In this document: positions 1-64,000 of the stretch, piece by piece | Layout: every line of letters begins with the position of its first letter | How positions within the stretch are numbered: position 1 is the first letter of the stretch | Sequence record: NC_054928.1 | DNA from: Escherichia phage vB_vPM_PD112 | Length of the DNA stretch: 64,000 nucleotides | Strand: one strand, 5' to 3' | Notes under the pieces: generated by a model | What the model was told of the DNA's origin: nothing | Database searches by the model: none | What the model saw: the letters and a program-made list of their open reading frames with translations, nothing else | Translations under genes and position numbers: made by a program

Positions 1-650
1 TGTTTTGAATTACTACGAATTGAACTACATCCGCCAGGAGCTTGTGCTTTTCCGGATACAACCAGATATTTGAACAAGGCCAAATGCGGATAACCTTGAT
101 TAATTAAATTGAGAAATGCATACATATCTTCGCATAAATCAATTTTTCCATACCCAATTTGTTCTGTTGTAAGTTTTCCAAGGTCATACCATGTATTCGT
201 GAATCCATATGAATTTTCACGATAATTACCCCAAGATGAAGTAATTTTAAAAATAGGTAGACGAGCATGGCCATGATAATACCCGCAATCCATGGCATCT
301 TCAACGTATTGAATCAATTCATAGAACTGTTCACGAGTTAATTGATTAATTTTATCTACGCAGCGACGATCATCTTTCTTTCGCATTGAACTCATACGAA
401 TAGTAGTATCATCATCGATCATCCAAATTCGTTGACCTGCATACATATCAGTAATTGCTTTACGAGTTCCAGCAATTCCATTAACATCATCAGGAATAGT
501 TACAATTTTAGCTCTAGACCCGTAAGCGTCATAATAAGCTTTTTCTTCATGTTCACGTACTACAATATGAGGTTCATAATCAGTCGGAAACATATCAAGG
601 GCAGAAACTGCCCCTACACGTTGATAGCTTGGAATTACGAATTGAATCAT
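1..650 (-). CDS. glycosyltransferase, N-terminal ~216 codons (gene runs off window start); DxD motif; occupies the T4 beta-gt locus but does not match T4 beta-glucosyltransferase
   Basis: Hand translation of minus strand from ATG at ~648-650 (MIQFVIPSYQRVGAVSALDMF...IWMIDDDTTIRM...), open to position 3; start overlaps gene 42 stop. Confidence 0.6.
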   Translation of the reverse strand, partial: MIQFVIPSYQRVGAVSALDMFPTDYEPHIVVREHEEKAYYDAYGSRAKIVTIPDDVNGIAGTRKAITDMYAGQRIWMIDDDTTIRMSSMRKKDDRRCVDKINQLTREQFYELIQYVEDAMDCGYYHGHARLPIFKITSSWGNYRENSYGFTNTWYDLGKLTTEQIGYGKIDLCEDMYAFLNLINQGYPHLALFKYLVVSGKAQAPGGCSSIRSNSK

Positions 651-1387
651 TTCCACTCACCGTTATAATCTTTTTTCGCAATATGAGTTTCACCAGTTTT
701 CCACCAATGGTCAACTAAATAAAACTGATTTTCGTAAACATGAAGACTTCCAACGTTCCATATAATAGAACCTGCTTTATATTGCCGCGATGGGTCGCCT
801 GCATTCAAATCAGATACTAATTTATCTAGTACGTATTTTTGCCATGCATAATCATTACGATAGCCTGCCCAGCAATCATTGCTTCTCATGTTAACAACCG
901 CATTGATTTTCTTGTCACGAATCAGGTACTGTACTGTATTCGTACACATGAAATCTGACATGCCATCTTTATTGTAGTCAAACTGCATGGATGGACGAGT
1001 ATAAATCATGATACCACGTCGAGAATCAGGATTTTGACCAAGTTCAGCTAAACACATGTCATACTGAGCATAGTTATCTTCTGACCAGATAGCCCAACCA
1101 TAATTCGAGTTAATTTCACCTTTAGAAGATGCTACCTGCTGCCAAATCTTTGGTGTTTCACCTGGAATATCTTTAACAAACAGACTTTGAGACTTATACC
1201 ATTCAAGTTCACGCTGAATGTATTCATCATTAAGAGCGCCAAAAATAAACGGTTCATCTGCTACAAATGATGCGCCAATAATTTCAATAGTTTTAACGCC
1301 AGTTTTATCAACTACGAAATCTTTTTCCTTTAATGCAAGCCCCAAATGAAGACGGATTTCTTCAACTGTCATAGAGTCACTAATCAT
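647..1387 (-). CDS. 42: dCMP hydroxymethylase
   Basis: 246 aa, same length and recognisable sequence as T4 gp42; synteny next to imm/43. Confidence 0.9.
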   Translation of the reverse strand: MISDSMTVEEIRLHLGLALKEKDFVVDKTGVKTIEIIGASFVADEPFIFGALNDEYIQRELEWYKSQSLFVKDIPGETPKIWQQVASSKGEINSNYGWAIWSEDNYAQYDMCLAELGQNPDSRRGIMIYTRPSMQFDYNKDGMSDFMCTNTVQYLIRDKKINAVVNMRSNDCWAGYRNDYAWQKYVLDKLVSDLNAGDPSRQYKAGSIIWNVGSLHVYENQFYLVDHWWKTGETHIAKKDYNGEWK

Positions 1388-1540
1388 TTAAACCTCAATT
1401 GATACATTCATATTTAACTTGTAACAGTAATAAACTCCAACCTAAAACAATAGTTGGAATCATAAGAGGAACCGTTACACTATAGTATATACTTATTATA
1501 ACCATCAAGATTAAAAGCAACACTGCTATAATTTTGCTTT

Positions 1541-1792
1541 TCATTCCTTCTCTCTGATGATAATTACCTGATTTGGCTGCGCAGACTTTTTAGTTTCACC
1601 TGCAATTGACCAAATAAATGTAATAAACCAACCAATAATTGACCAGTTAAACAGTAAAGATGTGAAAAAGATTCCTACTGTCGATTTTGACCCACGCATC
1701 AAGGCGATAAACCATGGAAGCATGTATATAATAATAGCCAACACGCCTGAAACTAAAACCATAAAAATTGAACCTGCTACTAAAGTTTCCAT
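1541..1792 (-). CDS. imm: superinfection immunity membrane protein Imm
   Basis: 83 aa, two hydrophobic segments, T4 Imm length and position. Confidence 0.85.
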   Translation of the reverse strand: METLVAGSIFMVLVSGVLAIIIYMLPWFIALMRGSKSTVGIFFTSLLFNWSIIGWFITFIWSIAGETKKSAQPNQVIIIREKE

Positions 1793-1799
1793 GTTTTCC

Positions 1800-2180
1800 T
1801 CACTTAGTCAAATTTTTTACACATGAATTATAAGAATTTACTACATACTCCATCGGAGCATTTTTACCAGTACGCCATTGGTAATTATTAGCCCAATTAG
1901 CCCAAAGCTCGGCGCAGTAGTTTTCAATTTTTTCTTCGCGTGTAATTACATCCGAATTACGATATGCTTGAGCAGATTCATCTGGACGAATAGCTTCGTC
2001 AAAATTCGCCTGCATTTGTTCTACTGTCTGTTTTGGAGCTTCTTTATAACACTTGACGTTAGGATTATAAAATTTGCTTGAACAGTTTACAATTTTTCCT
2101 ACATCAGACTGATTTACTACCGGTCCTTGAGCTACACAACCAGTAAGACCCAATGCAATAACCAAAATAGCGATTTTCAT
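1800..2180 (-). CDS. predicted lipoprotein (lipobox LTGC); probable ATG at 2180, track ORF extends to 2192 with TTG
   Basis: Signal peptide MKIAILVIALGLTGC; early promoter immediately upstream. Confidence 0.55.
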   Translation of the reverse strand: MKIAILVIALGLTGCVAQGPVVNQSDVGKIVNCSSKFYNPNVKCYKEAPKQTVEQMQANFDEAIRPDESAQAYRNSDVITREEKIENYCAELWANWANNYQWRTGKNAPMEYVVNSYNSCVKNLTK

Positions 2181-2214
2181 TTCATTCTCCAAATCCGTAT
2201 CAGTAGTTGATAGT

Positions 2215-2247
2215 TGTATAGTACCATGGAATAACAGGGATGTAAAC
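2215..2247 (-). promoter_or_regulatory. T4-type early promoter (-35 GTTTAC, 17 bp spacer, TG-extended -10 TACTATAC)
   Basis: Minus-strand read ...cacaaaactGTTTACatccctgttattccatgGTACTATACA; same motif recurs upstream of many minus-strand genes. Confidence 0.6.
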
Positions 2248-2330
2248 AGTTTTGTGAAAAAATTTTTAGGGAATCCAAAGGGTCCAGAATCATCTCTTTT
2301 TCATAAGTATAGATTTATATTACTTGTATG

Positions 2331-2351
2331 AAAAAGGGACCTGGAGGTCCC
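2331..2351 (-). terminator. stem-loop terminator downstream of gene 43
   Basis: gggacctggaggtccc inverted repeat followed by T-run on minus strand. Confidence 0.55.
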
Positions 2352-2364
2352 TAGATTTATTCTA

Positions 2365-5061
2365 TCAGCCAAACAGGAAGTCTAACGAAGCTTTTTCTTC
2401 ATAGTCCATGCCAGCCGATTCACACATACCCGCAAGCGGTTTAACAAACGATTTTTGGAACAAAGTTGAGTGGTCAATCCAAGATAGCACATCAGAACGA
2501 ATTTCTTTTGGAAGTTCTGTACCCGATGGCCAAGCAATGCACTTGTCACCAAATGGATTTCCCTCACGTAATGGAAGAACCATTACCTTATTTCCATCCA
2601 AAATTGGAGCTACACCTAGACCACTAACAGCTCGACGATAAGTTAGCACCCCACGAATATGGAACGGGCATTTAAATCCTGGCCAACCTTTATCATCATA
2701 TTTCGCTATATCATTCGCAGTTTTTACTTCAGCAATAACTTTATAGTCAAGTTGACGATATTCTTTCTCGAAGTTCTTGTAATATTCTTGGACAGACTCT
2801 TCACCTTCCTGAAGAATACGACGAATACTTTCTTCGAGAGCTTCTTGCACTGCTTTTGGTGTTGAACTCTGCTGAGTTTCCATACCCATGATTTTTAGAT
2901 GTGGTTCAGCAAATCGCTTATCTTCCATATCATAAACGTTCAGAGCATAACGTTTTTTCGCTTTCCAAAATCCACCGACACCCTTTGAACCAAGCGGAGG
3001 ACAAGAAATAGCTTCACGGTCCATATGCATCAGATGCTCGCGATTATTCATATAATCACATAACTCACGATATGCAACATCAATCATAGGTTCCATCTTT
3101 TTCTTACCGAACTGATTCATGAATTCAACTAAATCATTTTGTTCTTTAAAGCGGTCAAGACCTACTTTTTCAATAACTTTATCTACACAAACATATACCG
3201 AATCAGTATCACCCGCGGCGATGAAATCTTCATCATTAGTTCCGCATACTTTATTCAGATATTCGTTAATTTTACGAGCAATCCACTGAATACCAACTTG
3301 ACCAAAAATTGTGATAGCAGTAGCATTTCGCAAATCATAGTAACGGAAATGAATGTTACCAAGAGCACCATAAAGACTGTTAATAAGAATTTTACGGTTC
3401 AGCTGATTTGTGTTAGCAAGTGTAGCTGCTTTTTCACATTCTTCAATCAGACTATTGAGAACGGATTCGGTGTAATTCGATAGTTCATTTAAGAAATCAT
3501 CATTGAACTTAACATATCGTTCAACTTCTGGTTTAGTTGAACAAGACCCTGCGCCTTTCATAATAATCTTTTTAATAGCTTCGGCATTCATTTCTTCAGC
3601 GAACATTTTCTTTTTCCAATCTTTACGCTGGAAAAATACTTTAGCGATTTCCTTTGGAATGATACCTTCTTGATGCTTATCATACATCCATCCATTCGGA
3701 GAACAAGAATATTCATCACTCGGTTTAGGAGCTGTTCCTGCAATATATTCATGAATTGGATGAACTTTAAACTGCCCACGAATAGTCTCAGGACTAATGT
3801 TAACCTGACGAATAATGCTAGGATACAGAGACGTCAAGTCAAAACTCATAATATATCGACGAGCAATTGGTTTAGGTTCAAACACAAATGCACCCGGAAA
3901 ACTTTGTTTAACGTGCGAACCCTGTTGAGGAATAACCTTATGTTCACCTTTCAGTGAGTTAAAAATAATAGCGTCCCAAGTTTTAATAGGACTCATTACG
4001 CCAGAAAAAGGCATTTTAGCGTAATAAGACATACTTAAAACTAGATCGATAAACCCACGAATTTTATCAATTGCTTGAACTGATTCTACGTCAATGATGT
4101 TATAACTAATGTATCGTTGATGATTAGTCTCACGAAGTTTATTAATAGGACCATCATACGGTAATTTACCTTTTTTGGTTTCATGCTGAGCAACTGATTC
4201 CAAAGAGAATGACGGCAAATTAGTAAATGCGAATTTCTTATACAAATCTAAATAATCAAGAATAGATACGCCATCAATAGAATAAATTTCTTTGCTACCG
4301 TACACATTTTGAATTAGTTTAGATTTTACCCGACCGATTGGAGAGAAGCGTTTCATACTACGTTCGCCAAGAACCATTTTAACACGATTCATGATATACG
4401 GAACGTCAAATCCCTCAATATTCCAACCAGTAAAAATAGCAGGTCGTTTCTGTTCCCAGAGATTAATATATTCCATGAGCATATCACGCTCATTATCAAA
4501 TGGCATATAAATTACTCGGTCAAGAATTTCTTGAGGAACTTCATCACCACCTTCACAGTCAAGCTTAGCAGCTAACTTTGCATCCCATTTTGATACTGAA
4601 CCGTACATTGAATTCAAAAGGTCGAAAACATAAAAACGGTCATCAATTGAATCGTAATGAGTGATAGCATCAATTTCATATTCTGCTTTCATTGGGTCAG
4701 GAAATTTATCACCAGTAACCTCAATGTCACAGTTAGCTACACGAACAAATTTTCGGTCATAAACAATTTCTGAACCATATGTATCACTGATATAAGCGAG
4801 TTTAAAATCGTTCATACCGAGAGCTTCGAGACCGATGTCTTCCATTCGTTTCATCCAATCTCGTGCATCTTTCATTGATGGAAATTTTTGAGGAGCGCAA
4901 TTTTTACCATAAATGTCTTTGTATTTTGATTCTTCCTTACAGTGTCTAAACATAGTCGGAATATATTCTACTTCACGAGTACGTTCCTTTCCGTTTTCAT
5001 CAATATAACGTTCAACAATGTTATTTCCGACTGTTTCAATAGAGATATAAAATTCTTTCAT
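2365..5061 (-). CDS. 43: DNA polymerase (family B)
   Basis: 898 aa, T4 gp43 length and N-terminus MKEFYISIETVGNNIVERYIDENGKERT. Confidence 0.95.
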   Translation of the reverse strand: MKEFYISIETVGNNIVERYIDENGKERTREVEYIPTMFRHCKEESKYKDIYGKNCAPQKFPSMKDARDWMKRMEDIGLEALGMNDFKLAYISDTYGSEIVYDRKFVRVANCDIEVTGDKFPDPMKAEYEIDAITHYDSIDDRFYVFDLLNSMYGSVSKWDAKLAAKLDCEGGDEVPQEILDRVIYMPFDNERDMLMEYINLWEQKRPAIFTGWNIEGFDVPYIMNRVKMVLGERSMKRFSPIGRVKSKLIQNVYGSKEIYSIDGVSILDYLDLYKKFAFTNLPSFSLESVAQHETKKGKLPYDGPINKLRETNHQRYISYNIIDVESVQAIDKIRGFIDLVLSMSYYAKMPFSGVMSPIKTWDAIIFNSLKGEHKVIPQQGSHVKQSFPGAFVFEPKPIARRYIMSFDLTSLYPSIIRQVNISPETIRGQFKVHPIHEYIAGTAPKPSDEYSCSPNGWMYDKHQEGIIPKEIAKVFFQRKDWKKKMFAEEMNAEAIKKIIMKGAGSCSTKPEVERYVKFNDDFLNELSNYTESVLNSLIEECEKAATLANTNQLNRKILINSLYGALGNIHFRYYDLRNATAITIFGQVGIQWIARKINEYLNKVCGTNDEDFIAAGDTDSVYVCVDKVIEKVGLDRFKEQNDLVEFMNQFGKKKMEPMIDVAYRELCDYMNNREHLMHMDREAISCPPLGSKGVGGFWKAKKRYALNVYDMEDKRFAEPHLKIMGMETQQSSTPKAVQEALEESIRRILQEGEESVQEYYKNFEKEYRQLDYKVIAEVKTANDIAKYDDKGWPGFKCPFHIRGVLTYRRAVSGLGVAPILDGNKVMVLPLREGNPFGDKCIAWPSGTELPKEIRSDVLSWIDHSTLFQKSFVKPLAGMCESAGMDYEEKASLDFLFG

Positions 5062-5120
5062 AGATATTCCTTAGTTTATAGCCCGAGTTATTAGGCTCTT
5101 GATATATTATACTCCAATTA

Positions 5121-5136
5121 AGGGGCCGAAGCCCCT
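5121..5136 (-). terminator. GC-rich hairpin (gggccGAAGcccc type) downstream of regA
   Basis: aggggccgaagcccct perfect stem with GAAG loop; no strong U-run. Confidence 0.4.
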
Positions 5137-5139
5137 TGC

Positions 5140-5508
5140 TTAATTACCAATCGTATATTTAGGAACGAGTTTCCATTCATGTTTTTGTTTAAAAGAAATA
5201 ACTCGGAAGTTATTAGTTAAATCTTTCATAAAAGTTCTTTGACCAGGAACGATTTCAATTAGTCCCCAATCTTCTAATAGCCATGCAATCGAATCACGAC
5301 GAACTTCATCTTCTTCTGTCATTTCAACCTGGCGACCATCCATACGAAGCATTTCTTTAAAATGAACGATATAGTATAGTCCTTTTTTCTGGAGAATATG
5401 ACAGGATTGATACAGAACTTTATCTTTATTATTAGCAATTCCCATACGAGTCAGAGTTTCTTTAACTTTCAGAAAATCTTCAGGTTTTTTAAGAGTAATT
5501 TCAATCAT
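5140..5508 (-). CDS. regA: translational repressor RegA
   Basis: 122 aa, matches T4 RegA (MIEITLKKPEDFLKVKETLTRMGIANNKDK). Confidence 0.9.
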   Translation of the reverse strand: MIEITLKKPEDFLKVKETLTRMGIANNKDKVLYQSCHILQKKGLYYIVHFKEMLRMDGRQVEMTEEDEVRRDSIAWLLEDWGLIEIVPGQRTFMKDLTNNFRVISFKQKHEWKLVPKYTIGN

Positions 5509-5509
5509 T

Positions 5510-6073
5510 TTACCATTCCAATGCTAGTTTTTTGAGTTGTTTCTGTTCTTTTACATTCTTAGTCACTTCTTTCAAAAAATCATCCGTGACTAAACCTTTT
5601 AGTTCTTTTAATACTAAAGGAAGTTTTCCATTTTTAGTAAGAATTGATTTATAGTTAATTGCATCGTTTGTATTAACTTGATACCGCTTAGCAAGTAACT
5701 TAATAATCAATACTTCAGTAGAATCTTCGACCAGTTTTGCCCATTTACCATATCTTTTACCCCGAGGAACAGCAGCCATCAGATAATTAAAATGGGCTTC
5801 ATCGCTTAAACCTGATCCAATTAAATTCATAGCATATACAGCTGGCATGCACTCAGGAAATTGTGATAATGCATTCTCAACCATGTATTTTGAATAATCT
5901 TTTTGAGCAATAGAGCATTTAGTTTTATTATTAATAGCTCCAATTATTTCAAAAAACTCATTTTCAGCTTTTTCCTTAAAAGAATCAGCAGCAGATTGGA
6001 CAGCTGTCCAATCTTTTGAATACCAAGCAACTTGATGCTCGTTTAATTGAATATCATCTTCAAATAAGCTCAT
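5510..6073 (-). CDS. 62: clamp loader small subunit
   Basis: 187 aa, T4 gp62 length, between regA and 44. Confidence 0.85.
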
Positions 6074-6074
6074 A

Positions 6075-7034
6075 TCACTTCCACTGCATTTCGCATGCCA
6101 ATTGAATGAAAAGATATGCTAAATGTAATTCCGTATTAGCCGCAATTCCATGATACTGGTTATTTTCACCAACAATTTCATACATACGAATAATACTTTG
6201 CGGAGTTACGCGTGTATAAATTTCTTCGGCAAGTTTACCAACGAACCACGAATAATCAGCCGCATATTTTGGTGCTAAAGCTCTGAGTTGTTTAACATCT
6301 TTATTTTTGAGAGACTCAAGAACATCATCAATAGCACCACGATCGTTAGTAACCAGTGATAAAATACCAGCATCCAAAACACCTTTAGATGAATAACTAT
6401 CGAGCTCACCAATAGTTTTACGAAAATCAGGAAAATTCTTTTTAACCAAAGCTGCTACAACTTTCATATCAGCTATAGCAATTCCTTCACGCTTGCAGAT
6501 TTCAGTCAATCGACGAATCATCTGCTTCATCATTTCAATTTTATCTTCATCGGTCGGTTGACCGAATGTGATAACTCGACAGCGTGACTGAAGCGGTTTA
6601 ATAATACCATCAATATTGTTAGCAGTAATAATAATACTACAGTTTGAACTATAAGCTTCCATAAAGGAACGAAGATGTCGCTGAGATTCTGCTAACCCTG
6701 AACGGTCAAATTCATCAATAACGATTACTTTTTGACGACCATCAAATGAAGCGGCGCTGGCAAAATTAGTCAAAGGACCACGAACGAAATCAATTTTACA
6801 ATCTGATCCATTCACAAACATCATATCAGCATTTACATCATGACACAATGCTTTTGCTACAGTTGTTTTACCTGTTCCTGGAGAAGGAGAATGAAGAATA
6901 ATATGTGGAATCTTACCTTTACTTGTAATAGATTTAAAGGTTTCTTTATCAAAGGCGGGAAGAATACATTCATCGATAGTAGATGGACGATATTTCTGTT
7001 CAAGAATGTGTTCTTTTTCATTTACGGTAATCAT
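6075..7034 (-). CDS. 44: clamp loader AAA+ ATPase subunit; probable ATG at 7034 (MITVNEKEH)
   Basis: Walker [11 protein letters not shown], Walker B VIVIDEFD; T4 gp44 synteny. Confidence 0.9.
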
Positions 7035-7066
7035 AATTTCCTCATTCAAGTTTTAGTGTAAATTAT

Positions 7067-7084
7067 AAAGGGCCGAAGCCCTTT
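7067..7084 (-). terminator. hairpin terminator between genes 45 and 44
   Basis: aaagggccgaagcccttt inverted repeat immediately after gene 45 stop. Confidence 0.5.
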
Positions 7085-7085
7085 A

Positions 7086-7772
7086 TTAAAAATCGTGGGT
7101 AGAATCAGCTTCAAGAGCTACCACATAATTCGCGTGTTCACCTTCAAATTTAGCAGCACCTTGTTTACCTTTTGCCCAGAGCAGAAGTTTATAATTTCCT
7201 GGTTGCATTTTCATATTTGCCATATTGATAATGAAATTAAATGTATTTTCACCATCATAATCGCCAAGAGTCAAAGAATATTTAACACGAGTCAAAGCAG
7301 AATCTTCTACTTTATTAAAACCGTTAATTACGATTTTACCTTCTTTTACCGTGATAGCAATTGTATCAATTTGCAGACCACGAGATACACGCAACAGTTG
7401 TTGAAGGTCTTCAGCTTTAATTTCAGTAACAACAGATGCTACCGGGAATGGAATTGGTTTATTAGGAGCAACTACTGTACTCGGATCGGCTGCTGGCCAA
7501 AAAATTGTTGAGCGAGCATCAGCAATTTTAATATTACCATCTTCTGACTGGGAAATTTCTGCATCATCATTAACTAGAGACAGAATACCGAGAAAACCGT
7601 TCAAATCGTAAATTGCTACATCAAAATCAATAACGTCAGAAATATTTGCTTCAGCATAAGTTGTACCATTAACTGCACGAGTCATAATAAATTGACCAGA
7701 TTTAAGCATAATACCGGAGTTAATAGTAGCGAAATTTTTCAAAATATTCAGTGTATCTTTAGACAGTTTCAT
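7086..7772 (-). CDS. 45: sliding clamp
   Basis: 228 aa, T4 gp45 length and sequence. Confidence 0.9.
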   Translation of the reverse strand: MKLSKDTLNILKNFATINSGIMLKSGQFIMTRAVNGTTYAEANISDVIDFDVAIYDLNGFLGILSLVNDDAEISQSEDGNIKIADARSTIFWPAADPSTVVAPNKPIPFPVASVVTEIKAEDLQQLLRVSRGLQIDTIAITVKEGKIVINGFNKVEDSALTRVKYSLTLGDYDGENTFNFIINMANMKMQPGNYKLLLWAKGKQGAAKFEGEHANYVVALEADSTHDF

Positions 7773-7801
7773 GTAATTTCCTTCAATTCAAATGAGATTT
7801 A

Positions 7802-7827
7802 ATTTTATAACTAATTTAATAAAGCAA
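7802..7827 (-). promoter_or_regulatory. T4 middle promoter (MotA box TTGCTTTA, 12 bp spacer, -10 TAAAAT) upstream of gene 45
   Basis: Minus-strand read TTGCTTTAttaaattagttaTAAAAT. Confidence 0.5.
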
Positions 7828-8217
7828 TTAACGATTAAAATCAGCAGCAATTGTTTCCGCAACAATTTGAGCAGCAACAATTAGACGTTCATCTGCATTA
7901 CCGCAATAACCATCTTCAAGGCGTTCACCACATGAAGTCATAATAAATTTGGCACCAGCGTTTAGGGATTCTGTAGTATGTTTGCGCATTAGTTCAATCC
8001 ATTTATCACTCACTTCACGATCGATAGCTTCATAATACGCATGACGAGCAGGTGCAGATTTAATTTTGTTCTGAATAACTTCCATTGCGTTATCAGAAAG
8101 AGACAAAACCCATGCTCGACGAATTTTATTTTGGTTTTGTGGATTTGAATCAGAACGCACGTGTTTTGGCTGAATATCTTTTACATCAACAGTATAATTC
8201 ACAGTAATTTTAGTCAT
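7828..8217 (-). CDS. rpbA: RNA polymerase binding protein RpbA
   Basis: 129 aa, T4 position between 45 and 46. Confidence 0.8.
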
Positions 8218-8226
8218 AATACACCT

Positions 8227-8415
8227 TTAGTCATAATAATCAGTAACAGTCCAAGCTTCATTTCTATTGGACATTATTTTTGTATATTCTGATTTAAATG
8301 CATTCCTAAGCATAGATTCAGTAACTATATGCTCTTCATTAGAAAAATTATTTCTCAGAATATATCGTTTTATTTCAGGAATAGTTAATAGATGCTGTCC
8401 AGTTGAATATTCCAT
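8227..8415 (-). CDS. hypothetical protein (T4 45.2 position)
   Basis: 62 aa ORF, synteny. Confidence 0.5.
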   Translation of the reverse strand: MEYSTGQHLLTIPEIKRYILRNNFSNEEHIVTESMLRNAFKSEYTKIMSNRNEAWTVTDYYD

Positions 8416-8470
8416 GTTTTTCCTCCATAGAGATTATACTCTAATAAATTAAAGCATAATCTCTTATAAA

Positions 8471-10153
8471 TTAAACCATTACAGTAAATCGACCAACTTT
8501 CTTCATTTGAAGATGCTGACCATATTCTTGCGGGTCATGGTCTTTATGCGAAATTATAAAGACATTAGTGTTTTTCATTGAATTTATAATATTAGCTACA
8601 CCTTTAATACCTTCGGCATCAAATGACCCATCAAACACTTCATCAAGAATTAATGTACTAATACTAACACCAGATACGATAGAAGCAATATCACGCCAAG
8701 TAAATAAAAGAGCAATATCAATTCGTGCCTTTTCGCCTTCACTAAATGAAGCATAACTAAAATCTTCACGACCACGGGATTTAATTGTCTCATTAAATTC
8801 TTCATCTAATGTAAACACATAATCCGCTTCCATTATTTTAAGATAATGGTTAATCTGCTTATTAAATAATGGAATGTACTTTTTAATAATAGCACCTTTA
8901 ATACCAGAATCTTTGAGCATATCAGTCAAAATTCCTCGGTGGTATTTTTCCATTACTAAATTAGTTTTTGTCTTAACAATTTTATCAAGTTCTTCTTGAA
9001 GCAGTGCTATTTCATCAGCATGGTCAATAAACTCAGAAGATGCTTTTTCTATAGCCGCTTTAACCTTTTTGGCTTTATCTACCGTCGTGATTAGAGATTG
9101 CTTTTTATTGCGAATATCATTTGCCAACGTCTGCTGGGTTTTAATATTATCTCGGTATTCATCAACAAGAACTTTTAAATTATCACGATGCGTTGAAAGC
9201 TGTTCAAATGAATGCGTACATTCAGAAACTTTATCTTTAATTTTAGAAACAACTTTATCACCGGAACTTAATTGTGACAAACAGGTTGGACATAATCCAC
9301 CTTCGTGATACATATTAATGACTTTATTATACGAATCAATTTTTGATTTAATTAAAAATGCTTCTTGACCAATTTTATTAAATGCATCAGTCGGGTCTTC
9401 ATCTAAAACAATATTAACTAATCTTTCGTTAGCTTCTTCTATTTCCGATTTTAGTGTTCTAGCTTCTTTTGCCAAATCATCATACATATTTTGCAGACGA
9501 GTAAGGTTTTCACCAGACAATTTTTTCTGGCGTTCAACATTATCGTTATATATTTTAATTTGTTGGATAATACTATCTTTTTTAACATCAAGCACTTGGT
9601 TTTGTGAATTTAATTCACGTATTAGTGCTTTATTAAGCTTATCCATTTCAGCTAATGTTCCTACTTCGAGCAGGTCTTCGACGAGTTTTCTTCTTGCAGG
9701 AGTGGATAGGCCCATAAAAGGGGTATATCCAGCCGTGCCGAGTACGACGATCTGTTTGAAACTGGCGTATGACATTCCGATAAGCTGTTCAAATTCTGCT
9801 TGGAAATCTTTACTGCTGGCAGATTCATTAAGACGTGTACCGTTAACGGTGATTTCGAAAACATTTGGTTTTTGTCCTCTTTTGATATAGTACTTTTTCT
9901 CATCATATTCCATCCACAGTTCAACTAAAAGTTCTTTCTTATTTGTGCTGTTTATTAATTGGCCTTTCTTTACATCACGAAATGGCTTGCCAAAAAGCCC
10001 AAATGTGATGGCTTCTAACATAGTAGACTTACCACCGCCATTTCGTCCAGTAATAAGAGTTTTTTGAACCTTATCTAGTTGAATGTCAATCCCATTTTGA
10101 CCAACTGACATTATATTTTTATATTTTACTCTATTAAGTTTAAAATTCTTCAC
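8471..10153 (-). CDS. 46: recombination endonuclease subunit (Rad50/SbcC-like ATPase)
   Basis: 560 aa; P-loop GRNGGGKST, long coiled-coil, C-terminal ABC signature; T4 gp46 length. Confidence 0.9.
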   Translation of the reverse strand: MKNFKLNRVKYKNIMSVGQNGIDIQLDKVQKTLITGRNGGGKSTMLEAITFGLFGKPFRDVKKGQLINSTNKKELLVELWMEYDEKKYYIKRGQKPNVFEITVNGTRLNESASSKDFQAEFEQLIGMSYASFKQIVVLGTAGYTPFMGLSTPARRKLVEDLLEVGTLAEMDKLNKALIRELNSQNQVLDVKKDSIIQQIKIYNDNVERQKKLSGENLTRLQNMYDDLAKEARTLKSEIEEANERLVNIVLDEDPTDAFNKIGQEAFLIKSKIDSYNKVINMYHEGGLCPTCLSQLSSGDKVVSKIKDKVSECTHSFEQLSTHRDNLKVLVDEYRDNIKTQQTLANDIRNKKQSLITTVDKAKKVKAAIEKASSEFIDHADEIALLQEELDKIVKTKTNLVMEKYHRGILTDMLKDSGIKGAIIKKYIPLFNKQINHYLKIMEADYVFTLDEEFNETIKSRGREDFSYASFSEGEKARIDIALLFTWRDIASIVSGVSISTLILDEVFDGSFDAEGIKGVANIINSMKNTNVFIISHKDHDPQEYGQHLQMKKVGRFTVMV

Positions 10154-10413
10154 AAAAGATTCCTTTTAATGTATCTTTTAGACCATTCTATCATATCATC
10201 ATAATCTAAAAAGTATTCATCAAATTCAGCCATGCAAACAACACCTTGTGCTGCTTTTGATGTGATATAAATTATTCCAACATATCTAGAATCTTCTTCG
10301 GTGTAATCAATATTTGCTATGAATTCATCGTTAATGTCAAATGTCGAAAACTTCACAGTATGCATCCTTAATACAAGATACAGCCATATCTCGTAATGAT
10401 TTAGGTGTGTCAT
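10150..10413 (-). CDS. hypothetical protein (46.1 position); start uncertain
   Basis: 87 aa ORF overlapping neighbour. Confidence 0.4.
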   Translation of the reverse strand: MTHLNHYEIWLYLVLRMHTVKFSTFDINDEFIANIDYTEEDSRYVGIIYITSKAAQGVVCMAEFDEYFLDYDDMIEWSKRYIKRNLL

Positions 10414-10600
10414 TATCTAAAATGTTGAAGTTAAAAGATACAGCCCAGTCAGTGCATACCGTAACCTTTTTAATACAATTATCTTCAACCTCTAGCGGTT
10501 CAAACCAATATTCAATAATTTCTTTATGCCCAATATCATCTTTTACTTCGCATTCAAAATGCTGACTCATCATAACATTTTTAAATTCATCAAAAGTCAT
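10337..10600 (-). CDS. hypothetical protein (46.2 position)
   Basis: 87 aa ORF. Confidence 0.4.
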   Translation of the reverse strand: MTFDEFKNVMMSQHFECEVKDDIGHKEIIEYWFEPLEVEDNCIKKVTVCTDWAVSFNFNILDNDTPKSLRDMAVSCIKDAYCEVFDI

Positions 10601-11616
10601 TGTGTTGCCTCTACATATAACTGATTTGCATATTGAATAAGTGCTTCGCGGTCAGAATCAGTGATGTCTGGAATTGCATTAATGTATTCTTCCATCAACG
10701 TCTGAAGAGATTGAACTTCTACTTCTTCGCTATCATCTGACTCGACAGAGTTATCAATCTTTGACACAACTCGTAATGAATGCACAACTTTTTCTAGTTC
10801 AGATTCGAACTTCGTTAGATTTTTGTCTACTTCAGTTACTATAACACGTACTGATAGATTTGTAAAATCTTTATAGTCAATTTTTCCTTTAAATGGATAA
10901 TGAATTCTACGATGCCAGGTAGTATTGTTTGGAATAAATTCCATTCGTTCTGTTTCTGTATCAAACATCCAGAACCCACGAGGGTCATTCTCGTCACCTG
11001 CAGTTAGTGTCCATGGTGTCCCAATATATCTGACGTTAGCAGCCTCAGAGATAGTATGGAAGTGACCAGACCACACTTCTTTATAAGTCTTAAGGAAATC
11101 AGGTTCAAGACCGTGAGATTTCATTCCTTTATAAAAATAAAATCCATTCAGTTCCCAGTGACCAACACAAAAGGAAGCAGATGAAGTTTTAATATGTTCA
11201 AGAATTTCACCGGTATTTTCTTCACACATCCAAGGAATTAAATCAATCAAACACCCGTCAAAATCTACTGTAGTAGGCTTATCATATACTTTAACATTAG
11301 GATATTTAGCCAAAAGCTCAGTAGAAGCATTTGGATGCATTACATTTTTATAGTGGAGATCGTGATTTCCTACAATAGTATGTAATGTGATTCCAGCGTC
11401 ATCAAGCATTTGAACTATTTCACGGGCAAACTCCATAGTTTTATGCGTGATCGCTTTTCGTACATCAAAAATATCACCGTATTGAATCCAGGTAGTAATT
11501 CCATTTTTCTTAGAATATTCTATTGCTTGTTTAATTCCATCAATTTGAATACCGCGAATCCATTCATCATCAGCTTTAACGCCTAAATGCCAATCACCTA
11601 AATTTAAAATTTTCAT
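10597..11616 (-). CDS. 47: recombination nuclease subunit (Mre11/SbcD-like phosphoesterase)
   Basis: 339 aa; metallophosphatase motifs (GDWH, GNHD); T4 gp47 length. Confidence 0.9.
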   Translation of the reverse strand: MKILNLGDWHLGVKADDEWIRGIQIDGIKQAIEYSKKNGITTWIQYGDIFDVRKAITHKTMEFAREIVQMLDDAGITLHTIVGNHDLHYKNVMHPNASTELLAKYPNVKVYDKPTTVDFDGCLIDLIPWMCEENTGEILEHIKTSSASFCVGHWELNGFYFYKGMKSHGLEPDFLKTYKEVWSGHFHTISEAANVRYIGTPWTLTAGDENDPRGFWMFDTETERMEFIPNNTTWHRRIHYPFKGKIDYKDFTNLSVRVIVTEVDKNLTKFESELEKVVHSLRVVSKIDNSVESDDSEEVEVQSLQTLMEEYINAIPDITDSDREALIQYANQLYVEATQ

Positions 11617-11777
11617 ATATCAAGAACCGTCATTGAAATGCAAAATAAAATTATTGAAATAAACCCATCTGGTGTGCTAAAGAACCCAATCCAACACGCT
11701 CTGGTGAACAAATAAAACGCGAGAAAAAGTATCACATATCCAAGAAATATCATTATATCAAACTCCGTATAAAGCTA

Positions 11778-11794
11778 AAGGGCCGAAGCCCTTT
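11778..11794 (-). terminator. hairpin at end of a-gt
   Basis: aaagggccgaagcccttt overlapping the a-gt stop. Confidence 0.45.
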
Positions 11795-12995
11795 ATTTTG
11801 TAATAATGTCAAACTGCTCTTTAAAGCAGAAGCTTGAATCTTGGTGCTGATACAAAAATTCATAAGCTTTTTCGCGTTCACGGTCATAAAGAGCTCGGTC
11901 AGATGACAGTTCTTTAATACGTTCAAATGTTGATTCCATGTCATTTTCATCAAACCAAACGATACCGCTATCGTGCGAAATTAATGGAGTATTATCAACA
12001 CGGAATTTTAAATTTTCGCCAGTAGATTTCCAAAATACTGGAATTGTTCCACATGCACCAAGCTCGAGATGAGTATATTCTAAAGAACGCTGTAGATATT
12101 TTTTATCTAATTTACTCAGCTGATAACCAAATCCGGATTTACTCATGCGTTCAAGCATTTCGCTATTTACATAACGGTCGAGAATTTGCGTCGGCAAATT
12201 AGGAGCAATTTTAATTTGGTCTACTTGATGAAGACGATAATACTCGTATGGAATTCCTTTTTCTTTAATAGGAATGAAAGCTGGAGAACGTTCCAGACCT
12301 TCCATAATAGTACTTAGTCCTGCAGGTTTAAGATGTTTTTCGTGAAAATCAAACATCTGATAAAAGCCTTTCCATGTAGTAGTACGACCAATCCAACGGT
12401 TGATATTCATGTTAATTTCAGAAACATCTTTCCAGTAGGTTGATCGAACCTTCGCAATATCCATAGGAGGCTGAAAGTTATATACGGTCGGTGCTTCTTC
12501 AATATCATCAAACAGAGAAACAGTTTCCGGATACCATTCTTTCATCAAAACTTTATTAAAGTCACCATTATCAGAATGGCTAAAAATAACATCAGCTCGA
12601 CGAACAGTTTCTTCTAATCCCAAATTTCGGCGTAAAGAAAGAGAAGAATGGTCATGCTGATAAACTACAACACGAACCGAAGGTTTAATGTTATCAATAA
12701 TTTTTTTATAGTTATTAATAGTGTCTTCTTCTACTGAAGTAGCAGGAACTGAATTGATAATTAGAATATCACAATCATTTACCAACTTAAGTGTTTTATC
12801 GTATTCTTTTGCCAATAAAACCGGAATTGAAAATGACTTATAATCATGCGCGCAATTACGAGTAAATGATTTATCTTTAGCATAAACCAAAGTTACTTCA
12901 TGACCATTTTTAATAAACCAATCACGCTGCTCAAGAGAAAATTTAGTTACACCGCAACCTTCAAGACCTCGAGCCATAAAAATACATGCTTTCAT
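11793..12995 (-). CDS. a-gt: alpha-glucosyltransferase (HMC-DNA glucosylation)
   Basis: 400 aa, near-identical to remembered T4 a-gt with a few substitutions. Confidence 0.9.
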   Translation of the reverse strand: MKACIFMARGLEGCGVTKFSLEQRDWFIKNGHEVTLVYAKDKSFTRNCAHDYKSFSIPVLLAKEYDKTLKLVNDCDILIINSVPATSVEEDTINNYKKIIDNIKPSVRVVVYQHDHSSLSLRRNLGLEETVRRADVIFSHSDNGDFNKVLMKEWYPETVSLFDDIEEAPTVYNFQPPMDIAKVRSTYWKDVSEINMNINRWIGRTTTWKGFYQMFDFHEKHLKPAGLSTIMEGLERSPAFIPIKEKGIPYEYYRLHQVDQIKIAPNLPTQILDRYVNSEMLERMSKSGFGYQLSKLDKKYLQRSLEYTHLELGACGTIPVFWKSTGENLKFRVDNTPLISHDSGIVWFDENDMESTFERIKELSSDRALYDREREKAYEFLYQHQDSSFCFKEQFDIITK

Positions 12996-13019
12996 TTAAT
13001 ATCCTCATTGTTTTGGTTT

Positions 13020-13044
13020 ATTTTACCAAAAATTTATAAAGCAA
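13020..13044 (-). promoter_or_regulatory. candidate middle promoter for a-gt (MotA box TTGCTTTA, -10 TAAAAT)
   Basis: Minus-strand read TTGCTTTAtaaatttttggTAAAAT about 25 bp upstream of the a-gt ATG. Confidence 0.4.
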
Positions 13045-13046
13045 TA

Positions 13047-13064
13047 TAGGAGCCGAAGCTCCTA
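13047..13064 (-). terminator. hairpin (ggagccGAAGctcc)
   Basis: Inverted repeat taggagccgaagctccta. Confidence 0.4.
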
Positions 13065-13238
13065 TCCACATAATACACCATACAGAGGCTCATTAGAGCT
13101 TCTAAATTTTATACGTTTATATGTTATAGTTCCTTCTGCTTTAGCTTTATCATGAGACTCTTTAAAGCGCCTCATCATTTCTACTTTAGAGGAACGAATT
13201 TTATTATAATCTATTTCAGAAGTCTGGGTGTTCATCTT

Positions 13239-13445
13239 TCACAGTTGCCACCATTTTTTGACTTGATAAGAATCAACCCACACTTTCATATTAGGGTCTG
13301 CTCTTACAATAGGAGGATTAACTTCTTTAATTGAACTATCATGGTATTCTTTTTCAGAAATTTTCACGCAAAGATGACCATTCAAAGATTCAGTAAATCC
13401 TGCATTAATTTTAAGACGCTTGAATTTTACGTGTGTAAGCATCAA
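13239..13445 (-). CDS. hypothetical protein
   Basis: 68 aa ORF. Confidence 0.35.
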   Translation of the reverse strand: MMLTHVKFKRLKINAGFTESLNGHLCVKISEKEYHDSSIKEVNPPIVRADPNMKVWVDSYQVKKWWQL

Positions 13446-13728
13446 TCATATCCTCAATCTGCGATCTAGTAGTCTTCCAAAGAATACTGATGAGTTCATC
13501 GTTATATGGCTGTTTTAGAATATCCCGACTTTTCTTGATAGCATATTCGTATTGAGCAAAATTATTATTTTCAGCTGCAATCTGAGCGTGCTTATAAAGA
13601 CGATTCAGTTCGCGTTTGTTTTTAGACAATAACTTATTTGCTTTTCTTTCTGCTTCAAGACGGTTCTTTTCTTCAATAGAAGAAATAAGCTTTTCCACTT
13701 CATCATTAATTTCGGGTTTATCAGTCAT
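13411..13728 (-). CDS. hypothetical protein, coiled-coil
   Basis: 105 aa ORF. Confidence 0.45.
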   Translation of the reverse strand: MTDKPEINDEVEKLISSIEEKNRLEAERKANKLLSKNKRELNRLYKHAQIAAENNNFAQYEYAIKKSRDILKQPYNDELISILWKTTRSQIEDMIDAYTRKIQAS

Positions 13729-13729
13729 A

Positions 13730-13948
13730 TTATTTCTCTAATATAAAATAAAAATCATCATCTGTTAAATGATACCGATAGTTTAATTCTACACCATTAG
13801 ATTTAAAAGCGGTATCATACGGATTTTCTGGATCAATATCAATGTCAAGAGCTAAAACTTCCCTGAGATACATTTTAAGTAAATAGGGAATAGCTTCAAC
13901 TTCAGGTATTTCTTCCAAGAATCCGGAGAGGTTAATCGTTAGCCTCAT
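13730..13948 (-). CDS. hypothetical protein
   Basis: 72 aa ORF. Confidence 0.4.
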
Positions 13949-14489
13949 ATAAAAAATCCAAACTAGGAGAATCGTCTACAACACTTTTCTTTTCAGCCCC
14001 CGGTGTTCTATAGGTTGATTCTTCGTAATGCGTCATTTTATCGTAGATGTCTTGAATAAAAGTTTCATCTACTAACGCAACCATATCGTCGTCACGACTG
14101 TCATAGACATTGTGAACGAAGTAACTATATTTCTTTGCAACTTCCTTACGTTCTTTTTTAATACGCTGGACGAATGCATTAAAACAAGCTTGAGTTATAT
14201 ATGCATGTGGGTTTTTATATTTCGTTTCATCAAAATTATGAAGCCCCTTAATAGAAGCTTCTATACCATCTGCAATCATTTCTTGTTTCCAAGATTGGGT
14301 GTATCCTGAAAAGTTGAAACGTTTAGATAAGCCTTCTGCAATAAGCATAATGGCTAATCCGATAGTATCATTCTGACGAACTACTTTATTTGGGTCTTTA
14401 TTATTTGCTAATTCTGTTTTCCAATCAATAATAGCTTGTAAAAGCTCTTTATTGTTTACGTAATTATATTTAGGCTTAGTTTCTGACAT
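13932..14489 (-). CDS. 55: late transcription sigma factor gp55; probable ATG at 14489 ([10 protein letters not shown])
   Basis: Matches T4 gp55 (185 aa). Confidence 0.9.
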
Positions 14490-14567
14490 TTTCACCTCTT
14501 AGCTCAATTCATAGATCTATTATATCATAATATTTTAAGATCTATCTTAAAGCATAGAGGATATCAG

Positions 14568-14837
14568 TTATCTAAGTAAACAGTATGCTTGGAACACTTT
14601 CTCCATCATCTTTTTAAATTCATGAATATCTATGTAATGATCATTAATATCAGCACGATATAAAAAGTCTAAAAACTTTTCATGTGTGCTAACATATTCA
14701 CTTTCATTTAATTCAGAAACATGGCTTTCCCAATATCCAACACCAGTCTTATTTGGGAAAAATGAAATTTTCATATATTGGTCAACATAGAAAATTCCAT
14801 AATTTTCAATAGTAATAGAAATATTAATAAATTTCAT
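14568..14837 (-). CDS. hypothetical protein (55.x block)
   Basis: 89 aa ORF. Confidence 0.4.
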   Translation of the reverse strand: MKFINISITIENYGIFYVDQYMKISFFPNKTGVGYWESHVSELNESEYVSTHEKFLDFLYRADINDHYIDIHEFKKMMEKVFQAYCLLR

Positions 14838-15055
14838 GTATTCATCAACTTAGCCGCTTCAAGAGCTGCATCTAGTGAATCAAATTGATCGACATATTCA
14901 ATCAATTCGCCGTAATTAGCGTATAACCACCATTGGCTAAATTCATACTCAAGGATGAATCCATTTCCTTCAATTTGAGTTAAACCAATGCCGTTTGTAT
15001 TTACTTCATATCCGGCAAGACGCAAATCGTTAATAAGAGCTTCGTTCATATTCAT
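14834..15055 (-). CDS. hypothetical protein (55.x block)
   Basis: 73 aa ORF, coupled stop/start. Confidence 0.4.
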   Translation of the reverse strand: MNMNEALINDLRLAGYEVNTNGIGLTQIEGNGFILEYEFSQWWLYANYGELIEYVDQFDSLDAALEAAKLMNT

Positions 15056-15378
15056 ACCTTAGCAATTTTCAGGTCAGCAAATTTTTTCTTGCGTTGATTT
15101 TTCATACGACGAATAGTTTTATCAGAAATTTCATGCTTTTGATAAGCTTTAGATTCTACGCCAAAAGCTTTAACATCAAATTCTGACAAGATATATTGAA
15201 CCAACAATTCACGAATAGTATTTCGTCCAATTTTCTGATCATTCTGTTTCATCATCTGATGAAGCTCTTTTTCCCATTTATCCAAAATTTGAGGAGTTAC
15301 AATATCGCCTTTTTCTAGCAGAGAAACTACTTTATCATATGCATAAGAATTGATGGCGTTTTTAATTTGAATAGTCAT
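15052..15378 (-). CDS. hypothetical protein (55.x block)
   Basis: 108 aa ORF. Confidence 0.45.
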   Translation of the reverse strand: MTIQIKNAINSYAYDKVVSLLEKGDIVTPQILDKWEKELHQMMKQNDQKIGRNTIRELLVQYILSEFDVKAFGVESKAYQKHEISDKTIRRMKNQRKKKFADLKIAKV

Positions 15379-15416
15379 ACATTATCCTCAATTGCGTTAA
15401 AATTTTATTATCCAAA

Positions 15417-15432
15417 AAGGGCCGAAGCCCTT
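15417..15432 (-). terminator. hairpin (gggccGAAGccc)
   Basis: aagggccgaagccctt inverted repeat. Confidence 0.4.
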
Positions 15433-15631
15433 AGCTAAACTGTTTGGCGCCCTTCCAGCCTTCGTACATCATTGCGGCTGATATTAATATTGCCCCTGAA
15501 CAGCTTGAATATTTGTGATTCCAAAACCAGTTCAGAAAAACTTCGTCATCAATACCTTGGGCTATCATATTTTCAAAGAACTGACGACGAGCTTCGGCAA
15601 TTCGTTGCGATAATTTAGATTCAGGATTCAT
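15431..15631 (-). CDS. hypothetical protein
   Basis: 66 aa ORF. Confidence 0.35.
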   Translation of the reverse strand: MNPESKLSQRIAEARRQFFENMIAQGIDDEVFLNWFWNHKYSSCSGAILISAAMMYEGWKGAKQFS

Positions 15632-15847
15632 TTAAATTTTCCAATTGCCGTTTTCATCAATGAATTTAATCCAGTCATTTACTGACCACTTGGTCGTATC
15701 ACCTTTTGGAGCAACATTTAAAGTGTATAATCCTTGTTTAAAAAGCATACGTTTGATATTCATATTTTCCTCAGCTGTAACGATAGCACTCGTTTGATTT
15801 ACGTTTAGCAACTCGTTGAGAAGTATTATAATCAAAATCGTCATCAA
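15632..15847 (-). CDS. hypothetical protein
   Basis: 71 aa ORF. Confidence 0.35.
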   Translation of the reverse strand: MMTILIIILLNELLNVNQTSAIVTAEENMNIKRMLFKQGLYTLNVAPKGDTTKWSVNDWIKFIDENGNWKI

Positions 15848-16064
15848 TGTAAACTGATTTTTTCAACTTTCTTACTTCACTACGTAATTGACGATTTAAC
15901 TCATCTTTAACTTCTGAATCAATGCCTTTCATTCTACGCCATTTATCTGAGCGAAAAATGTTTTCAACCATATCTTTATGACTTACGCCATCAGGAGCTT
16001 TGCGCTTTCCAAAATAGTCATAATCACGTACTTTTAAATCTTTACGACGATATGTTTTACCCAT
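15771..16064 (-). CDS. hypothetical basic protein; start probably internal (MGKTYRRKD)
   Basis: Lys/Arg-rich ORF. Confidence 0.4.
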   Translation of the reverse strand: MGKTYRRKDLKVRDYDYFGKRKAPDGVSHKDMVENIFRSDKWRRMKGIDSEVKDELNRQLRSEVRKLKKSVYIDDDFDYNTSQRVAKRKSNECYRYS

Positions 16065-16239
16065 GGAGTTTAATTTCCTTAGCAACTGAACTAAATACAG
16101 CACGATCACAAATCATCTGTTTATGTAACTTAAGTATAAGATAATAAACTTCAAAACCGTTTACATAAGTAACACGAACAACATTACCATTAATAAAATA
16201 ATATTGTCCCTTTTTAATTTCTTTATCAACCACAACCAT
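16057..16239 (-). CDS. hypothetical protein
   Basis: 60 aa ORF with early promoter upstream. Confidence 0.4.
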   Translation of the reverse strand: MVVVDKEIKKGQYYFINGNVVRVTYVNGFEVYYLILKLHKQMICDRAVFSSVAKEIKLHG

Positions 16240-16265
16240 ATCAATTCCTCAAAGGTAATTCATAT

Positions 16266-16299
16266 GTTAATAATACCACAGTTTGAACTTGTTGTAAAC
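16266..16299 (-). promoter_or_regulatory. T4-type early promoter
   Basis: Minus-strand read GTTTACAacaagttcaaactgtgGTATTATTAAC. Confidence 0.55.
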
Positions 16300-16380
16300 A
16301 ACTTTGTGAAAAATATTTTAGGGAATGATAAGAAAGGAACGATAGCTTAGAATGGTAATATACAGAATGTGAAAAAGAAA

Positions 16381-16394
16381 GGCCCAGAGGGCCC
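16381..16394 (-). terminator. hairpin terminator followed by U-run
   Basis: ggcccagagggccc; minus-strand downstream tttcttttt. Confidence 0.55.
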
Positions 16395-16397
16395 GTC

Positions 16398-16718
16398 TTA
16401 ATCTTCTATGATATCTCTATCATATCCAAGTGAAATGAGAGTTTCTTTGAAGTGTTTAATGTTCTTTTGTCTAGAATCATTAATGAAAATGACTGGATAA
16501 CGAATGTTAAGAGATGTGAATCCAGCGCGTTTAGCAAGAGATACAATCAGTGGACGATCATACTCAATCTTACCATTATTTGTAAGAACTTTATAGAAAG
16601 TAAAAGGAGCATTGAGCTCCTTTAGAAGTTTTGTAACTGATTGACATCCAGGACAACGACCTACTTCATCTGGAATTCCATAGACTTCAATCTTATTCTT
16701 TGAGTTCGAGTTTTGTTC
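16398..16718 (-). CDS. nrdH: glutaredoxin-like NrdH; start uncertain (GTG at 16718 suggested, track ORF extends to 16850)
   Basis: CPGC redox motif and cis-Pro region YPVIFIN typical of glutaredoxin fold. Confidence 0.6.
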   Translation of the reverse strand, partial: EQNSNSKNKIEVYGIPDEVGRCPGCQSVTKLLKELNAPFTFYKVLTNNGKIEYDRPLIVSLAKRAGFTSLNIRYPVIFINDSRQKNIKHFKETLISLGYDRDIIED

Positions 16719-17004
16719 CACGAGAAATAATTCCTTGATAAGCCCAGTATGGCGGGTTAACAGAATCATCGCCAGAATTTTCTTCAGGAAAATAAACCTG
16801 GATAACAAATCCAGATGCATCAAAGGTAAAATAAACCGTAGGCAGTTCACCTAACAATTCAGCACGAGCATTAATTTCTTCGAGATCTCGTTCACGTCCA
16901 GCCCAAAAACTAGGATTTAGACTACATTCATAGAAATAATAGTCATTACCGAACATATCAAAACCCTTCCAACTCTCTACCACATATCGCTCAAAACTAA
17001 TCAT
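16693..17004 (-). CDS. hypothetical protein
   Basis: 103 aa ORF. Confidence 0.4.
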   Translation of the reverse strand: MISFERYVVESWKGFDMFGNDYYFYECSLNPSFWAGRERDLEEINARAELLGELPTVYFTFDASGFVIQVYFPEENSGDDSVNPPYWAYQGIISRGTKLELKE

Positions 17005-17006
17005 AA

Positions 17007-17222
17007 TTAGGCCTTTTTATCAAGAACAGCATTTAGTTTGTTAGTAATTTTATCCAGACGCTCATTGAACTCGCTAGAAGATAGTCCTTTTTCTGGAGAA
17101 ATTAAGCTAATCACGAAAAATATAGCAATAAAAGGAATAAGAAAAATAGCACCAACTGCCATAAACAAAAAGAACGTTACAGTTGTAAGAAAATCAGCTA
17201 AACCTTTACGAAATTTATACAT
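17007..17222 (-). CDS. small membrane protein (two TM segments)
   Basis: 71 aa, hydrophobic hairpin. Confidence 0.45.
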   Translation of the reverse strand: MYKFRKGLADFLTTVTFFLFMAVGAIFLIPFIAIFFVISLISPEKGLSSSEFNERLDKITNKLNAVLDKKA

Positions 17223-17337
17223 ATTTTACCCTTAATTGATTAACCAAGCATTGATAAGCACTAAACTATACTGTGAATAAAATTCTGGACCAAAATGAAA
17301 AATCATATCATTTATAGTATCCATAATGTAATTCAAT

Positions 17338-17808
17338 TTAATCATGTTTCCACACCCCATCGGTATTTGACCAAAGTCGCTGATTATCTGATCCTCGCCA
17401 CAGCTTTTTGGTCGGAAGATTTTTCTCATACTTCCCATCAATAATAACATCAACATATTTAAGCATTTCTAGTTGTTTAATATCTTCAAACTTATATCCT
17501 GTCCACAACCAAATGCTTTTATTGGGATAAAGATTTTTTACTGTTTGAACAATGCAATGAACATCATCTCGGTTATCAGGATAAAGAGGGTCTCCTCCAG
17601 TTATAGTTAATCCTTCTATATAATCATTATTCAAACATTCAATTAATTGTTCTAGTGTTTCACCAGTGAATGGAACGCCATTTCTAGCATTCCATGTTGA
17701 TTTATTATAACACCCTTCACATTTATGCAAACACCCCGTAACGAAAAGAACGACCCTGCATCCAGGGCCATTTACAAAGCAGCACGGGTATATTCTGTCA
17801 TAATTCAT
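17338..17808 (-). CDS. nrdG: anaerobic ribonucleotide reductase activating protein (radical SAM)
   Basis: Cys cluster CxxxCxxC (GCLHKCEGCYN); adjacent nrdD. Confidence 0.85.
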   Translation of the reverse strand: MNYDRIYPCCFVNGPGCRVVLFVTGCLHKCEGCYNKSTWNARNGVPFTGETLEQLIECLNNDYIEGLTITGGDPLYPDNRDDVHCIVQTVKNLYPNKSIWLWTGYKFEDIKQLEMLKYVDVIIDGKYEKNLPTKKLWRGSDNQRLWSNTDGVWKHD

Positions 17809-18047
17809 AATAATATCCAATTTTTCCAAGCTTCATCAGTAGAATTACAGCGTTTTAGTATAAGATGTCTAGAAACTTTTATGGCATTTGAGCACTTTTT
17901 AATTGAATCATATTTTAATAAAGCGGCACGAATCAATGTTCCTGACCCCATATAACCGTCATTTATGTTATCGGTGCTATGCGCACCGATATATTCCTTT
18001 GAATTAATTATATTTGTTATTTTATAAATTATATAATACCTATGCAT
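17805..18047 (-). pseudogene. truncated GIY-YIG homing endonuclease remnant (segB-like N-terminal half only)
   Basis: YIIYKITNIINSKEYIGAHSTDNINDGYMGSG parallels segB N-terminus; 80 aa, no DNA-binding domain; fills nrdG-nrdD gap. Confidence 0.5.
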
Positions 18048-19857
18048 GTTTTACTCGTTTTACCATTTCTTTCATTTTACCTAAATTCCATGGAACAACG
18101 CTAGGAGTTCCAAGATATCCGCATGTTCTTCTTATGGTGTTCATCTTTTTAGGATCAGTTTCTCCACAAATAGAACAAACAAATCCGTTCTCGGTTGGAG
18201 TCATTTCATGGGTACTTCCACACGTAAAACATTTATCTACTGGCATATTAACGCCAAAATAATCTAAATGTTGTGCAGCATAATCCCATACAGCCTCAAG
18301 GCCTTTTAGGTTATTTTTCATATCAGGAAGTTCAACATAAGAAATGTGACCGCCTGTCGCGATGAAATGATATGGGGCTTCGCGAGAAATCTTTTCAAAT
18401 GGAGTAATATTTTCTTCTACTGAAACGTGGAAACTGTTAGTGTACCAGCCTTTATCAGTAACATCTTTTACACTTCCATATTTTTCGGTATCAAGTTTAC
18501 AGAAGCGATAGCACAGGTTTTCAGCAGGAGTAGAATACAAGCTAAAAGCAAATCCGGTTCTTTCAGTCCACTGCTTAAGATGAGTATTCATTTTAGTTAA
18601 AATTTCTTGTCCAATATCACGACCGACAAGAATATTCAATTCGTGAATACCAATGTATCCTAGGGACACTGAACTTCTACCATTTTTAAATAACTCAATT
18701 ATATCGTCATCAGGTTTAAGACGAACCCCGAATGCACCTTCCTGGTAAAGAATAGGAGCAACAGTAGCTTTAACTCCTTTTAAGGAACTAATTCTACACA
18801 TCAATGCTTCAAAACATAAATCCATTCGTTCATTGAACAATTCGGCAAATTTCTGTTCATTGAACTGTGTTCCAATATAAGAATCTAATGCAATACGAGG
18901 AAGATTCAGTGTTACAACACCAAGATTATTACGTCCATCAAGAATTTCATTACCAGTCGAATCTTTCCATACGCCCAAGAAACTACGGCAACCCATTGGA
19001 GAAACAGGAATAGATGAACCGGTGATAGCTTTATTGTTCTTAGCCGAAATGATGTCAGGATACATTCTTTTGCTTGCGCACTCTAAAGCAAGCTGCTTAA
19101 TATCATAGTTCGGATCGTCTTTATAAAGATTAACACCTTCTTCAACGAACATAACAAGTTTAGGGAAAATAGGAGTTATCCCATCACGACCGAGACCTTT
19201 AATACGATTTTTCAGAATTGCTTTCTGAATCATTCGTTCAGTCCAGTCAGTTCCCGTACCAAATGTAATTGTTACAAAAGGAGTTTGTCCGTTTGAACTA
19301 AAGAGAGTATTTACTTCATATTCATAAGCTTGGAACGCATCGTATACGTCTTTTTCTGTTTTAGATTGGGCATAATTCAACGCATCAGTGATTTGCCATT
19401 TTTCCGCGTCCTCAATATGTTTCGCATAGGTGCGTTTAACATAAGGAGAAAGTACTTTATCTACATTCGCAAAAGTCGTTCCGCCATATTGATGAGAAGC
19501 AACCTGTGCAGTAATTTGTGCCATAATTGCAGTAGCAACGCCAATTGATTTAGGAGTTTCAATCTGTGCATTACCGAGCTTAAATCCGTTCTCAAGCATT
19601 CCTTTTAAATCTACTAAACAGCAATTAGTAAAAGGCAATGATATACTGTAATCTAAATCATGAAAATGAATTAACCCGGCATTATGAGCATTTACAATAT
19701 GGCTTGGAAGAATACTGCAAGCGATATGTTTAGAAACAATACCGGCCATTAAATCTCTTTTTGTTGGAAAGACACGAGAATCTTTGTTGGCGTTTTCGGT
19801 ATTTAATTCTTTATCTTTATTTGAAATAAAATTTAAAACATCTTTCTCTAAAGACAT
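18040..19857 (-). CDS. nrdD: anaerobic ribonucleoside-triphosphate reductase (uninterrupted, no intron)
   Basis: 605 aa contiguous ORF, T4 NrdD length; C-terminal Zn-ribbon CxxC...CxxC and glycyl-radical region. Confidence 0.9.
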   Translation of the reverse strand: MSLEKDVLNFISNKDKELNTENANKDSRVFPTKRDLMAGIVSKHIACSILPSHIVNAHNAGLIHFHDLDYSISLPFTNCCLVDLKGMLENGFKLGNAQIETPKSIGVATAIMAQITAQVASHQYGGTTFANVDKVLSPYVKRTYAKHIEDAEKWQITDALNYAQSKTEKDVYDAFQAYEYEVNTLFSSNGQTPFVTITFGTGTDWTERMIQKAILKNRIKGLGRDGITPIFPKLVMFVEEGVNLYKDDPNYDIKQLALECASKRMYPDIISAKNNKAITGSSIPVSPMGCRSFLGVWKDSTGNEILDGRNNLGVVTLNLPRIALDSYIGTQFNEQKFAELFNERMDLCFEALMCRISSLKGVKATVAPILYQEGAFGVRLKPDDDIIELFKNGRSSVSLGYIGIHELNILVGRDIGQEILTKMNTHLKQWTERTGFAFSLYSTPAENLCYRFCKLDTEKYGSVKDVTDKGWYTNSFHVSVEENITPFEKISREAPYHFIATGGHISYVELPDMKNNLKGLEAVWDYAAQHLDYFGVNMPVDKCFTCGSTHEMTPTENGFVCSICGETDPKKMNTIRRTCGYLGTPSVVPWNLGKMKEMVKRVKHA

Positions 19858-20669
19858 AATTCTAATTTATCCTTTTGAAATTCTTCGTCTAAATATGGGT
19901 TCCAACCCATTTTAAACCTTTTGATGAAATTATCAATTCTAAATTTCGGTAAGTTTAAATCCGCAAAAATAGATGATTTACTTTTAAAATCTGGACCTAA
20001 ATAATCATATAAAATTTCTGCGTATTTTAACCATAATATATAAGTACCAGATTTAATTGCTCTCGGAGTTTTCCAAGGTTTTACACCATACATCGGATTT
20101 CCACTTCCTTTATGCCTGATAGAAGATGAAATTCCAATTTTAATTTTAGCTTCCTCTGTATGCGAAAATCCATGATGTGGATTTTCTTTCCAGTATTTTT
20201 TAGAAGCTTCTGATATTTTCTTTCTGGCTAAATTAGTATGATGCTTTCCATAAAATCCATGATTTTTACCTTTATTACGATTTCTTTTAATCATGGTTAT
20301 TGATTGCTTTTTTCTAGTTTCTTTAGAAGGAGAAACACCGTATGTTGTAAATTGACCATTAGCATATGCTAAATTAAAATACTCTTTATTCCATATATCT
20401 TTTTCTATATTCTTTTGAAATTCAGCTTCAATGCTAGTTATTTGCTCATCTCCGACTAATTGAAAATATAATATTTCAACTTTCGGCGTTTCTTTCAACA
20501 GGGCTTTTTGAAATTCGGAAGATGACGAAGACGAATAATAAAATTTACCATTTTTATCAATAATATTCGTTCCGTCAAAAGTGCAATTGGTTTTACTTCC
20601 AATATAATAATACGGCGGGGTTTTAGCATTAATTCTACTAATAAATGATAGTTTATATACTACATTCAT
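19848..20669 (-). CDS. free-standing GIY-YIG homing endonuclease with NUMOD3-like DNA-binding repeats
   Basis: N-terminal VVYKL...YYYIGSKTN; repeats GKHHTNLARKKISEASK and GFSHTEEAKIKIGIS; wedged between 49 and nrdD with coupled overlaps. Confidence 0.65.
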   Translation of the reverse strand: MNVVYKLSFISRINAKTPPYYYIGSKTNCTFDGTNIIDKNGKFYYSSSSSSEFQKALLKETPKVEILYFQLVGDEQITSIEAEFQKNIEKDIWNKEYFNLAYANGQFTTYGVSPSKETRKKQSITMIKRNRNKGKNHGFYGKHHTNLARKKISEASKKYWKENPHHGFSHTEEAKIKIGISSSIRHKGSGNPMYGVKPWKTPRAIKSGTYILWLKYAEILYDYLGPDFKSKSSIFADLNLPKFRIDNFIKRFKMGWNPYLDEEFQKDKLELCL

Positions 20670-21139
20670 TTTAAACTCTTTCTAAGCTGCTTCTTAAATG
20701 AAGCTATTAATTGTGTTTTGGTGTCAGATTCATTATATTCAAATCCTCTTTGAAGCATCTCAGCCATCATTTCCTCTTTTCCTAAACGAGAAAATTCCTT
20801 TGATTTATCTCCAACGAAGTTAGGGTGAATATTATTTTGGGTGTAATCGGATTTTAAATAAGTAAGTAAATTTTCTAACCATTCAAGATAATCAACGCCT
20901 TGTCCCTTTAAGCCAGAACGATTAAATTTGTGTTTCATTTGACCTTCTGCAGCATTACACAGATTACAAAGCAATCCACGTACCTTTCCAGCTTTCGGTC
21001 CATTTAATTCATGGTCATGGTCAAGGTGATTAGCTTGAACATCAGGATTTAGTTCTCGTTGGCAAATTAAGCATTTACCGTTTTGTGCATTATAAAATTT
21101 TTGTTTTTCTTCTTTGTATAATTTGCCAGTCAATAACAT
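20666..21139 (-). CDS. 49: endonuclease VII (Holliday junction resolvase)
   Basis: 157 aa; matches T4 gp49 (CLICQRELNP...HDHELNG). Confidence 0.9.
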   Translation of the reverse strand: MLLTGKLYKEEKQKFYNAQNGKCLICQRELNPDVQANHLDHDHELNGPKAGKVRGLLCNLCNAAEGQMKHKFNRSGLKGQGVDYLEWLENLLTYLKSDYTQNNIHPNFVGDKSKEFSRLGKEEMMAEMLQRGFEYNESDTKTQLIASFKKQLRKSLK

Positions 21140-21357
21140 AATAAAACCCTTACCTTGAATAGATAAGGGTATTTATTATTTTCAAGTATTGTAAAACATT
21201 CGATGCAATCGCTTATATTGTCGAATCATCTTTTTAGTAGGACGAGAATAAGTTCCTACACAAGTGGTCATATTAGGGTCAGTAGGACTTCCTTTAATAA
21301 AAAGTTTCCAGACTTTACCACCATTTAACTTTTCAGTATAAATCAATTCAGTTTTCA

Positions 21358-21822
21358 TTAAAATGCTCGGTCAGAAAAAGAAATTTGAGTTTCAAGCCAT
21401 TCAATATATTCTGCCGCAGCTTGCATCAAATTTCCTTCATAACCATCGTTATTTTCTTGTGCAGCTAATTTAGCTAATGCATATGAAATACGTTCACCCT
21501 GAAAAGCGGCTTTAGGTTTATGAATAGCTTGATCAACTCGTTCTACGACTTCTTCAATTTCGCCATTTTCTACTGATTCAGTGTTCCACAAGCACCAATA
21601 GGCAGTTGGCTTATCGTAGATGTTAATAATCTTTCCATCAGAAAGTTCAATTTCAATAATTCCAATATCAGGTTCTATATCATCTTCACATTCTTTTACA
21701 AGTTCACGAACTTTAAAGACAGTACCTGCACTAAGTTCCGGCCAGTAATTACACAGCTCTTTATCAGCACGATTAATTCTAAACCACTTATCTACTGCAA
21801 TCATGTCCCATCTCCATATCAA
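21358..21822 (-). CDS. pin: protease inhibitor Pin-like
   Basis: 154 aa, T4 pin position after 49. Confidence 0.6.
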   Translation of the reverse strand: MIWRWDMIAVDKWFRINRADKELCNYWPELSAGTVFKVRELVKECEDDIEPDIGIIEIELSDGKIINIYDKPTAYWCLWNTESVENGEIEEVVERVDQAIHKPKAAFQGERISYALAKLAAQENNDGYEGNLMQAAAEYIEWLETQISFSDRAF

Positions 21823-21926
21823 TTATGTCATTTATTGTAGGTTCATTATATACTGTTTCTTCATCAGTGTAAACCGGTTCTTCCGGCTCTGGCTCTACAG
21901 TTTCCCATCTAACCGCCCACCAAGGT

Positions 21927-22136
21927 TTAACCCCGAAGCTTATTAAGTTCTTCATAATCAATCCAGGATTCTAGTCCTGATGGCAAATCATATTCAATTT
22001 CCCAAAGAAGTTCTTCAATTTTCTGAAGACGATCTAATTCTTCAGCTGGAATAGTAACCATTGACGGAGCTCTTGCTACATTAATATCGTAAATCATATT
22101 TACCCCAGTTTGACCATACAATCGCCGTATTTCCAC
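21927..22136 (-). CDS. hypothetical protein
   Basis: 69 aa ORF. Confidence 0.4.
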   Translation of the reverse strand: MEIRRLYGQTGVNMIYDINVARAPSMVTIPAEELDRLQKIEELLWEIEYDLPSGLESWIDYEELNKLRG

Positions 22137-22315
22137 TTAGAAATAGACTTTTCACCGTTAGAATAATAAACTTCGAGTTTAGCACGGTTATTTTTAATTT
22201 GAATAATCTTTGCTGTCATCAAAGTTCCATACCCATAATAAACTGCAACTTCATCACCTACATATACCGCGCTTCCGCGGTAGTCATGGATATAATCAGT
22301 TCCTTCGAGCATCAT
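22100..22315 (-). CDS. hypothetical protein
   Basis: 71 aa ORF. Confidence 0.4.
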   Translation of the reverse strand: MMLEGTDYIHDYRGSAVYVGDEVAVYYGYGTLMTAKIIQIKNNRAKLEVYYSNGEKSISKWKYGDCMVKLG

Positions 22316-22575
22316 TTAAAGTATTCCCGCAATTGGTCAAATCCACCAATATGACTTCCATCAGGAGCAAATACTTGTGGCATTGTCAAACCAATTTGAG
22401 TATCACGACCTAGTTTCGTCAGAAGCTCAGCGATTTTCTCATCATCAAAAACACCTTTTTCCGGCATAATATTGATAAATTCAAACGGCTGTTTCTTCAC
22501 AGTCAAAAGACGTTTTGCATTATCGCAATACACACATTTGTGTATGTTGCTATCATAACCATATACTTTAAACAT
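22312..22575 (-). CDS. nrdC: thioredoxin/glutaredoxin NrdC
   Basis: 87 aa, CVYC active site; T4 NrdC length. Confidence 0.85.
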   Translation of the reverse strand: MFKVYGYDSNIHKCVYCDNAKRLLTVKKQPFEFINIMPEKGVFDDEKIAELLTKLGRDTQIGLTMPQVFAPDGSHIGGFDQLREYFK

Positions 22576-22643
22576 ATTATTCCTTAATTCCTAATACTTG
22601 TTTAAAAGTCTCGTCGTAATCAAGACTTTGGCCCGTTTGTTCT

Positions 22644-22865
22644 TTATGTTTGTATAATATCACTTACTTCTGATAGCATATTTTTATATGAACGAGTTAA
22701 AGCTGATTTAAGCACGCTGTATCTATCAGGAAATTTACCATGTTCATTATAATAAGCTATTGCTAATTCACGGACTGCCTTTTCAGCAGTCTCCATATAT
22801 TCTTTACGCTTGGTCATTTTCTTCTCGGTTAAATCGGTGTTTGCAATGACGACATTTATATTCAA
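22644..22865 (-). CDS. hypothetical protein; start uncertain
   Basis: 73 aa ORF. Confidence 0.35.
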
Positions 22866-23121
22866 GCTCTGGTTTACGCCAGTTAATCAATTGGACCTGT
22901 TCAGTACCACATTTTGGGCAGTTCGGAACATTCTTAGAAGCCCTTTCGCGGCGTTCAACCATAACCATAATGGCATCCCAAGCAGGAGGTTTAAAGTCTA
23001 GATCGTCACAGCCATGAATCTTTCCACGCATTTCCAGATCGTCTTCTTCACCAGCCATAATGATTTTAATTAGACTGGAATTACTTGAAGCTGCAATATC
23101 TTCTAATAGACGCTTTTTCAT
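22804..23121 (-). CDS. zinc-ribbon protein
   Basis: CPKCG...CRHCKH four-Cys motif. Confidence 0.45.
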
Positions 23122-24044
23122 TTCAATACCTCAATAGCATTACGTAAACCATTTGCTTTTGCATTAAGAGCTTTTAACAATTTGGTATGTTCGGCAATCT
23201 GGACTTCAACTTCAATCAAACGAGCATTGAGATATTCGCGTTCTTCGCTCAAGTTATCAATCTTTTCTACTTTAGGTTCTTTTACAACTGGCTTATATGT
23301 ATTAGGGTTCTTCAGTTTAATTAGAATGCGTGAACTGTATAACATTGAACCATTATCTTCGGTTTCATCATACATTTCCACTACGTCCATCATCTCCACC
23401 ATCGTGCAGAGTTTATAAGACAGCGAACGAATAGTTTTGTTATGCTTATTAATTTCTCTAGCTGTCATGGTGCCGAGATTACGTGAGTAATAATAAGGAA
23501 CCTGGATATTAATTAATACTGATGAACCACCTGGCTTGTGTGTTACTTCATCAGCAATAACCCAGTCCTTAACATGAACTGTATTTGTACGGTCATCGCC
23601 CGCGGTAAATAGTTTACGAGCATGCTTAAAAAGCATATTCACTTGGTCATTGAATTGACAAGCGAATTTATCAGCAAATTTAGTTTCAGGAATGGTAGAT
23701 AACCAATCAGCTAAATGGGTCTTTTTAACATCGTTAACAATAGTAAATTCAACCAAATCGGTTATAGATGTCGCAGTTTTAATGAATCTCGGCTTCATAA
23801 AGTTTTTAATGTTATCGCGAGCTACAGTAGAAGATAACAGACGAGAACGTTTAAACCATTGAAGCAAATTGCCTAACGAATGAGAATAAGCGTTTTGAGT
23901 ATCTTTACAGATATGATTTTCCTGGCCAACATATTGAAGGAAATCACGAAGAATATTATTGATTACTGCTCTGTGCCCAATCTGATAATTACGGTGTTTA
24001 GTAATAAGACTGTCAAAATAATCAATATAATGTTTACGAGTCAT
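23118..24044 (-). CDS. hypothetical protein with C-terminal coiled coil; probable ATG at 24044 behind GAGGAG RBS
   Basis: ORF; RBS read on minus strand. Confidence 0.5.
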   Translation of the reverse strand: MTRKHYIDYFDSLITKHRNYQIGHRAVINNILRDFLQYVGQENHICKDTQNAYSHSLGNLLQWFKRSRLLSSTVARDNIKNFMKPRFIKTATSITDLVEFTIVNDVKKTHLADWLSTIPETKFADKFACQFNDQVNMLFKHARKLFTAGDDRTNTVHVKDWVIADEVTHKPGGSSVLINIQVPYYYSRNLGTMTAREINKHNKTIRSLSYKLCTMVEMMDVVEMYDETEDNGSMLYSSRILIKLKNPNTYKPVVKEPKVEKIDNLSEEREYLNARLIEVEVQIAEHTKLLKALNAKANGLRNAIEVLK

Positions 24045-24101
24045 ATTAATCTCCTCAGTAGAAAGTAAGAACATTATACCACATCCTTGCGGCAAAGTAA
24101 A

Positions 24102-25115
24102 CTAGTTCAGTGCATTTAGTGCATTGTTCAGTTTAGAACGTTGCTTCGTGAGATTTTTGACTTTTTCTTGAGCTTTTTCTAACATCTTTTCAGCTTCTAA
24201 CACTTCATTAGTTGCTTTAACGAGTTCATCATCTACTGCCTTAAGAGACTTCTCAATCGCGTCAGCGTGCCATTTTTCTACAGGTTTAAAATTTGAATTT
24301 TCAGTAGGAAGAAAATTCACTTTATTGAATTTCCATGCATTTTTATTACCTGAACTATACATCCAAAATTTAGGATCGTTTGATAAGTAATTGGATAAAT
24401 TTAAATTTAAGTTATCTTGCACTTCCTGCTTTTTCTCTTGCGTGACTTCGTCCTTTCTCAAAAAATCGTATTTAAATGAAACGATCATATCAAGTTCATA
24501 TGTTGTGTCTAAGAAATGCTGTGAAATCTTAGACTGAACAGCGGCAACAACATCCATATACTTAAATGCTTCTGTCAACTGCGATTTAAGGCATTCACAA
24601 ATTGAAAGAGAATTTTTTGTATTAGGTTTAAAGCTAATTCGTGCAGTTCTATTATTTTCTTTTAATGGTCTTACTTCCATCTGAAGAGTATAACCATCAA
24701 ATTTCAGATTCTTTAAGTTAATATCAGAACCTTTCAATCGACTCGCAGTTGATAAAATTTGTTTTAATTGTTTACGGAATAGAGCAATAAATCTCCATTC
24801 AAGACGATAATGATTTGGATTAAAAAATCCTGTTGATAAATCGACCTTACTTTGACCAACGCCTTGAACAAATAGAGGATTTTTATAATCAATAGTTTTA
24901 CAGAAATCGGTGAGCTGCTCACGAGCCGTCATTTGCGTAATATACCCTGCTTCGCTAAAATTACGCACCCATTCACTGCTATTCGTATACTTAAAGTGAT
25001 GAATAACACGATTAACTTTATCAGGGTCTAAATTATTTTCACACAAAAATGTCATAACATCACGAGTATAACTGGCATTACGAACCATATCTTCAATTTG
25101 AGAACGAGTTTTCAT
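24102..25115 (-). CDS. hypothetical protein with C-terminal coiled coil
   Basis: 337 aa ORF, AAGGAA RBS. Confidence 0.5.
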   Translation of the reverse strand: MKTRSQIEDMVRNASYTRDVMTFLCENNLDPDKVNRVIHHFKYTNSSEWVRNFSEAGYITQMTAREQLTDFCKTIDYKNPLFVQGVGQSKVDLSTGFFNPNHYRLEWRFIALFRKQLKQILSTASRLKGSDINLKNLKFDGYTLQMEVRPLKENNRTARISFKPNTKNSLSICECLKSQLTEAFKYMDVVAAVQSKISQHFLDTTYELDMIVSFKYDFLRKDEVTQEKKQEVQDNLNLNLSNYLSNDPKFWMYSSGNKNAWKFNKVNFLPTENSNFKPVEKWHADAIEKSLKAVDDELVKATNEVLEAEKMLEKAQEKVKNLTKQRSKLNNALNALN

Positions 25116-25123
25116 GGTGTTCC

Positions 25124-26014
25124 TTAAGATTTAAGTAAATCAACAATTTTAATTAACTTTTCACGCTCAGATTTAGCTTTACTACTCAATCCAGATAGTC
25201 TGAAAATTTCATCGTCATATTGTTGAATAGAAATATTCAGCTCTTCAATTTGCTTATTAAAATAATCAATTTGTTCAGAATGTTTTTCGTTACTACGAAC
25301 TGGTACAGGTTTTGTAGGCAATTTAGTTGAACTGGATTCATCCGGGCGATAAATTAAAATACAACTTGAACCAATCGGACATTTAGCACCAGACACATAT
25401 TCTAATGTTCCGGCTTCTTTTAAAACTTCAAAAGCTAAACAGAGATGATGACCCATATTGGCATAATCTGTAGAGTGAGCTCTGATGTAATAATCATCTC
25501 CACGAGTACTAAATTTAAAGCATTTAAGGTCTTCTGTATTATTGGTCTTAAAAATCATTTGTTTATCTAGACCTTTAGCTAATCGAGCGCCTAATGCTAA
25601 TAATCGTCGTTGATTTTCCCACAAATCCGCAATCATTTGGTCAAATGATAATTTCGGCATTAGTCGACCATAAAGGTCATATCCTTTATTATAATTACGA
25701 AGGATTTCACTCGCATTAATACGAGACAACGCTCCAATTTTATTAAGGGCTTTCATAATGCGATTAGATAAACTCATTCCAGACCCGTTTGGTCGCTGTA
25801 AATGTTTTTCTAATCCAAATCCAATATCAACTTTAAACTTATCTAAAATTTCGGCATGAACATCTTTATCAATAACATTCAAATCCAAAGTTGGGTTAAA
25901 TCTATGAAAAAATTTATCTGGCTCTCCACGACGAAATACAGTCCATTCATTCATCATTTTTTTATTAACTAAAGATTTAATTACTGTATTGACATTATTA
26001 ATTACTACTGACAT
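25124..26014 (-). CDS. hypothetical protein with C-terminal coiled coil; probable ATG at 26014 (track ORF starts at a GTG at 26050)
   Basis: ORF; GAGGAA RBS before MSVVINNVN. Confidence 0.5.
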   Translation of the reverse strand: MSVVINNVNTVIKSLVNKKMMNEWTVFRRGEPDKFFHRFNPTLDLNVIDKDVHAEILDKFKVDIGFGLEKHLQRPNGSGMSLSNRIMKALNKIGALSRINASEILRNYNKGYDLYGRLMPKLSFDQMIADLWENQRRLLALGARLAKGLDKQMIFKTNNTEDLKCFKFSTRGDDYYIRAHSTDYANMGHHLCLAFEVLKEAGTLEYVSGAKCPIGSSCILIYRPDESSSTKLPTKPVPVRSNEKHSEQIDYFNKQIEELNISIQQYDDEIFRLSGLSSKAKSEREKLIKIVDLLKS

Positions 26015-26021
26015 ATTTTCC

Positions 26022-26429
26022 TCACTCAATTTCAATTTTACTAAATACACAGAATATGATTGAACAGACTACATAAGCACCACACACAGATTGAACTAAT
26101 ACCATCCCAAAGAACCAAACAATATTATCAAACAGTGTCTGTTTTACGTCGAAAGGACGTAAACTTACAGTAATATTATCACCTTTTTCTATTGAAGAAT
26201 ACATCTCTGGGGAAATATATTCACTAAATCTATAACCGTCTTTGAGTTCATATACAGCAATAAACGATAAACTAGACCCCTTTCCTTGTGTTCCTGTAAT
26301 GGTATTAACTACAGTAACATCATAATCTTTATAATGCATATAATCATTAATTGCGTAATAACCGTATGCAACTACTACACATAAACAACATATCAATAAA
26401 TTCAATCTTTTAATTATCAACTGTTTCAT
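26022..26429 (-). CDS. small membrane protein (N- and C-terminal TM segments)
   Basis: 135 aa, hydrophobic ends. Confidence 0.45.
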   Translation of the reverse strand: MKQLIIKRLNLLICCLCVVVAYGYYAINDYMHYKDYDVTVVNTITGTQGKGSSLSFIAVYELKDGYRFSEYISPEMYSSIEKGDNITVSLRPFDVKQTLFDNIVWFFGMVLVQSVCGAYVVCSIIFCVFSKIEIE

Positions 26430-26484
26430 AATAATCTCAATTAAAAGGGCTTAGAACCATTATACCATCCTTGGTATAAAGCGG

Positions 26485-27012
26485 TTATGCGAGTACCGTC
26501 TTTAACCGTTCTTCAAACTTCCGAAGAGTATTTTGGCGTTCAGCTCTTTGCTTTTTGTAAGTTTCAATACGCTCTGAAATGAGAGTGTATCGTTCATTTA
26601 CTGATTCTTTCATAAAATCAGGAATTTCACGAGAAGCTTTAATCTCATCAAATTTATCAATAACAGCTTGCTCTTCAGCAATTAAGTTATCATACATTAA
26701 AATATCTTTCTTGATGAACTCAATATCTTCTTGAGTTACACGAGATAATTTAGATGCTTTATCCTTTTTGTACTGTTCGTTAGTATCACGAGACCAGTGT
26801 AATGTACGATTTTTATTCGTATTCTTATAAATTTCTACAATACCAATCTCATCGATAATAACGATCCAATTCCAATGGGATTTGTAAATTTGTCCTCCAT
26901 CAACCGTGATTTCACCTCCAATTGAGATGTCATTAAAGAACTTGCTTTGTGCTTCAGATTTAAATTTACCATCGTTATAATTTACCAAGTTGAAAATATC
27001 TTTAGCGTTCAT
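26485..27012 (-). CDS. hypothetical protein with C-terminal coiled coil
   Basis: 175 aa ORF; early promoter upstream. Confidence 0.5.
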   Translation of the reverse strand: MNAKDIFNLVNYNDGKFKSEAQSKFFNDISIGGEITVDGGQIYKSHWNWIVIIDEIGIVEIYKNTNKNRTLHWSRDTNEQYKKDKASKLSRVTQEDIEFIKKDILMYDNLIAEEQAVIDKFDEIKASREIPDFMKESVNERYTLISERIETYKKQRAERQNTLRKFEERLKTVLA

Positions 27013-27037
27013 TTTCTGTTCCTCCGTAGTTGATAGT

Positions 27038-27070
27038 TGTATAGTACCACAGAGGAACAGTCTTGTAAAC
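27038..27070 (-). promoter_or_regulatory. T4-type early promoter
   Basis: Minus-strand read GTTTACAagactgttcctctgtgGTACTATACA. Confidence 0.6.
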
Positions 27071-27072
27071 CA

Positions 27073-27387
27073 CTAAAAGAAACTTCTTTCACAATTTTTT
27101 CCACTAAACCATGCGCTCACTGCTTTCTTAGTCTCAGGAGCAGTGTTATCCATAAACCATTCAAAGGCAGCCTTTTTATGATTCTGGAGGGCTTCTCGGG
27201 CTTTAATCTGCTCACGGTCTATTAACACTAACATATGAGCCTTTCTTGTCACCATGGGCTTCTTATGATTTTTTGAATACTCCCAGTCATTTGTCCATCG
27301 CATTGTCGTTGCGAACTGAAATACAGCTTCTTTAATCTTAGTTTCGTAAATTTCACGAGCCTTTGAGTATAACATCACTACCTCCAT
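27073..27387 (-). CDS. hypothetical protein
   Basis: 104 aa ORF. Confidence 0.4.
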   Translation of the reverse strand: MEVVMLYSKAREIYETKIKEAVFQFATTMRWTNDWEYSKNHKKPMVTRKAHMLVLIDREQIKAREALQNHKKAAFEWFMDNTAPETKKAVSAWFSGKNCERSFF

Positions 27388-27477
27388 TCACCAGTTTAAT
27401 TCTAGTCATCTTTTTAATGGCAGTCCATATAATCTATTTCTGAACTGCCTTTTTGTCTTAGAAGGCCTCTTATGAAT

Positions 27478-28446
27478 TTATTTCAGAAGAGTAACCTCAG
27501 CAATTTCTTGCCAACCGTTTTTGTCGGTCATAATAAAGTCAGCAAGATAAAGTGCAGTACGCAGTGAAACATTGCGTAAACGGTTAACATTGACTTTCAT
27601 CCATGATAATGCTTTATAAGTTTCTTCATCAGAAAGACCGCGCTTTTGCATCATGTCGGTTGAAAGAATAACATCTTCAACCCTGACCATAATTTCTTCA
27701 TTAGTGTGAACACCCAAATCCAAATAAACTGAGCGGGATACTAATGCTTGTAAATGTGGAGCAAGTTTAGTACCACGGTCTAATTCGCGGTCAATGTCAA
27801 CGTTTGTGATAAAAACAATCGTTCCTTTAAATTCAAACTCACGCTCAATGCCTTTTTCTTCTAAGTAAGAAGATGCAGTGCTCCAGCAGACTTTACGGGT
27901 CTCTCCAGTGTCCAGAGCGGCTTTTAGAAGATTAAGAATGTCCATATCAGAGAAAACATCCACATCATCAATCAAAAGGACAGAATTCTCTTCACGATTA
28001 TTCCAAAGTTGTTCATAAAGACCGATACCGGAGATTTTACCGTTAATGCTTTTATATTCAATGTATCCATTATCATTTGCTTTATTCAAAGCTTTATCTA
28101 AAGAATACGTTTTACCAATACCTGCTGCACCAGAGATAATTAATGAACGAATGTTTCCGTTAATAATACCATTCGTCATCATTCCCATAACATTAAATCT
28201 TTTATTAATGCGGGTTTTCATATCTTCATACGATTCTTTAACTTCTTCAACTTTTACACCATCATATGAAATGTCTGATTTGTAAACCCAAACACCGCGA
28301 CGTTTACCGTCAATTTCAACAAAAACTTTACCATCTCCTTGTGCATCTACCGGAGCATTATCTGGGAACCATTCACCTAAGAGCTCAAAAGTTCCAGAGA
28401 TTTCTTTACCGAAGTAGATACCCTTATTGATAGTTACAGTTTTCAT
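27478..28446 (-). CDS. P-loop AAA-type ATPase with N-terminal extra domain; probable ATG at 28446
   Basis: Walker A GAAGIGKT, Walker B VLLIDDVD. Confidence 0.6.
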   Translation of the reverse strand: MKTVTINKGIYFGKEISGTFELLGEWFPDNAPVDAQGDGKVFVEIDGKRRGVWVYKSDISYDGVKVEEVKESYEDMKTRINKRFNVMGMMTNGIINGNIRSLIISGAAGIGKTYSLDKALNKANDNGYIEYKSINGKISGIGLYEQLWNNREENSVLLIDDVDVFSDMDILNLLKAALDTGETRKVCWSTASSYLEEKGIEREFEFKGTIVFITNVDIDRELDRGTKLAPHLQALVSRSVYLDLGVHTNEEIMVRVEDVILSTDMMQKRGLSDEETYKALSWMKVNVNRLRNVSLRTALYLADFIMTDKNGWQEIAEVTLLK

Positions 28447-28477
28447 TTTATTCTCCAATTTTACATTTGTTTTGATA

Positions 28478-28512
28478 GGGTAATAGTATCACACTACTAC
28501 CCTGCTGTAAAC
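28478..28512 (-). promoter_or_regulatory. T4-type early promoter
   Basis: Minus-strand read GTTTACAgcagggtagtagtgtgaTACTATTACC. Confidence 0.6.
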
Positions 28513-28515
28513 AAT

Positions 28516-28779
28516 TTATTTTAATGTTCGCCAAATTTTTACTGCTTCGCGACGAGATACTTCTACAGCTCCAAGTTCTACAGCTTTTTGGCGTCGCCGA
28601 GCGTGTAAGTCATAATGTTTAATGCGTTTATCTTGAAACCAAGAACGTTTCATTCCTATTGCTTCTGCCATTTCGTGAAGCTCTTCAATATCTCCATCAG
28701 TGAACATATGACAATTTTTAGTTGGATGACCGCGAAGTTTCCATCCATGATTCATTAAAACATCTACGTAAACTGTCAT
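28516..28779 (-). CDS. conserved hypothetical protein
   Basis: 87 aa ORF (…KHYDLHARRRQKAVELGA…). Confidence 0.45.
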   Translation of the reverse strand: MTVYVDVLMNHGWKLRGHPTKNCHMFTDGDIEELHEMAEAIGMKRSWFQDKRIKHYDLHARRRQKAVELGAVEVSRREAVKIWRTLK

Positions 28780-28959
28780 TGATTCTTCTCCAAATAAGTT
28801 TCGATAATTTTCTGAGCGAGATAAACTGCATTATCTTCAGTTGCATCTTCTAAGAAACTTTCAAAACACTCTGAAATTTCTTCTGTGTCAATCAACTTTT
28901 TTACTTCAATTGGTGTAATTTTCATTTTGTTTTTCCGTTTAAGTGTTTGTTTTGATAGT

Positions 28960-28992
28960 TGTATAGTACCATAAAGCTTTATGCTTGTAAAC
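28960..28992 (-). promoter_or_regulatory. T4-type early promoter
   Basis: Minus-strand read GTTTACAagcataaagctttatgGTACTATACA. Confidence 0.6.
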
Positions 28993-29022
28993 CGTTTTGT
29001 GAAAAATTTTTGAAATAAAAAA

Positions 29023-29040
29023 GGGAGCCCGAAGGCTCCC
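29023..29040 (-). terminator. intrinsic terminator
   Basis: gggagcccgaaggctccc hairpin followed by T-run on minus strand. Confidence 0.65.
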
Positions 29041-29042
29041 TA

Positions 29043-30056
29043 TCATTTATAATAACTTCGGTGGTTTTCAAGATAGACCTTCTCAAGGAAGTCATCCCAG
29101 AAACTCATGTCTACTGTTTTAGGCATACCGTTCTTAGAAGCTTCAGTAGATGCTGCTTCTACTTGATCGACCACATCTTCCAAAAACTCTTGAACCGTTT
29201 TAAATGGATGTTTACCCAACTTCACGTCAAGAATAAATGGAGCGTCTTGAAGTGGATAAACCAAGTCACCAGTTTTGTAAATTTCCAATAGTTGAAGTCC
29301 ACCACGACAAGCATGGCTCAGAGCTTTCCAGTCAATACCTTCGTTGGCTTTGGCCTTACGGGCACGTTCACCATATTCAGCATCTAATTTGTTCAGTGAC
29401 TGCTTAAGCTCAATAAGAGAAAGCGTTGTCTGATATTTACGACCCAACACAGTGTAGAACATTTGCGGGCCTGTTTTCTCATAATTATGGAACACCCATT
29501 CACAGAACTCGTTTTCTGGAAGACGATGCTTAATATCTTCAACTTTAGTGCGACGAAGTCTATCAGGGATTCCTTCTTGATAGTCGACCCACTGGTCAGG
29601 GATTTGATTAACTACTTTCAATACATCACGTAATGCGGCCAAACGAGAACCCTTGACACCGTATTTAGAAGCTTGCTTACGGACATATCCTAAATAGGAT
29701 TTCATGTTAGTCGTATAAAAACGAGAACGGTTGTCTTGAATAAACTTCCACACATCAGGCAAATCAGATTTAACCACTAGCTCAGGTGGAGTGTGAAGCA
29801 TATCTAATGCTACAGTTTCACCATCTGCTGCTAATTTAAAGAAATACTTAAGACTGTATAGTTCATGGTCAATATCATCTTTAGTGTTTTTAGATGATGT
29901 GTTGTTAGTGTTTTTACTCATGTGCTCTTTAACGTTTCCAATAAGAATATCACGAGCAGGAGGAACAAAGATTTCTTTAAAATCTACATCAGATTCTGGA
30001 GTAGAAGTTCCATAAAGATGACTACCAAAATAACTTTTCATTACTGTTTTCATCAT
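29043..30056 (-). CDS. Pol-beta-superfamily nucleotidyltransferase-fold protein
   Basis: N-terminal GSHLYGTSTPESDVDF (G-S...D-x-D) with downstream acidic residue; 337 aa. Confidence 0.55.
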   Translation of the reverse strand: MMKTVMKSYFGSHLYGTSTPESDVDFKEIFVPPARDILIGNVKEHMSKNTNNTSSKNTKDDIDHELYSLKYFFKLAADGETVALDMLHTPPELVVKSDLPDVWKFIQDNRSRFYTTNMKSYLGYVRKQASKYGVKGSRLAALRDVLKVVNQIPDQWVDYQEGIPDRLRRTKVEDIKHRLPENEFCEWVFHNYEKTGPQMFYTVLGRKYQTTLSLIELKQSLNKLDAEYGERARKAKANEGIDWKALSHACRGGLQLLEIYKTGDLVYPLQDAPFILDVKLGKHPFKTVQEFLEDVVDQVEAASTEASKNGMPKTVDMSFWDDFLEKVYLENHRSYYK

Positions 30057-30062
30057 TCAGCC

Positions 30063-30515
30063 TTATATTCCAATAACAGGACACACTTTAGCTTTACGAG
30101 CTTTTAAAAATTCAACGATAATCGATTTCTTGGGTTGAATAGGAGGTAAACCTTTATACGCCCTATCAATGTTTTCTACGTGTAAAGCATAATCCTTTTT
30201 CCATTTATAATCTTTATATTTTTCACGCAAATGTGCAGGAATAACAAATGAACCGATAATAAGTAAAACAACAAAAAGCGCAAGTATAAATGCCGATGGA
30301 AGAAGAATCCATAAACTACCGAAAATAAGCCAACGTTGTAGGCTTTCTGCACAAATAATTGTTAGCCCTACGAGTATAGCACATCCAAAAATAGAAACGA
30401 AAAATGTAGGAATGGCAATAGACCAAAAATATGCGCATAGTGTCTTAGGTCGTTGCCATTCATCGTTAAACAATTTGAATAATTTATAGTGCCAAGAGTT
30501 TTCATTAATAATCAT
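30063..30515 (-). CDS. membrane protein (two to three TM segments)
   Basis: 150 aa, long hydrophobic stretches. Confidence 0.45.
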   Translation of the reverse strand: MIINENSWHYKLFKLFNDEWQRPKTLCAYFWSIAIPTFFVSIFGCAILVGLTIICAESLQRWLIFGSLWILLPSAFILALFVVLLIIGSFVIPAHLREKYKDYKWKKDYALHVENIDRAYKGLPPIQPKKSIIVEFLKARKAKVCPVIGI

Positions 30516-30517
30516 AA

Positions 30518-31039
30518 TTATCCTTTCATTGAAGGTGTAACAGTTGTTAAATACTTAATCATAGCCTCAGCTTCTGATTTTGATAATGAAATTTCTCCAT
30601 TGTTTTGACGAATAGAAATAAAATCCGGATGACGGTCACCACCAGCTTTTAAAACACACATATAAGTATCAGTTTCATCTTCAATATTTGAAATGATTGA
30701 AGCAGTTCCACATGAATGCGGTTTTTGATAAATCAATACAGCTTTTCTTCCGCCATTTGACTGTTCATAAACTTTTAATACATCAAACAAATCACTTCTT
30801 TTATCAATAGCTAAAATGTTATTTTCATCTTCAATGTTAAATCCTTCGGATACTTCATAAAGTGTCACCCATAAATCGCCAATATCAATAACAGCGTTCA
30901 CTTTTCCATGACTTTCAAGAGCATGACAAATTTTCTTGATTTCGTCATAACTCATTTTAATAATATCATCTCCTTGACTAAGAAAGATGTCATTTTTAAA
31001 TTCAACACGAATTAAACCGCTTCCACTTGAAATAAACAT
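30518..31039 (-). CDS. hypothetical protein, paralogue of the next gene
   Basis: 173 aa; shares GFNIE..., IRQ... and C-terminal A-x-x-YL-x-V-P-M motifs with 31046..31609. Confidence 0.5.
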   Translation of the reverse strand: MFISSGSGLIRVEFKNDIFLSQGDDIIKMSYDEIKKICHALESHGKVNAVIDIGDLWVTLYEVSEGFNIEDENNILAIDKRSDLFDVLKVYEQSNGGRKAVLIYQKPHSCGTASIISNIEDETDTYMCVLKAGGDRHPDFISIRQNNGEISLSKSEAEAMIKYLTTVTPSMKG

Positions 31040-31045
31040 ATTTCC

Positions 31046-31609
31046 TCACTTTGAAATCATAGTTGGAATAACAGAATCAAGATAAGTCTTTAGCGCAATA
31101 GCTTCGTCTTTGGTAAATGTGACAATATGTGCTCGAGAATCATCAATTTGACGAATAGTTAAGACATCTCCTTCTTCATAGCATTTTGATACATTTAAAA
31201 CAGTTTCATCATTCTGATCGCACTGATCGCAAGCGTTAGTAATAATAGCATTGCAATTTTTAAGCCATTTTAAACTATGTTTTCTTTCATTAGAATAATA
31301 AAAATATTTAATGTAAGTTATAAAATTATCCCAATTATTAATTGATAAGCATATTGACTCGCTTTCAATGTTAAATCCTGGGCATAAAGAATAGAAATGA
31401 ATTTTATGCTCATCATTAATGCTTACAATTTTATCAGTATAAGGATATTCAATTTGGGTTAAATGAATGATTTCACTAGGCGTAAAATATAGCATATCGT
31501 CTTCTTGCGTCAAACGATACATGTTATTTACTTTTTCTATAGCCAATTCACCAAAAAGCGGACTAACTTCTAGTACTAATCGTTTCATATTAATCCTTTT
31601 TATTGGCAC
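31046..31609 (-). CDS. hypothetical protein, paralogue of the preceding gene
   Basis: 187 aa; shared motifs as above. Confidence 0.5.
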   Translation of the reverse strand: MPIKRINMKRLVLEVSPLFGELAIEKVNNMYRLTQEDDMLYFTPSEIIHLTQIEYPYTDKIVSINDEHKIHFYSLCPGFNIESESICLSINNWDNFITYIKYFYYSNERKHSLKWLKNCNAIITNACDQCDQNDETVLNVSKCYEEGDVLTIRQIDDSRAHIVTFTKDEAIALKTYLDSVIPTMISK

Positions 31610-31868
31610 GAATTTGTTCTAAAATTTTAGAATATTCCTTTGTATCAGATTTACGTACAATTGATACACTATAAGGCATACTATCGGTGTCTTTTATAAA
31701 GCGTTCCAAATGACACTCTAACAAAATTTCTGGATTATAAATCGTGTACATCAAATTACCTGTTGCTCCACGATATTGGCAGATTTCTACTGATTGAACA
31801 CCATTCCATAATTTTGTTAAAACTAAATCACCTACTTCTAATTTAGGAAAGCCCATGTTATTCACCAA
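31590..31868 (-). CDS. hypothetical protein
   Basis: 92 aa ORF. Confidence 0.4.
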   Translation of the reverse strand: MVNNMGFPKLEVGDLVLTKLWNGVQSVEICQYRGATGNLMYTIYNPEILLECHLERFIKDTDSMPYSVSIVRKSDTKEYSKILEQIRANKKD

Positions 31869-32043
31869 TTAAAGTTTCAATATAAGAATCAAGATTTACT
31901 TTAGCTTCTTCCATAAGAGTTTTGTATTTAATCTTGTTAGCATGTCCGGAGAAAGCTGATTCATCAATAATTGTTGATGTATGAACAGCTTTACTATACG
32001 TCTCAATTAATTCTCTTAATTTAAAAGCCTGCTCACTTGTCAT
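31858..32043 (-). CDS. hypothetical protein
   Basis: 61 aa ORF. Confidence 0.35.
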   Translation of the reverse strand: MTSEQAFKLRELIETYSKAVHTSTIIDESAFSGHANKIKYKTLMEEAKVNLDSYIETLIGE

Positions 32044-32171
32044 TACATACTCCTTTGAATAATATCAATAATGTTATTCACCAGATTATAAGTAAACATT
32101 GGGTAATTATATTGAATCATCACATACACAACAAACAAAACTTTCATTCTCTTCTCCTTGGCAGTTGACAA

Positions 32172-32205
32172 GATTACTATACCATAACCTTGCCAACTTG
32201 TAAAC
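32172..32205 (-). promoter_or_regulatory. T4-type early promoter
   Basis: Minus-strand read GTTTACAagttggcaaggttatggTATAGTAATC. Confidence 0.5.
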
Positions 32206-32370
32206 CATTAAATGACGTTTTCAATAAAATTCTGAAGCTTTGTATGAGCATCAACCATGATTTTCATTTCTTCTTTGGCGAAAGCTGTACCTCTTTCCCG
32301 AGCAGAACACTCATAGTCAGAAACTGCATTAGCATATTCTTCAATTAGTTTCATTAAAAACATCTGCTTT

Positions 32371-32565
32371 TCAGTTTTCATTATTCCACCTAATCATTTC
32401 AAGATATTGAACTAACTTAGCTTTGGATTTATCCAAATCCTTTTTAGCTGCTTCTATACCGTCGTATGAATATCCTTCACAATGCTCAACTGCCAATTGA
32501 TATGAATCTATTTCAATATCACGTGCTAATTTAATGATTTTTTCAAACTGTTCGCGTGTTAGCAT
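32371..32565 (-). CDS. hypothetical small helical protein
   Basis: 64 aa ORF. Confidence 0.35.
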   Translation of the reverse strand: MLTREQFEKIIKLARDIEIDSYQLAVEHCEGYSYDGIEAAKKDLDKSKAKLVQYLEMIRWNNEN

Positions 32566-32567
32566 AA

Positions 32568-32786
32568 TTAAACTCTCGTATTATGATCGATAATTTCATC
32601 AAGAAACATATCTAACGCTTCTACAGCATTATCAACTTTAGCTTCAAGTTCTTCAATACCTGATAAGGCAAAGTTAATGCGTTCCTCATCTGCTTTACGA
32701 ATTGAAGCCACTAATTCCTTGATTTTATCCGCTTGTTCGATACTAATCATTATTCCACCACATATGAAAGAGAGAATATTGCACAC
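32568..32786 (-). CDS. hypothetical small helical protein
   Basis: 72 aa ORF. Confidence 0.35.
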
Positions 32787-32938
32787 GCCATGTGAGTTGC
32801 AACTTCATCACACATATTATAACGTTTCTTAAGAAGTTCTACAAGTTCTTCACTAGTAACTTCATCCATGTCGACGAAAAAATCACCATTAATGATGACG
32901 TAGATATTTCCTTCTTGATTGAGTGCTTCAATTTTCAT
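32750..32938 (-). CDS. hypothetical protein; probable ATG at 32938 behind AGAGGAG RBS
   Basis: ORF; track version overlaps the promoter so start moved. Confidence 0.4.
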
Positions 32939-32963
32939 GATGTTCTCCTCTTTATCCGATGGT

Positions 32964-32996
32964 TGTATAGTATCACAGCTCAAATGGAAAGTAAAC
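32964..32996 (-). promoter_or_regulatory. T4-type early promoter
   Basis: Minus-strand read GTTTACtttccatttgagctgtgaTACTATACA. Confidence 0.55.
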
Positions 32997-33011
32997 CGGT
33001 AAAATGAAAAA

Positions 33012-33029
33012 AGTCTCCCGAAGGAGACT
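33012..33029 (-). terminator. intrinsic terminator
   Basis: agtctcccgaaggagact hairpin plus T-run on minus strand. Confidence 0.6.
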
Positions 33030-33033
33030 AATG

Positions 33034-33420
33034 TTATTCGAGGGAAAGAAGATACTTACTCTGGTAAAACATTCCAGTAATATCATCTATCGTGCTTTGA
33101 ATGGCTGGAGGCATTTCTTTATAAATGCTGTTAGATTGGTCTAGTATACGATCAATCATTTTAATTGTGTCGGTAGGAAGTTTACTGGCATCCGGAATTG
33201 ACGGCGTGTATTTTCTACCAGAATACCCCAAATATTGCTCACCAAATTTATCAATCAAATCTGGCAACTCGGAGAAAATAAAATCGTATGCTTTGTGTCT
33301 AGCATAATTTTTAGTTTCAAAATGCGCAGAATGAAAATAAGCTTGTGCAGCCATTAATAAACCTAAGTATTCATCTGCCTTTGAAGGTTTTCCACTTTGT
33401 GAAAAGTCGCTGAATTTCAT
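33034..33420 (-). CDS. hypothetical protein
   Basis: 128 aa ORF. Confidence 0.4.
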
Positions 33421-33710
33421 TCAGTCTCCAATTTAATGTTCATAATTCTAGCGTATGATTGTGCCATCTCCGCGCCTCGCTCTATACATTCAAAATCGGA
33501 AGAGCACGGGTCATTTTTATAAGTCGTTCGCATAAAACTATAGAACTGTTCAGATGATTCTACGCTTTTGTTTTCAAAAAGCATATAAACGTGTCTAATA
33601 CCAGATTCCATAAATTTATCAAAATGAGGATCGACATTCGCTTCAATCGGTGGAGATAAAGCAAACGCTAATCCTAGCATGGCAAATAGTGCCGTTGCTT
33701 TTAAGGCCAT
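33417..33710 (-). CDS. rI: lysis inhibition regulator rI (periplasmic antiholin)
   Basis: 97 aa with signal peptide MALKATALFAMLG; matches T4 RI. Confidence 0.85.
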   Translation of the reverse strand: MALKATALFAMLGLAFALSPPIEANVDPHFDKFMESGIRHVYMLFENKSVESSEQFYSFMRTTYKNDPCSSDFECIERGAEMAQSYARIMNIKLETE

Positions 33711-33722
33711 AAAGGCCTCCTA

Positions 33723-33935
33723 TCATTTTTGTCCTGTATTTACTTTATGCCGATGCACGGCCTTAACTTTATCAAGGTATTTTTCAAAATTTCGCAATCT
33801 AGTATAGTCTGCCGGAGATTGGTTGAGTGATACTTCTCGACGCAAAGCTGAAATGATATTTCCAACTTCCCTACGAATTTCATCTAATTGAAGAACAGTA
33901 AGATTGCGAAGTTGCTTTTCAGTTAATTGTAGCAT
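33723..33935 (-). CDS. hypothetical protein
   Basis: 70 aa ORF. Confidence 0.4.
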
Positions 33936-33977
33936 ATATACCCCTTTAGTTAGATAAACCTATTTATAACTTTTGCA

Positions 33978-34559
33978 CTAACCGAGCTTTTTAGTTAATT
34001 CATTCCAATGTTTTCTACACAAAGAAACATAAATTTCATCACCAATACAGATTTGATTACCTTCTTTAACGGGTGTTCCATCTTCCATTAATCGAGCTGT
34101 CATAATAGCTTTTTTACCACAATGACAAACTGCCTTTAGTTCAATAAGTTTATCTGCAATCGCCAAAAGTTCTTTAGAACCTTCAAATAATTTTCCGGCG
34201 AAATCAGTCCTTAGACCATAGGCCATAACAGGAACATTATATGTATCAACAATTCGGCTCAATTGATGCACCTGTTCAGTTTTTAAAAACTGGGCTTCAT
34301 CTACAAATACGCAATGAATATCTTTTTGTGCTTCAGCCCATTTATAGAACTCGAAAATATCCATATCATCTGTAATAATATTTGCTTCCTGCTTAATTCC
34401 AATGCGAGAAACGACTTCACAGACAGAATCGCGAGTATCAATAGCAGGCTTAAGAACTAATACACTCATTCCGCGCTCTTTATAATTATGCGCAGCAGTC
34501 AAAAGAGAAGCAGATTTTCCAGCATTCATTGCTGCATAAGTAAAAATTAAACTCGCCAT
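33978..34559 (-). CDS. tk: thymidine kinase
   Basis: 193 aa; P-loop AAMNAGKS; T4 Tk length. Confidence 0.9.
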   Translation of the reverse strand: MASLIFTYAAMNAGKSASLLTAAHNYKERGMSVLVLKPAIDTRDSVCEVVSRIGIKQEANIITDDMDIFEFYKWAEAQKDIHCVFVDEAQFLKTEQVHQLSRIVDTYNVPVMAYGLRTDFAGKLFEGSKELLAIADKLIELKAVCHCGKKAIMTARLMEDGTPVKEGNQICIGDEIYVSLCRKHWNELTKKLG

Positions 34560-34568
34560 ATCACCTTC

Positions 34569-34754
34569 TTAAAGCGTATTCACATAAGCTATTAATTCGT
34601 TTTCTTTCTTATCAAACCGATCAGCAAATTCTTCCTGCTGTTCGGGAGATAGCGGGCCGTATTCATCATAAAAGGTGTTTGCTTCTGTATGCTCATCTAG
34701 AAGTTCATGGATAAGCTCAAACAATTTATCTTTTTGTTCTTTACTCAGACTCAT
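34569..34754 (-). CDS. hypothetical acidic protein (tk.1 position)
   Basis: 61 aa ORF. Confidence 0.4.
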   Translation of the reverse strand: MSLSKEQKDKLFELIHELLDEHTEANTFYDEYGPLSPEQQEEFADRFDKKENELIAYVNTL

Positions 34755-34920
34755 ATATTAATTTCCAGGAGTTTTAAAATAATTCGCTTTTGCTTAAATA
34801 TTTCCATAGTTAAATGACCAGTATCTTTTTGACCGATTCCAATGGCAAAACCTTTATTGACAGCGAGTTCAATTAAATTATCAAGCTCACGTAACACTTC
34901 ATACTGTAACTCAGAACTAT

Positions 34921-35133
34921 TCATTTCGGTTTACCTTCTTTAACGAAATCTGGATAAGGATAAAATCCCGAATAAAATCCTTCACCTTTATGATTGATGC
35001 ATCCTTTATTAGAACAATAGCACCAATAATCGAAATCACAAGCCATTTCATCGTTGCATAAAGCAAAAACAACTGGCCATTTACACTTTTCACAATGGGC
35101 ATTTTTAAGAATACTAGTTTGGCTCATAACCAT
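34921..35133 (-). CDS. Cys-rich small protein (tk.2 position)
   Basis: 70 aa with about 10 Cys. Confidence 0.4.
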   Translation of the reverse strand: MVMSQTSILKNAHCEKCKWPVVFALCNDEMACDFDYWCYCSNKGCINHKGEGFYSGFYPYPDFVKEGKPK

Positions 35134-35351
35134 GTAACCTTTAAGCAGTATTCTTCTACATGCTGTTTACGACCTTTCTTATCAATAAAGGTATATTCAA
35201 CGAATGTTCCAATGTAGTCTTTATCTACGTCATGTGGACTATTAATTGGGCATTTAGTACGGCAAATGCGTTCCCATTGACGAATAATTACTGCCTTATT
35301 CTTTGGGTCATATGGATGTGGATAATGTATATTCATAATAATGGTTCCCAA
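35124..35351 (-). CDS. hypothetical protein (tk.3 position)
   Basis: 75 aa ORF. Confidence 0.4.
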   Translation of the reverse strand: MGTIIMNIHYPHPYDPKNKAVIIRQWERICRTKCPINSPHDVDKDYIGTFVEYTFIDKKGRKQHVEEYCLKVTWL

Positions 35352-35800
35352 TCAACAATCACAATTTCTAATTTAGAGGAATATGTATCTAAAATCCCCT
35401 CAATAATATCCCAGTTCCCTTTACCTATGCCTGCACCAATCCTAGGCATATAGATTGTAGGTTTAATCAGTTTATTTTCACCAAACTCATTTAATTCTAA
35501 CATACAATTCATTAAAGCGGAATACTCAAAATTTGGCCCTGGTTGAAATTGAGTATAAAGGTTGAAGCAATACGCTTTATGAGTCCTAAAGTATTTTTCA
35601 TAGACTGAGTAAGAACCAAGTTTAGTTACATCACCCCATTCAGTCTGTAATTTATCAGCTTCCAAAATTTTAGGGAAAGCTTTGGTTAATTGACCCGCTA
35701 CGCCTGAACCCATAGTATGAAAACAATTGCATCCATGCGCAATATTTTTACCTTCAGCGAAAAGGGCGACAATATCGCCCTTGATATATTTTACAATCAT
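35333..35800 (-). CDS. macro-domain protein (predicted ADP-ribose binding/hydrolase; tk.4 position)
   Basis: Macro-domain-like signature AHGCNCFHTMGSGVAGQL and RIGAGIG glycine-rich loop. Confidence 0.55.
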   Translation of the reverse strand: MIVKYIKGDIVALFAEGKNIAHGCNCFHTMGSGVAGQLTKAFPKILEADKLQTEWGDVTKLGSYSVYEKYFRTHKAYCFNLYTQFQPGPNFEYSALMNCMLELNEFGENKLIKPTIYMPRIGAGIGKGNWDIIEGILDTYSSKLEIVIVDWEPLL

Positions 35801-36144
35801 CTAGTACTCAATCCTCGATTATAAGAATCTACCAAACGGTCAACCATTGAATGACAAGCGGCTTTATCTTTCTCCTCCGCAACTGAACATTCTAAGGTAT
35901 TCCACTTTTTAGCATATCGTTTTAATAATGTATCGTTTTTGTATCTGCTTGATTTATCTCTTTCTCCGTCTTTATATGCATATATTAATTTCTGCGCAAA
36001 TTCAGCTTGGCATGCTTTATTTTTCCCACAATAATCTGCCGCAGTGCGATTTACATACTCTCTAATTTCAGTATATGATGTATTTGCTAACGCAGAAGCA
36101 GAAAATGAAATTAATCCTATACATAAAACCAAAATTTTAGTCAT
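35797..36144 (-). CDS. vs: Vs (valyl-tRNA synthetase modifier) homologue, secreted-type N-terminus
   Basis: 115 aa, T4 vs length and position. Confidence 0.55.
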   Translation of the reverse strand: MTKILVLCIGLISFSASALANTSYTEIREYVNRTAADYCGKNKACQAEFAQKLIYAYKDGERDKSSRYKNDTLLKRYAKKWNTLECSVAEEKDKAACHSMVDRLVDSYNRGLSTR

Positions 36145-36682
36145 TTACTATTTCCAAAAGTTTATTATTTTTAAGGTAATTAGCCTTTTCTAGGACTTCA
36201 GAAGCATATTTAGAACCTGCTTTAACATTCCATCCCGAATTATAAGAGGATATTGCCTTTCTTATATCGCCCTTATGTATATTTAACCAATAAGAAAGTT
36301 CAATGTACGCCCAGGAAGCTGAATTGGACCGTTTATTCAACATTCTTTTTATTTCAGCATCGGTCATATTATAACCAAGTTCCTTAACTCTCGCTCGCAT
36401 AGTAGGCAAATAATTTTGGAACATTCCATAAGCGTGATGCTTTGGTTTAGATTTTAAATTAACTCCGGCAGAGCTTTCTTGCCATAAAATAGCAGCCATT
36501 ATATGACCTAATCCACCCTTGTGGATATTTTTATGTGTTTTATATTTTCCATCCTTAGAAAATTGTTCCCCGAATTGATACGCGTAACGCATGTTATCGA
36601 GTTGGACATTACTGAAAGTATGCTCGGAGCTATGTGCCATCATTGAAATGGCCAATAGACCAGCGAGTAGTGCTTTTCTCAT
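36137..36682 (-). CDS. secreted lysozyme/transglycosylase-like protein (vs.1 position)
   Basis: Signal peptide MRKALLAGLLAISMMAHS; 181 aa. Confidence 0.45.
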   Translation of the reverse strand: MRKALLAGLLAISMMAHSSEHTFSNVQLDNMRYAYQFGEQFSKDGKYKTHKNIHKGGLGHIMAAILWQESSAGVNLKSKPKHHAYGMFQNYLPTMRARVKELGYNMTDAEIKRMLNKRSNSASWAYIELSYWLNIHKGDIRKAISSYNSGWNVKAGSKYASEVLEKANYLKNNKLLEIVND

Positions 36683-36689
36683 GCTTACC

Positions 36690-37151
36690 TCATTGAGTTT
36701 TAATTACTGCTTTAGAAGCCTTTCCTGGTAAACGACGACTGTTGATAATTGCCATCCTACATTGAAGTGACGGGTCTTTGAACTTCGCGTTAGGTTTACA
36801 AACTGTAAATCCAAGCCAAAGATTTCCATCTGTGATTTCTAAACGTCCAGGACGATATTCAACCCCATCAATAAAATCCTCGTCAATGTCAGGACGCGGA
36901 GGCATACTCAGGAATTCATTAACTTCTAAAACATGGTCTTTTATTTTGTGGAATAATTCAAAAACATATGTCTCATCAATCTCCCGTTGAATTGCACGGT
37001 CAAGAAGATGCTGAGAATATTTTAGATGAAACGATGAGACCCCTGCTGCTTTTGATGCCTCACGAATCTCATTGTTAATTTGACGAAACTCCGACTCAAA
37101 GTGACGACGGAGCTTATTTCGACGGATAAAAACTTCTGTATTGATAGTCAT
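36690..37151 (-). CDS. regB: site-specific endoribonuclease RegB
   Basis: 153 aa, matches T4 RegB (MTINTEVFIRRNKLRRHFESEF). Confidence 0.9.
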   Translation of the reverse strand: MTINTEVFIRRNKLRRHFESEFRQINNEIREASKAAGVSSFHLKYSQHLLDRAIQREIDETYVFELFHKIKDHVLEVNEFLSMPPRPDIDEDFIDGVEYRPGRLEITDGNLWLGFTVCKPNAKFKDPSLQCRMAIINSRRLPGKASKAVIKTQ

Positions 37152-37175
37152 GTTATTCTCCTCTTAACTGATAGA

Positions 37176-37208
37176 AAAATTATACCACAGTCAAGAGGAA
37201 AAGTAAAC
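37176..37208 (-). promoter_or_regulatory. T4-type early promoter upstream of regB
   Basis: Minus-strand read GTTTACttttcctcttgactgtgGTATAATTTT. Confidence 0.6.
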
Positions 37209-37210
37209 AG

Positions 37211-37531
37211 TTATTCTTTAAATCTAATCAATTTATTCATAGACTTTGAAACTTCTGCACGAACCTCATGTAGATTTTTGAGCTGTTCAAGACGCTGCTC
37301 ATAGTAAGCAATTTCATCTTCTTCGAGACAGTCCTGTGAATCTTCTTTAAGATAACGTGCATAGTCCTGGAAAGCGTTACGGACTACTTCCTGGAAGTCA
37401 TCAAGACTTTGAATTTTCTTAGGAGCAACAGATACACGACGAGGGGCAGTATAATACTCATAACCAAACCCTGCACTTAATTGAGCCATTAATATTTTTC
37501 CTCTGGTTGGAACACAGCACGACAAGCCCAC
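37211..37531 (-). CDS. hypothetical protein (vs.3 position); start probably internal
   Basis: 106 aa ORF. Confidence 0.4.
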
Positions 37532-37755
37532 ATACTGGCTTCTTTGAGTTTCGTTTTAGCAATAGTTAACTGATCAAGACTTTCAGCATAATTCTTCGCG
37601 AATTCACAGTCTTCACAATTATCTAACGCTTCCCAAAATTCATCATATAAAGCATCAAAGATAAGTCCTAAACGAACTTCAGCGTCTTTGATAGCATTCG
37701 CTTTACTGATTTTATCGTCAGTATGTGGCTTATAACCTTTAATGTCTTCAATCAT
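37489..37755 (-). CDS. hypothetical small helical protein at the vs.4 position; possible Acb2-type anti-CBASS sponge by synteny only
   Basis: 88 aa; sixth-to-first ORF count after regB matches T4 vs.3-vs.8. Confidence 0.35.
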
Positions 37756-37969
37756 ATTTTACTTCCTCACCTGTTCCCAAATCATATTCAACTAAACGAA
37801 TAGGTTCATGAATTCCATATCCTTGAACAGAAATTTCTGTCGTAGGATAAATTCCATCAATATCGCCCATATTCCACGCTTCATTAAATTGCTGTTCGCC
37901 TGAATTACTAAACCACTCGGCGAAAGCATTTAGCACATCTTCAGAACCTTCAATAATTATCTTTGCCAT
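37748..37969 (-). CDS. hypothetical protein (vs.5 position)
   Basis: 73 aa ORF. Confidence 0.4.
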   Translation of the reverse strand: MAKIIIEGSEDVLNAFAEWFSNSGEQQFNEAWNMGDIDGIYPTTEISVQGYGIHEPIRLVEYDLGTGEEVKYD

Positions 37970-38331
37970 TACAAACTCTCAGTAAAGGTACGAGCAATAA
38001 CGTCGCGTTGCTGTTCCGGAGTCAGAGAGTTAAAGCGAACTGCGTATCCGGATACACGGATGGTCAGCTGCGGATATTTTTCCGGATGCTTAACTGCATC
38101 TTCCAGAGTTTCACGACGCAGAACGTTTACGTTCAGGTGTTGACCACCCTCAATTTTAACTGTAGGCTGTGTTTCAATTTCAATTTCACGGGCATGCAAA
38201 CCATAGAAAATTTCTGGGTCTACAAAAGAGTCCTCTTTAAAGGTTTTAGAGACAATAATTCGTGCTTGAATACCATCTTCAAAATAAATAGTACCTTTAT
38301 GTGTGCCTTCAAGAATTTGATATGCTTTCAT
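37969..38331 (-). CDS. hypothetical protein (vs.6 position)
   Basis: 120 aa ORF. Confidence 0.45.
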
Positions 38332-38338
38332 ATAAACC

Positions 38339-38719
38339 TCAATTAGAAAATAAATTTATCCAAGATTGTTCTTTAATTAAAAATGGCTCAGAATCATATG
38401 CCATTAAACTCTGTGTGATTAGTCCTTTAAAAGGCCCATCAATAAATTCCATGGTAAAGTATGGAATTTTATTCATTAATCTCGCATTAGGAGCAGTACA
38501 TAAAACTCTGCATCCTTTGAATACGCCTTTTTGCAATTTGTATTGCTTAGGATAAAATTCGCTTAAAATGTTATTTTTTGCCAAAATTTCAAAATGATTC
38601 ACCAATTTATTTTTAATAGTTTTTGGTGAAAAATAAAGATATTCGAAAAGCTGAGTGTCTGTCATCATTGCATTCCGATTACGAAAAACTGTGGACGAGT
38701 AATACCACCAATGCAGCAT
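38339..38719 (-). CDS. hypothetical protein (vs.7 position); start probably internal
   Basis: 126 aa ORF. Confidence 0.4.
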
Positions 38720-39255
38720 TTACTATTGCAGCAGTGTTGCACAGTTTCAATATGAATATCGTAAATTTTATCCATATCAGGAGATTTAACAGGCTCATCG
38801 ATTATATACAAAATTCGAGAAAGCGATAAACCTCTGAACTTGCTACCTCTATTACCAACAAAACTACGGACAGAATCAGTAAATAAACGGAATCGAATAT
38901 CATCGCTAGAATAACGAGAAAATTCTTTTTTAATGCGGCCCGCAGAAATTTTAGCGTAAGCTGAAGTATTAGAAAGAACAATAACTGTTCCACCATCATA
39001 CAACCAATTAGCGGCAAAATTAGTTACTGCAGTTGATTTACCAGATTGTCTGCCACCATCTAAACGAAGTGTACAATATTCTTTAAATAAATGCGACGAA
39101 TCAGGTACATAAAATCCACTATTACAAATTTCTTCTACTCTAGCATCAGAATGGTGTGTAAAAGCATTCATCAGGGATAGATAAGGACCAGTTAAAAATG
39201 TTCTCATTTTATTCTCTCTAAATTTGGGCCATTCCATGGCGCATGAATTGTCCAT
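38665..39255 (-). CDS. P-loop NTPase (vs.8 position)
   Basis: Walker A GGRQSGKST, Walker B ILYIIDEP. Confidence 0.5.
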   Translation of the reverse strand: MDNSCAMEWPKFRENKMRTFLTGPYLSLMNAFTHHSDARVEEICNSGFYVPDSSHLFKEYCTLRLDGGRQSGKSTAVTNFAANWLYDGGTVIVLSNTSAYAKISAGRIKKEFSRYSSDDIRFRLFTDSVRSFVGNRGSKFRGLSLSRILYIIDEPVKSPDMDKIYDIHIETVQHCCNSKCCIGGITRPQFFVIGMQ

Positions 39256-39348
39256 TTCTGTATTTACCCATTACCGCACTTGGGCTCGACCTTATTACAG
39301 GTTGGCGGGAATCCCTCACAGAATCATGAGGTCCAGGTTGTTCCCATG

Positions 39349-39822
39349 TTATTTGAACGATTTAACGTACTGAATAGAACCTTTACTATTCACGAAAGCG
39401 ATTTTACCATTTTTATTATACATGGTAGCAGTACGCTGATAACCATAAGTTTGTTTACCAGATTGATAACCAACTAATGCGAAATTATCTTCACCCATTT
39501 TATTCTGTTTAGCGCGAATACGTTCATGTCCATGCGCCATAAGAACCTTAGCATCACCAGTTGCAATGGATCGACGAGTTTTTTCATCTTCAACTGTATT
39601 AACAAAATCATCAAATGAATCAAATTTAGCATGAGATTTATTATACAGTTTTCCATCTACTGCATAATTATATCCCTGTACATCCATCTCAACTTCTGTG
39701 CCATCATCTAATACAGCAGTAATTTTCTGTCCTTTTTTAAATTTCAAAAGATCAGTAAAAGATTCAGCAATAATTTGAGAATTAATAGCTGCTTCAGTAA
39801 TAAATTCTTGATATGTTTTCAT
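39349..39822 (-). CDS. capsid internal protein (IP) with N-terminal capsid-targeting sequence
   Basis: N-terminus MKTYQEFITEAA is the T-even IP targeting leader; early promoter upstream; 157 aa. Confidence 0.7.
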   Translation of the reverse strand: MKTYQEFITEAAINSQIIAESFTDLLKFKKGQKITAVLDDGTEVEMDVQGYNYAVDGKLYNKSHAKFDSFDDFVNTVEDEKTRRSIATGDAKVLMAHGHERIRAKQNKMGEDNFALVGYQSGKQTYGYQRTATMYNKNGKIAFVNSKGSIQYVKSFK

Positions 39823-39862
39823 ATGTTTCCTTTAAATGTAAATATTTTAATTAGTAACTGTG

Positions 39863-39895
39863 AATATACTATCACAGTTCTAGGAGAAAGTAAAC
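39863..39895 (-). promoter_or_regulatory. T4-type early promoter
   Basis: Minus-strand read GTTTACtttctcctagaactgtgaTAGTATATTC. Confidence 0.55.
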
Positions 39896-39899
39896 AACT

Positions 39900-40430
<531 letters not shown>

Positions 40431-40886
40431 TTAAAAGAGGTTGTTCATTATTCGGTAAAGTGAAGGACCCATCACATATTGCCACTGAGTACGAGGAATA
40501 AGAGCAAAAGCGTCCATCTCTGGAATCATAACGCCATCTTTATTTTCAAAATAAGACTCGCAATGGCAATTTCTAAACATCTCATGCTCTACTGGAATCG
40601 TATAATAAAATAACTGTAAGTCTTTATTACTAGAATATTTAAATACACCTAGGTCTTCTAGAAGGTCTGGATTATAATTGCTAAAACCAGTCTCTTCTAA
40701 ACATTCTCTTCGTGCTGCATCTAGTACGCTTAAATCAGAATTTTCTACGCGGCCCTTTGGGATATCCCAGCGATGTGCCATCATTCCAGGCTTACGAGAA
40801 CCAGTAACCCGTCCCATGAATAAATCTTTATCTTCGGTCATAAAGATAATACCAGCTGATAGTGTTTTCATTTTAATTTCCTGCAT
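40431..40886 (-). CDS. nudE: Nudix hydrolase
   Basis: 151 aa; Nudix box GRVENSDLSVLDAARRECLEETG. Confidence 0.85.
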   Translation of the reverse strand: MQEIKMKTLSAGIIFMTEDKDLFMGRVTGSRKPGMMAHRWDIPKGRVENSDLSVLDAARRECLEETGFSNYNPDLLEDLGVFKYSSNKDLQLFYYTIPVEHEMFRNCHCESYFENKDGVMIPEMDAFALIPRTQWQYVMGPSLYRIMNNLF

Positions 40887-41356
40887 TCAGTGATAAAGTT
40901 ATTTAAATTTTGAGTATATTTCTTTTCATCAAAAATCTTTTGTTGTCTGCGTAGCCGCCATGGCATTTCAATGAACGTGTACCATATCCCAGATAATATT
41001 GCTGCTGTAAAAATATTAACAAGTATGGTTAAAAGAATCCAATCTCCTATTCTGTCCATTGGATTTTTTATAAAAAAGTAAAATACGAATGATGTCACAG
41101 GAAGACTAATAATATACCACAGAATCATAATCTTATCTGTGAACCAATCAGCGTTCGTTAATTTAGCGCGACCATTATGAATACACACGAATTTATCATC
41201 TGTTGCAGTAGATGGCTTAACTGGTTGATATCCCATTCTAAACTCCCTAATCAGCAAATTTTTCATATCTTCGGAACAGCCATTCCAGTCAACTCTATCA
41301 ACTGGAATGCCATCATCCCCATCATCTAAATCATACCAGCGAGTTTTTAAAATCAT
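40868..41356 (-). CDS. membrane protein, member of F-[IV]-x-[ED]-C-R-K tail family (e.2 position)
   Basis: Two TM segments; C-terminus NNFITECRKLK. Confidence 0.5.
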   Translation of the reverse strand: MILKTRWYDLDDGDDGIPVDRVDWNGCSEDMKNLLIREFRMGYQPVKPSTATDDKFVCIHNGRAKLTNADWFTDKIMILWYIISLPVTSFVFYFFIKNPMDRIGDWILLTILVNIFTAAILSGIWYTFIEMPWRLRRQQKIFDEKKYTQNLNNFITECRKLK

Positions 41357-41715
41357 CTGATTTTCCTACAATCACTTACAAACTCTTTCATTGATTCATT
41401 TTCAATATAAGACATGTAGTTATTATATTCTTTTAATTGTATTTTGTAATCCTTTTTTCTTTGCCAATTTATTTTAAAATTATCATAATGAAAATATAAC
41501 ATGGTACCAAAGAATGAAAATAATGAAATCGCTATAGTAAAACGAAGTTCACTCCAAACCTCTGTTATAATTGCTGAACCATCGATGTTTAAAATAATAC
41601 AGTCAATCATTAATCCAATAAGACTACCCGCAAGAGCTGTAAATACTGATACAGCAAGAATTAATAGTGCCTCAGGAAACGAATATTTGACTTTATTTAG
41701 TTTTGGCTTTTGCAT
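41353..41715 (-). CDS. membrane protein, same tail-motif family (e.3 position)
   Basis: Two TM segments; C-terminus KEFVSDCRKIR. Confidence 0.5.
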   Translation of the reverse strand: MQKPKLNKVKYSFPEALLILAVSVFTALAGSLIGLMIDCIILNIDGSAIITEVWSELRFTIAISLFSFFGTMLYFHYDNFKINWQRKKDYKIQLKEYNNYMSYIENESMKEFVSDCRKIR

Positions 41716-42089
41716 CGTGATTCCTTAACAAATTTCATAATTTCATCAAATTCATACGCAGCAAGTTTAAGCTGATGTTCTTTTTTAATCTTTTTGCACT
41801 GGGCTTTCCACTCACGTACGCGTTTACGATAATGTCTTCCTTGATACCAGTATCCTACCCAATTTACAGGTACTAATAAAAGCGGAATTATTAATGGAAG
41901 AATTAGTGTTGCTCCAAATATTGCACCAGATTCAATATCAGTCATAACGTCTATAACCATTCCAGCAATCAGCAGAATCACAAATGATACAGCTACCACA
42001 GGACCTATTAATACATCAGTAGGAATTAGCTGACGCTTTAGTTCATACTTCACAGGTTTACTTGGAAGGTATAGTGATGGCTTTGACAT
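41697..42089 (-). CDS. membrane protein, same tail-motif family (e.4 position); probable ATG at 42089
   Basis: Two TM segments; C-terminus MKFVKESRCKSQN. Confidence 0.5.
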   Translation of the reverse strand: MSKPSLYLPSKPVKYELKRQLIPTDVLIGPVVAVSFVILLIAGMVIDVMTDIESGAIFGATLILPLIIPLLLVPVNWVGYWYQGRHYRKRVREWKAQCKKIKKEHQLKLAAYEFDEIMKFVKESRCKSQN

Positions 42090-42666
42090 ATTCTCTACAT
42101 TCCTTAACAAATTTTTCTAGTAATAAATCGCTTTCAAAATTAGGATTTTCCACGAATTTATCAAAAAGATCATCAACAATAGTCAAGATATTCTTTTTAC
42201 TAAGAATACGCTTATTTTCATATTTTGTTTCAGAATCAACTATAAGAGTAAAGAAATATTTCTTTCCCTGAAATTTTACCGTAGTATCAATATAGAACAA
42301 ATTTGACTTTTGTAAATTACGTTTAAACCATGCGTCACTTAAACTATAAACGCCAAGATAATCATAATCGTCGTTTAAATAACAAACTGTCCATTCAGGA
42401 GAAATGAAATCAGTAAATTCAACATCAAAATCACACGTCAATGAATGAATTGATTCAATACTTTTAATGAGTATTCCAGGGCGTATTAAAGACTTTTTAC
42501 CTCTATAAAATCTTCCAGAAAGACTTTCATCAGTTTCATACGAAGAGCCCCAATAGTAATTACGTCCTTCTGCCATACGTTTAAGAGCATTTAGTAATTG
42601 GTCTGGAACATCAACTTGTCTTTGGAACTCTTCAAACATTGAATTGAAATCATTTTGCATTCTCAT
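42058..42666 (-). CDS. soluble protein carrying the same C-terminal motif (e.5 position)
   Basis: 202 aa; C-terminus EKFVKECREYVKAITIPSK. Confidence 0.5.
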   Translation of the reverse strand: MRMQNDFNSMFEEFQRQVDVPDQLLNALKRMAEGRNYYWGSSYETDESLSGRFYRGKKSLIRPGILIKSIESIHSLTCDFDVEFTDFISPEWTVCYLNDDYDYLGVYSLSDAWFKRNLQKSNLFYIDTTVKFQGKKYFFTLIVDSETKYENKRILSKKNILTIVDDLFDKFVENPNFESDLLLEKFVKECREYVKAITIPSK

Positions 42667-42686
42667 TCCTATTTACTCCAAGTAAT

Positions 42687-42702
42687 AGGGGCCGAAGCCC
42701 CT
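42687..42702 (-). terminator. hairpin (ggggccGAAGcccc)
   Basis: aggggccgaagcccct inverted repeat. Confidence 0.4.
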
Positions 42703-42707
42703 TATCA

Positions 42708-43301
42708 TTATTTCAGAGAATTAATATATTCCTGGACATCGGCAGAGGTGGTTTCAACCCCAGAAATATTACCATTAAAGGTTTCAACTCGAGCAAGAGT
42801 ATCTTCAATATCAACCTTGGTCAGTGCTGCAATTTCAACTACATCATCAGCAGTACTAATTCCAAGGGCATTTGCCGCACGAGTTTCACGGATATATTCC
42901 AATTTAACTGCAAGTTCTTGGCGAGCATCATCTAACTCAACTACTTTCTTGGCGATTTCAATTCGCATTTCAGCATAACCATCAGCTTTAGTAGTCAACT
43001 GCTCAGCTGTTCGACGATATAGTAAACCGAGCTTAGCATGCATTGTTACATCTTGACCTTCGGAAAGAAGTTTGCGAATTTCACGCTCTTTTGATTCGGC
43101 TTGTCGATTCTTTTCGATAACAAGTTCACGAATACGTTTTTCTTCATTAATAGATTTAACAGAAGCAGTTTTTAGGTCTTTAATTTTATCAAGAAGTTTT
43201 GCTGCTGCAGCAGTATACTGTTCTTCGACAGATAGATTTTTAGCCATAGCAGAACCAAGTTTAGTGCGAATAAACTCAACAATTTTCTTCAGTGTGTTCA
43301 T
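42708..43301 (-). CDS. coiled-coil protein, possibly PspA/IM30-like (e.6 position)
   Basis: 197 aa, predicted helical coiled coil throughout; composition resembles PspA. Confidence 0.35.
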
Positions 43302-43344
43302 AGTATTTCCTTAGGTTAATTGAGATTTAAAATCTGCGGAAGAA

Positions 43345-43875
43345 TTATATCCCATTATTTGAGAGATGTAAACTATTTTTAATTTTACAAATTCGTTCAG
43401 CTTCATCGATAGCAGCATTAATAATGCTTTTAGCTATAGGAGTACTAATACTAGTAGCTTTTACACTTAACACGATTTCTTTATCTTTACCAGGCCAACC
43501 CCACGATTTTTCACCGTGAGTGCCTTTAATTACAGCAGACACCTCAAGTGAGCATCCATTATCACATGTTTTTACATTAACAACCCAAGGGTCACTTTTC
43601 TCAATCGGTTTCTCAATCGGTTTATCCCAGTAAATATTAAGAATACGTGGAACATCAAATTTGGCAGGACAAATCTTAACCGTAAGACCTTCGCTTTCTA
43701 GCCAATTAATAAGAGGGCGTTCATACAGGCGACGATGTGGGCTTGGGATTCGACAAGCCTTATGTCCGTTGCTTGCGGCTTCACTAAGCTGTTCTAATAC
43801 CTGCTTTTGCATTATTGATAAAATACCATCAAAAGATTTTTCGGAAGTTTCATTCAGTTCAGTATAAAGAGACAT
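43345..43875 (-). CDS. hypothetical protein (e.7 position)
   Basis: 176 aa ORF. Confidence 0.45.
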   Translation of the reverse strand: MSLYTELNETSEKSFDGILSIMQKQVLEQLSEAASNGHKACRIPSPHRRLYERPLINWLESEGLTVKICPAKFDVPRILNIYWDKPIEKPIEKSDPWVVNVKTCDNGCSLEVSAVIKGTHGEKSWGWPGKDKEIVLSVKATSISTPIAKSIINAAIDEAERICKIKNSLHLSNNGI

Positions 43876-43930
43876 AACAGTTTCCTCAAGTTATAGGCTC
43901 ATAATATCTCAATCATGAGCCTGTGTAAAC

Positions 43931-44194
43931 TTATTTCATATTATTGAAATATTCTTCTGCGATTTCGTCGTTATCGTGGTAAACTTTAGAAGACAGTTTA
44001 ACATAACCTTCTGCTGTGAACATGTTAATCACAACCTTTACAGTATACCACTGACCATCTTCATTACCCATTACTGCGTAAGTTTCAAACATCGGATGGT
44101 CAGGACCGATAACTTTAATATCATTCACTGTACGACCGAAATCTTCTGAAACGCATTTCATAAAGAAGTTGAACAGCTCACCGTAATTATCCAT
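43931..44194 (-). CDS. hypothetical protein (e.8 position); probable ATG at 44194 behind GGAG RBS
   Basis: ORF; track version overlaps the promoter so start moved. Confidence 0.45.
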   Translation of the reverse strand: MDNYGELFNFFMKCVSEDFGRTVNDIKVIGPDHPMFETYAVMGNEDGQWYTVKVVINMFTAEGYVKLSSKVYHDNDEIAEEYFNNMK

Positions 44195-44234
44195 TTCATT
44201 CTCCAAGTTGTTTTCTGTATCAGTAGTTGATAGT

Positions 44235-44268
44235 TGTATAGTACCATGGAAGAACAAGGATGTAAACA
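44235..44268 (-). promoter_or_regulatory. T4-type early promoter
   Basis: Minus-strand read GTTTACatccttgttcttccatgGTACTATACA, near-identical to the one at 2215. Confidence 0.6.
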
Positions 44269-44403
44269 GTTTTGTGAAAAAATTTTTAAAAAGTTTTAGG
44301 GAATTCTAGGGCGGGGAGGGGCAATTAAAAGATAGGATAATATATTATAAAGGGTATAAACTAAATGATGCCTAGAGAGGTCCAGAAAGGCCTAGATACC
44401 AAA

Positions 44404-44427
44404 AGCCCCAACCTTTCGGCTGGGGCT
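44404..44427 (-). terminator. intrinsic terminator
   Basis: agccccaacctttcggctggggct hairpin plus U-run on minus strand. Confidence 0.6.
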
Positions 44428-44434
44428 AAGAATG

Positions 44435-44908
44435 TTATTTGATTTGTTTAGCAGACCAAATGCGGTCTTTGATAATTTTTTGGATGTCTTCAACATATTC
44501 AAGAGAGTGAACATGTGGGTTATCTTTGAAACTATAAGCACGAGCTAACTTTTGGCCTTCAGTTTTGATTACTAAAAGCTCTTTAAGGATAGCTTCATAT
44601 CTGGAGATAATTCCTTTAACGATATTTTTCTCTTGTGTGACTTTAGGATCTGCTTTAGGAGCAGGTTTACCCGAAGCCTTTGCAAAAGCAGCGCCAGTAG
44701 CAACTAAACTTTTCCAGGCCATACTAACTGCATTTCCCGTAAATCCTTCTGCTTTCATGTCGCGAGCAAACTGGAATCGTGATTCGTCAGAAGCATCTTT
44801 ATAGGAATATTTACCCGCTGCAATGGCTGCTTTTGCGACAGCTTGAATTTCGGTGCTAGATGCTTCATTTAACACCGCTTCATTTAAAAATTGAGCATAT
44901 GATTTCAT
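44435..44908 (-). CDS. internal-protein-like gene with capsid-targeting leader
   Basis: N-terminus MKSYAQFLNEA parallels the IP leader MKTYQEFI.EA; 157 aa, Ala/Lys-rich. Confidence 0.55.
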   Translation of the reverse strand: MKSYAQFLNEAVLNEASSTEIQAVAKAAIAAGKYSYKDASDESRFQFARDMKAEGFTGNAVSMAWKSLVATGAAFAKASGKPAPKADPKVTQEKNIVKGIISRYEAILKELLVIKTEGQKLARAYSFKDNPHVHSLEYVEDIQKIIKDRIWSAKQIK

Positions 44909-44960
44909 CTTATTTCCTGTTCTAATTCGTGGATTTAATATATTATATTTATACTAAAAA

Positions 44961-44982
44961 GCCCCAACCTTTCGGTCGGGGC
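44961..44982 (-). terminator. intrinsic terminator downstream of the tRNA/stable RNA cluster
   Basis: gccccaacctttcggtcggggc hairpin plus U-run on minus strand; copy of the 44404 hairpin. Confidence 0.6.
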
Positions 44983-45029
44983 TAAGCCTTGCGGCAACCT
45001 TGTAGGGGTTCCACCTGCTAAGGCAAGTG

Positions 45030-45300
45030 TTTGTACGAAACGCCGGGATTCGAACCCGGTTATTAAGTAGTTGACGCTACTCAATATTTTTAAAAGGCCA
45101 TATCTCGACCATATCCGAACGTTCCGTCAAAAACGCTACTCGGCTTACGGCAAAGATATTTCCTCGAATCGATAATTTGGTGCGCCGTTTCTGCTGTGAT
45201 GTAAGAGGGCATCAACAAATCATAAAGATTTATTAACACAATTCCTTACCCAGGGAACATCAGTCCGACGACTTACCGGTAGCGACCCGGTTTCTTGTTT
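45030..45300 (-). ncRNA. stable small RNA region (T4 species 1/2-like RNAs); boundaries approximate
   Basis: No ORF; tRNA-like T-arm GGTTCGAATCC and long complementary stems between the terminator and tRNA-Arg. Confidence 0.35.
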
Positions 45301-45377
45301 GGTCGAGGCAGAAGGATTCTAACCTTCAACCAACGGATTAGAAATCCGTTGCTCTATACAATTGAGCTATGCCCCGT
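45301..45377 (-). tRNA. tRNA-Arg (anticodon UCU)
   Basis: Hand-folded cloverleaf on minus strand, 7 bp acceptor stem, CCA encoded. Confidence 0.7.
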
Positions 45378-45379
45378 AA

Positions 45380-46045
45380 TTAAAATTTCATTTTTCGACC
45401 TTTAAACCATCCTTCTGGAATTGGGTCAGTTTTCTTAATACGTTTAGAAACTTTTTCATCTAATGAATGAATCCACATCATGCCAAATTGGGAATTCTTT
45501 TCACCTTGTTGGTGTTTATTTCTGGCGTGAGATTCTTTCATTTTATTAATAGTTTCAGGAGTATGATGCTTATTTAAAAATCTGCTATTATTTAAAAATT
45601 TTTCCCTGTATTCAGGAGTTGACCACAAGCGTTTAAATACATTTGAACCATTTTTACGATATTTTTCTTGAAGTAAAATATCATTTTTAAAACGTGACTT
45701 AAACGATTTAGCTCCTTTTAAACTAGCGTCTTTCTTCTGATTTAGCATCTCAGGAATATTTATATGATCCCATCCACCTTCACCGCCAAGTTTTAAATTA
45801 TACACATCAGGTCTATTTAAAAACTCTTCTGTGACAATATTTTTCTCGGCTTCAAGCATAGATTCTTTATCGTCAAAATATTCTAATATTTCTTTAGAAA
45901 AATTTTCTATACCATACCTGTCTTGGGCTCTTTTTAATAATTTACCAGAACCCATATATCCATCATCTAAATTTTCGGTAGAATGCACACCAATATAAAT
46001 TTTATTATTAATTTTATTTGTTATTTTATAAGCGTAATGGAACAT
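45380..46045 (-). CDS. segB: GIY-YIG homing endonuclease SegB
   Basis: 221 aa; YKITNKINNKIYIGVHST...GYMGSG; inside the tRNA cluster as in T4. Confidence 0.85.
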   Translation of the reverse strand: MFHYAYKITNKINNKIYIGVHSTENLDDGYMGSGKLLKRAQDRYGIENFSKEILEYFDDKESMLEAEKNIVTEEFLNRPDVYNLKLGGEGGWDHINIPEMLNQKKDASLKGAKSFKSRFKNDILLQEKYRKNGSNVFKRLWSTPEYREKFLNNSRFLNKHHTPETINKMKESHARNKHQQGEKNSQFGMMWIHSLDEKVSKRIKKTDPIPEGWFKGRKMKF

Positions 46046-46086
46046 AAATATCTCCTATTTCTAAGAGTATTTATGTTCCCAAAATA

Positions 46087-46160
46087 TGACCCAGACCAGA
46101 TTCGAACTGATAACCTTTCCCTTATGAGGGGACTGCTGCTAACCATTGAGCTACAGGGCC
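46087..46160 (-). tRNA. tRNA-Ile (anticodon CAU)
   Basis: Hand-folded cloverleaf; T-loop TTCGAAT; anticodon loop CTCATAA. Confidence 0.6.
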
Positions 46161-46166
46161 TTGATA

Positions 46167-46239
46167 TGCTGATTGACGGAATCGAACCGCCGACCTTCTC
46201 ATTACAAGTGAGTTGCTCTACCTACTGAGCTAAATCAGC
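46167..46239 (-). tRNA. tRNA-Thr (anticodon UGU)
   Basis: Hand-folded cloverleaf; anticodon loop CTTGTAA. Confidence 0.7.
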
Positions 46240-46246
46240 GAAATTA

Positions 46247-46333
46247 CGGAGGCGATAGGATTTGAACCTATGAGTCGCCGGAGCGACTGCCGGTTTTCAA
46301 GACCGGTGCATTAAACCACTCTGCCACGCCTCC
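46247..46333 (-). tRNA. tRNA-Ser (anticodon UGA), long variable arm
   Basis: Hand-folded; anticodon loop CTTGAAA; 87 nt. Confidence 0.7.
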
Positions 46334-46335
46334 AG

Positions 46336-46409
46336 TCTCCGTGGCAGGATTTGAACCTACGACATTCTGCTCCCAAAGCAGACGCTCTACCAAACTGAGC
46401 TACACGGAG
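46336..46409 (-). tRNA. tRNA-Pro (anticodon UGG)
   Basis: Hand-folded; anticodon loop TTTGGGA. Confidence 0.7.
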
Positions 46410-46421
46410 TAAATTAAATTT

Positions 46422-46493
<72 letters not shown>

Positions 46494-46499
46494 AAACTT

Positions 46500-46586
46500 T
46501 GGTACGAGAAGTGGGACTCGAACCCACAAGGAAATCATTCCGCAGCATTTTAAGTGCTGTGCCTTTACCAATTTGACCATTCTCGC
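46500..46586 (-). tRNA. tRNA-Leu (anticodon UAA), long variable arm, CCA encoded
   Basis: Hand-folded; anticodon loop CTTAAAA. Confidence 0.7.
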
Positions 46587-46592
46587 TCTATA

Positions 46593-47201
46593 TTATTTAT
46601 TACGTGAAAAAGATTGTTCTATCAATTCTGGACACTTTCGTTCTATCCATTTTCTAGCTTTTTGTGGGCTTATACCTATTATTTTAGCAGCTTTACTAAC
46701 CCATCCAAATTTAGAATAATCGATTTTAACTAATTCTTCGTAAATTTCATCAGTTAAAATCTTTTCATTAATATTTACCAGTAAATGATATAATTTATTA
46801 TCATTAGCAATTTTAATGAATCTTTTATAGTTTCCGCCTTTACTTAAACCTAATGAAGTAATTGCAGATGATATAGTAGCCGAATTTAATAGTGCGTTTA
46901 AAATTTCTTCATCACTAACATTATAACGCTTTTTATTATTTTTAATATTTTTACCAGCAAAAGTATCAGTTTGCGAATGGCAATTTGGACATAATAATCT
47001 TAAATTTGATTTAAGATGATTTTTGTTATTTCCATCAATATGGTCTAATTGCAGAACAATATGCTTATTTTGCCATTTTGAAATTTTACAAATTGCGCAC
47101 TCATATGGAAAAATATTTTCTTTTATTATTTTATCTTTCAGCTTTCCTGTACTAAAATTTGGATGTTTTCCTTCAAAAATTTCAGCTAATTTAGTATCCA
47201 T
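46593..47201 (-). CDS. HNH homing endonuclease (Mob-like); probable ATG at 47201
   Basis: HNH motif LQLDHIDGNNKNHLKSNLRLLCPNCH; ends 7 nt from tRNA-Leu. Confidence 0.65.
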   Translation of the reverse strand: MDTKLAEIFEGKHPNFSTGKLKDKIIKENIFPYECAICKISKWQNKHIVLQLDHIDGNNKNHLKSNLRLLCPNCHSQTDTFAGKNIKNNKKRYNVSDEEILNALLNSATISSAITSLGLSKGGNYKRFIKIANDNKLYHLLVNINEKILTDEIYEELVKIDYSKFGWVSKAAKIIGISPQKARKWIERKCPELIEQSFSRNK

Positions 47202-47311
47202 AATATGATTCCCAATTATTAACAAAGGCTCTCAAGCAAGAACCCTTGATGATAGAGGGTATTAATCAGTGCGATATGAGTTAATAATAACAAATAATTC
47301 TTAAAGCATAT

Positions 47312-47599
47312 TTACCATTTATAATAATACATATTTACGATGCATTCAAGACCCAAAGGATTCTTGAAAATATCATATTCAAGAGGACCTTTTTCCGTTT
47401 CAATAAAGAAATCAAAATTTACTGTATTAAATTTACGGTCTTCCTTCACTAATTTAACTTGAGAAGATGAACGATCAATGTAAACCTTTTCAACTTCAAA
47501 ACATGTTAAAATGCCATAATCATCAATCAAGACTTTAGCTGCTTCTTGATCATATTTATATCCATTTTCAATGGATGATACTTTCGCATAAAGAATCAT
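47312..47599 (-). CDS. hypothetical protein
   Basis: 95 aa ORF. Confidence 0.4.
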   Translation of the reverse strand: MILYAKVSSIENGYKYDQEAAKVLIDDYGILTCFEVEKVYIDRSSSQVKLVKEDRKFNTVNFDFFIETEKGPLEYDIFKNPLGLECIVNMYYYKW

Positions 47600-47601
47600 T
47601 A

Positions 47602-47985
47602 TCAGCCTTCATCAACAATAGTGTGAGTATGGGCATTTACGATTTGCCACCAGTCAAAACTATCGCCAAATCGTTTTGATTTATTGTCTTCAATAATTTG
47701 GCGTAATTCATCTTCTGTTTCAGCATACGCAATCAAATCATCATATCCACCACGAGGATAATAATTATCACCTGCAAAAAGTAAAAAGTTTGGTTTAATG
47801 TTATTGAACTCTTCAAGAGTAATAACTTTTCCTGACGGTTGAACAATCTCTACATATTTATATCCCAATTTTTGAGCAGCATCTACTGCTTCAAGCAGGG
47901 TATCATGAGCCCATCCAATTTGGCAATCTGGCTTTTCAGATGGATTAGCCTGATAATCCGCGTACACTTTATACATTCTATTCAC
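47602..47985 (-). CDS. hypothetical protein
   Basis: 127 aa ORF. Confidence 0.45.
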   Translation of the reverse strand: MNRMYKVYADYQANPSEKPDCQIGWAHDTLLEAVDAAQKLGYKYVEIVQPSGKVITLEEFNNIKPNFLLFAGDNYYPRGGYDDLIAYAETEDELRQIIEDNKSKRFGDSFDWWQIVNAHTHTIVDEG

Positions 47986-48163
47986 CTTTAGAAATTTTAT
48001 CCATAACGATAGCGATTAAACCAATTAAAAATGCTACTACAAGTGAAAAAACATTTTCTGCTGTAGTCAATAATCCGCATATAAATCCAACAAACATTGA
48101 AAAACTAAAAGCGGAAACAGAAATTGCAATAGCAACATTTCGAATTAATTCACAACGTTTCAT
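47978..48163 (-). CDS. small membrane protein
   Basis: 61 aa, hydrophobic. Confidence 0.4.
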   Translation of the reverse strand: MKRCELIRNVAIAISVSAFSFSMFVGFICGLLTTAENVFSLVVAFLIGLIAIVMDKISKGE

Positions 48164-48187
48164 TTTATTCTCCTCAGTAGTTGATAG

Positions 48188-48221
48188 GGTAATAGTATCA
48201 CAACTAAAACCCTATGTAAAC
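48188..48221 (-). promoter_or_regulatory. T4-type early promoter
   Basis: Minus-strand read GTTTACAtagggttttagttgtgaTACTATTACC. Confidence 0.55.
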
Positions 48222-48233
48222 AACTTTGTGAAA

Positions 48234-48491
48234 TTATTTTAAATCTTCTAATCGTTTCTTCATCTTAGAACCGTTCTTAGCGATTTCGCCTGCATCAGAG
48301 CATAATGCTAAAAGCGCTTTAACTTTAGTTTGGTCTCCTTTAAAAGATGAAGGATCGACTGCAGCAGCAAGTTCTTTAATACGAGAGAAAAGACGCTCAG
48401 CTTCAGCTAAAGCCATTCCAAGCTTTACTTCCATACCATGAGAAGATTCAGTAATAGTAGTTTTTGTAGCAAACTCTTTGAAAGTTTTCAT
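48234..48491 (-). CDS. internal protein at the ipI locus (leader MKTFKEF)
   Basis: 85 aa; IP-type leader; position immediately before 57B as for T4 ipI. Confidence 0.6.
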   Translation of the reverse strand: MKTFKEFATKTTITESSHGMEVKLGMALAEAERLFSRIKELAAAVDPSSFKGDQTKVKALLALCSDAGEIAKNGSKMKKRLEDLK

Positions 48492-48517
48492 TTTATTTTC
48501 CTAATTAATTTTGATGA

Positions 48518-48551
48518 GATAATAGTATCACTACCTCATCAACGTGTAAAC
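48518..48551 (-). promoter_or_regulatory. T4-type early promoter
   Basis: Minus-strand read GTTTACAcgttgatgaggtagtgaTACTATTATC. Confidence 0.55.
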
Positions 48552-48563
48552 AACTTTGTGAAA

Positions 48564-49260
<697 letters not shown>

Positions 49261-49261
<1 letters not shown>

Positions 49262-49974
49262 TATAGTACCTTTAGTGTATTTTTAATTTTAGAAAAAAGT
49301 TCTTCAAGAGAACCATCGTTTGTAATTACTAAATCGCCATCACGAATTGGCAATCCAGCTTCTGTAATATGAGTATCATTGGATTTTTGACCAGGACGAA
49401 CTACATGAATTACTGTAGCACCCATCGCCCTAGCCGCATCCATTTCATGATCTTGACGAGTATCAGGAACGATATAATAATCATAACCTGAGTTAAATTT
49501 ATCAAGATAATCTAAAGCAAATAATTTTACCCAATACATGCGGTCGAAGTTATTAACAATCAAATCCGTACCTAGGGCTTGCATCAGACGACGGACTGAC
49601 CATTGATCTTCAATATTATTTATAACGTCAGCAATCTTGTTAAATGCTACGAAATTAACTGCGTCATCAAAAACAAACACACCTTTAATTGGGCTTTTAC
49701 TATTAAGATAGCAAAATGCTTGTTCCATAATCGTAATTACTTCTAATTTAGTCAGATTTAAATTAGTCTCACGATCATAGTCAATTCCTTCAAACTCTTT
49801 ACGAGTTAAACAAGGATAGTCAGTGTTTGCTGCAAATACACCCCATGCATAAGCCAATGCATCCTTAATAGGACCAGCAAGTTGATATTTAACTGCAGAA
49901 TAATTATTCATAATAAAATCTGCAGTAGTATCTTTTCCACTACGCTTTACACCACTTAAAAAGATTAGTTTCAT
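49261..49974 (-). CDS. 1: deoxynucleoside monophosphate kinase
   Basis: 237 aa; P-loop GVKRSGKDT; close to T4 gp1. Confidence 0.9.
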
Positions 49975-50023
49975 ATGTTTCTCCTCAAATTTAGTTAAGA
50001 TTATAACACATGAAACTGAAGCA

Positions 50024-50554
50024 TTAAACTTCTGCTATAATTTTGCCATCTTTTTCTACTTGAAAATACGTATAAGGAATCGTTGCTGTACATACTAAAG
50101 CCGGGTCTGAATCTTCAGTGTAGCTAAATTCTACTTCAGACAGGTCAGAAACCCAAGGCTTATAAAAATTTATTGACATCACGATTTCAGTTTTACTATT
50201 ATCTAAAATGTAAAGCGTAATGTATTCAGGACCTGTTTTTTGGGCAGTATTTTCGCCTGTAAGATAGTTACTAGTTCCTAGCATCCATTCATACATTCCT
50301 ATCCACGACTTAAGTTCTTCATCAACTATAAATCTCACAATGAGTGGGTCGTACTCAAATGTAACACCTGGACGTTGTGCTCGGCCTAGTCCAAACGGCC
50401 CAGTCACGGTATCAGTAACAGGTATTCTAATTCCTGGAATAGGAACTGATTGAGCATTTAAAGTAAAAGCAGATGTAGTATTACTATGTGGTATTGATAC
50501 TACAAAGTTAGTTGTATTTGCTTGGTTAAAAATTTGTTGTAGTGCTTGTGACAT
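50024..50554 (-). CDS. 3: tail completion / sheath stabiliser gp3; ATG at 50554 (MSQALQQIF)
   Basis: 176 aa from the internal ATG behind GAGGAA RBS; T4 gp3 length. Confidence 0.85.
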   Translation of the reverse strand: MSQALQQIFNQANTTNFVVSIPHSNTTSAFTLNAQSVPIPGIRIPVTDTVTGPFGLGRAQRPGVTFEYDPLIVRFIVDEELKSWIGMYEWMLGTSNYLTGENTAQKTGPEYITLYILDNSKTEIVMSINFYKPWVSDLSEVEFSYTEDSDPALVCTATIPYTYFQVEKDGKIIAEV

Positions 50555-50660
50555 ATATTCCTCATAATGCTTTATAAATGTTGGTGGTATAATGGGTCTA
50601 AGTCCCTTCCATTCAATTCCAATTAGAACAAACAATAGAAAAGAATGGAAGATAATAGAA

Positions 50661-51485
50661 TTAGATATTTGACCAGACTTTGTTTGCAGAGAAACGTTTT
50701 CCTTTTGAAACGAACTGCTGAAGTGGCATCAACACAACGTTCGCCCAGTCTTTCGGGGCGATTTCAACAAGGCTACCCATAATATTACCAGGTATATATG
50801 CCTTAATCATTTGGTCTGCACCCCTAAATCCTTTCACTTGACTCCAATCAATTTTTAATTTTGTTTTATTAGTAATAGTAGGTGTATTTGAATATTGCTT
50901 TAAAAGCTCTTCTAGGAATTGCTGACGAGCTTTAGGTGGAATATAGTGCAAGTTTAATCCATACATTAAATTGTGTTTACCTAAACCGAGGTAAATTATC
51001 AAAGGAAATTTATCCCAGTAAGGAAGAGTTTCCTTGTGTTTAGCATCATAAGCAAAAGCATATATTCGTCCCGGCTGCGGGCGAACAACTTTATGTCCTT
51101 TTACCTGCTTAATAGTTTCAGCAAACCACTTTCTGGTTTTATTATTAATTGCTGCGCCTTCATTACGAATTTTATCACGCAATGTTTGTCTGAATGAATT
51201 TATCATAAGCAGTTGTCTTTCTTGCTTATTGAGTTTATTCATTGGTTTTGATTCAAGCTTTTGAATCTTTTCGGCTGTTTTAATTCCTGAAGCATATTTT
51301 GACATTGCCGAAGTAAACGTAGAGTATTTGATTCCTCTTTCTTCAGCAAATTGCTTTCCTGTCATTCCTTTTGCTTTGGCCTTTTTGTATTCAAGACCTA
51401 TCTGAATCCATTTCTTTTCGTTTAATGATTGCTTAACCTTTGGAACTTGGGGAGTGCTTTCATTAATTATTTGAAAAATAGCCAT
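50661..51485 (-). CDS. 2: DNA end protector gp2
   Basis: 274 aa, T4 gp2 length and synteny. Confidence 0.85.
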
Positions 51486-51937
51486 TATGCCCCCTTAAAG
51501 CCAAGAGCTCGTAATCCATCTTCTGTTAAAATTCTAAATTTTATTCCACGCTTTTCAGCTAAAGCTTGCGCTGCTTTCCATTTGTCAGTATTAACAGAAT
51601 ATGTATAAATTTCATTCATAAATCTTTTCTTCGCTGCAGTTGTTAGATGTGCCGGTTTAACTGGTGGTTGTGTTTCTTTTTTAGGTTTTATTTCAATAAA
51701 AAATTCTTGTCCAGAAGAATCTTTCATCCAAATATCCATGAAGTATCTACGTTTTTTCCCTTCTGCATTACAAAAATAAGGAATTACTGCTGTTTCACTA
51801 CCCCATGCAATAATTTCTGGATTTTTATCTAACCATTCAAAAAAGAATTTTTCCCAATTTGATCTATACGTAATTTTTTTAGGGTCACCTCTATATTTTG
51901 ATATATTTTTAGGAACCCATTTTCCAGAATATGCCAT
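51485..51937 (-). CDS. 4: head completion protein gp4
   Basis: 150 aa, T4 gp4 length and synteny. Confidence 0.85.
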
Positions 51938-51948
51938 TGGATTCTCCT

Positions 51949-51956
51949 TATAAATA
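51949..51956 (+). promoter_or_regulatory. late promoter TATAAATA for gene 53
   Basis: Exact TATAAATA about 30 bp upstream of the gene 53 ATG. Confidence 0.6.
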
Positions 51957-51963
51957 GATAATA

Positions 51964-51971
51964 TATTTATA
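51964..51971 (-). promoter_or_regulatory. late promoter TATAAATA on minus strand for gene 4 (divergent pair)
   Basis: Plus-strand tatttata is the reverse complement of TATAAATA, upstream of gene 4. Confidence 0.45.
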
Positions 51972-51984
51972 AACAGGAGGGCCC

Positions 51985-52575
51985 ATGCTCTTTACATTTT
52001 TTGATCCGATTGAATATGCGGCCAAAACGGTGAATAAAAACGCGCCGACTATTCCTATGACAGATATTTTTAGAAACTATAAAGACTATTTTAAACGCGC
52101 TCTTGCGGGATATCGCTTACGTACTTATTATATCAAAGGTTCACCACGCCCGGAAGAATTAGCAAATACTATATATGGAAATCCGCAGTTGTATTGGGTT
52201 TTATTGATGTGTAATGATAATTATGATCCGTATTATGGATGGATTACTTCGCAAGAAGCTGCTTATCAAGCATCTATACAAAAATACAAAAACGTAGGTG
52301 GAGACCAAATAGTATATCATGTGAATGAGAATGGTGAAAAATTTTATAATTTAATATCATACGATGATAATCCATATGTTTGGTATGACAAAGGCGATAA
52401 AGCTAGAAAATATCCTCAATATGAAGGAGCACTTGCTGCGGTCGATACGTATGAAGCTGCTGTTCTTGAAAATGAAAAACTTCGTCAAATAAAAATAATA
52501 GCAAAATCAGACATCAATTCATTTATGAACGACCTTATACGTATAATGGAGAAATCTTATGGAAATGATAAGTAA
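51985..52575 (+). CDS. 53: baseplate wedge protein gp53
   Basis: 196 aa, T4 gp53 length. Confidence 0.9.
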   Translation: MLFTFFDPIEYAAKTVNKNAPTIPMTDIFRNYKDYFKRALAGYRLRTYYIKGSPRPEELANTIYGNPQLYWVLLMCNDNYDPYYGWITSQEAAYQASIQKYKNVGGDQIVYHVNENGEKFYNLISYDDNPYVWYDKGDKARKYPQYEGALAAVDTYEAAVLENEKLRQIKIIAKSDINSFMNDLIRIMEKSYGNDK

Positions 52576-54331
52576 TAACCTTAATTGGTTTGTTGGTGTT
52601 GTTGAAGATAGAATGGACCCATTAAAATTAGGTCGTGTTCGTGTTCGTGTGGTTGGTCTGCATCCACCTCAAAGAGCGCAAGGCGATGTAATGGGTATTC
52701 CAACCGATAAATTACCATGGATGTCAGTTATTCAACCTATAACTTCTGCAGCAATGTCTGGAATTGGAGGTTCTGTTACAGGACCAGTAGAAGGAACTAG
52801 AGTTTATGGTCATTTTTTAGACAAATGGAAAACTAACGGAATTGTCCTTGGCACGTATGGTGGGATAGTTCGCGAAAAACCTAATAGACTTGAAGGATTT
52901 TCTGACCCAACTGGGCAGTATCCTAGACGTCTAGGAAATGATACTAACGTATTAAACCAAGGCGGAGAAGTAGGATATGATTCGTCTTCTAATATTATCC
53001 AAGATAGCAATCTAGACACTGCGATAAATCCTGATGATAGACCATTATCAGAAATTCCAACTGATGATAATCCAAATATGTCAATGGCTGAAATGCTTCG
53101 CCGTGATGAAGGATTAAGACTAAAAGTTTATTGGGATACAGAAGGATATCCGACAATTGGTATTGGTCATCTTATCATGAAGCAGCCAGTTCGTGATATG
53201 GCCCAAATTAATAAAGTTTTATCAAAACAAGTTGGTCGTGAAATTACCGGAAATCCAGGTTCTATTACAATGGAAGAAGCGGTAACTTTATTTGAACGTG
53301 ATTTAGCTGATATGCAACGTGACATTAAATCACATTCTAAAGTTGGCCCAGTTTGGAAAGCAGTTAATCGTTCTCGTCAAATGGCATTAGAAAATATGGC
53401 ATTTCAGATGGGTGTTGGCGGTGTAGCTAAATTTAACACAATGTTAACTGCTATGTTAGCCGGAGATTGGGAAAAAGCATATAAAGCCGGTCGTGATTCA
53501 TTGTGGTATCAACAAACAAAAGGCCGTGCATCCCGTGTTACCATGATTATTCTTACAGGCAATTTGGAATCATACGGTATTGAAGTGAAAACGCCAGCTA
53601 GGTCTTTGTCTGCAATGGCTGCTACTGTAGCAAAGTCTTCTGACCCGGCTGACCCTCCTATTCCGAATGATTCGAGAATTTTATTCAAAGAACCTGTTTC
53701 TTCATATAAAGGTGAGTATCCGTATGTTCACACAATGGAAACTGAAAGCGGTCATATTCAGGAATTTGACGATACCCCGGGACAAGAACGATACAGATTA
53801 GTTCATCCGACTGGAACATATGAGGAAGTATCACCGTCAGGAAGAAGAACAAGAAAAACTGTTGATAATTTGTATGATATAACAAATGCTGATGGTAATT
53901 TTTTGGTAGCCGGTGATAAAAAGACTAACGTCGGTGGATCAGAAATTTATTACAACATGGATAATCGTCTCCACCAAATAGATGGAAGCAATACAATATT
54001 TGTGCGTGGCGACGAAACGAAAACTGTTGAAGGTAATGGAACTATCCTAGTTAAAGGTAATGTTAAAGTAGTTATTCAAGGAACAGCAGATATAACTGTT
54101 GAACAGGAAGCATACATAACTGTTGAAAAAGACACGACTGTTAATGTTAACCAAAACGCAGACATAAGTGTTAAAAATAAAGCAACTGTTAATGCTGAAA
54201 ATATGGATGTCAACGTTGAGCAAGATTTAAATTTTTCAGCGACAAATATTAATTTAAGTGCATCTAATACTGTTCATATGGATGGCGGGGTTCTTTCTAA
54301 AGTATCAGGTGGAAACGTACAGGTTGGTTAA
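52559..54331 (+). CDS. 5: baseplate hub / tail lysozyme gp5 with divergent C-terminal beta-helix
   Basis: N-terminal OB and lysozyme domains match T4 gp5; 590 aa versus 575 in T4 and a different C-terminal sequence. Confidence 0.9.
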   Translation: MEMISNNLNWFVGVVEDRMDPLKLGRVRVRVVGLHPPQRAQGDVMGIPTDKLPWMSVIQPITSAAMSGIGGSVTGPVEGTRVYGHFLDKWKTNGIVLGTYGGIVREKPNRLEGFSDPTGQYPRRLGNDTNVLNQGGEVGYDSSSNIIQDSNLDTAINPDDRPLSEIPTDDNPNMSMAEMLRRDEGLRLKVYWDTEGYPTIGIGHLIMKQPVRDMAQINKVLSKQVGREITGNPGSITMEEAVTLFERDLADMQRDIKSHSKVGPVWKAVNRSRQMALENMAFQMGVGGVAKFNTMLTAMLAGDWEKAYKAGRDSLWYQQTKGRASRVTMIILTGNLESYGIEVKTPARSLSAMAATVAKSSDPADPPIPNDSRILFKEPVSSYKGEYPYVHTMETESGHIQEFDDTPGQERYRLVHPTGTYEEVSPSGRRTRKTVDNLYDITNADGNFLVAGDKKTNVGGSEIYYNMDNRLHQIDGSNTIFVRGDETKTVEGNGTILVKGNVKVVIQGTADITVEQEAYITVEKDTTVNVNQNADISVKNKATVNAENMDVNVEQDLNFSATNINLSASNTVHMDGGVLSKVSGGNVQVG

Positions 54332-54332
54332 T

Positions 54333-56369
54333 ATGAATTATAACGAAATTGTTGATGAATTAGTTGATACCATACAATCAGCTTGTTCAATTATTCCCGA
54401 AGGTTATTATAGACGAGTTAAATGGGAATTATACAATCCCAATAAAGAAATGATTCAACCCGATAATGGGGTTGAATGGGACACTGAAATTATTAAATTA
54501 GATACCCATCTTTACACCGAAAATCCATTTGGTCATTCTTCTGATACATTTACTGAATCATCTGATGGAGAAACCCAAACTGGTGTTTTTTGTCATAAAA
54601 TCGGCGTGTATTTTCCAACTCAAACTGCGTTAGAAGATTACGTTGAACAAATTGGTGCAACTTTACTTCCAGGTAATACTTGGTATGGTGCTGATTTATC
54701 GAAACGTGAATTTTTTAAAACTGAAATTGAATATGATATGTATCGCATTGAAAATCGCGGAGGTACATGGCATCATACGGGTCCTAGAATAGATGCTAGG
54801 ACAATGATCGGTGTTAACAATGACTATACAATGTATGTTAACTTTAACGGTTTAGGAGATTATAGAAGAGCATATTTAAAATATTATGAAGATAAACCAT
54901 GCACATATGTCGGTTTAACACTAAATTTAAATATAGATACATCAATTCCCGGTATTCCTTATTCACCTCCATCAATTATTGGAGAGCTTCCACTTAATGC
55001 AATTTCATGCGTTAATTTTACTGCCCAATTTCCATACAATGGCTTAACATCTGCAATTATTGAGGCTTGGAACACCTCAAGAGATTCATTTAAACTATAT
55101 TGGGATATGTTGCCTGGTATGCCGGCAATTAGCGGAAGTGATTTTGAAAAATATTTTAATTCGGCATATACACATTTATCTGTAGCAATGGAAGAGCTTG
55201 GAAATTCGGCAATTGCCATGTGTCAATATGTTCAGCAACAAGCCTTTATGGTTTTTAAAAATTCTGTTTCACAAGTTCTAAATATTGTCGGTGGCGGATG
55301 GGATTTATTAAAAAGTTTTTTACCTAAAATAACAATAATGGGCATATCTATTGATATTGAAGATTTATGTACATCAACAGATGGTGTTCAAAAATTGAAG
55401 GAAACCTTTGAAAATTTTAATCTGGAAGATACTATTAGTTCAATTTATTCTGCAATGGGTTCTGCATATGACTATTCTATAGAACGCGTTAAAATGTATT
55501 CGCGGGATTTAGTTGATGCAATAACAGATTTATATGATTGGGCCTGGTCAAAATTAATGATGGCCGGTGTCGCTTTATCAAAATTATGTGTTGATTTAGC
55601 ACAAATCTGGAGCATGCCACCAATTATTCCAAATCCAGTGTGGTCTGTTATCACTTTAGTGAAGGAAATGATGAAACAAATTCCTCCATTAGATATGATT
55701 ATGTCAGGTAATTTTCCTGGATTTACTGCTTCTGATGTATATCAGATGGTTATGTCTATCGTATCTGAAAAAATTAAACAAGTTTATACTAAAATAGAAT
55801 CATTAAAAACCCAAGCATTGGATGTATGGAATGAAATTAAACTAAAAACACAGGAATATAAAAAGCAAACGATTGAATTTAAACAATATTTATCAGGAAT
55901 GGCTGAAAAGGTTGAAGATGAAATAACTATAGCAAAAAAGAAAGCGTTACAAGAAGCTGAATCCGCTTTAAATGTTTTAAAGGATAAATATAACAGTATT
56001 AAAGACTTGATAAAAAATAAACAGATTTCTGTGTCTGATGTATTAGATTTAGCTTTGACTGAATTTCGAAAAATTCCATTAATTTCACAAATGGAATCAT
56101 TATTATCTTTAGCTGGAGCATCTATCGATGATATAATGAAAGTATATGAAAATAGCGTTACTAAAGCAAAATCATTATATCACGAATTCACCGATGGCGC
56201 TCGGTCAATGAAAGATCTATGCAAATCATTATACAATCAAATTTCGACTTTATGTTTGAGTAAGGTTGTGCAATGGATTAATAAAATGCTTGGAATATTT
56301 GGATTAAGTATTACATTTCCAACAGTATCAATATGCATTCCATGCTTAAAAACTCCTATGAGGAATTAA
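54333..56369 (+). CDS. unassigned large late-strand protein (678 aa) between genes 5 and 6
   Basis: ATG 2 nt after gp5 stop; stop 1 nt before gene 6 ATG; internal hydrophobic segments and a Lys/Glu-rich coiled-coil; no match to any T4 baseplate protein I know. Confidence 0.6.
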   Translation: MNYNEIVDELVDTIQSACSIIPEGYYRRVKWELYNPNKEMIQPDNGVEWDTEIIKLDTHLYTENPFGHSSDTFTESSDGETQTGVFCHKIGVYFPTQTALEDYVEQIGATLLPGNTWYGADLSKREFFKTEIEYDMYRIENRGGTWHHTGPRIDARTMIGVNNDYTMYVNFNGLGDYRRAYLKYYEDKPCTYVGLTLNLNIDTSIPGIPYSPPSIIGELPLNAISCVNFTAQFPYNGLTSAIIEAWNTSRDSFKLYWDMLPGMPAISGSDFEKYFNSAYTHLSVAMEELGNSAIAMCQYVQQQAFMVFKNSVSQVLNIVGGGWDLLKSFLPKITIMGISIDIEDLCTSTDGVQKLKETFENFNLEDTISSIYSAMGSAYDYSIERVKMYSRDLVDAITDLYDWAWSKLMMAGVALSKLCVDLAQIWSMPPIIPNPVWSVITLVKEMMKQIPPLDMIMSGNFPGFTASDVYQMVMSIVSEKIKQVYTKIESLKTQALDVWNEIKLKTQEYKKQTIEFKQYLSGMAEKVEDEITIAKKKALQEAESALNVLKDKYNSIKDLIKNKQISVSDVLDLALTEFRKIPLISQMESLLSLAGASIDDIMKVYENSVTKAKSLYHEFTDGARSMKDLCKSLYNQISTLCLSKVVQWINKMLGIFGLSITFPTVSICIPCLKTPMRN

Positions 56370-56370
56370 A

Positions 56371-58350
56371 ATGACAACTCCTGTAAATTATCAATTAACA
56401 AGAACAGCAAATGCTATTCCCGAGATATTCGTCGGGGGTACATTTGCTGAAATAAAACAAAACCTCATTGAATGGCTTAATGGCCAAAATGAATTTTTGG
56501 ATTATGATTTTGAAGGCTCAAGATTAAACGTTCTGTGTGACCTTTTAGCTTATAATACATTATACATTCAGCAGTTTGGTAATGCTGCCGTATATGAAAG
56601 CTTTATGCGTACTGCTAATTTGCGTAGTTCAGTAGTTCAAGCTGCACAAGATAATGGATATTTACCTACTTCAAAATCAGCTGCTCAAACTGAAATTATG
56701 CTAACTTGCACAGACGCATTGAATAGAAATTACATTACTATTCCTCGCGGTACTCGCTTTTTAGCATATGCAAAAGATACTTCCGTTAATCCTTATAACT
56801 TTGTATCTACCGAAGATGTTATTGCTATTCGCGATAAAAATAACCAATATTTTCCGCGTTTAAAATTAGCCCAGGGACGTATAGTAAGAACTGAAATCAT
56901 TTATGATAAATTAACACCTATTATCATTTATGACAAAAATATAGATAGAAACCAAGTTAAGCTGTATGTTGATGGAGCAGAATGGATTAACTGGACAAGA
57001 AAGTCAATGGTTCATGCTGGTTCTACATCAACAATTTACTACATGCGTGAAACTATTGATGGAAATACTGAATTTTATTTTGGTGAAGGTGAGATTTCCG
57101 TTAATGCGGCAGAAGGAGCATTGACCGCTAATTATATTGGAGGTCTTAAGCCTACCCAGAACTCTACGATTGTTATTGAGTACATCAGTACTAACGGCGC
57201 GGATGCGAATGGCGCAGTCGGATTTTCATACGCAGATACATTAACAAATATAACTGTCATCAATATTAATGAAAATCCAAACGATGACCCAGATTTTGTT
57301 GGGGCAGATGGCGGCGGTGATCCAGAAGATATTGAGCGTATTCGCGAATTGGGTACTATTAAACGTGAAACCCAGCAACGATGCGTAACTGCGACTGACT
57401 ATGATACATTCGTTTCAGAGAGATTTGGTTCTATTATTCAAGCAGTTCAGACTTTCACTGATTCTACTAAACCTGGTTATGCATTTATTGCTGCTAAACC
57501 TAAATCAGGTCTGTATTTAACTACTGTACAGCGTGAAGATATTAAAAATTATCTCAAAGACTATAATTTAGCTCCTATTACACCATCAATTATTTCTCCT
57601 AATTACCTTTTTATTAAGACTAATTTAAAAGTCACATATGCTTTAAATAAGCTGCAAGAATCCGAACAGTGGCTCGAAGGTCAAATAATTGATAAAATTG
57701 ATCGTTATTATACCGAAGATGTAGAAATTTTTAATTCATCTTTCGCTAAATCTAAGATGTTGACATATGTAGATGATGCAGATCATTCTATCATTGGCTC
57801 ATCCGCGACAATTCAAATGGTACGTGAAGTACAAAACTTCTATAAAACGCCTGAAGCGGGTATTAAATACAATAATCAAATAAAAGATCGTTCTATGGAA
57901 TCTAATACGTTTTCATTTAATTCCGGACGAAAGGTTGTAAATCCTGATACTGGCTTAGAAGAAGATGTATTATATGACGTTCGTATAGTATCAACAGACC
58001 GAGATTCTAAAGGAATTGGTAAAGTTATTATTGGTCCATTTGCTTCTGGCGATGTTACAGAAAATGAAAACATTCAGCCGTATACAGGCAACGATTTTAA
58101 CAAATTAGCAAATTCTGATGGACGCGACAAATACTATGTTATCGGTGAAATAAATTATCCAGCTGATGTTATTTACTGGAATATCGCTAAAATTAATTTA
58201 ACATCTGAAAAATTTGAAGTTCAGACTATTGAATTATATTCTGACCCAACCGATGATGTTATCTTTACTCGCGATGGTTCACTGATTGTATTTGAAAATG
58301 ACTTACGTCCACAATACTTAACTATCGATTTGGAGCCTATATCACAATGA
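56371..58350 (+). CDS. 6: baseplate wedge protein gp6
   Basis: 659 aa (T4 gp6 is 660), synteny. Confidence 0.9.
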   Translation: MTTPVNYQLTRTANAIPEIFVGGTFAEIKQNLIEWLNGQNEFLDYDFEGSRLNVLCDLLAYNTLYIQQFGNAAVYESFMRTANLRSSVVQAAQDNGYLPTSKSAAQTEIMLTCTDALNRNYITIPRGTRFLAYAKDTSVNPYNFVSTEDVIAIRDKNNQYFPRLKLAQGRIVRTEIIYDKLTPIIIYDKNIDRNQVKLYVDGAEWINWTRKSMVHAGSTSTIYYMRETIDGNTEFYFGEGEISVNAAEGALTANYIGGLKPTQNSTIVIEYISTNGADANGAVGFSYADTLTNITVININENPNDDPDFVGADGGGDPEDIERIRELGTIKRETQQRCVTATDYDTFVSERFGSIIQAVQTFTDSTKPGYAFIAAKPKSGLYLTTVQREDIKNYLKDYNLAPITPSIISPNYLFIKTNLKVTYALNKLQESEQWLEGQIIDKIDRYYTEDVEIFNSSFAKSKMLTYVDDADHSIIGSSATIQMVREVQNFYKTPEAGIKYNNQIKDRSMESNTFSFNSGRKVVNPDTGLEEDVLYDVRIVSTDRDSKGIGKVIIGPFASGDVTENENIQPYTGNDFNKLANSDGRDKYYVIGEINYPADVIYWNIAKINLTSEKFEVQTIELYSDPTDDVIFTRDGSLIVFENDLRPQYLTIDLEPISQ

Positions 58351-61300
58351 CAGTAAAAGCACCTTCAGTCACTAGTCTCAGAATTTCCAAGTTATCCGCA
58401 AATCAGGTGCAAGTACGCTGGGATGACGTTGGTGCTAATTTCTACTATTTTGTAGAAATCGCTGAGACAAAAACAAACTCGGGGGAAAATCTCCCGAGTA
58501 ATCAATACAGATGGATTAACTTAGGATATACTGCAAATAACAGCTTCTTTTTTGATAATGCTAATCCATTGACATCGTACATTATTAGAGTAGCTACAGC
58601 TGCGCAGGATTTTGAGCAGTCTGATTGGATTTATACCGAAGAGTTTGAAACTTTTGCTACAAACGCTTATACATTTCAAAACATGATTGAAATGCAATTA
58701 GCTAATAAATTCATTCAGGAAAAATTTACTCTTAATAATTCTGATTATGTCAATTTTAATAATGACACTATAATGGCTGCATTGATGAATGAATCATTTC
58801 AATTCAGCCCGTCATATGTTGACGTTTCATCAATAAGTAATTTTATTATTGGTGAAAATGAGTATCATGAAATACAAGGTTCTATTCAACAAGTATGTAA
58901 GGATATTAACCGAGTTTATTTGATGGAATCAGAAGGGATTCTATATCTTTTTGAGCGTTATCAACCTGTAGTTAAAGTATCTAACGATAAAGGACAAACC
59001 TGGAAAGCTGTAAAGCTCTTCAATGACCGCGTAGGATATCCTTTATCTAAGACTGTATATTACCAATCTGCAAACACAACATACGTTCTAGGATACGACA
59101 AGATTTTCTATGGCCGCAAATCTACTGATGTTAGATGGTCAGCTGATGATGTCAGATTTAGTTCGCAGGATATAACATTTGCTAAACTTGGCGACCAATT
59201 ACATCTAGGATTTGATGTAGAAATTTTTGCCACTTACGCGACTTTGCCAGCTAATGTATACCGCATTGCAGAAGCTATTACTTGCACCGATGATTACATT
59301 TACGTTGTCGCCAGAGACAAAGTTAGATACATAAAAACGAGTAATGCACCTATAGATTCTGATCCATTATCTCCGACATATTCGGAAAGACTTTTTGAAC
59401 CTGATACAATGACTATAACTGGAAATCCTAAAGCAGTATGTTATAAAATGGATTCTATCGGTGATAAAGTTTTCGCTCTTATTATCGGAGAAGTTGAAAC
59501 ATTAAATGCTAATCCTAGAACATCAAAAATAATTGATTCTGCCGATAAAGGAATATATGTTTTAAATCATGCCACGAAAACATGGAAAAGAGTTTTTGGC
59601 AACACTGAAGAAGAAAGAAGACGTATTCAACCTGGATATGCGAATATGTCAACTGATGGTAAATTAGTTTCTCTGTCTTCGAGTAATTTTAAATTTTTAA
59701 GTGATAACATTGTTAATGACCCTGAAACTGCAGCGAAATATCAGTTAATCGGTGCTGTTAAATATGAATTTCCTCGTGAATGGCTAGCTGATAAGCATTA
59801 TCATATGATGGCATTTATAGCAGATGAAAAATCTGATTGGGAAACTTTTACACCTCAGCCGATGAAATACTACGCTGAACCATTCTTTAACTGGTCTAAA
59901 AAATCTAACACACGCTGTTGGATAAACAACTCTGACAGAGCTGTAGTAGTTTATGCTGATTTAAAATACACCAAAGTTATAGAAAATATTCCGGAAACAT
60001 CACCGGATAGATTAGTTCATGAATACTGGGATGATGGTGATTGTACGATAGTAATGCCAAATGTTAAATTCACGGGATTTAAAAAATACGCGTCTGGGAT
60101 GCTTTTTTATAAGTCTTCTGGTGAAATAATTTCTTACTATGATTTTAACTATCGAGTGAGAGACACTGTCGAAATTATTTGGAAGCCAACTGAAGTGTTT
60201 TTAAAAGCATTTTTACAAAACCAAGAGCATGAGACTCCTTGGTCACCAGAAGAAGAGCGTGGACTAGCTGACCCCGATTTAAGACCATTAATTGGCACAA
60301 TGATGCCTGATTCTTATTTGCTACAGGATTCGAATTTTGAAGCATTTTGCGAAGCATATATTCAGTATCTTTCTGATGGATATGGAACTCAGTATAACAA
60401 TTTACGAAATTTAATTCGTAACAAATATCCACGAGAAGAGCATGCATGGGAATATTTGTGGTCAGAGATATATAAAAGAAACATTTATTTAAATGCTGAC
60501 AAACGTGATGCTGTTGCAAGATTTTTCGAATCACGCAGCTATGATTTTTATTCTACTAAAGGAATTGAAGCATCATACAAATTTCTTTTTAAAGTTCTTT
60601 ATAATGAAGAAGTTGAAATTGAAATTGAATCTGGGGCTGGTACTGAATATGATATAATCATTCAATCTGATTCTTTGACTGAAGACTTAGTAGGACAAAC
60701 GATTTATACAGCTACAGGAAGATGTAATGTTACTTATATAGAAAGAAGTTATTCTAACGGTAAATTGCAATGGACCGTAACTATTCATAATCTTTTGGGA
60801 AGATTAATTGCCGGTCAAGAAGTTAAAGCAGAAAGACTCCCTAGTTTCGAAGGCGAAATTATTCGCGGGGTTAAAGGAAAGGATTTGCTTCAAAATAATA
60901 TAGACTATATTAATAGAAGTCGATCATATTATGTAATGAAAATTAAATCCAATTTACCTTCTTCCCGCTGGAAATCTGACGTTATTCGTTTTGTTCATCC
61001 AGTAGGATTTGGATTTATAGCAATTACTCTTTTAACAATGTTTATTAATGTCGGTTTAACTCTTAAACATACAGAGACTATAATTAATAAATACAAAAAC
61101 TATAAATGGGATTCTGGATTGCCTACTGAATATGCTGATAGAGTAGCTAAATTAACTCCAACCGGTGAAATTGAGCATGATTCAGTAACAGGCGAAGCAA
61201 TTTATGAACCTGGCCCAATGGCTGGTGTAGAATATCCTCTTCCTGATGACTATAATGCTGAAAATAATAATTCAATATTTCAAGGTCAATTGCCATCTGA

Positions 61301-61445
61301 ACGACGTAAATTAATGAGTCCTCTATTTGATGCATCTGGAACAACATTTGCACAATTTAGGGATTTAGTTAATAAACGTCTAAAAGATAATATAGGAAAT
61401 CCAAGAGACCCTGAAAATCCAACACAGGTTAAAATAGATGAATGA
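58347..61445 (+). CDS. 7: baseplate wedge protein gp7
   Basis: 1032 aa, T4 gp7 length. Confidence 0.9.
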   Translation: MTVKAPSVTSLRISKLSANQVQVRWDDVGANFYYFVEIAETKTNSGENLPSNQYRWINLGYTANNSFFFDNANPLTSYIIRVATAAQDFEQSDWIYTEEFETFATNAYTFQNMIEMQLANKFIQEKFTLNNSDYVNFNNDTIMAALMNESFQFSPSYVDVSSISNFIIGENEYHEIQGSIQQVCKDINRVYLMESEGILYLFERYQPVVKVSNDKGQTWKAVKLFNDRVGYPLSKTVYYQSANTTYVLGYDKIFYGRKSTDVRWSADDVRFSSQDITFAKLGDQLHLGFDVEIFATYATLPANVYRIAEAITCTDDYIYVVARDKVRYIKTSNAPIDSDPLSPTYSERLFEPDTMTITGNPKAVCYKMDSIGDKVFALIIGEVETLNANPRTSKIIDSADKGIYVLNHATKTWKRVFGNTEEERRRIQPGYANMSTDGKLVSLSSSNFKFLSDNIVNDPETAAKYQLIGAVKYEFPREWLADKHYHMMAFIADEKSDWETFTPQPMKYYAEPFFNWSKKSNTRCWINNSDRAVVVYADLKYTKVIENIPETSPDRLVHEYWDDGDCTIVMPNVKFTGFKKYASGMLFYKSSGEIISYYDFNYRVRDTVEIIWKPTEVFLKAFLQNQEHETPWSPEEERGLADPDLRPLIGTMMPDSYLLQDSNFEAFCEAYIQYLSDGYGTQYNNLRNLIRNKYPREEHAWEYLWSEIYKRNIYLNADKRDAVARFFESRSYDFYSTKGIEASYKFLFKVLYNEEVEIEIESGAGTEYDIIIQSDSLTEDLVGQTIYTATGRCNVTYIERSYSNGKLQWTVTIHNLLGRLIAGQEVKAERLPSFEGEIIRGVKGKDLLQNNIDYINRSRSYYVMKIKSNLPSSRWKSDVIRFVHPVGFGFIAITLLTMFINVGLTLKHTETIINKYKNYKWDSGLPTEYADRVAKLTPTGEIEHDSVTGEAIYEPGPMAGVEYPLPDDYNAENNNSIFQGQLPSERRKLMSPLFDASGTTFAQFRDLVNKRLKDNIGNPRDPENPTQVKIDE

Positions 61446-62442
61446 TTCAAGTGTTATCTATCGTGCGATAGTTACTTCAAAATTTAGAACAGAAAAAATG
61501 TTGAATTTTTATAATTCAATTGGAAGTGGTCCGGATAAAAACACTATCTTTATCACATTTGGAAGATCAGAACCGTGGTCATCAAATGAAAATGAGGTGG
61601 GCTTTGCTCCACCTTATCCCACCGATTCTGTATTAGGTGTAACTGACATGTGGACTCATATGATGGGAACCGTGAAGGTTCTTCCATCTATGCTTGATGC
61701 AGTTATTCCTCGTCGAGATTGGGGAGATACTAGATATCCGGATCCATACACATTTAGAATTAACGATATTGTAGTGTGTAACTCAGCTCCTTACAACGCT
61801 ACCGAATCAGGCGCAGGCTGGTTAGTATATCGTTGTTTAGATGTTCCTGATACCGGAATGTGCTCAATTGAGTCTTTAACTAATAAGGATGAATGCCTTA
61901 AGTTAGGTGGAAAATGGACTCCTTCTGTTAGGTCAATGACTCCTCCTGAAGGTCGAGGAGACGCGGAAGGAACAATCGAACCTGGAGACGGGTATGTATG
62001 GGAATATCTTTTTGAGATTCCGCCTGATGTATCTATAAACAGATGCACGAATGAATATATCGTGGTTCCTTGGCCTGAGGAATTAAAAGAAGATCCGACT
62101 AGATGGGGGTATGAAGATAACCTCACTTGGCAGCAAGATGATTTTGGATTAATTTACCGGGTTAAGGCAAATACTATTCGTTTTAAAGCATACTTAGATT
62201 CAGTTTATTTTCCTGAAGCTGCATTGCCAGGAAATAAAGGATTTAGACAAATATCGATAATCACGAATCCTCTTGAAGCTAAAGTTCATCCAAATGACCC
62301 AAACGTTAAAGCTGAAAAGGATTACTATGATCCGGAAGATTTAATGAGGCATTCGGGCGAAATGATTTATATGGAAAATAGGCCACCTATTATTATGGCA
62401 ATGGATCAAACAGAAGAAATCAATATTCTGTTTACATTTTAA
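61438..62442 (+). CDS. 8: baseplate wedge protein gp8
   Basis: 334 aa, T4 gp8 length. Confidence 0.9.
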   Translation: MNDSSVIYRAIVTSKFRTEKMLNFYNSIGSGPDKNTIFITFGRSEPWSSNENEVGFAPPYPTDSVLGVTDMWTHMMGTVKVLPSMLDAVIPRRDWGDTRYPDPYTFRINDIVVCNSAPYNATESGAGWLVYRCLDVPDTGMCSIESLTNKDECLKLGGKWTPSVRSMTPPEGRGDAEGTIEPGDGYVWEYLFEIPPDVSINRCTNEYIVVPWPEELKEDPTRWGYEDNLTWQQDDFGLIYRVKANTIRFKAYLDSVYFPEAALPGNKGFRQISIITNPLEAKVHPNDPNVKAEKDYYDPEDLMRHSGEMIYMENRPPIIMAMDQTEEINILFTF

Positions 62443-62447
62443 ATTAA

Positions 62448-62470
62448 GGGAGCCCATGGGCTCCCTTTTT
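62448..62470 (+). terminator. intrinsic terminator after gene 8
   Basis: gggagcccatgggctccc hairpin followed by ttttttc. Confidence 0.7.
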
Positions 62471-62474
62471 TCTT

Positions 62475-62482
62475 TATAAATA
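62475..62482 (+). promoter_or_regulatory. late promoter TATAAATA for gene 9
   Basis: Exact TATAAATA about 25 bp upstream of the gene 9 ATG. Confidence 0.6.
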
Positions 62483-62506
62483 CTATAAACTCATAAGGAA
62501 ACCGCT

Positions 62507-63373
62507 ATGTTCATTCAAGAACCAAAGAAATTGATTGATACCGGCGAAATTGGTAACGCTTCTACTGGTGATATCTTATTCGACGGTGGTAATAAAATTA
62601 ATAGTGATTTTAATGCAATTTATAACGCGTTTGGCGATCAGCGTAAAATGGCAGTAGCAAATGGAACTGGAGCAGATGGCCAAATTATCCATGCTACTGG
62701 ATATTATCAAAAACACTCTATTGCAGAGTACGCAACTCCAGTAAAAGTTGGCACTAGGCATGATATTGATACCTCTACTGTAGGTGTTAAAGTTATCATT
62801 GAAAGAGGCGAACTCGGCGATTGTGTTGAATTCATTAACTCTAATGGATCAATATCAGTTACTAATCCTTTGACAATTCAAGCTATTGATTCAATTAAAG
62901 GTGTTTCAGGTAATTTGGTAGTAACTAGCCCATATAGTAAAGTTACTTTACGTTGTATTTCATCTGATAATTCTACGTCAGTTTGGAATTATTCTATTGA
63001 AAGTATGTTTGGCCAAAAGGAATCACCGGCCGAAGGTACATGGAATATTTCTACATCTGGGTCAGTTGACATTCCATTATTTCATCGTACTGAATATAAC
63101 ATGGCTAAATTGTTAGTTACATGCCAATCAGTAGATGGAAGAAAAATTAAAACGGCAGAAATAAATATTCTTGTAGATACTGTTAATTCAGCGGTCATTT
63201 CTTCTGAATATGCTGTCATGCGAGTTGGGAATGAAACCGAAGAAGACGAAATCGCTAATATTGCATTTAGTATTAAAGAAAATTATGTAACGGCGACTAT
63301 AAGTTCTTCAACTGTCGGTATGAGAGCAGCAGTTAAAGTTATCGCTACGCAGAAAATCGGGGTGGCTCAATAA
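62507..63373 (+). CDS. 9: baseplate protein gp9 (long tail fibre socket)
   Basis: 288 aa, T4 gp9 length (MFIQEPKKLIDTGEIGNASTGDILFDGG). Confidence 0.9.
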   Translation: MFIQEPKKLIDTGEIGNASTGDILFDGGNKINSDFNAIYNAFGDQRKMAVANGTGADGQIIHATGYYQKHSIAEYATPVKVGTRHDIDTSTVGVKVIIERGELGDCVEFINSNGSISVTNPLTIQAIDSIKGVSGNLVVTSPYSKVTLRCISSDNSTSVWNYSIESMFGQKESPAEGTWNISTSGSVDIPLFHRTEYNMAKLLVTCQSVDGRKIKTAEINILVDTVNSAVISSEYAVMRVGNETEEDEIANIAFSIKENYVTATISSSTVGMRAAVKVIATQKIGVAQ

Positions 63374-64000
63374 TGAAACAAAATATTAATATCGGTAATG
63401 TTGTTGATGATGGTACCGGTGACTACCTGCGTAAAGGTGGTATAAAAATAAATGAAAACTTTGATGAACTTTATTATGAACTTGGTGATGGAGATGTTCC
63501 ATATTCAGCCGGTGCCTGGAAAACTTATGATGCTTCATCTGGACAAACACTAACGGCAGAATGGGGAAAATCATATGCCATTAATACTTCGTCTGGAAGA
63601 GTAACTCTACAACTTCCTAAAGGAACTGTTAATGATTACAACAAGGTAATTAGAGCTAGAGACGTATTCGCTACATGGAACATCAATCCAGTTACTTTAG
63701 TAGCTGCTTCCGGAGATACAATTAAAGGGTCGTCATCGTCAGTTGAAATTAATATTCAATTTAGTGATTTAGAGCTCGTTTATTGCGCTCCAGGACGTTG
63801 GGAATATGTCAAAAACAAACAAATTGACAAAATTGTTAGTTCAGATATTAGTAATGTAGCTCGCAAAGAATTTTTAGTTGAAGTTCAAGGACAAACTGAC
63901 TTTTTAGATGTTTTCAATGGAACTAGTTATAATGTCAATAACATCAGAGTAAAACATCGTGGTAACGAATTGTATTACGGTGATGTATTTAGCGAAAATA
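63373..64000 (+). CDS. 10: baseplate protein gp10, N-terminal part (runs off window end)
   Basis: ATG overlapping gp9 stop (TAATG); MKQNINIGNVVDDGTGDYLRKGG; open to window end. Confidence 0.85.
   Translation, partial: MKQNINIGNVVDDGTGDYLRKGGIKINENFDELYYELGDGDVPYSAGAWKTYDASSGQTLTAEWGKSYAINTSSGRVTLQLPKGTVNDYNKVIRARDVFATWNINPVTLVAASGDTIKGSSSSVEINIQFSDLELVYCAPGRWEYVKNKQIDKIVSSDISNVARKEFLVEVQGQTDFLDVFNGTSYNVNNIRVKHRGNELYYGDVFSEN

Follow-up and report, generated by a model that had tools for sequence, protein, structure and literature searches.

Two genes of phage T4, nrdC.10 and nrdC.11, are already known, and the assignments of their products to ATPase and nucleotidyltransferase domain families have both been in print since 2006 (PMC1524935). 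The RefSeq label for nrdC.11 is already nucleotidyltransferase. The "thioredoxin" labels that are widespread on genes of the nrdC.10/nrdC.11 type are annotation errors. A literature search with variant spellings and accession numbers found no functional study of nrdC.10 or nrdC.11; the nrdC.11-mobD.3 segment can be deleted from T4 (PMC9825161).

The biochemically characterized family closest to NrdC.11 is RlaP. [quoted passage not shown] In the RlaP sequence similarity network of the same preprint, T4 NrdC.11 falls in cluster 5 and the Pseudomonas enzymes fall in cluster 1a. Two further systems offer comparisons for the locus described here: the PeSL-mediated shuffling of genes in T4-type phages (PMC2839356, PMC4122927) and Hailong, an operon of two genes, one for a transmembrane protein and the other for a nucleotidyltransferase. 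The first-pass annotation of this DNA had stated that no function was known for the block; the 2006 domain assignments and the preprint's placement of T4 NrdC.11 in the RlaP family make that statement out of date.

Organization of the nrdC.10-nrdC.11 region

The window (the whole stretch of 64,000 nucleotides that was analyzed) is from a Tequatrovirus, with 97 to 99.7% identity to sequenced T4-like phages across a 4.1-kb region, and the block at positions 27478 to 30515 is the nrdC.10–nrdC.11 segment, already on record for T4-like phages. The first-pass annotation had recognized four open reading frames here, an ATPase, an 87-aa protein, a 337-aa nucleotidyltransferase, and a 150-aa membrane protein. 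Their coordinates and motifs were confirmed, and all four are on the minus strand. They are real genes; homologues were detected in 325 to 1516 phage records (nucleotidyltransferase, 1516; ATPase, 1310; membrane protein, 843; DUF4031 [the 87-aa protein], 325). A conserved 49-aa open reading frame (orf49) at 28776 to 28925, also on the minus strand, had been overlooked. The products of nrdC.11 and nrdC.10 are orthologous to T4 NrdC.11 (NP_049709; 94.7% identity) and NrdC.10 (NP_049708; 98.7% identity), and the order and strand of the two genes are the same as in T4. It is likely that the block is part of the variable, or "hyperplastic," nrdC-mobD region of early genes in T4-like phage and that its members are independent accessory genes, neighbors through descent and cassette shuffling, rather than parts of one system.

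The strict T4 early-promoter pattern (GTTTACA-N14-TGNTACTAT) was found at nine sites in the window, all on the minus strand, versus 0 expected. Exact matches are located before nrdC.10 (28483 to 28512), before orf49 and DUF4031 at a site that serves nrdC.10 in T4 (28963 to 28992), and before nrdC.8, where the ATPase unit ends (27041 to 27070), all on the minus strand. The only convincing terminator, an intrinsic one on the same strand at 29022 to 29041 (GC-rich stem of 8 bp and then a T-run; −17.7 kcal/mol, z −3.9), ends the nucleotidyltransferase unit, and the genome record of phage DalCa annotates a terminator at this site. The sequences 3' of the ATPase and DUF4031 genes folded no better than shuffles. 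Neither the membrane gene nor the nucleotidyltransferase gene has a separate promoter; the two follow a further pair of genes at gaps of 2 to 6 nt and close a longer upstream transcription unit, and the strict pattern next occurs upstream at 32967 to 32996. The earlier proposal of an early promoter and a terminator for every unit stands for the three strict promoters and for the terminator after the nucleotidyltransferase gene; it fails for terminators after the ATPase and DUF4031 genes and for a promoter of the membrane and nucleotidyltransferase genes. The genes of the block are spread over at least three separate transcription units.

The DUF4031 protein (28516 to 28779, minus strand; 87 aa; PF13223, E 8e-22; phrog_4887), previously noted simply as small and conserved, indeed belongs to a family, with D6, C23, H24, H55, and D57 as invariant residues. 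It forms a two-gene cassette with orf49 (phrog_6888, E 5.5e-31), the stop codon of which overlaps the DUF4031 start (ATGA), and of the 11 related loci having DUF4031, orf49 was detected next to it in 10. In T4 the interval between nrdC.10 and nrdC.11 is only 115 bp and lacks this cassette, as well as the second early promoter found here. The sequence equals the T4 nrdC.11-nrdC.10 intergenic promoter up to CTATCAA, and at that point, directly after the promoter common to both phages, an insertion of approximately 480 bp starts. From this alignment the cassette appears to be a recent insertion relative to T4. Elsewhere, its position differs between phages. Ten long members of the DUF4031 family had one fusion, to DUF1643, and no other partner, and sequence and profile searches of the PDB with DUF4031 gave nothing significant.

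The terminator at 29022 to 29041 and the promoter at 28963 to 28992, both identical in T4, are a PeSL-type terminator/promoter composite. This arrangement of a stem-loop terminator and then an early promoter (29041 to 28963) borders an indel of unrelated small open reading frames relative to T4; divergence begins right after the promoter, and the insertion is closed by a second early promoter, in which the CTATCAA(AACAAA) downstream box recurs. The behavior of the cassette fits the published PeSL-mediated shuffling (PMC2839356, PMC4122927), and orf49 and DUF4031, with their own early promoter, may be a mobile cassette that recombined in at an early promoter. The recombination event is deduced from the alignment.

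Upstream of nrdC.11, T4 has the homing endonuclease gene mobD, whereas the phage studied here has a membrane gene and a y05I-like gene. The membrane gene (30063 to 30515, minus strand) lies directly upstream of the nucleotidyltransferase gene and encodes a 150-aa protein that matches PHROG 944 (phrog_944, "membrane protein"); a hydrophobic core at residues 25 to 98, in two stretches (25 to 60 and 61 to 98), agrees with its initial description as a membrane protein. The family conserves SWH...P.(S/T)LC.YFW near the N terminus and KA(R/K)K.K.CP near the C terminus, and the C-terminal tail is very basic. In close relatives the stop codon of the membrane gene overlaps the nucleotidyltransferase start; here, a 1-nt insertion relative to those phages changes the last codons. 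This is a fast-diverging phage family, and the gene may be a fast-evolving accessory gene. Two tandem y05I-like (mobD.1-family) paralogues at 30518 to 31609 on the minus strand, immediately upstream of the membrane gene, both match PF24449 and PF24448 and share 28% identity (E 2e-11); they are apparently in the transcription unit of the membrane and nucleotidyltransferase genes.

The AAA+ ATPase NrdC.10

The nrdC.10 orthologue encodes 322 aa from an ATG at 28446 (27478 to 28446, minus strand). The open reading frame as listed spans 27478 to 28458 (326 aa), but the true start is probably the ATG at 28446, which is preceded by GGAG. The protein has an N-terminal beta-rich domain (residues 1 to 62), a linker helix (73 to 96), and a core with the alpha/beta fold and helical lid of AAA+ proteins (approximately 100 to 322), and its first description as a Walker A/B ATPase with an extra N-terminal domain was accurate. 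Walker A is GAAGIGKT and Walker B is LLIDDVD. In an alignment of 45 sequences, K112/T113, D160/D161, N215, R238, and R291/R296 were invariant or nearly so, corresponding to Walker A, Walker B, sensor 1, the arginine finger, and sensor 2.

Among curated AAA profiles of Pfam, nSTAND3, AAA_16, AAA_14, AAA_22, and AAA all remained under their gathering cut-offs, and the best NCBIfam match was Hda, at only E 0.0096. The N-terminal domain alone had no match in Pfam, and sequence and profile searches of the PDB with the ATPase gave nothing significant. A scan of bacterial genomes for relatives recovered a single T4-like phage contig that had been mis-binned, plus two matches that were weak and partial, with no informative bacterial context. 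The partial matches were on a Romboutsia MAG contig with phage-like neighbors and on a short Methanobrevibacter MAG contig.

NrdC.10, and perhaps NrdC.11, could function in phage DNA replication or repair, the ATPase as an alternative factor of the clamp-loader or RarA type and the nucleotidyltransferase as an enzyme that extends DNA ends without a template. The ATPase has clamp-loader-like motifs in common with T4 gp44, and in an hhalign comparison Walker A, Walker B, sensor 1, SRS against SRC, and the lid lined up (E 6.7e-5); its weaker PHROG matches were to "clamp loader" families (E 1e-4). The ATPase gene is within the replication cluster of Vibrio phage K444 and has genes for topoisomerase II and ribonucleotide reductase as neighbors in KVP40-like phages, and the RlaP preprint lists a section devoted to DNA and dNTPs as reactants. 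However, the hhalign probability was only 64%, the neighborhoods of the ATPase gene vary by lineage and are not specific, and T4 dispenses with nrdC.11 (PMC9825161). Unlike the clamp-loader clade (T4 gp44, RFC, RarA), the ATPase has Asp rather than Glu as the second Walker B residue, approximately 25 extra residues (absent from gp44) separating helix 3 from strand 4, an N-terminal beta-rich domain unique to the NrdC.10 family, and no partner subunits encoded nearby. A replication or repair function is considered unlikely. NrdC.10 is more likely a stand-alone AAA+ ATPase in which clamp-loader-like motifs are combined with a variable N-terminal adaptor domain, and its probable task is to remodel a protein or a complex of protein and nucleic acid.

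The RlaP-family nucleotidyltransferase NrdC.11

The nrdC.11 orthologue is located at 29043 to 30056 on the minus strand. Its designation in the first-pass annotation as a nucleotidyltransferase of the Pol-beta superfamily was upheld by a match to the Pfam RlaP profile (PF10127; 43.7 bits with a cut-off of 23; E 3.4e-11) and by the catalytic signature. The alignment to PF10127 is limited to the N-terminal 130 residues of the protein and positions 23 to 143 of the 249 in the profile; four homologues that are 31 to 53% identical also exceed the cut-off. The signature of the superfamily (hG[GS], DxD, and a third carboxylate) is present. Residues 11 to 26 are GSHLYGTSTPESDVDF, in which G11, S12, D23, and D25 are invariant among the homologues, and the third carboxylate, residue 85, is Asp here and Glu in a Vibrio phage homologue.

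In the predicted layout, the nucleotidyltransferase domain is N-terminal, a variable beta-rich insert follows (approximately residues 155 to 209), and the C-terminal domain is helical. The structural model remained mediocre because further homology searches for a deeper alignment gave almost solely close T4-like sequences. When this model was compared with the PDB in Foldseek there was no match at E ≤ 0.001, and the best weak ones were terminal uridylyltransferases and ANT enzymes. Sequence and profile searches of a 2026 copy of the PDB gave nothing significant and returned no nucleotidyltransferase, HalB included.

In addition to the above-cut-off Pfam match, the phage protein has the GS...DxD...D signature in common with the RlaP enzymes of P. 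fluorescens and P. aeruginosa, and its predicted two-domain layout appears to agree with the crystal structure described for PfRlaP. It differs from them in being approximately 90 residues longer, with the beta-rich insert, in having just its N-terminal third aligned to the Pfam profile, and in belonging to a separate network cluster (5 versus 1a). It is also possible to imagine NrdC.11 not as an RNA-end enzyme but as an ANT- or MNT-type enzyme that nucleotidylylates a small molecule or a protein, for example to neutralize a host toxin. This is quite improbable, since PF10127 was the sole family-level sequence match, with NTP_transf_2 at only E 0.09, and the characterized RlaP members work on RNA.

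Gene linkage and a possible role in RNA repair

The separability of the genes was surveyed in approximately 160 related phage loci, including 78 centered on the nucleotidyltransferase and 80 on the membrane gene; for the latter a narrower alignment was used, the highly diverse one being too divergent. The ATPase, nucleotidyltransferase, and membrane genes were each found without the others or far from them. Among the 78 nucleotidyltransferase-centered loci, the ATPase gene was nearby only in those of Tevenvirinae type and of Acinetobacter phages. It was missing from all other loci with a nucleotidyltransferase identity of 40 to 58%, and also from three loci (L018, L019, and L052) in which the nucleotidyltransferase is 80% identical to the present one; at another (L139), the ATPase was kept and the nucleotidyltransferase was gone. 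In distant phages the ATPase gene lies by topoisomerase and ribonucleotide reductase genes, in a cluster of replication genes, or close to motA/asiA, and a nucleotidyltransferase is absent from the surrounding 6 kb. Phage records with the nucleotidyltransferase versus the ATPase numbered 286 versus 149 for Klebsiella hosts and 59 versus 121 for Vibrio. Roughly half of the 80 membrane-gene loci had no nucleotidyltransferase within 6 kb, and several contigs have both genes 70 to 100 kb apart (approximately 73 kb on one contig, L079 and L109). In T4 it is mobD, not a membrane gene, that adjoins nrdC.11.

The first-pass annotation had pointed to a nucleotide-signaling defense or counter-defense module. 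Spelled out, such a module would include the small protein, a nucleotidyltransferase that synthesizes or uses up a nucleotide signal, and the ATPase and membrane protein as partners or effectors. All four genes fall in a 3-kb span of one strand in an early-gene region, and the order membrane gene, nucleotidyltransferase, ATPase is retained in Tevenvirinae and in Acinetobacter T4-like phages, the latter with a nucleotidyltransferase that is only 51 to 55% identical. Given this conserved order and the stop/start overlap in close relatives, some functional coupling within these lineages is possible. However, the parts are in separate transcription units and each occurs without the others, DUF4031 is newly inserted, and T4 has mobD where the membrane gene would be. 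PADLOC defense models had zero matches for all six proteins, the Pfam matches of the block proteins included none of the SMODS, CD-NTase, SAVED, CARF, TIR, or STING families and no signal sensor, and the nucleotidyltransferase falls in RlaP, a family that adds to RNA 3' ends. The proposed module is not supported, and we regard it as very improbable.

Another conceivable reading is a Hailong-like pair, in which an oligonucleotide made by the nucleotidyltransferase gates the adjoining membrane protein, perhaps in superinfection exclusion or lysis control; the membrane gene is directly upstream and overlaps the nucleotidyltransferase start in close relatives, and phages with the nucleotidyltransferase but without the membrane gene would fit the Hailong asymmetry, in which loss of the nucleotidyltransferase is the toxic event. 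This is very improbable in view of the PDB and PADLOC results and the many membrane-family contigs on which the nucleotidyltransferase is absent within 6 kb or 70 to 100 kb away: the obligate two-gene pairing of Hailong is broken in T4 and at membrane-gene loci, and in these searches the block proteins showed no sequence-level relationship to HalA/HalB or the CD-NTases of CBASS, and no effector or sensor domains were among their Pfam matches.

For NrdC.11 as an individual accessory gene, similarity to RlaP suggests that it probably acts in RNA or tRNA end repair, and from family membership we infer a putative activity of adding nucleotides to RNA 3' ends. A role in tRNA repair specifically is speculative. 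Nucleotide addition by NrdC.11 could let the phage Pnkp and RNA ligase 1 restore tRNAs shortened by a host anticodon nuclease. Tentatively, NrdC.11 might be a missing third T4 tRNA-repair enzyme: once a "smart" anticodon nuclease such as RloC had cut out the wobble nucleotide, it would put a nucleotide back on the 5' half of the tRNA at its 3'-OH, and Pnkp and RNA ligase 1 could then reseal a full-length tRNA. The RlaP family takes its name from linkage to RNA ligase or RNA-repair genes, and nrdC.11 does not adjoin rtcB or any RNA ligase gene. The genes pseT and rnlA are absent from the window and in T4 are approximately 80 kb away from nrdC.11; an RNA ligase or Pnkp gene was within 3.5 to 10 kb in just 5 of the 78 nucleotidyltransferase-centered loci, which is estimated to be about the chance level, and no ligase gene was near the nucleotidyltransferase in four annotated distant loci.

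The four genes should not be counted as a defense-like operon. A counter-defense role for the nucleotidyltransferase alone, via RNA repair, is plausible. One worthwhile lead is that T4, the classic tRNA-repair phage, carries a putative RlaP enzyme; if the repair proposal is true, NrdC.11 would be a counter-defense gene against nucleases thought to defeat phage repair.

Composition of the block and the DUF4031 cassette

The 4.1 kb around the block was 97 to 99.7% identical to many Tequatrovirus (T4-like) genomes, and at least 80% of this region was covered in 406 phage records. All of the genes in the block (27478-30515) are on the minus strand, which is the T4 early-gene strand. The ORFs and motifs claimed in a first-pass annotation were found where it had placed them. 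In comparisons with the T4 reference, the 326-aa ORF was identified as nrdC.10 (98.7% identity) and the 337-aa ORF (29043-30056) as nrdC.11 (94.7% identity), which in T4 carries the RefSeq label "nucleotidyltransferase"; GSHLYGTSTPESDVDF corresponds to residues 11 to 26 of the 337-aa ORF. The 87-aa protein (28516-28779) matched DUF4031 (E = 8e-22). A conserved 49-aa ORF (orf49; 28776-28925; phrog_6888), the stop of which overlaps the DUF4031 start, had been missed. In many deposited genomes the nrdC.x genes, those for the ATPase and nucleotidyltransferase included, are nearly all labelled "thioredoxin" (23118-30056 in the window and matching GenBank genes, for example in ON229909.1 and contig locus L093), with [quoted passage not shown] used for some mobD.x genes. 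Such labels appear to be errors spread from gene names.

The spacing between nrdC.11 and nrdC.10 in T4 is only 115 bp. No difference from T4 occurs in the terminator and early promoter up to CTATCAA; after this point, ∼480 bp in the window comprise orf49, the DUF4031 gene, and a second early promoter that now drives nrdC.10. The orf49/DUF4031 pair was present in 11 of 78 viral contig loci centred on nucleotidyltransferase homologues, and in other phages it is located between the nucleotidyltransferase and ATPase genes, or 3.5 to 4.8 kb away beyond the ATPase gene, or is absent. Judged from the sequence junctions, insertion of this cassette is probably a case of promoter-mediated shuffling of the PeSL type, which has already been published (PMC2839356, PMC4122927). 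DUF4031 is a large family (3309 representative clusters), and the invariance of D6, C23, H24, H55, and D57 in its alignment suggests a small enzyme or a metal site. No solved structural relative of DUF4031 was found, and the only fusion partner found was DUF1643, in one member.

The 150-aa protein (30063-30515) has two long hydrophobic stretches (residues 25 to 60 and 61 to 98) and matched a PHROG family designated "membrane protein". Its alignment with homologues of 22 to 49% identity retains an N-terminal SWH...P.(S/T)LC.YFW motif, a C-terminal K.K.C(P) motif, and two invariant cysteines, and the cytoplasmic tail is very basic. In close relatives the stop of this gene (...VCPVIEYKAE) overlaps the ATG of the nucleotidyltransferase gene, whereas an extra G at ∼30063-30072 on the minus strand of the window makes the protein end in ...VCPVIGI and abolishes the overlap. 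The extra G may reflect true variation or an error in sequencing.

Transcription units and separability of the genes

A search of the window with a strict T4 early-promoter pattern (GTTTACA-N14-TGNTACTAT) returned nine sites, all on the minus strand, compared to none expected by chance. Three are in or next to the block, before nrdC.8 (27041-27070), the ATPase gene (28483-28512), and orf49/DUF4031 (28963-28992); the other six are outside it, at 2218-2247, 16270-16299, 32967-32996, 44238-44267, 48192-48221, and 48522-48551. The nine promoters are near-identical and delineate the window's early transcription units. The only good terminator (29022-29041, minus strand; −17.7 kcal/mol; z = −3.9) directly follows the nucleotidyltransferase gene, and folding after the ATPase and DUF4031 genes was no better than in shuffled controls. 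No strict-pattern promoter of its own was found for the membrane protein gene or the nucleotidyltransferase gene, both of which are packed behind two y05I-like genes with gaps of 2 to 6 nt. Thus, the proposal that each unit has its own early promoter and terminator was borne out for the three promoters, but not for terminators in general or for these two genes. This layout of promoters and terminator, together with the gene packing, places the ATPase and nucleotidyltransferase genes in different transcription units.

The y05I-like genes, directly upstream of the membrane protein gene (30518-31039 and 31046-31609, minus strand), are tandem paralogues of the T4 mobD.1 family, with 28% mutual identity (E = 2e-11). 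Both matched PF24449 and PF24448 ("putative transcription factor"). T4 has mobD.1 as a single copy versus two in the window.

In order to evaluate linkage, the 78 nucleotidyltransferase-centred contigs and 80 contigs centred on membrane protein homologues were each searched for the other genes. The ATPase gene is 1 to 3.3 kb downstream of the nucleotidyltransferase gene at the majority of Tevenvirinae-type loci, and likewise in T4-like phages of Acinetobacter. It has been cleanly lost from three loci (L018, L019, and L052) that keep a nucleotidyltransferase 80% identical to that of the window, was not found within 10 kb at any other locus where nucleotidyltransferase identity was 40 to 58%, and at L139 is kept without the nucleotidyltransferase. 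ATPase genes of distant phages neighbour topoisomerase II and ribonucleotide reductase genes, lie inside a replication cluster, or are near motA/asiA, with no nucleotidyltransferase nearby. A DNA-repair pairing of the two proteins is improbable. Klebsiella phages had 286 nucleotidyltransferase records versus 149 for the ATPase, and Vibrio phages 59 versus 121.

The best-supported interpretation is that the block consists of early accessory genes that are independent of one another. The first-pass suggestion of a single nucleotide-signalling module has little probability, because the parts are separable across loci and lie in different transcription units, the block proteins had zero matches to PADLOC defence models, and their Pfam matches included no cyclic-nucleotide synthase or sensor domain. 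A pairing of membrane protein and nucleotidyltransferase as in the Hailong defence system also seems unlikely. The stop/start overlap in close relatives makes a lineage-restricted coupling of these two genes possible; in T4 mobD lies beside nrdC.11 and the membrane protein gene is absent there, and in Aeromonas-type genomes the two genes are 70 to 100 kb apart (for example, L079 and L109, on one contig).

The NrdC.10 ATPase

NrdC.10 contains both Walker motifs (A, GAAGIGKT; B, LLIDDVD), and its likely start is ATG 28446, which is preceded by GGAG, rather than TTG 28458. Its structure model was good (pLDDT 90.4), with a five-stranded N-terminal domain (residues 1 to 62), a long helix (73 to 96), and an AAA+ core and lid. 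A profile alignment to gp44, the clamp loader of this phage (6075-7049; E = 6.7e-5), matched Walker A, Walker B, sensor 1, SRS versus SRC, and the lid, and revealed a ∼25-residue insertion ahead of strand 4 in the ATPase. When 185,579 species genomes of bacteria and archaea were scanned, the matches consisted of a single mis-binned T4-like contig and two weak, incomplete hits; the family is virtually restricted to phages.

Jumbo-phage homologues wholly lack the N-terminal domain. One of the two weak hits, on a Romboutsia MAG contig where nearby genes are phage-like (L090, 7155-8798), is a 547-aa protein with a NrdC.10-like AAA+ core (30% identity), in which an unrelated region of ∼300 residues replaces the beta-rich domain; the adjacent gene encodes a ParB-like protein. 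The 547-aa protein suggests that the family exchanges N-terminal adaptor domains. NrdC.10 can be described no further than as a probable remodelling ATPase whose N-terminal adaptor is swappable, and its motifs and some neighbourhoods allow only a weak guess at a role in DNA transactions.

NrdC.11 and a possible role in tRNA repair

The nucleotidyltransferase domain of nrdC.11 and the AAA motif of nrdC.10 were reported in 2006 (PMC1524935), and nrdC.11 is dispensable for laboratory growth of T4 (PMC9825161). The window protein scored 43.7 bits against PF10127 (RlaP), for which the Pfam cut-off is 23, and homologues with 31 to 53% identity from Acinetobacter, Aeromonas, Klebsiella jumbo, and Vibrio phages also passed. 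Four positions of the Pol-beta catalytic signature (G11, S12, D23, and D25) do not vary in the family, and residue 85 is always acidic (Asp or Glu); a C-terminal DWKA..HA.R...Q motif is invariant as well. The AlphaFold2 model was moderate (pLDDT 74.7), with an N-terminal nucleotidyltransferase domain, a beta-rich insert (∼155 to 209), and a C-terminal helical domain.

A 2025 preprint (bioRxiv 10.64898/2025.12.29.696909) shows that two Pseudomonas RlaP enzymes extend RNA 3'-OH ends by one or two nucleotides, with mimics of tRNA breaks as preferred substrates; there, RlaP is proposed to counter nucleotide-removing ribotoxins such as RloC, and the family network includes T4 NrdC.11 as a functionally uncharacterised member. 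RloC cuts out the wobble nucleotide, and phage tRNA repair would be expected to fail on such damage. Family membership points to addition of nucleotides at RNA 3'-OH ends by NrdC.11, and its acting as a small-molecule or protein nucleotidylyltransferase has low probability. Alongside Pnkp and RNA ligase 1, NrdC.11 might repair tRNA from which a nucleotide had been excised, a speculative but attractive role. Genomic linkage of pseT/rnlA to nrdC.11 is absent in T4, and in other phages we estimate that linkage to the nucleotidyltransferase gene is not above chance frequency.

In four Aeromonas-type T4-like contigs (L132, L141, L144, and L171), a membrane protein homologue lies ∼4 to 5 kb from rnlA and not beside the RlaP nucleotidyltransferase; its distance to pseT is ∼6 kb in L144 and L171. 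This proximity to tRNA-repair genes may be coincidence. The window has a seven-tRNA cluster (45300-46586, minus strand; Arg-TCT, Met/Ile-CAT, Thr, Ser, Pro, Gly, and Leu), with a 221-aa ORF between its first two tRNA genes and a 210-aa ORF just upstream. T4 has eight tRNAs, Gln among them; tRNA-Gln was not detected in the window's cluster.

Earlier work has already described the genes, the domains assigned to them, and the mechanism of cassette shuffling. The finding is ordinary, except for the testable idea that the RlaP enzyme of T4 extends the T4 tRNA-repair pathway.

Follow-up and report, generated by a model that had tools for sequence, protein, structure and literature searches.

Two adjacent minus-strand genes of Escherichia phage vB_vPM_PD112 encode, on the sequence evidence, two members of the T4 MobD.1 family (UniProt Y05I_BPT4), and the split between them is old. 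The explanation that we favor, with slightly better than even confidence, is that they are ancient MobD.1 paralogues with a Pur-alpha-like domain plan, that their C-terminal domains form dimers, and that a protein partner is the likelier ligand. The window, which is the whole stretch of 64,000 nucleotides that was analyzed (NC_054928.1), belongs to a Tequatrovirus. A 2-kb piece around the gene pair shared 99.9% identity with Escherichia phage vB_EcoM_IME537 and 97.7% with T6, and approximately 500 more Tequatrovirus records matched the same piece at 80–99%. The G+C content was approximately 35%, and the minus strand carried every gene of this part.

The upstream gene is the mobD.1 orthologue (31046–31588, minus strand; 180 aa), whose product was 85–99% identical to mobD.1 of T4, T6, and PST. 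The downstream gene is its paralogue ORF097c (RB32ORF097c type; 30518–31039, minus strand; 173 aa), with GAGGA before its ATG. The two open reading frames were arranged head to tail on the minus strand, with 6 nt between them. The first-pass annotation had reported proteins of 173 and 187 aa. Both open reading frames were present where it had placed them, but the start of the 187-aa protein is likely wrong. This mechanically assigned frame begins at a GTG at 31609 inside the preceding gene, whereas translation more likely starts at the ATG at 31588, which is preceded by AAGGA and gives 180 aa as in the T6 annotation.

The downstream neighbor ORF096c (RB32ORF096c; 30063–30515, minus strand) encodes a 150-aa membrane protein with two long hydrophobic stretches, which matched phrog_944 at 3e-47. 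It is followed by nrdC.11 (29043–30056, minus strand), a nucleotidyltransferase gene of the Pfam RlaP family (PF10127 at 3.4e-11, phrog_388 at 8e-137) and the last gene of the predicted transcription unit. A T4-type early promoter was predicted upstream of mobD.2 (32176–32205, minus strand; GTTTACA, 17 nt, TGgTATAGT); a consensus scan, with the sequence read directly, gave a 10/12 match with the TG present. An intrinsic terminator was predicted after nrdC.11 (29022–29041, minus strand), with an 8-bp stem containing 6 GC pairs and then a T run. At the equivalent places, phage fPS-90 has an annotated “predicted early promoter” and an annotated terminator. The genes of the unit were closely packed, each with its own Shine-Dalgarno sequence. 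Early co-transcription of mobD.1, ORF097c, ORF096c, and nrdC.11, from this promoter to this terminator, is predicted.

The paralogy of the two products was examined in several ways. BLASTP aligned them end to end with 50/179 identities (28%), 50% positives, and E = 2e-11, and the Smith-Waterman score was 113 compared to 31.5 ± 5.4 (maximum 62) in 2000 shuffles (z = 15). PF24449 (T4_y05I_N; gathering cut-off 24.9) matched ORF097c with 118.4 bits (2.4e-34) and mobD.1 with 138.1 bits (1.7e-40). PF24448 (T4_y05I_C; gathering cut-off 27) matched them with 81.8 bits (4.6e-23) and 83.0 bits (1.9e-23), respectively. Both proteins also matched PHROG 1502, which is in the category “unknown function”. 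The paralogy is real because the alignment, the shuffle test, the same Pfam domains in the same order, and PHROG 1502 all agree. The first-pass annotation was correct in describing tandem paralogues within an accessory block of the phage, and the pairwise alignment that it proposed as a check gave significant similarity. The internal blocks that it quoted, LYEVSEGFNIEDENNILAIDKRSD and FYSLCPGFNIESESICLSINNWDN, and the C-terminal tails pair up within the BLASTP alignment.

Compared to T4, which has one copy of MobD.1, the window has two: an orthologue upstream, and a paralogue downstream in which both domains recur in unchanged order. ORF097c differs from mobD.1 by its 27% identity, by lacking the 2–4-residue loops of mobD.1, and by its own version of the C-domain (HSCGT / GGDRHPD). 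The position of the family in the nrdC.11–tk early block was the same in T4, T6, RB14, JS09, VR26, and the divergent T4-like contig L021. The RB14 GenBank record notes RB32ORF097c as “similar to mobD.1” and RB32ORF096c as one that “replaces mobD”. With this note, the pair was already on record in annotation; both domains are curated Pfam families.

In the literature searched, no published function was found for any MobD.1-family member. mobD.1 was mentioned there solely to mark the map position of the homing endonuclease gene mobD, and nothing relevant was found for y05I. For nrdC.11, the literature consulted gave no function beyond dispensability and the nucleotidyltransferase domain match. 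No defense or anti-defense link of the family was found in PHROG annotation or the literature searched. An exhaustive HMM search of 1.84 billion cluster representatives gave only 27 matches, and therefore no distant annotated relatives of the family. P0058 (1572 aa, 13 weak stretches) was rejected as a relative, since it looks like a spurious low-complexity repeat match.

Gene order was compared among T4-like phages. In the window, T6, and RB14, the order of transcription was mobD.2, DUF7438, Phage_tudor, mobD.1, ORF097c, ORF096c, nrdC.11, and the terminator. In T4, the order was mobD.2, mobD.1, mobD (an HNH homing endonuclease), and nrdC.11; T4 lacks ORF097c, ORF096c, and two small upstream genes, and mobD occupies the place of ORF097c plus the membrane-protein gene. 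Mosigvirus JS09 showed mobD.1, the membrane protein, and nrdC.11. Gaprivervirus VR26 showed DUF7189, mobD.1, the membrane protein, mobD, and nrdC.11, and contig L021 showed DUF7189, mobD.1, the membrane protein, and RlaP. Tegunavirus TG1 encodes a 74-aa protein consisting of the C-domain only, followed by the membrane protein with overlapping stop and start; neither the N-domain nor RlaP was adjacent to this C-domain gene. A C-domain-containing gene followed by a phrog_944 gene was found in five lineages, Mosigvirus, Gaprivervirus, L021, and Tegunavirus TG1 among them.

Of the genera examined, Tequatrovirus alone had a second full-length copy. ORF097c was at least 90% identical (93–100%) in 432 phage records, and approximately 430–450 of approximately 500 Tequatrovirus records carried the pair. 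The T4-type junction with mobD was covered in 47/503 records, while the rest matched the flanks alone. Therefore, with ORF097c in 432 records against 47/503 T4-type junctions, having the pair is usual and T4 is exceptional. A scan of IMG/VR gave only 3 loci, too few for population analysis, and GenBank phage records served in its place.

AlphaFold models, built from shallow alignments (23–28 sequences), predicted a three-repeat Pur-alpha-like fold for the pair. The N-terminal domain of ORF097c (aa 1–97; 30749–31039, minus strand) was modeled as two beta-beta-beta-beta-alpha repeats, predicted to be type I PC4-like and similar to PUR repeats I–II. Its C-terminal domain (aa 98–173; 30521–30748, minus strand; PF24448) has a predicted secondary structure of five beta-strands and a helix, and is predicted to be a PC4-like half-domain similar to PUR repeat III. 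The pLDDT of the C-domain was 52–77 in the full-length model, and its fold was assigned on the homologous mobD.1 domain. In mobD.1, the N-terminal domain (aa 1–101; 31286–31588, minus strand; PF24449) aligned with the N-domain of ORF097c, and the C-terminal domain (aa 102–180; 31049–31285, minus strand) would be a PC4-like half-domain serving as the dimerization module.

Repeats I–II of Drosophila Pur-alpha (3k44; 95 residues, 2.5 Å) were a structural match with a score of 10.5, listed with an SsgA-like protein (8.2), MRP2 (8.2), MRP1 (7.2), the Whirly protein PBF-2 (7.2), and StWhy2 (6.4). The C-domain matched the N-domain of KhtT (7.8), Pur-alpha repeat III (5fgo; 62/62 residues, 2.0 Å; 7.0), human PURA repeat III (6.8), Borrelia Pur-alpha (6.5), MoSub1 (6.1), PC4 (5.6), YdbC (5.0), and the phage T5 PC4 homologue (4.9). 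Each protein is thus predicted to follow the Pur-alpha domain plan, with a two-repeat intramolecular PC4-like domain plus a third single repeat, and both are predicted to belong to the PC4-like fold class (Whirly / PUR / PC4).

Sequence comparisons with these fold relatives gave little. Neither protein matched the PurA Pfam family at E ≤ 1 or the Whirly and PC4 Pfam families, and a sequence-profile search of the PDB with the family profile found nothing (best E = 0.31). Since the PurA sequence-profile test failed, filing these proteins under the PUR family is unsuitable. A fold search of BFVD yielded the family itself and, beyond it, only weak hits to Bacillus-phage proteins that lack annotation. 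Within the proteins, repeat I and the C-domain showed marginal hhalign similarity (probability 54%, P = 1.3e-4), in which LTQEDD aligned with IRQIDD; no hhalign signal was obtained for repeat I against II or for repeat II against the C-domain. In other T4-like phages, the C-domain also occurs as an independent protein of 67–87 aa.

Dimerization through the C-domain is inferred because the single repeat is a half-domain in every characterized relative. A lone PC4-like repeat is unlikely to exist folded, the type II form being a complete domain only as an intermolecular dimer; Pur-alpha is the sole protein known to combine the intramolecular type with the intermolecular one, and Pur-alpha/Pur-beta heterodimers via repeat III are considered plausible (PMC7549692). 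In the proposed mechanism, mobD.1 and ORF097c would be co-expressed early with ORF096c and nrdC.11. Each C-terminal half-domain would be completed by pairing with a second copy, giving homodimers, or mobD.1/ORF097c heterodimers where both genes are present. The C-terminal likeness seen in the first-pass annotation corresponds to the helix of this predicted pairing module. This helix was invariant in 17/17 ORF097c sequences and nearly so in mobD.1.

The phage proteins resemble Pur-alpha (3k44, 5fgo, 8chw) in predicted plan, but not demonstrably in function. Their sequences show no detectable resemblance to the PurA Pfam family, and the proteins are acidic; they are viral, only 173–180 aa long, lack Gly-rich or Q/E-rich tails, and have an extra N-terminal strand in the C-domain. 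The Whirly and MRP1/MRP2 proteins, which share the type I PC4-like form, are strongly basic. The Whirly protein PBF-2 is a homotetramer (PMC7549692), whereas no tetramerization helix was evident in the phage proteins. The type II PC4-like set comprises PC4/Sub1, YdbC, Borrelia Bpur, and the phage T5 PC4 homologue (4bg7), and its members bind ssDNA by aromatic stacking on beta-sheets (PMC7549692). Unlike these, the MobD.1 C-domain is near neutral to acidic and is predicted to be fused to a type I domain. The SsgA/SsgB-like proteins (3cm1) and PsiB have no sequence relationship to the pair, other oligomeric states (SsgB is a trimer), and unrelated biology.

DUF7189 (PF23819; PHROG 4844) is probably a distant sequence relative of the y05I C-domain. 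Its members are proteins of 71–72 aa in Gaprivervirus-like phages, encoded directly upstream of mobD.1 in VR26 and L021 and absent from the window, and they lack the YLxSVIPTM tail of the y05I C-domain. The hmmscan match to ORF097c had E = 9.4e-5, below the Pfam threshold, and hhalign gave P = 3.7e-4 and 37% probability over 58 columns when the chimeric sequence P0068 was left out. An hhalign probability of 95% was rejected because it was inflated by P0068, which is a natural DUF7189::mobD.1 fusion.

The block varied in several ways. At least three mobD.1 allele classes were found within Tequatrovirus, one of them approximately 41% as similar by score and related to the Mosigvirus type. Three sampled Tequatroviruses carried this Mosigvirus-type-related allele with the C-terminal 45 residues of the Tequatrovirus type; an alternative C-terminal segment occurs in P0018–P0021. 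Several metagenomic samples, independent of one another, contained in-frame mobD.1::ORF097c hybrid genes (protein P0017) within the same gene context. The junction of these hybrids is a 10-nt microhomology, GATGAAACTG, located on the minus strand at 30670–30679 in ORF097c and 31201–31210 in mobD.1. In phage Bas43, a mobD.5::ORF097c deletion fusion was accompanied by a shortened ORF096c, and mobD.1 was truncated in RB14 and fPS-90. T2 carried frameshifts in mobD.1, ORF097c, and ORF096c; a tblastn hit in T2 with 56.6% identity to ORF097c, which had suggested a separate type, was an artefact of these frameshifts. The sequence P0049, labeled orf097_T2type in the tree, is an unrelated divergent variant.

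Selection was measured as pairwise Nei-Gojobori dN/dS (ratio of means) in the window and 16 other Tequatrovirus loci (12–17 per gene). The values were 0.22 for mobD.1, 0.14 for ORF097c, 0.17 for ORF096c, and 0.08 for nrdC.11, with mean dS of 0.17–0.26 across the four genes. The paralogues thus resembled ORF096c and were not far above nrdC.11, and values of 0.14 and 0.22 indicate that both are maintained by purifying selection. No gene-wide positive selection was detected in mobD.1 or ORF097c among these 12–17 Tequatroviruses. Recombination, allele replacement, deletions, and the homing endonuclease account for the variation of the block, with no detectable gene-wide positive selection.

The age of the pair bears on how it arose. 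ORF097c was 26.7% identical to its neighbor mobD.1, compared to 30–32% to mobD.1 of Mosigvirus and Gaprivervirus, and in the neighbor-joining tree it fell outside all mobD.1 orthologues with 64% bootstrap. The test for a recent duplication therefore failed: the copies were no closer to each other than to orthologues, and the only DNA-level trace of common origin was one 23-nt block encoding GFNIE, 87% identical and 534 nt apart. The first-pass annotation had read the pair as a local duplication with divergence. A local duplication may indeed have occurred but, if so, it is ancient and not recent. Judged from these comparisons, it possibly preceded the divergence of the three genera, or a burst of change followed it. 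Alternatively, recombination with a distant T4-like phage could have brought ORF097c in beside its homologue, which concerns origin only and would fit any function. This seems possible but rather doubtful. ORF097c is equidistant (27–32%) from the mobD.1 lineages of all three genera and branches outside them, no other genus examined has a second full-length copy, and allele replacement between genera is frequent in the block, as the Mosigvirus-like mobD.1 in Tequatrovirus illustrates. However, neither a search of 5.8 billion proteins nor that of the 1.84 billion cluster representatives revealed a lineage with an ORF097c-type protein as its sole copy, and the tandem place and same orientation are the expectation under duplication. 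The bootstrap was only 64%, and fast early divergence after duplication gives the same tree.

The same age weighs against the arms race with the host that the first-pass annotation suggested, when this is taken to mean that recently duplicated copies are diverging through positive selection by host defenses. The location in a hyperplastic early-gene block, where close phages often differ in which genes they carry, would fit such a history, as would the mobD.1 allele classes and the natural hybrid genes. However, with an old duplication and conserved copies, this reading has no gene-wide dN/dS support: the dN/dS check proposed with it gave purifying selection at neighbor-like values, ORF097c hardly varies across the 432 records, and neither annotation nor literature links the family to defense. 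We consider an arms race quite improbable. It is still less probable that one copy is redundant and decaying and that the pair has neither a joint nor a distinct function. Decay would account for the T2 frameshifts in both genes, the truncated mobD.1 of RB14 and fPS-90, and the absence of ORF097c from T4. Genome-reduced T4 mutants with a deletion spanning nrdC.11–mobD.3 are also viable, which shows that mobD.1 is dispensable in T4 in the laboratory (PMC9825161). In most Tequatroviruses sampled, however, both genes were intact and under purifying selection, and the C-terminal helix of ORF097c did not vary. The pair is best regarded as a modest structural lead and not as a sign of an arms race.

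The nature of the ligand is the weakest step of our preferred explanation. All family members are acidic, with pI values of 4.2–5.2 and net charges of −6 to −24, and so are the best conserved family motifs. In the two proteins of the pair, the N-domains have net charges of −8 and −9. Because the whole family is strongly acidic, a protein partner was put ahead of nucleic acid, with the N-terminal domain binding a basic protein rather than ssDNA or RNA; we give this a chance that approaches an even one. The alternative is that the pair are classical ssDNA/RNA binders like Pur-alpha, Whirly, and PC4, for example modulating phage transcription, mRNA fate, or recombination. The best structural matches (Pur-alpha, MRP1/2, Whirly, PC4/Sub1, YdbC, and the T5 homologue) all bind nucleic acid, each protein has 13–20 aromatic residues, and a Pfam name, “putative transcription factor”, implies such a role. 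The neighbor nrdC.11 is an RlaP-family gene, a family that Pfam associates with RNA repair, and the T5 PC4 homologue, with the same fold, acts on nucleic acids (PMC7549692). With the charge of the N-domains unfavorable, this alternative is judged a real but lesser possibility. Net charge is only a rough guide, and nucleic acid could still bind at a local basic or aromatic patch.

Under the explanation that we favor, the adjacent membrane protein ORF096c may also be functionally tied to the pair, although the case from gene context is weak. The tie is suggested by the C-domain/phrog_944 adjacency in five lineages and by joint loss or decay in T4, T2, and Bas43. However, adjacency is weak evidence since T4-like genomes are broadly syntenic, and ORF097c and ORF096c are not obligatory partners of the family because T4 keeps mobD.1 without either. 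The membrane proteins matched only positions 85–232 of the 235-position phrog_944 profile, and no longer ORF096c homologues with a fused y05I_C domain were found. It is conceivable, though unlikely, that an acidic heterodimer acts with the small membrane protein on a host target as a new early host-takeover or counter-defense module, in which the C-domain also pairs with stand-alone C-domain or DUF7189 proteins.

What is new here is modest: the Pur-alpha-like structural reading, the recognition of T4 as atypical, and the dimerization hypothesis. The practical impact is likewise modest, since the phage can do without the genes in the laboratory and no link to a known defense or takeover pathway was found. 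MobD.1 is one of many T4 early genes without known function, and because T4, unlike most of its relatives, has neither the second copy nor the membrane-protein gene beside it, T4 genetics never examined the pair. The Pur-alpha-like plan provides a testable hypothesis, namely dimerization through the C-domain with a protein or nucleic-acid ligand. If the fold holds, the PC4-like fold family would be extended, and the pair would be the first viral proteins, and the second known after Pur-alpha, to combine type I and type II PC4-like domains.

The mobD.1 allele of the window differs from that of most phages by a 9-nt perfect tandem duplication (TGCGATCAG x2; 31214-31231, minus strand), through which the loop of the C-terminal y05I domain (C-domain) gained the residues CDQ (NACDQCDQNDET). 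The duplication was common to the window, T6, fPS-90 and some other phages, whereas most phages were without it. Natural hybrid genes were also found in four metagenomic contigs (L023-L026), in which the N-terminal part of mobD.1 was fused in frame to the C-terminal part of its paralogue ORF097c. These mobD.1::ORF097c hybrids, such as the one at 3001-3540 of L023, stood in place of both genes in several independent samples. The hybrid junction was a 10-nt microhomology, located in the window at 31201-31210 in mobD.1 and at 30670-30679 in ORF097c.

In phage T2 (L006, NC_054931, 2440-3981), frameshifts broke three neighbouring genes: the mobD.1/ORF097c pair and ORF096c, which encodes the membrane protein. 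The mobD.1 match likewise lay in three pieces in a second T2 record. These frameshifts look like either joint decay of the trio or sequencing errors.

The four small genes (57-72 aa) a short way upstream of the mobD.1/ORF097c pair, ncORF101c (31858-32043), mobD.2a (32208-32381), mobD.3 (32371-32565) and mobD.4 (32568-32786), all on the minus strand, each matched DUF7438 in Pfam. The DUF7438 genes are a second tandem-paralogue array, larger than the mobD.1/ORF097c pair and within the transcription block of that pair. A further member of this family was tk.1 of Mosigvirus JS09.

On the downstream side, nrdC.11 (29043-30056, minus strand) matched the Pfam family RlaP ("RNA repair pathway DNA polymerase beta family") with E=3.4e-11; it encodes a putative nucleotidyltransferase and is the last gene in the predicted operon of the pair. 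In T6, RB14 and T4, nrdC.10 directly follows nrdC.11. Past the predicted nrdC.11 terminator, the window carries two further reading frames (28516-28925, minus strand), a DUF4031 gene whose product has 87 aa and an ORF for 49 aa, which are another presence/absence difference in this block.

Elsewhere in the window, seven clustered tRNA genes (45303-46586, minus strand) formed a T4-type tRNA region. The GC skew of the window changed from negative to positive at about 50000-52000, consistent with a switched transcription direction.

In the family profile search, a large repeat protein of 1572 aa (P0058) reached E=1e-14 via 13 short stretches, each from a repeated Cys-rich unit of ~46 aa. This looks like an additive spurious match from short repeat stretches rather than a family homologue.

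Proteins that resemble the C-domain or consist of it were present in other T4-like phages. In Gaprivervirus-like phages, a DUF7189 gene of 71-72 aa lay directly upstream of mobD.1 (2776-2991 in VR26, L005; 4339-4557 in the divergent T4-like contig L021), and its protein showed weak similarity to the C-domain. One matched protein, P0068, was a natural fusion DUF7189::mobD.1. In Yersinia phage TG1 (L022, 5001-5593), a 74-aa protein consisted of the C-domain alone, and a phrog_944 membrane-protein gene came next, base 5225 being common to the stop of the former gene and the start of the latter. In five T4-like lineages, a C-domain protein and a membrane protein are conserved as a pair.

Follow-up and report, generated by a model that had tools for sequence, protein, structure and literature searches.

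Tk.4 (AdfM), a Gln-type macrodomain encoded by T4-like phages, and its probable action on DarT2-modified DNA

What does a small macrodomain protein do in the tk–vs gene block of a T4-like phage, and from which substrate, if any, does it remove ADP-ribose? The question is raised by one ORF in the window that we analysed (64,000 nucleotides of Escherichia phage vB_vPM_PD112, NC_054928.1). The original prediction, made from the letters of this DNA, had read the ORF as a macro-domain protein and had suggested two roles for it in a phage that itself ADP-ribosylates host proteins, i.e., regulation of that modification or counter-defence against ADP-ribose-based host systems.

A long-annotated T4 gene in a relative of T4

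The gene is orthologous to tk.4 of T4, for which the name adfM was recently introduced. Its product and T4 Tk.4 (NP_049723.1) are identical at 155 of 155 residues, and the six nucleotide differences between the two genes all fall at synonymous third-codon positions. The gene is flanked by vs and tk.3, as in T4 (RefSeq gene order: rI, rI.1, tk, tk.1–tk.4, vs, vs.1, regB), and the tk.3 protein is likewise identical to that of T4; the 100% amino-acid identity and the conserved vs/tk.3 position place the two genes in one orthologous group. This identity with a long-annotated gene had escaped the original prediction, which had nonetheless drawn the coding sequence exactly (35333..35800, minus strand in the ORF list; ATG start, 155 amino acids, 17.5 kDa, a stand-alone macrodomain) and had quoted two peptides that are both present in the product (residues 19–38 and 120–128). 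The tk.4 sequence was already in GenBank X04567 as “ORF 60.5,” the T4 RefSeq note on it reads “phosphatase; A1pp motif,” and its A1pp match was published in a comparative paper (Virol J 2006; PMC1524935).

Of the 727 phage records that match 3.8 kb of sequence around the ORF, the best is Escherichia phage vB_EcoM_IME537 (99.9% identity), and most of the others are Tequatrovirus phages at 95–99% identity; copies of the gene at 99% identity or above are found in 155 phage records. As the flanks are ~97% identical to T4 and the tk.1–tk.2 segment is replaced, the window belongs to a relative of T4, not to T4 itself. Between tk and tk.3 (34560..35122), three minus-strand ORFs (34569..34754, 34751..34924, and 34921..35133) stand in place of T4 tk.1 and tk.2. 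One is of a diverged tk.2-like type (68% nucleotide identity), one of 57 amino acids is phrog_3452, and one of 70 amino acids is a Cys/His-rich phrog_2306 member, suggested by the spacing of its Cys and His residues to be a small zinc binder.

At both ends, tk.4 overlaps its neighbours. The vs stop (TGA) and the tk.4 start (ATG) overlap as ATGA (35797..35800, minus strand; likewise in T4), which implies co-transcription and makes translational coupling probable, and the tk.4 stop (TGA) overlaps the tk.3 start (ATG) in the same manner (35333..35336, minus strand; T4 coordinates 60922–60925). With ATGA overlaps on either side, tk.4 sits inside a run of closely packed genes that are transcribed together. 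GAGGA lies 11 nt 5′ of its ATG. Upstream of the regB–vs.1–vs–tk.4 run, the site that best fits sigma-70 (37179..37207, minus strand; TTTACT, a 17-nt spacer and TG-TATAAT, with 10 of 12 matches) is a tentative early-promoter candidate for the polycistronic message, from a consensus scan only, in which such sites are in no excess in the region (17 observed vs. 18.5 expected from shuffles).

A dedicated promoter or terminator for tk.4 was considered and rejected, as promoter sites occur at the shuffle level and the sole intragenic hairpin is antisense. This terminator-like hairpin (35762..35782, plus strand; eight pairs followed by a T-rich tail, in the 5′ end of tk.4) is probably due to chance, five such sites being present in the region where shuffles give 3.7. 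An antisense ORF of 97 amino acids (35160..35453, plus strand) overlaps tk.3 and tk.4 and is absent from the T4 annotation. The upstream neighbour vs (35797..36144) is the T4 gene most depleted in minimal medium by HIDEN-SEQ (bioRxiv 10.1101/2025.11.20.689424).

Fold, class, and active site

Tk.4 is a macrodomain of the ALC1/TARG1-like class. The product matches the Pfam Macro profile (PF01661) with 27.7 bits against a gathering score of 22 (E = 2.9e-6), over profile positions 2–113 of 118, and it matches PHROG 335 (“phosphatase”) with E = 1.3e-65. AlphaFold2, run on an alignment of 56 sequences, gives a very confident model (pLDDT 95.9, pTM 0.91) with the three-layer alpha/beta/alpha macro fold, and a Foldseek search of the PDB with this model places TARG1, Poa1p, BT1257, and DarG at the top. 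The macro-domain call of the original prediction is thereby borne out, by the very kind of structure prediction that it had proposed as a check. Two glycine-rich loops, predicted to clamp the diphosphate, are present as well, G31-S-G33 and G122-A-G124-I-G126-K-G128, and align with the loops of TARG1, DarG, and SCO6735. The nearest structural and sequence neighbours are ALC1/TARG1-like (TARG1, DarG, SCO6735/BT1257, and Poa1p), and Tk.4 stands clearly apart from the MacroD, viral, PARG, and macroH2A types.

To describe the active site, we aligned Tk.4 with TARG1, two DarG proteins, PhiKZ gp104, BT1257, and SCO6735, and followed its residues through 119 phage and metagenome homologues (34–98% identity) and 68 homologues from bacterial genomes. 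The predicted first ligand-binding loop (residues 22–35, HGCNCFHTMGSGVA; 35696..35737, minus strand) carries Asn25, which aligns with SCO6735 Asn27, the DarG Asn, and gp104 Asn23, together with the G31-x-G33 phosphate-binding motif; H22, G23, C24, N25, C26, and G33 are conserved in 113–119 of the 119 homologues. Mutation of the equivalent Asn lowers activity in both SCO6735 and DarG (PMC9411070). Residues 80–85 (NLYTQF; 35546..35563, minus strand) place Gln84 in the column that holds the catalytic Lys in TARG1 (K84) and Thermus aquaticus DarG (K80) and Gln85 in SCO6735, and both Q84 and Y82 are invariant (119/119 and 68/68 in the two sets). The predicted second, glycine-rich diphosphate-binding loop (residues 119–130, PRIGAGIGKGNW; 35411..35446, minus strand) has Gly124 aligned with SCO6735 Gly128 and Gly126 where TARG1 has its catalytic Asp125; P119, I121, G122, and G124 are invariant among the homologues, as is G33. 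Four further residues (D49, Y82, C26, and N80) are invariant or nearly so in the phage/metagenome and bacterial sets and find no counterpart in SCO6735, DarG, or TARG1. Two of these family-specific invariants, D49 and Y82, may take part in a Lys-independent mechanism.

The DarTG2 phenotype and the probable reaction behind it

DarTG systems stop phages by ADP-ribosylating DNA, and Tk.4 most likely protects the phage from the DarTG2 toxin–antitoxin defence of its host. The evidence is genetic and comes from a HIDEN-SEQ preprint of November 2025 that assigned a function to tk.4. On DarTG2-expressing Escherichia coli, tk.4 was the sole significant hit in a T4 transposon library, and a clean tk.4 knockout made T4 sensitive to DarTG2; the gene was renamed adfM (anti-DarT factor macrodomain), and removal of ADP-ribose from DNA was proposed (all from bioRxiv 10.1101/2025.11.20.689424). 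This requirement on the DarTG2 host was thus established in T4, with a protein identical to the one studied here. It gives genetic backing, against an ADP-ribose-based defence, to the counter-defence role that had been predicted from the sequence, and supplies the deletion phenotype that had been named as a check; for the other predicted role, as a regulator of T4's own ADP-ribosylation, we found no support.

The tk.4/AdfM finding is therefore already known, and our analysis adds no new biology to it. Its residual value is mechanistic, as the T4 enzyme has no equivalent of DarG's catalytic lysine and is akin to SCO6735, a Gln-type protein, and taxonomic, as two unrelated macrodomain lineages bear the name AdfM. 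In the searchable literature we found no biochemical assay of T4 Tk.4, and the only other recent mention of tk.4 that we found there is the ArcZ–tk.4 mRNA interaction in T2, where the transcript was captured with this host sRNA by RIL-seq and no effect was detectable at the protein level. The T2 paper wrongly calls tk.4 a putative thymidine kinase. For hydrolysis of thymidine-linked ADP-ribose (T-ADPr), the evidence is biochemical for SCO6735, DarG, TARG1, and PhiKZ gp104, and genetic only for Tk.4 (PMC9411070, PMC13309987).

How, then, would Tk.4 protect the phage? We consider it probable that Tk.4, made early in infection, hydrolyses the DarT2-made ribose–thymine bond on single-stranded phage DNA through a Lys-independent site formed around Gln84 and Asn25. 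In the sequence of events that we propose, Tk.4 would be expressed early from the regB–vs–tk.4 gene run; DarT2 modifies the phage DNA as it replicates, attaching ADP-ribose to the N3 of thymidine in single-stranded TNTC motifs, and this blocks replication; and Tk.4 would bind this ADP-ribose between its two glycine-rich loops and cleave the ribose–thymine bond, such that the DNA is restored and free ADP-ribose released. Because it has no DarT-binding domain, Tk.4 would act on the DNA lesion rather than on the toxin. The chemistry is probably water-mediated, with Gln84, held by Asn25, positioning the distal ribose as in SCO6735, and the Lys-dependent chemistry of DarG and TARG1 is probably not used.

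Our analysis shows the identity of the gene, its fold, its class, and the make-up of its active site; the removal of ADP-ribose from DNA and the Gln-type mechanism are inferred, the latter by analogy with an enzyme whose catalysis has been dissected. SCO6735 hydrolyses DarT-made T-ADPr on DNA without a catalytic lysine (PMC9411070). Of its mutants, Q85A is inactive, N27S is nearly dead, and G128E reportedly has lower catalytic activity, and in the mechanism proposed for it, which is water-mediated, Gln85 positions the distal ribose (PMC9411070).

Three other accounts of Tk.4 were weighed against this proposal. The first, which we regard as unlikely, is that the ADP-ribose removed by Tk.4 sits on targets other than DNA, i.e., on host proteins modified by Alt, ModA, or ModB (including by RNAylation) or uracil-ADP-ribosylated RNA, which would make it a regulatory eraser or an RNA-repair enzyme for which DarTG2 protection is one facet. 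T4 does encode these three ADP-ribosyltransferases (Alt, ModA, and ModB), but to our knowledge no TARG1-like macrodomain reverses the Arg-linked ADP-ribosylation of the Alt/Mod enzymes. Activity beyond DNA is documented in the class, as uracil-linked ADP-ribose on RNA is cleaved by TARG1, by DarG, and by SCO6735, which is of the Gln type (PMC13036486), and SCO6735 also removes Glu-linked ADP-ribose from protein (PMC9411070). Against this, the sole tk.4 phenotype reported in the preprint is sensitivity on the DarTG2 host, and a T4-specific regulatory pairing is argued against by the presence of stand-alone relatives in at least 520 bacterial-genome stretches, with no neighbour family in more than 7 of the 68 loci analysed and no DarT2 homologue found in them.

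Equally, the site may serve small molecules, given the H-x-C-N-C motif and a Ser/Thr position that Tk.4 has in common with Poa1p. It nevertheless seems improbable that Tk.4 mainly processes small ADP-ribose derivatives (ADP-ribose-1″-phosphate, O-acetyl-ADP-ribose, or ADP-ribose-derived immune signals), with DarTG2 protection as an indirect or secondary effect. The “phosphatase” and “A1pp” names were carried over by domain similarity rather than given on experimental grounds, and no pathway of T4 or E. coli is known to us that makes ADP-ribose-1″-phosphate during infection. Further, tk.4 is the only significant hit on the DarTG2 host, the characterised product of DarT2 is ADP-ribosylated DNA rather than a soluble derivative, and all tested members of the ALC1/TARG1-like class hydrolyse T-ADPr.

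Finally, although the canonical catalytic Lys is missing from Tk.4, some macrodomains are readers only (PMC9503650), and the anti-DarT factors AdfA and AdfB inhibit DarT directly (PMC13309987), we consider it very improbable that Tk.4 is a non-catalytic binder that sequesters DarT2 as an antitoxin mimic or shields ADP-ribosylated DNA, given that it lacks the DarT-binding C-terminal domain and matches the macrodomain part of DarG only, that all residues required for SCO6735 catalysis are conserved in Tk.4 and invariant in its family, and that a stoichiometric shield would need to cover many lesions.

Distribution, origin, and comparison with known macrodomains

By tblastn, 2,749 of 50,697 phage records contain relatives of Tk.4, which are usually labelled “phosphatase,” “macro domain protein,” or “hypothetical”; Escherichia, Klebsiella, Salmonella, Pseudomonas, Vibrio, and Acinetobacter are among the hosts of these phages. 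At least 520 more relatives were found in bacteria by a scan of one genome per bacterial species. We fetched 80 bacterial loci with Tk.4-like proteins, called their ORFs, and clustered two neighbours per side. In the 68 loci analysed, the relatives are stand-alone ORFs of ~140–160 amino acids, no neighbour family recurs in more than 7 of the 68, and the common neighbours (an argC-like gene, an M23 peptidase, and ileS) reflect lineage-level housekeeping synteny. A phmmer search with a single Pseudomonas aeruginosa DarT2 query, which divergent toxins could escape, found no DarT2 homologue among the ORFs of the 80 loci. The captured-antitoxin origin was rejected for want of a DarT2 match (in this single-query search) and of a recurrent neighbour; that the bacterial relatives stand alone, with no DarT2 match nearby, speaks for T4 having acquired a stand-alone macrodomain of wide distribution and not an antitoxin.

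A Nudix-family protein lies within two genes of the Tk.4-like macrodomain in 4 of the 68 bacterial loci (e.g., 6271..6969 in locus L064) and is, as read from its sequence, possibly NrtR-like. Such neighbours hint, for some lineages, at a connection with NAD/ADP-ribose metabolism, though four loci are too few to interpret.

More tentatively, and with appreciable doubt, we suggest that Tk.4 represents a separate and very widespread phage/bacterial family of stand-alone macrodomains, not a captured DarG, that would remove thymine-linked ADP-ribose without a catalytic lysine. The candidate signature of this family is HGCNC … D49 … NxYTQ … PxIGAGxxGxW, and its substrates possibly also include uracil-linked or other ADP-ribose. 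If this is true, AdfM activity arose at least twice in phages (Gln-type in T4 Tk.4 and Lys-type in PhiKZ gp104), and the many “phosphatase” macrodomains encoded by ~5% of sequenced phages would in fact de-ADP-ribosylate DNA or RNA, with a third active-site variant in the ALC1-like class. To predict phage host range on strains that bear DarTG2, it also matters that Tk.4 homologues are annotated correctly.

Membership in DarG itself was rejected, as both DarG models give only a weak match. Tk.4 scores 30.3 bits on the NCBIfam equivalog NF048014 against a 250-bit cut-off, the PADLOC model gives it 36 bits as against 132.9 for PhiKZ gp104, and it covers only the macrodomain part of these models (positions 2–146 of 338 and 2–145 of 329). 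DarG (structures compared: T. aquaticus 5M31/5M3E and Mycobacterium tuberculosis 5M3I) has a C-terminal DarT-binding domain without counterpart in the 155 residues of Tk.4, and its catalytic Lys (K80 in T. aquaticus, in an FPTK motif) is replaced by Gln84. There is no darT gene next to tk.4, whose neighbours are vs and tk.3. By these sequence comparisons, Tk.4 is not a DarG orthologue.

Orthology with PhiKZ gp104 was rejected as well (BLASTP E = 0.005 over 23 residues; 18% identity by hhalign), and the two proteins have only the superfamily in common. PhiKZ gp104 is close to M. tuberculosis DarG (E = 9.4e-25) and has the FPTK motif. It was independently named AdfM in a 2026 Cell Reports paper, where it removes DarT2-placed ADP-ribose from an oligonucleotide in vitro and the N23A mutation reduces removal (PMC13309987). 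As Tk.4 and gp104 are barely alignable, the name AdfM spans two independently recruited lineages. This collision, between a Gln-type protein in T4 and a Lys-type, DarG-like one in PhiKZ, may mislead annotation transfer.

Tk.4 resembles SCO6735 (Streptomyces coelicolor, PDB 5E3B) and BT1257 (Bacteroides, PDB 2FG1/2AFC), the Gln-type ALC1-like proteins that have the Gln at this position in common with it, and the Gln-type set of SCO6735 (N27, Q85, and G128) is matched by N25, Q84, and G124. However, sequence identity to the two is only 26–29%, Tk.4 has its own invariant D49, Y82, C26, and N80, which they do not, and it lacks the mobile loop that marks their subclass. That loop is 5–6 residues longer in SCO6735/BT1257 (about five relative to DarG and TARG1) and bears DNA-contacting lysines; the short loop of Tk.4 appears as a 6-column gap against both proteins in the MAFFT alignment. 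With this loop and its lysines missing, the mechanistic analogy is only partial. The biological contexts differ too, being phage counter-defence for Tk.4 and cellular genome protection for SCO6735/BT1257.

In human TARG1/OARD1 (PDB 4J5R/4J5S), the catalytic dyad Lys84/Asp125 corresponds to Gln84/Gly126 of Tk.4, and Ser occupies the position of Asn25. Yeast Poa1p, an ADP-ribose-1″-phosphate phosphatase (PDB 6LFQ–6LFU), has the H-x-C-N-C motif and the Ser/Thr position of Tk.4 (the latter comparison drawing on the titles of PDB mutant entries) but Ser at the position of Gln84, and it acts on a by-product of tRNA splicing for which no equivalent is known in T4 infection. The functional counterpart of Tk.4 in the same phage is T4 AdfN (gene 30.3; PMC11825919), a stand-alone glycohydrolase that reverses DarT-placed DNA ADP-ribosylation, though with an unrelated (NADAR) fold and with DarT1-made guanosine-ADPr, not DarT2-made thymidine-ADPr, as its target. 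Tk.4/AdfM would thus be T4's answer to the thymidine-modifying DarTG2, complementing AdfN, which deals with the guanosine-modifying DarTG1. Among macrodomains, the best description of Tk.4 is that of a Gln-type family of its own in the ALC1-like class.

Follow-up and report, generated by a model that had tools for sequence, protein, structure and literature searches.

A T2/K3-like arrangement of the internal protein locus in Escherichia phage vB_vPM_PD112, bordered by a conserved block that may be an RNA

Gene order at the locus and the internal protein gene

We analysed a stretch of 64,000 nt from Escherichia phage vB_vPM_PD112 (NC_054928.1), here called the window, at the locus between the lysozyme gene e and the vs genes. 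According to the ORF list, every gene from 36 to 43 kb of the window is on the minus strand, and the order in the direction of transcription is nudE, e, a 157-aa internal protein (IP) ORF (ip4), vs.8, vs.7, vs.6, vs.5, vs.4, vs.3, regB, vs.1 and vs. The genes were assigned using a Pfam scan and tblastn with T4 proteins, and the features of the locus are listed in Table 1. In the tblastn search, the products of e, nudE, regB and vs.3-vs.8 were 82-100% identical to their T4 counterparts. The closest record at the locus is Escherichia phage vB_EcoM_IME537, a Tequatrovirus (99.9% identity), and across its full length the window is mosaic, with 94-99.7% identity to the IME537 genome.

Table 1. Positions of genes and sequence features at the IP locus, in the direction of transcription.
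Feature	Position in window	Strand	Description	Evidence
nudE	40431-40886	minus		tblastn with T4 proteins
e	39900-40394	minus	T4 lysozyme, 164 aa; conserved upstream anchor of the variable slot	97% identity to T4 e
PeSL-like element	39853-39895	minus	putative early promoter/stem-loop of the IP locus	alignment, inverted-repeat search
IP 5′ leader	39793-39852	minus	conserved; ribosome-binding region and 10 capsid-targeting (CTS) codons (MKTYQEFITE)	alignment
ip4 (ipIV)	39349-39822	minus	157-aa internal head protein precursor, DUF7412 family	Pfam, phrog_3155
Conserved block	39208-39345 (core domain 39261-39311)	minus	non-coding; candidate structured RNA	alignments, covariation
vs.8	38665-39207	minus	180-aa orthologue, P-loop NTPase-like	82% identity to T4 Vs.8
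vs.7	38339-38668	minus	109-aa orthologue; conserved downstream flank	100% identity to T4 Vs.7
vs.6		minus	glycyl-radical GrcA-like ORF	
vs.4		minus	Acb2/Tad1 hairpin domain	

The order in T4, read from NC_000866, is e-ipIII-ipII-denV-vs.8-vs.7-vs.6, which bears out the starting point of an earlier note on this DNA, namely that T4 carries denV, ipII and ipIII between the vs block and e. Relative to T4, only the segment from about 39320 to 39852 is replaced: T4 has three cassettes (about 1.6 kb), whereas the window has a single, unrelated IP body of ~0.5 kb. The flanks formed by e, vs.8, vs.7 and vs.6 are shared at 82-100% amino acid identity, and the PeSL-like element, the IP leader and the conserved block before vs.8 are all common to T4 and the window.

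The 157-aa product begins MKTYQEFITEAA. It matches Pfam family PF24183 (DUF7412) over residues 1-157 (E=5.7e-96, 319 bits with a cut-off of 27) and phrog_3155, ‘internal virion protein’ (E=6e-102). It is 99% identical to UniProt Q38388, ‘Ip4 [Enterobacteria phage K3]’, with a TM score of 0.96, and identical at 157/157 residues to its positional counterpart in T2 (AP018813), where it is mislabelled ‘valyl tRNA synthetase modifier’. The annotations of SA20RB, GiZh and PST likewise use the name Ip4 or ipIV, and the protein has been named since the 1990s. The family is very small: clustering at 90% identity leaves 14 clusters and at 50% 7 representatives. A profile search of 1.84 billion representative proteins found only 7. 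Those that bear a name are either proteins of T4-like phages or a lone Shigella record, and the other clusters consist mostly of metagenomic sequences without names.

Ip4 has the hallmarks of the T4-type internal proteins. Its gene is directly downstream of e, and IP genes are restricted to two loci, beside e or beside 57B (PMC2839356). The leader MKTYQEFITE differs from that of IPII and IPIII (MKTYQEFIAE) at residue 9 only and retains the CTS residues Y4, F7, I8 and E10; in IPIII, CTS residues 4 and 7 serve targeting and residues 8 and 10 processing (PMC9026906). The protein is also small and basic, with a precursor of 17.8 kDa (pI 8.9) and a predicted mature form of 15.5-16.5 kDa (pI 9.1-9.3). 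Only two [LI]xE motifs are present, at residues 8-10 and 18-20, and both glutamates, E10 and E20, hardly vary even among homologues of 34-36% identity. In an AlphaFold model that included the remote homologues (pLDDT 84 overall), residues 1-20 are disordered and the prediction is confident from residue 21 onward. The predicted fold contains a small beta-barrel, and structure comparison returned no informative neighbour.

By analogy with the T4 proteins, Ip4 would be made as a precursor whose first 10 residues direct it to the prohead core, where the gp21 protease would cut behind Glu10 to release the leader and probably cut again behind Glu20. Removal of such a 20-residue propeptide in two steps would yield a basic mature protein of ~15.5 kDa (pI 9.3), to be packed with the DNA and then injected. 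Packaging and injection together with the DNA have been described for IPs (PMC9026906). IPI inhibits the GmrSD restriction enzyme, and plating of T4 on ECOR17 requires IPIII, which, if produced inside the host, works even without its CTS (PMC9391042). On the model of these two proteins, Ip4 is probably an alternative injected effector that neutralises a host defence. The set of injected proteins is thus predicted to differ from that of T4, which would be useful for host-range prediction and for annotation in phage therapy.

vs.8 and the conserved block upstream of it

The P-loop NTPase described in the earlier note is present as an ORF with Walker motifs, but it was wrongly counted with the remodelled genes: it is the orthologue of T4 vs.8 (phrog_1488, E=5e-78) and, being present in T4 too, therefore lies outside the remodelled part. 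In the 180-aa form of Vs.8, Walker A (GGRQSGKS) begins at residue 51 and Walker B (LYIIDE) is at residue 133. The protein also matches the terminase ATPase phrog_2 weakly, and it has no match below E=0.1 among PDB sequences. Family membership and the Walker motifs identify Vs.8 as NTPase-like. The ORF as listed spans 38665-39255 (196 aa). The true start, however, is most likely the ATG at 39207 (MRTFLTG, 180 aa), judging by the annotation of SA20RB and MLF4. Both the 196-aa reading from 39255 and the 219-aa annotation of T4 run into the conserved non-coding block.

This block fills the 141-nt gap between ip4 and the likely start of vs.8, which has about 50% G+C compared with roughly 35% for the genome. 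In alignments it is better conserved than the flanking genes. It contains an invariant core of 31 nt, CCUGUAAnAAGGnCnAGCCnAAGUGCGGUAA, in which variation is tolerated at four positions; T4 itself has one additional T-to-C change. Blastn detected the block in 1117 phage records, and its range comprises T-even phages, Jiaodavirus, Gelderlandvirus, Vequintavirus and some phage contigs of ~45-70 kb. In other Tevenvirinae (Mineola, CF-SP2) it is located in an unannotated gap upstream of the vs.8 homologue, in Vequintavirus nimi it is beside a tRNA cluster, and it is also found in the 45-kb phage Ivi. In phage L025 the RNA-like element and vs.8 are separated by an inserted IP gene. A pattern scan recovered the core from 26 IMG/VR contigs and from none of 185,579 bacterial and archaeal genomes. 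Using a covariance model of the core we found one copy in the window, one in the whole of IME537, none in the T6 locus and two tandem copies in one IMG/VR contig.

For the covariation analysis, 18 distinct core domains were aligned without gaps, with the invariant core as the only anchor. The outer 5-bp helix P1 (GGGAA/UUCCC in the window) is fully complementary in 17 of the 18 sequence types, where 4.25 would be expected, and about 11 different sequences of this helix were counted. In the 3-bp helix closing the core (39266-39268/39304-39306 in the window), each of the three pairs has undergone compensatory change (CG/GC/UA/AU). Here 96.8% of the cells are paired, compared with 78% in shuffles and 21-52% in slid controls, and the covariation score of 0.44 (0.12 in shuffles) was reached by 0/500 shuffles. 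The inner hairpin varies by lineage in both sequence and loop length (CCUCA/UGAGG, CACAU/AUGUG, CUACG/CGUAG). The G-U pairs fit only the strand in sense orientation relative to vs.8.

Folding of single sequences was no better than that of shuffles (z from +0.6 to -0.6), and thermodynamics alone therefore gives no support for a structure. We also noticed by eye a pseudoknot between J1 and the 3′ tail; it was unsupported by a longest-helix shuffle test and is treated as hypothetical. A cmscan of 38900-40000 with Rfam 15 (E<=10) yielded no match overlapping 39208-39345, and elsewhere in the interval there were only chance matches of snoRNA/miRNA type with E>1. A literal search for the core sequence found it in no paper of the literature collection covered.

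Positions 39208-39348 could alternatively be protein-coding, either as an N-terminal extension of vs.8 or as a separate 33-aa ORF (39218-39319), rather than an RNA or DNA element. The annotated 219-aa vs.8 of T4 does start inside the block, and in the window a GTG-initiated ORF of 33 aa spans it. However, in both the window and SA20RB the block is cut off from vs.8 by a TAG in frame, the distance to the ATG of vs.8 varies by a number of nucleotides not divisible by three, and relatives annotate vs.8 from MRTFLTG. Moreover, the 31-nt core stays constant while the Vs.8 proteins fall to 37-45% identity, and it recurs in unannotated gaps of unrelated phages, where the gene downstream is unrelated to vs.8 or no ORF follows. 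On either side of the core, as described above, base pairs are swapped in a compensatory manner. We consider a coding function unlikely. The block is the sole unexpected feature at the locus and may plausibly be a new phage RNA. That it is an undescribed, phage-specific structured RNA, acting as a cis-regulatory leader or as a small stable RNA, is a tentative proposal to which we give slightly less than even odds. If it is right, the start of T4 vs.8 would have to be revised, as the present annotation would be wrong by about 40 codons.

Absence of denV, ipII and ipIII

The earlier note had reported a single 157-aa IP gene, no ipII and no endonuclease V-like ORF. A tblastn search of the 64-kb window with T4 DenV gave a best match of E=1.1-1.5, and the Pyr_excise Pfam domain had no match among 10 neighbouring ORFs. 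The similarity to T4 IPIII was limited to residues 1-13 of the 157-aa protein, and that to T4 IPII was 33% over 79 aa (E=1.7e-4) in an alignment carried by the shared leader. The observation is thus correct, because there is no DenV match and IPII and IPIII match via the shared leader only.

It would be overturned by a denV homologue elsewhere, and a functional endonuclease V gene could indeed have moved, inside or outside the window, rather than been lost. Relatives carry denV at either of two sites in the slot: T4 has it ahead of vs.8, and sb3 and MLF4 have it between e and ip4. It is therefore mobile as a cassette. The complete IME537 genome contains two candidates for a relocated gene. One is its vs.3 homologue, which bears the RefSeq label ‘putative pyrimidine dimer DNA glycosylase’. 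This label is an annotation error, since the protein shares 99% identity with T4 Vs.3 and lacks a glycosylase domain (no Pyr_excise Pfam match). The other is the sole, weak DenV match in tblastn (49 aa, E=5e-4). It is inside gene 49 and part of endonuclease VII, and T4 carries gene 49 alongside denV. Both candidates were rejected, the second as a denV paralogue. No further match was found in the complete IME537 genome, from which ipII and ipIII were also absent by tblastn, and the window held no DenV match at E<1. Together with the confinement of IP-type cassettes to the two IP loci (PMC2839356), this result for the 64-kb window and IME537 makes relocation of denV very improbable. The mislabelled vs.3 of IME537 and Ip4 of T2 can mislead text searches for denV.

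DenV was found in 1119 phage records overall, and its absence here is therefore an allele state and not a lineage-wide trait. As the ipIII, ipII and denV cassettes are absent, the phage is most likely without pyrimidine-dimer glycosylase repair, like T2. The classical difference in UV sensitivity between T2 and T4 was mapped to the u/v gene. By analogy, loss of denV would make the phage as UV-sensitive as T2. A literature search on denV in T2 and on ‘vs.8’ returned nothing useful.

Alleles of the locus and putative sites of exchange

We searched for variants of the locus with a probe that ran from the 3′ end of e across the spacer into the 5′ end of ip4. Both parts of the probe were close together in 262 records, and the arrangements were counted in a spread sample of 28 of these. 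The most frequent was e-denV-ip4 (12/28; sb3, MLF4, GiZh), followed by the direct e-ip4 junction (10/28; T2, RB3, RB27, HY03, CE1 and others), e-IPx-ip4 with about 1.1 kb extra (4/28; Shfl2, ECML-134, PST (e-ipIII-ipIV)) and e-IPy-ip4 with about 0.3 kb extra (2/28; EC121, ADUt). The e-ip4-vs.8 order is thus found in about a third of the sampled Tequatrovirus records that carry Ip4. T4 and its close kin have e-ipIII-ipII-denV, and in T6 e is joined straight to regB. PST and T4 differ in five IPs (Comeau et al., 2014; PMC4122927).

The T2/K3 locus has the same gene order and flanks as the window. T2 (AP018813) shows the order e-ip4-vs.8 and no DenV match within a 16-kb stretch (56000-72000), in agreement with the assignment of the arrangement to the T2 type in the earlier note. 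The two differ in that the flanking DNA is about 93% identical over 2.1 kb, and in that vs.8 is intact in the window and split over three frames in AP018813. In the e-denV-ip4-vs.8 allele (Shigella phage sb3, MLF4, GiZh, KNP5), ip4 and its flanks are 93-97% identical to the window at the DNA level, but a 138-aa denV is present, about 78% identical to T4 DenV in this phage class.

Taken together, we conclude, with a probability of about 0.88, that the interval represents the T2/K3 allele of the hypervariable IP locus already known between e and the vs block of T-even phages. This places the phage in the T2/K3 class at the IP locus, with T2-like UV sensitivity as a prediction. That the arrangement instead goes back to a recent deletion in a single isolate, made in the laboratory or during assembly, is scarcely credible: experimental evolution of T4 readily removes non-essential genes here, with ipIII lost in three populations (PMC9391042), but the same junction occurs in independent isolates from several countries and in T2, RB3, RB27 and K3, and the slot holds a different IP gene, ip4, and not a mere gap. 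The hyperplasticity invoked in the earlier note is likewise documented, as the locus is a known variable one and more than 30 IP variants are known (Comeau et al., 2007, as cited in PMC2839356). Our finding for this phage is in this sense correct but already known, the plasticity of the IP locus having been described in 1994 and reviewed since.

The putative PeSL-like element after e consists of a GTTTAC box at 39890-39895 and a perfect 8-bp inverted repeat, AACTGTGA/TCACAGTT (39856-39863 and 39872-39879), with a loop of 8 nt. It follows e in every variant aligned and is also found upstream of ipIII, ipII and denV in T4 and upstream of denV in sb3 and MLF4; a second copy precedes regB in the window, at about 37160-37208. 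In SA20RB it is annotated as a terminator and a T4 early promoter. A terminator scan found no canonical intrinsic terminator within 38300-40500. PeSL-like sequences have been reported at two highly variable T-even IP loci (Repoila et al., 1994, as cited in PMC2839356). Such T-even elements are regarded as PeSL analogues that may underlie the plasticity of the locus (Arbiol et al., 2010; PMC2839356). With its T4 early-promoter box and adjacent AT-rich stem-loop flanking a cassette, the element in the window appears to be such an analogue. As in the PeSLs of RB49 and phi1, an early promoter together with a stem-loop flanks non-essential cassettes and would provide short homology for insertion, deletion or replacement. 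The RB49/phi1 PeSLs are analogues and not homologues of the T-even elements, which follow the T4 early-promoter consensus and whose AT-rich stems lack polyG/polyC (PMC2839356).

The IP leader is nearly identical in nucleotide sequence to the starts of T4 ipIII and ipII. Each IP gene has the same ribosome-binding stretch upstream and the same first 30 nt of leader codons, and by this comparison the ~60-nt leader is a putative homology patch common to different IP genes. In the e-denV-ip4 allele, denV lies between the promoter/stem-loop and this leader, and the last denV codons overlap the leader motif. On the downstream side, T4 and the window become similar again at GGGAAC, 2-4 nt past the stop of denV (T4) or ip4 (window). 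Judging from the alignments, the conserved block is the likely fixed downstream anchor, or breakpoint, of the IP/denV cassette slot, and the presence of this RNA-like element before vs.8 would explain why the downstream breakpoint is so sharply fixed.

We propose that cassettes enter, leave or replace one another in the slot through homologous recombination carried out by the phage itself, at short patches of conserved sequence. The first patch would be the early-promoter/stem-loop element, repeated after e and before each cassette, the second the ~60-nt leader with its ribosome-binding site and capsid-targeting codons, present in all IP genes, and the third the conserved block immediately upstream of vs.8. 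Placed in this way, the putative breakpoints match the published model of shuffling at the IP locus. The event itself could be a loss of denV and the other IPs or a replacement by recombination with another phage.

The comparison with the IP loci of T2 and T6 that the earlier note had suggested gave the same allele in T2 and a more extensive change in T6. The T6 locus would belong to the same class of events, with recombination between repeated GTTTAC early-promoter elements. T6 is without IPs, denV, the whole vs.3-vs.8 block and the RNA-like element, whereas ip4 and the vs genes are retained in the window. The T6 e-regB spacer combines the left half of the element that follows e with the right half of the one preceding regB. 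The two meet within the GTTTACTTT that both elements share, and this junction is, to judge from its sequence, a clean example of promoter-element recombination.

A conserved block between ip4 and vs.8

The intergenic region between ip4 and vs.8 contains a conserved block that we regard as a candidate new structured phage RNA. Its G+C content is about 50%, and a core of 31 nt is invariant in T-even, Jiaodavirus, Gelderlandvirus and Vequintavirus phages and in some contigs of ∼45–70 kb. Covariation is seen in the helices on either side of this core. The block occurs once in the window and once in the complete genome of Escherichia phage IME537, which is 99.9% identical to the window at the e-ip4-vs.8 locus. 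Rfam gave no match for the block, bacterial genomes gave zero matches to it, and a literature search for its core sequence found no paper. The coordinates of this and the other features are collected in the table.

Features in the window and in compared genomes
Feature	Window	Strand	Other genome	Remarks
Conserved block, ip4/vs.8	39208-39345	minus		core 39261-39311
vs.3	37211-37531		IME537 139496-139816	
vs.4	37489-37755			Acb2/Tad1-hairpin protein (cyclic-nucleotide sponge family, PF24729)
vs.6	37969-38331			autonomous glycyl-radical cofactor
DenV-like stretch of gene 49	about 20681-20827		IME537 121261-121407	endonuclease VII C-terminus
273-aa ORF	19848-20669	minus		between anaerobic ribonucleotide reductase gene and gene 49
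e/regB junction of T6	37160-37208 and 39853-39895 (compared)		L041 (T6, NC_054907) 2540-2640	
85-aa IP gene	48234-48491	minus		second IP locus, adjoining 57B; MKTFKEFATK..., phrog_3499

In contig L040 (9019-9181) the RNA-like element is present as two tandem copies, the second of which has diverged (34 bits). In the Jiaodavirus-like contig L025 (10253-10453 and downstream) a 100-aa IP gene (MKTYKEFITEA...) lies between the element and vs.8.

Annotation of vs.8 and DenV-like matches

When T4 (NC_000866, 64800-64912) is aligned with the window (39208-39319), the annotated T4 vs.8 (219 aa) is found to begin within the conserved block. The T4-type frame is broken by an in-frame TAG and a spacer of other length both in the window and in its relative SA20RB, and in relatives vs.8 starts at MRTFLTG (180 aa). 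Judged from these alignments, the T4 start is probably placed ∼40 codons too far upstream. In the T2 record AP018813 (5757-6400 of our extract, L010) vs.8 aligns to T4 Vs.8 as three pieces in differing frames and the annotation covers a 174-bp fragment only, reflecting either a pseudogene or sequencing errors. Ip4 in the same record is mislabelled “valyl tRNA synthetase modifier.”

The IME537 homolog of vs.3 is labelled “putative pyrimidine dimer DNA glycosylase” in RefSeq. This is an annotation error, because the product is 99% identical to T4 Vs.3 and neither DenV similarity nor a Pyr_excise domain was found in it. Such a label could hide the lack of denV. DenV residues 56–101 align to a 49-residue stretch of gene 49, with 43% identity and E = 5e-4 in the search against IME537. 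The copy in the window has one residue changed and does not reach the reporting level. This stretch, part of the endonuclease VII C-terminus, is not a denV paralog; the resemblance may be due to chance or a common helical motif. The 273-aa ORF next to gene 49 is probably a mobile endonuclease insertion; IME537 differs from the window here, having a homing endonuclease at another position.

Variation at the IP loci

With vs.4 and vs.6 among its neighbours, the variable IP slot thus lies in a block that has many counter-defence and accessory genes. In T6, regB directly follows e, with the crossover within the GTTTACTTT box that the promoter element after e has in common with the one preceding regB. 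As a result, T6 has no IPs, no denV and nothing of the vs.3–vs.8 region, which includes the Acb2 homolog vs.4 and GrcA.

At the 57B locus, the window holds a single IP gene (product pI 9.3) whereas IME537 has two, and the window is ∼280 bp shorter there. Both IP loci of the window phage are thus in a minimal state.
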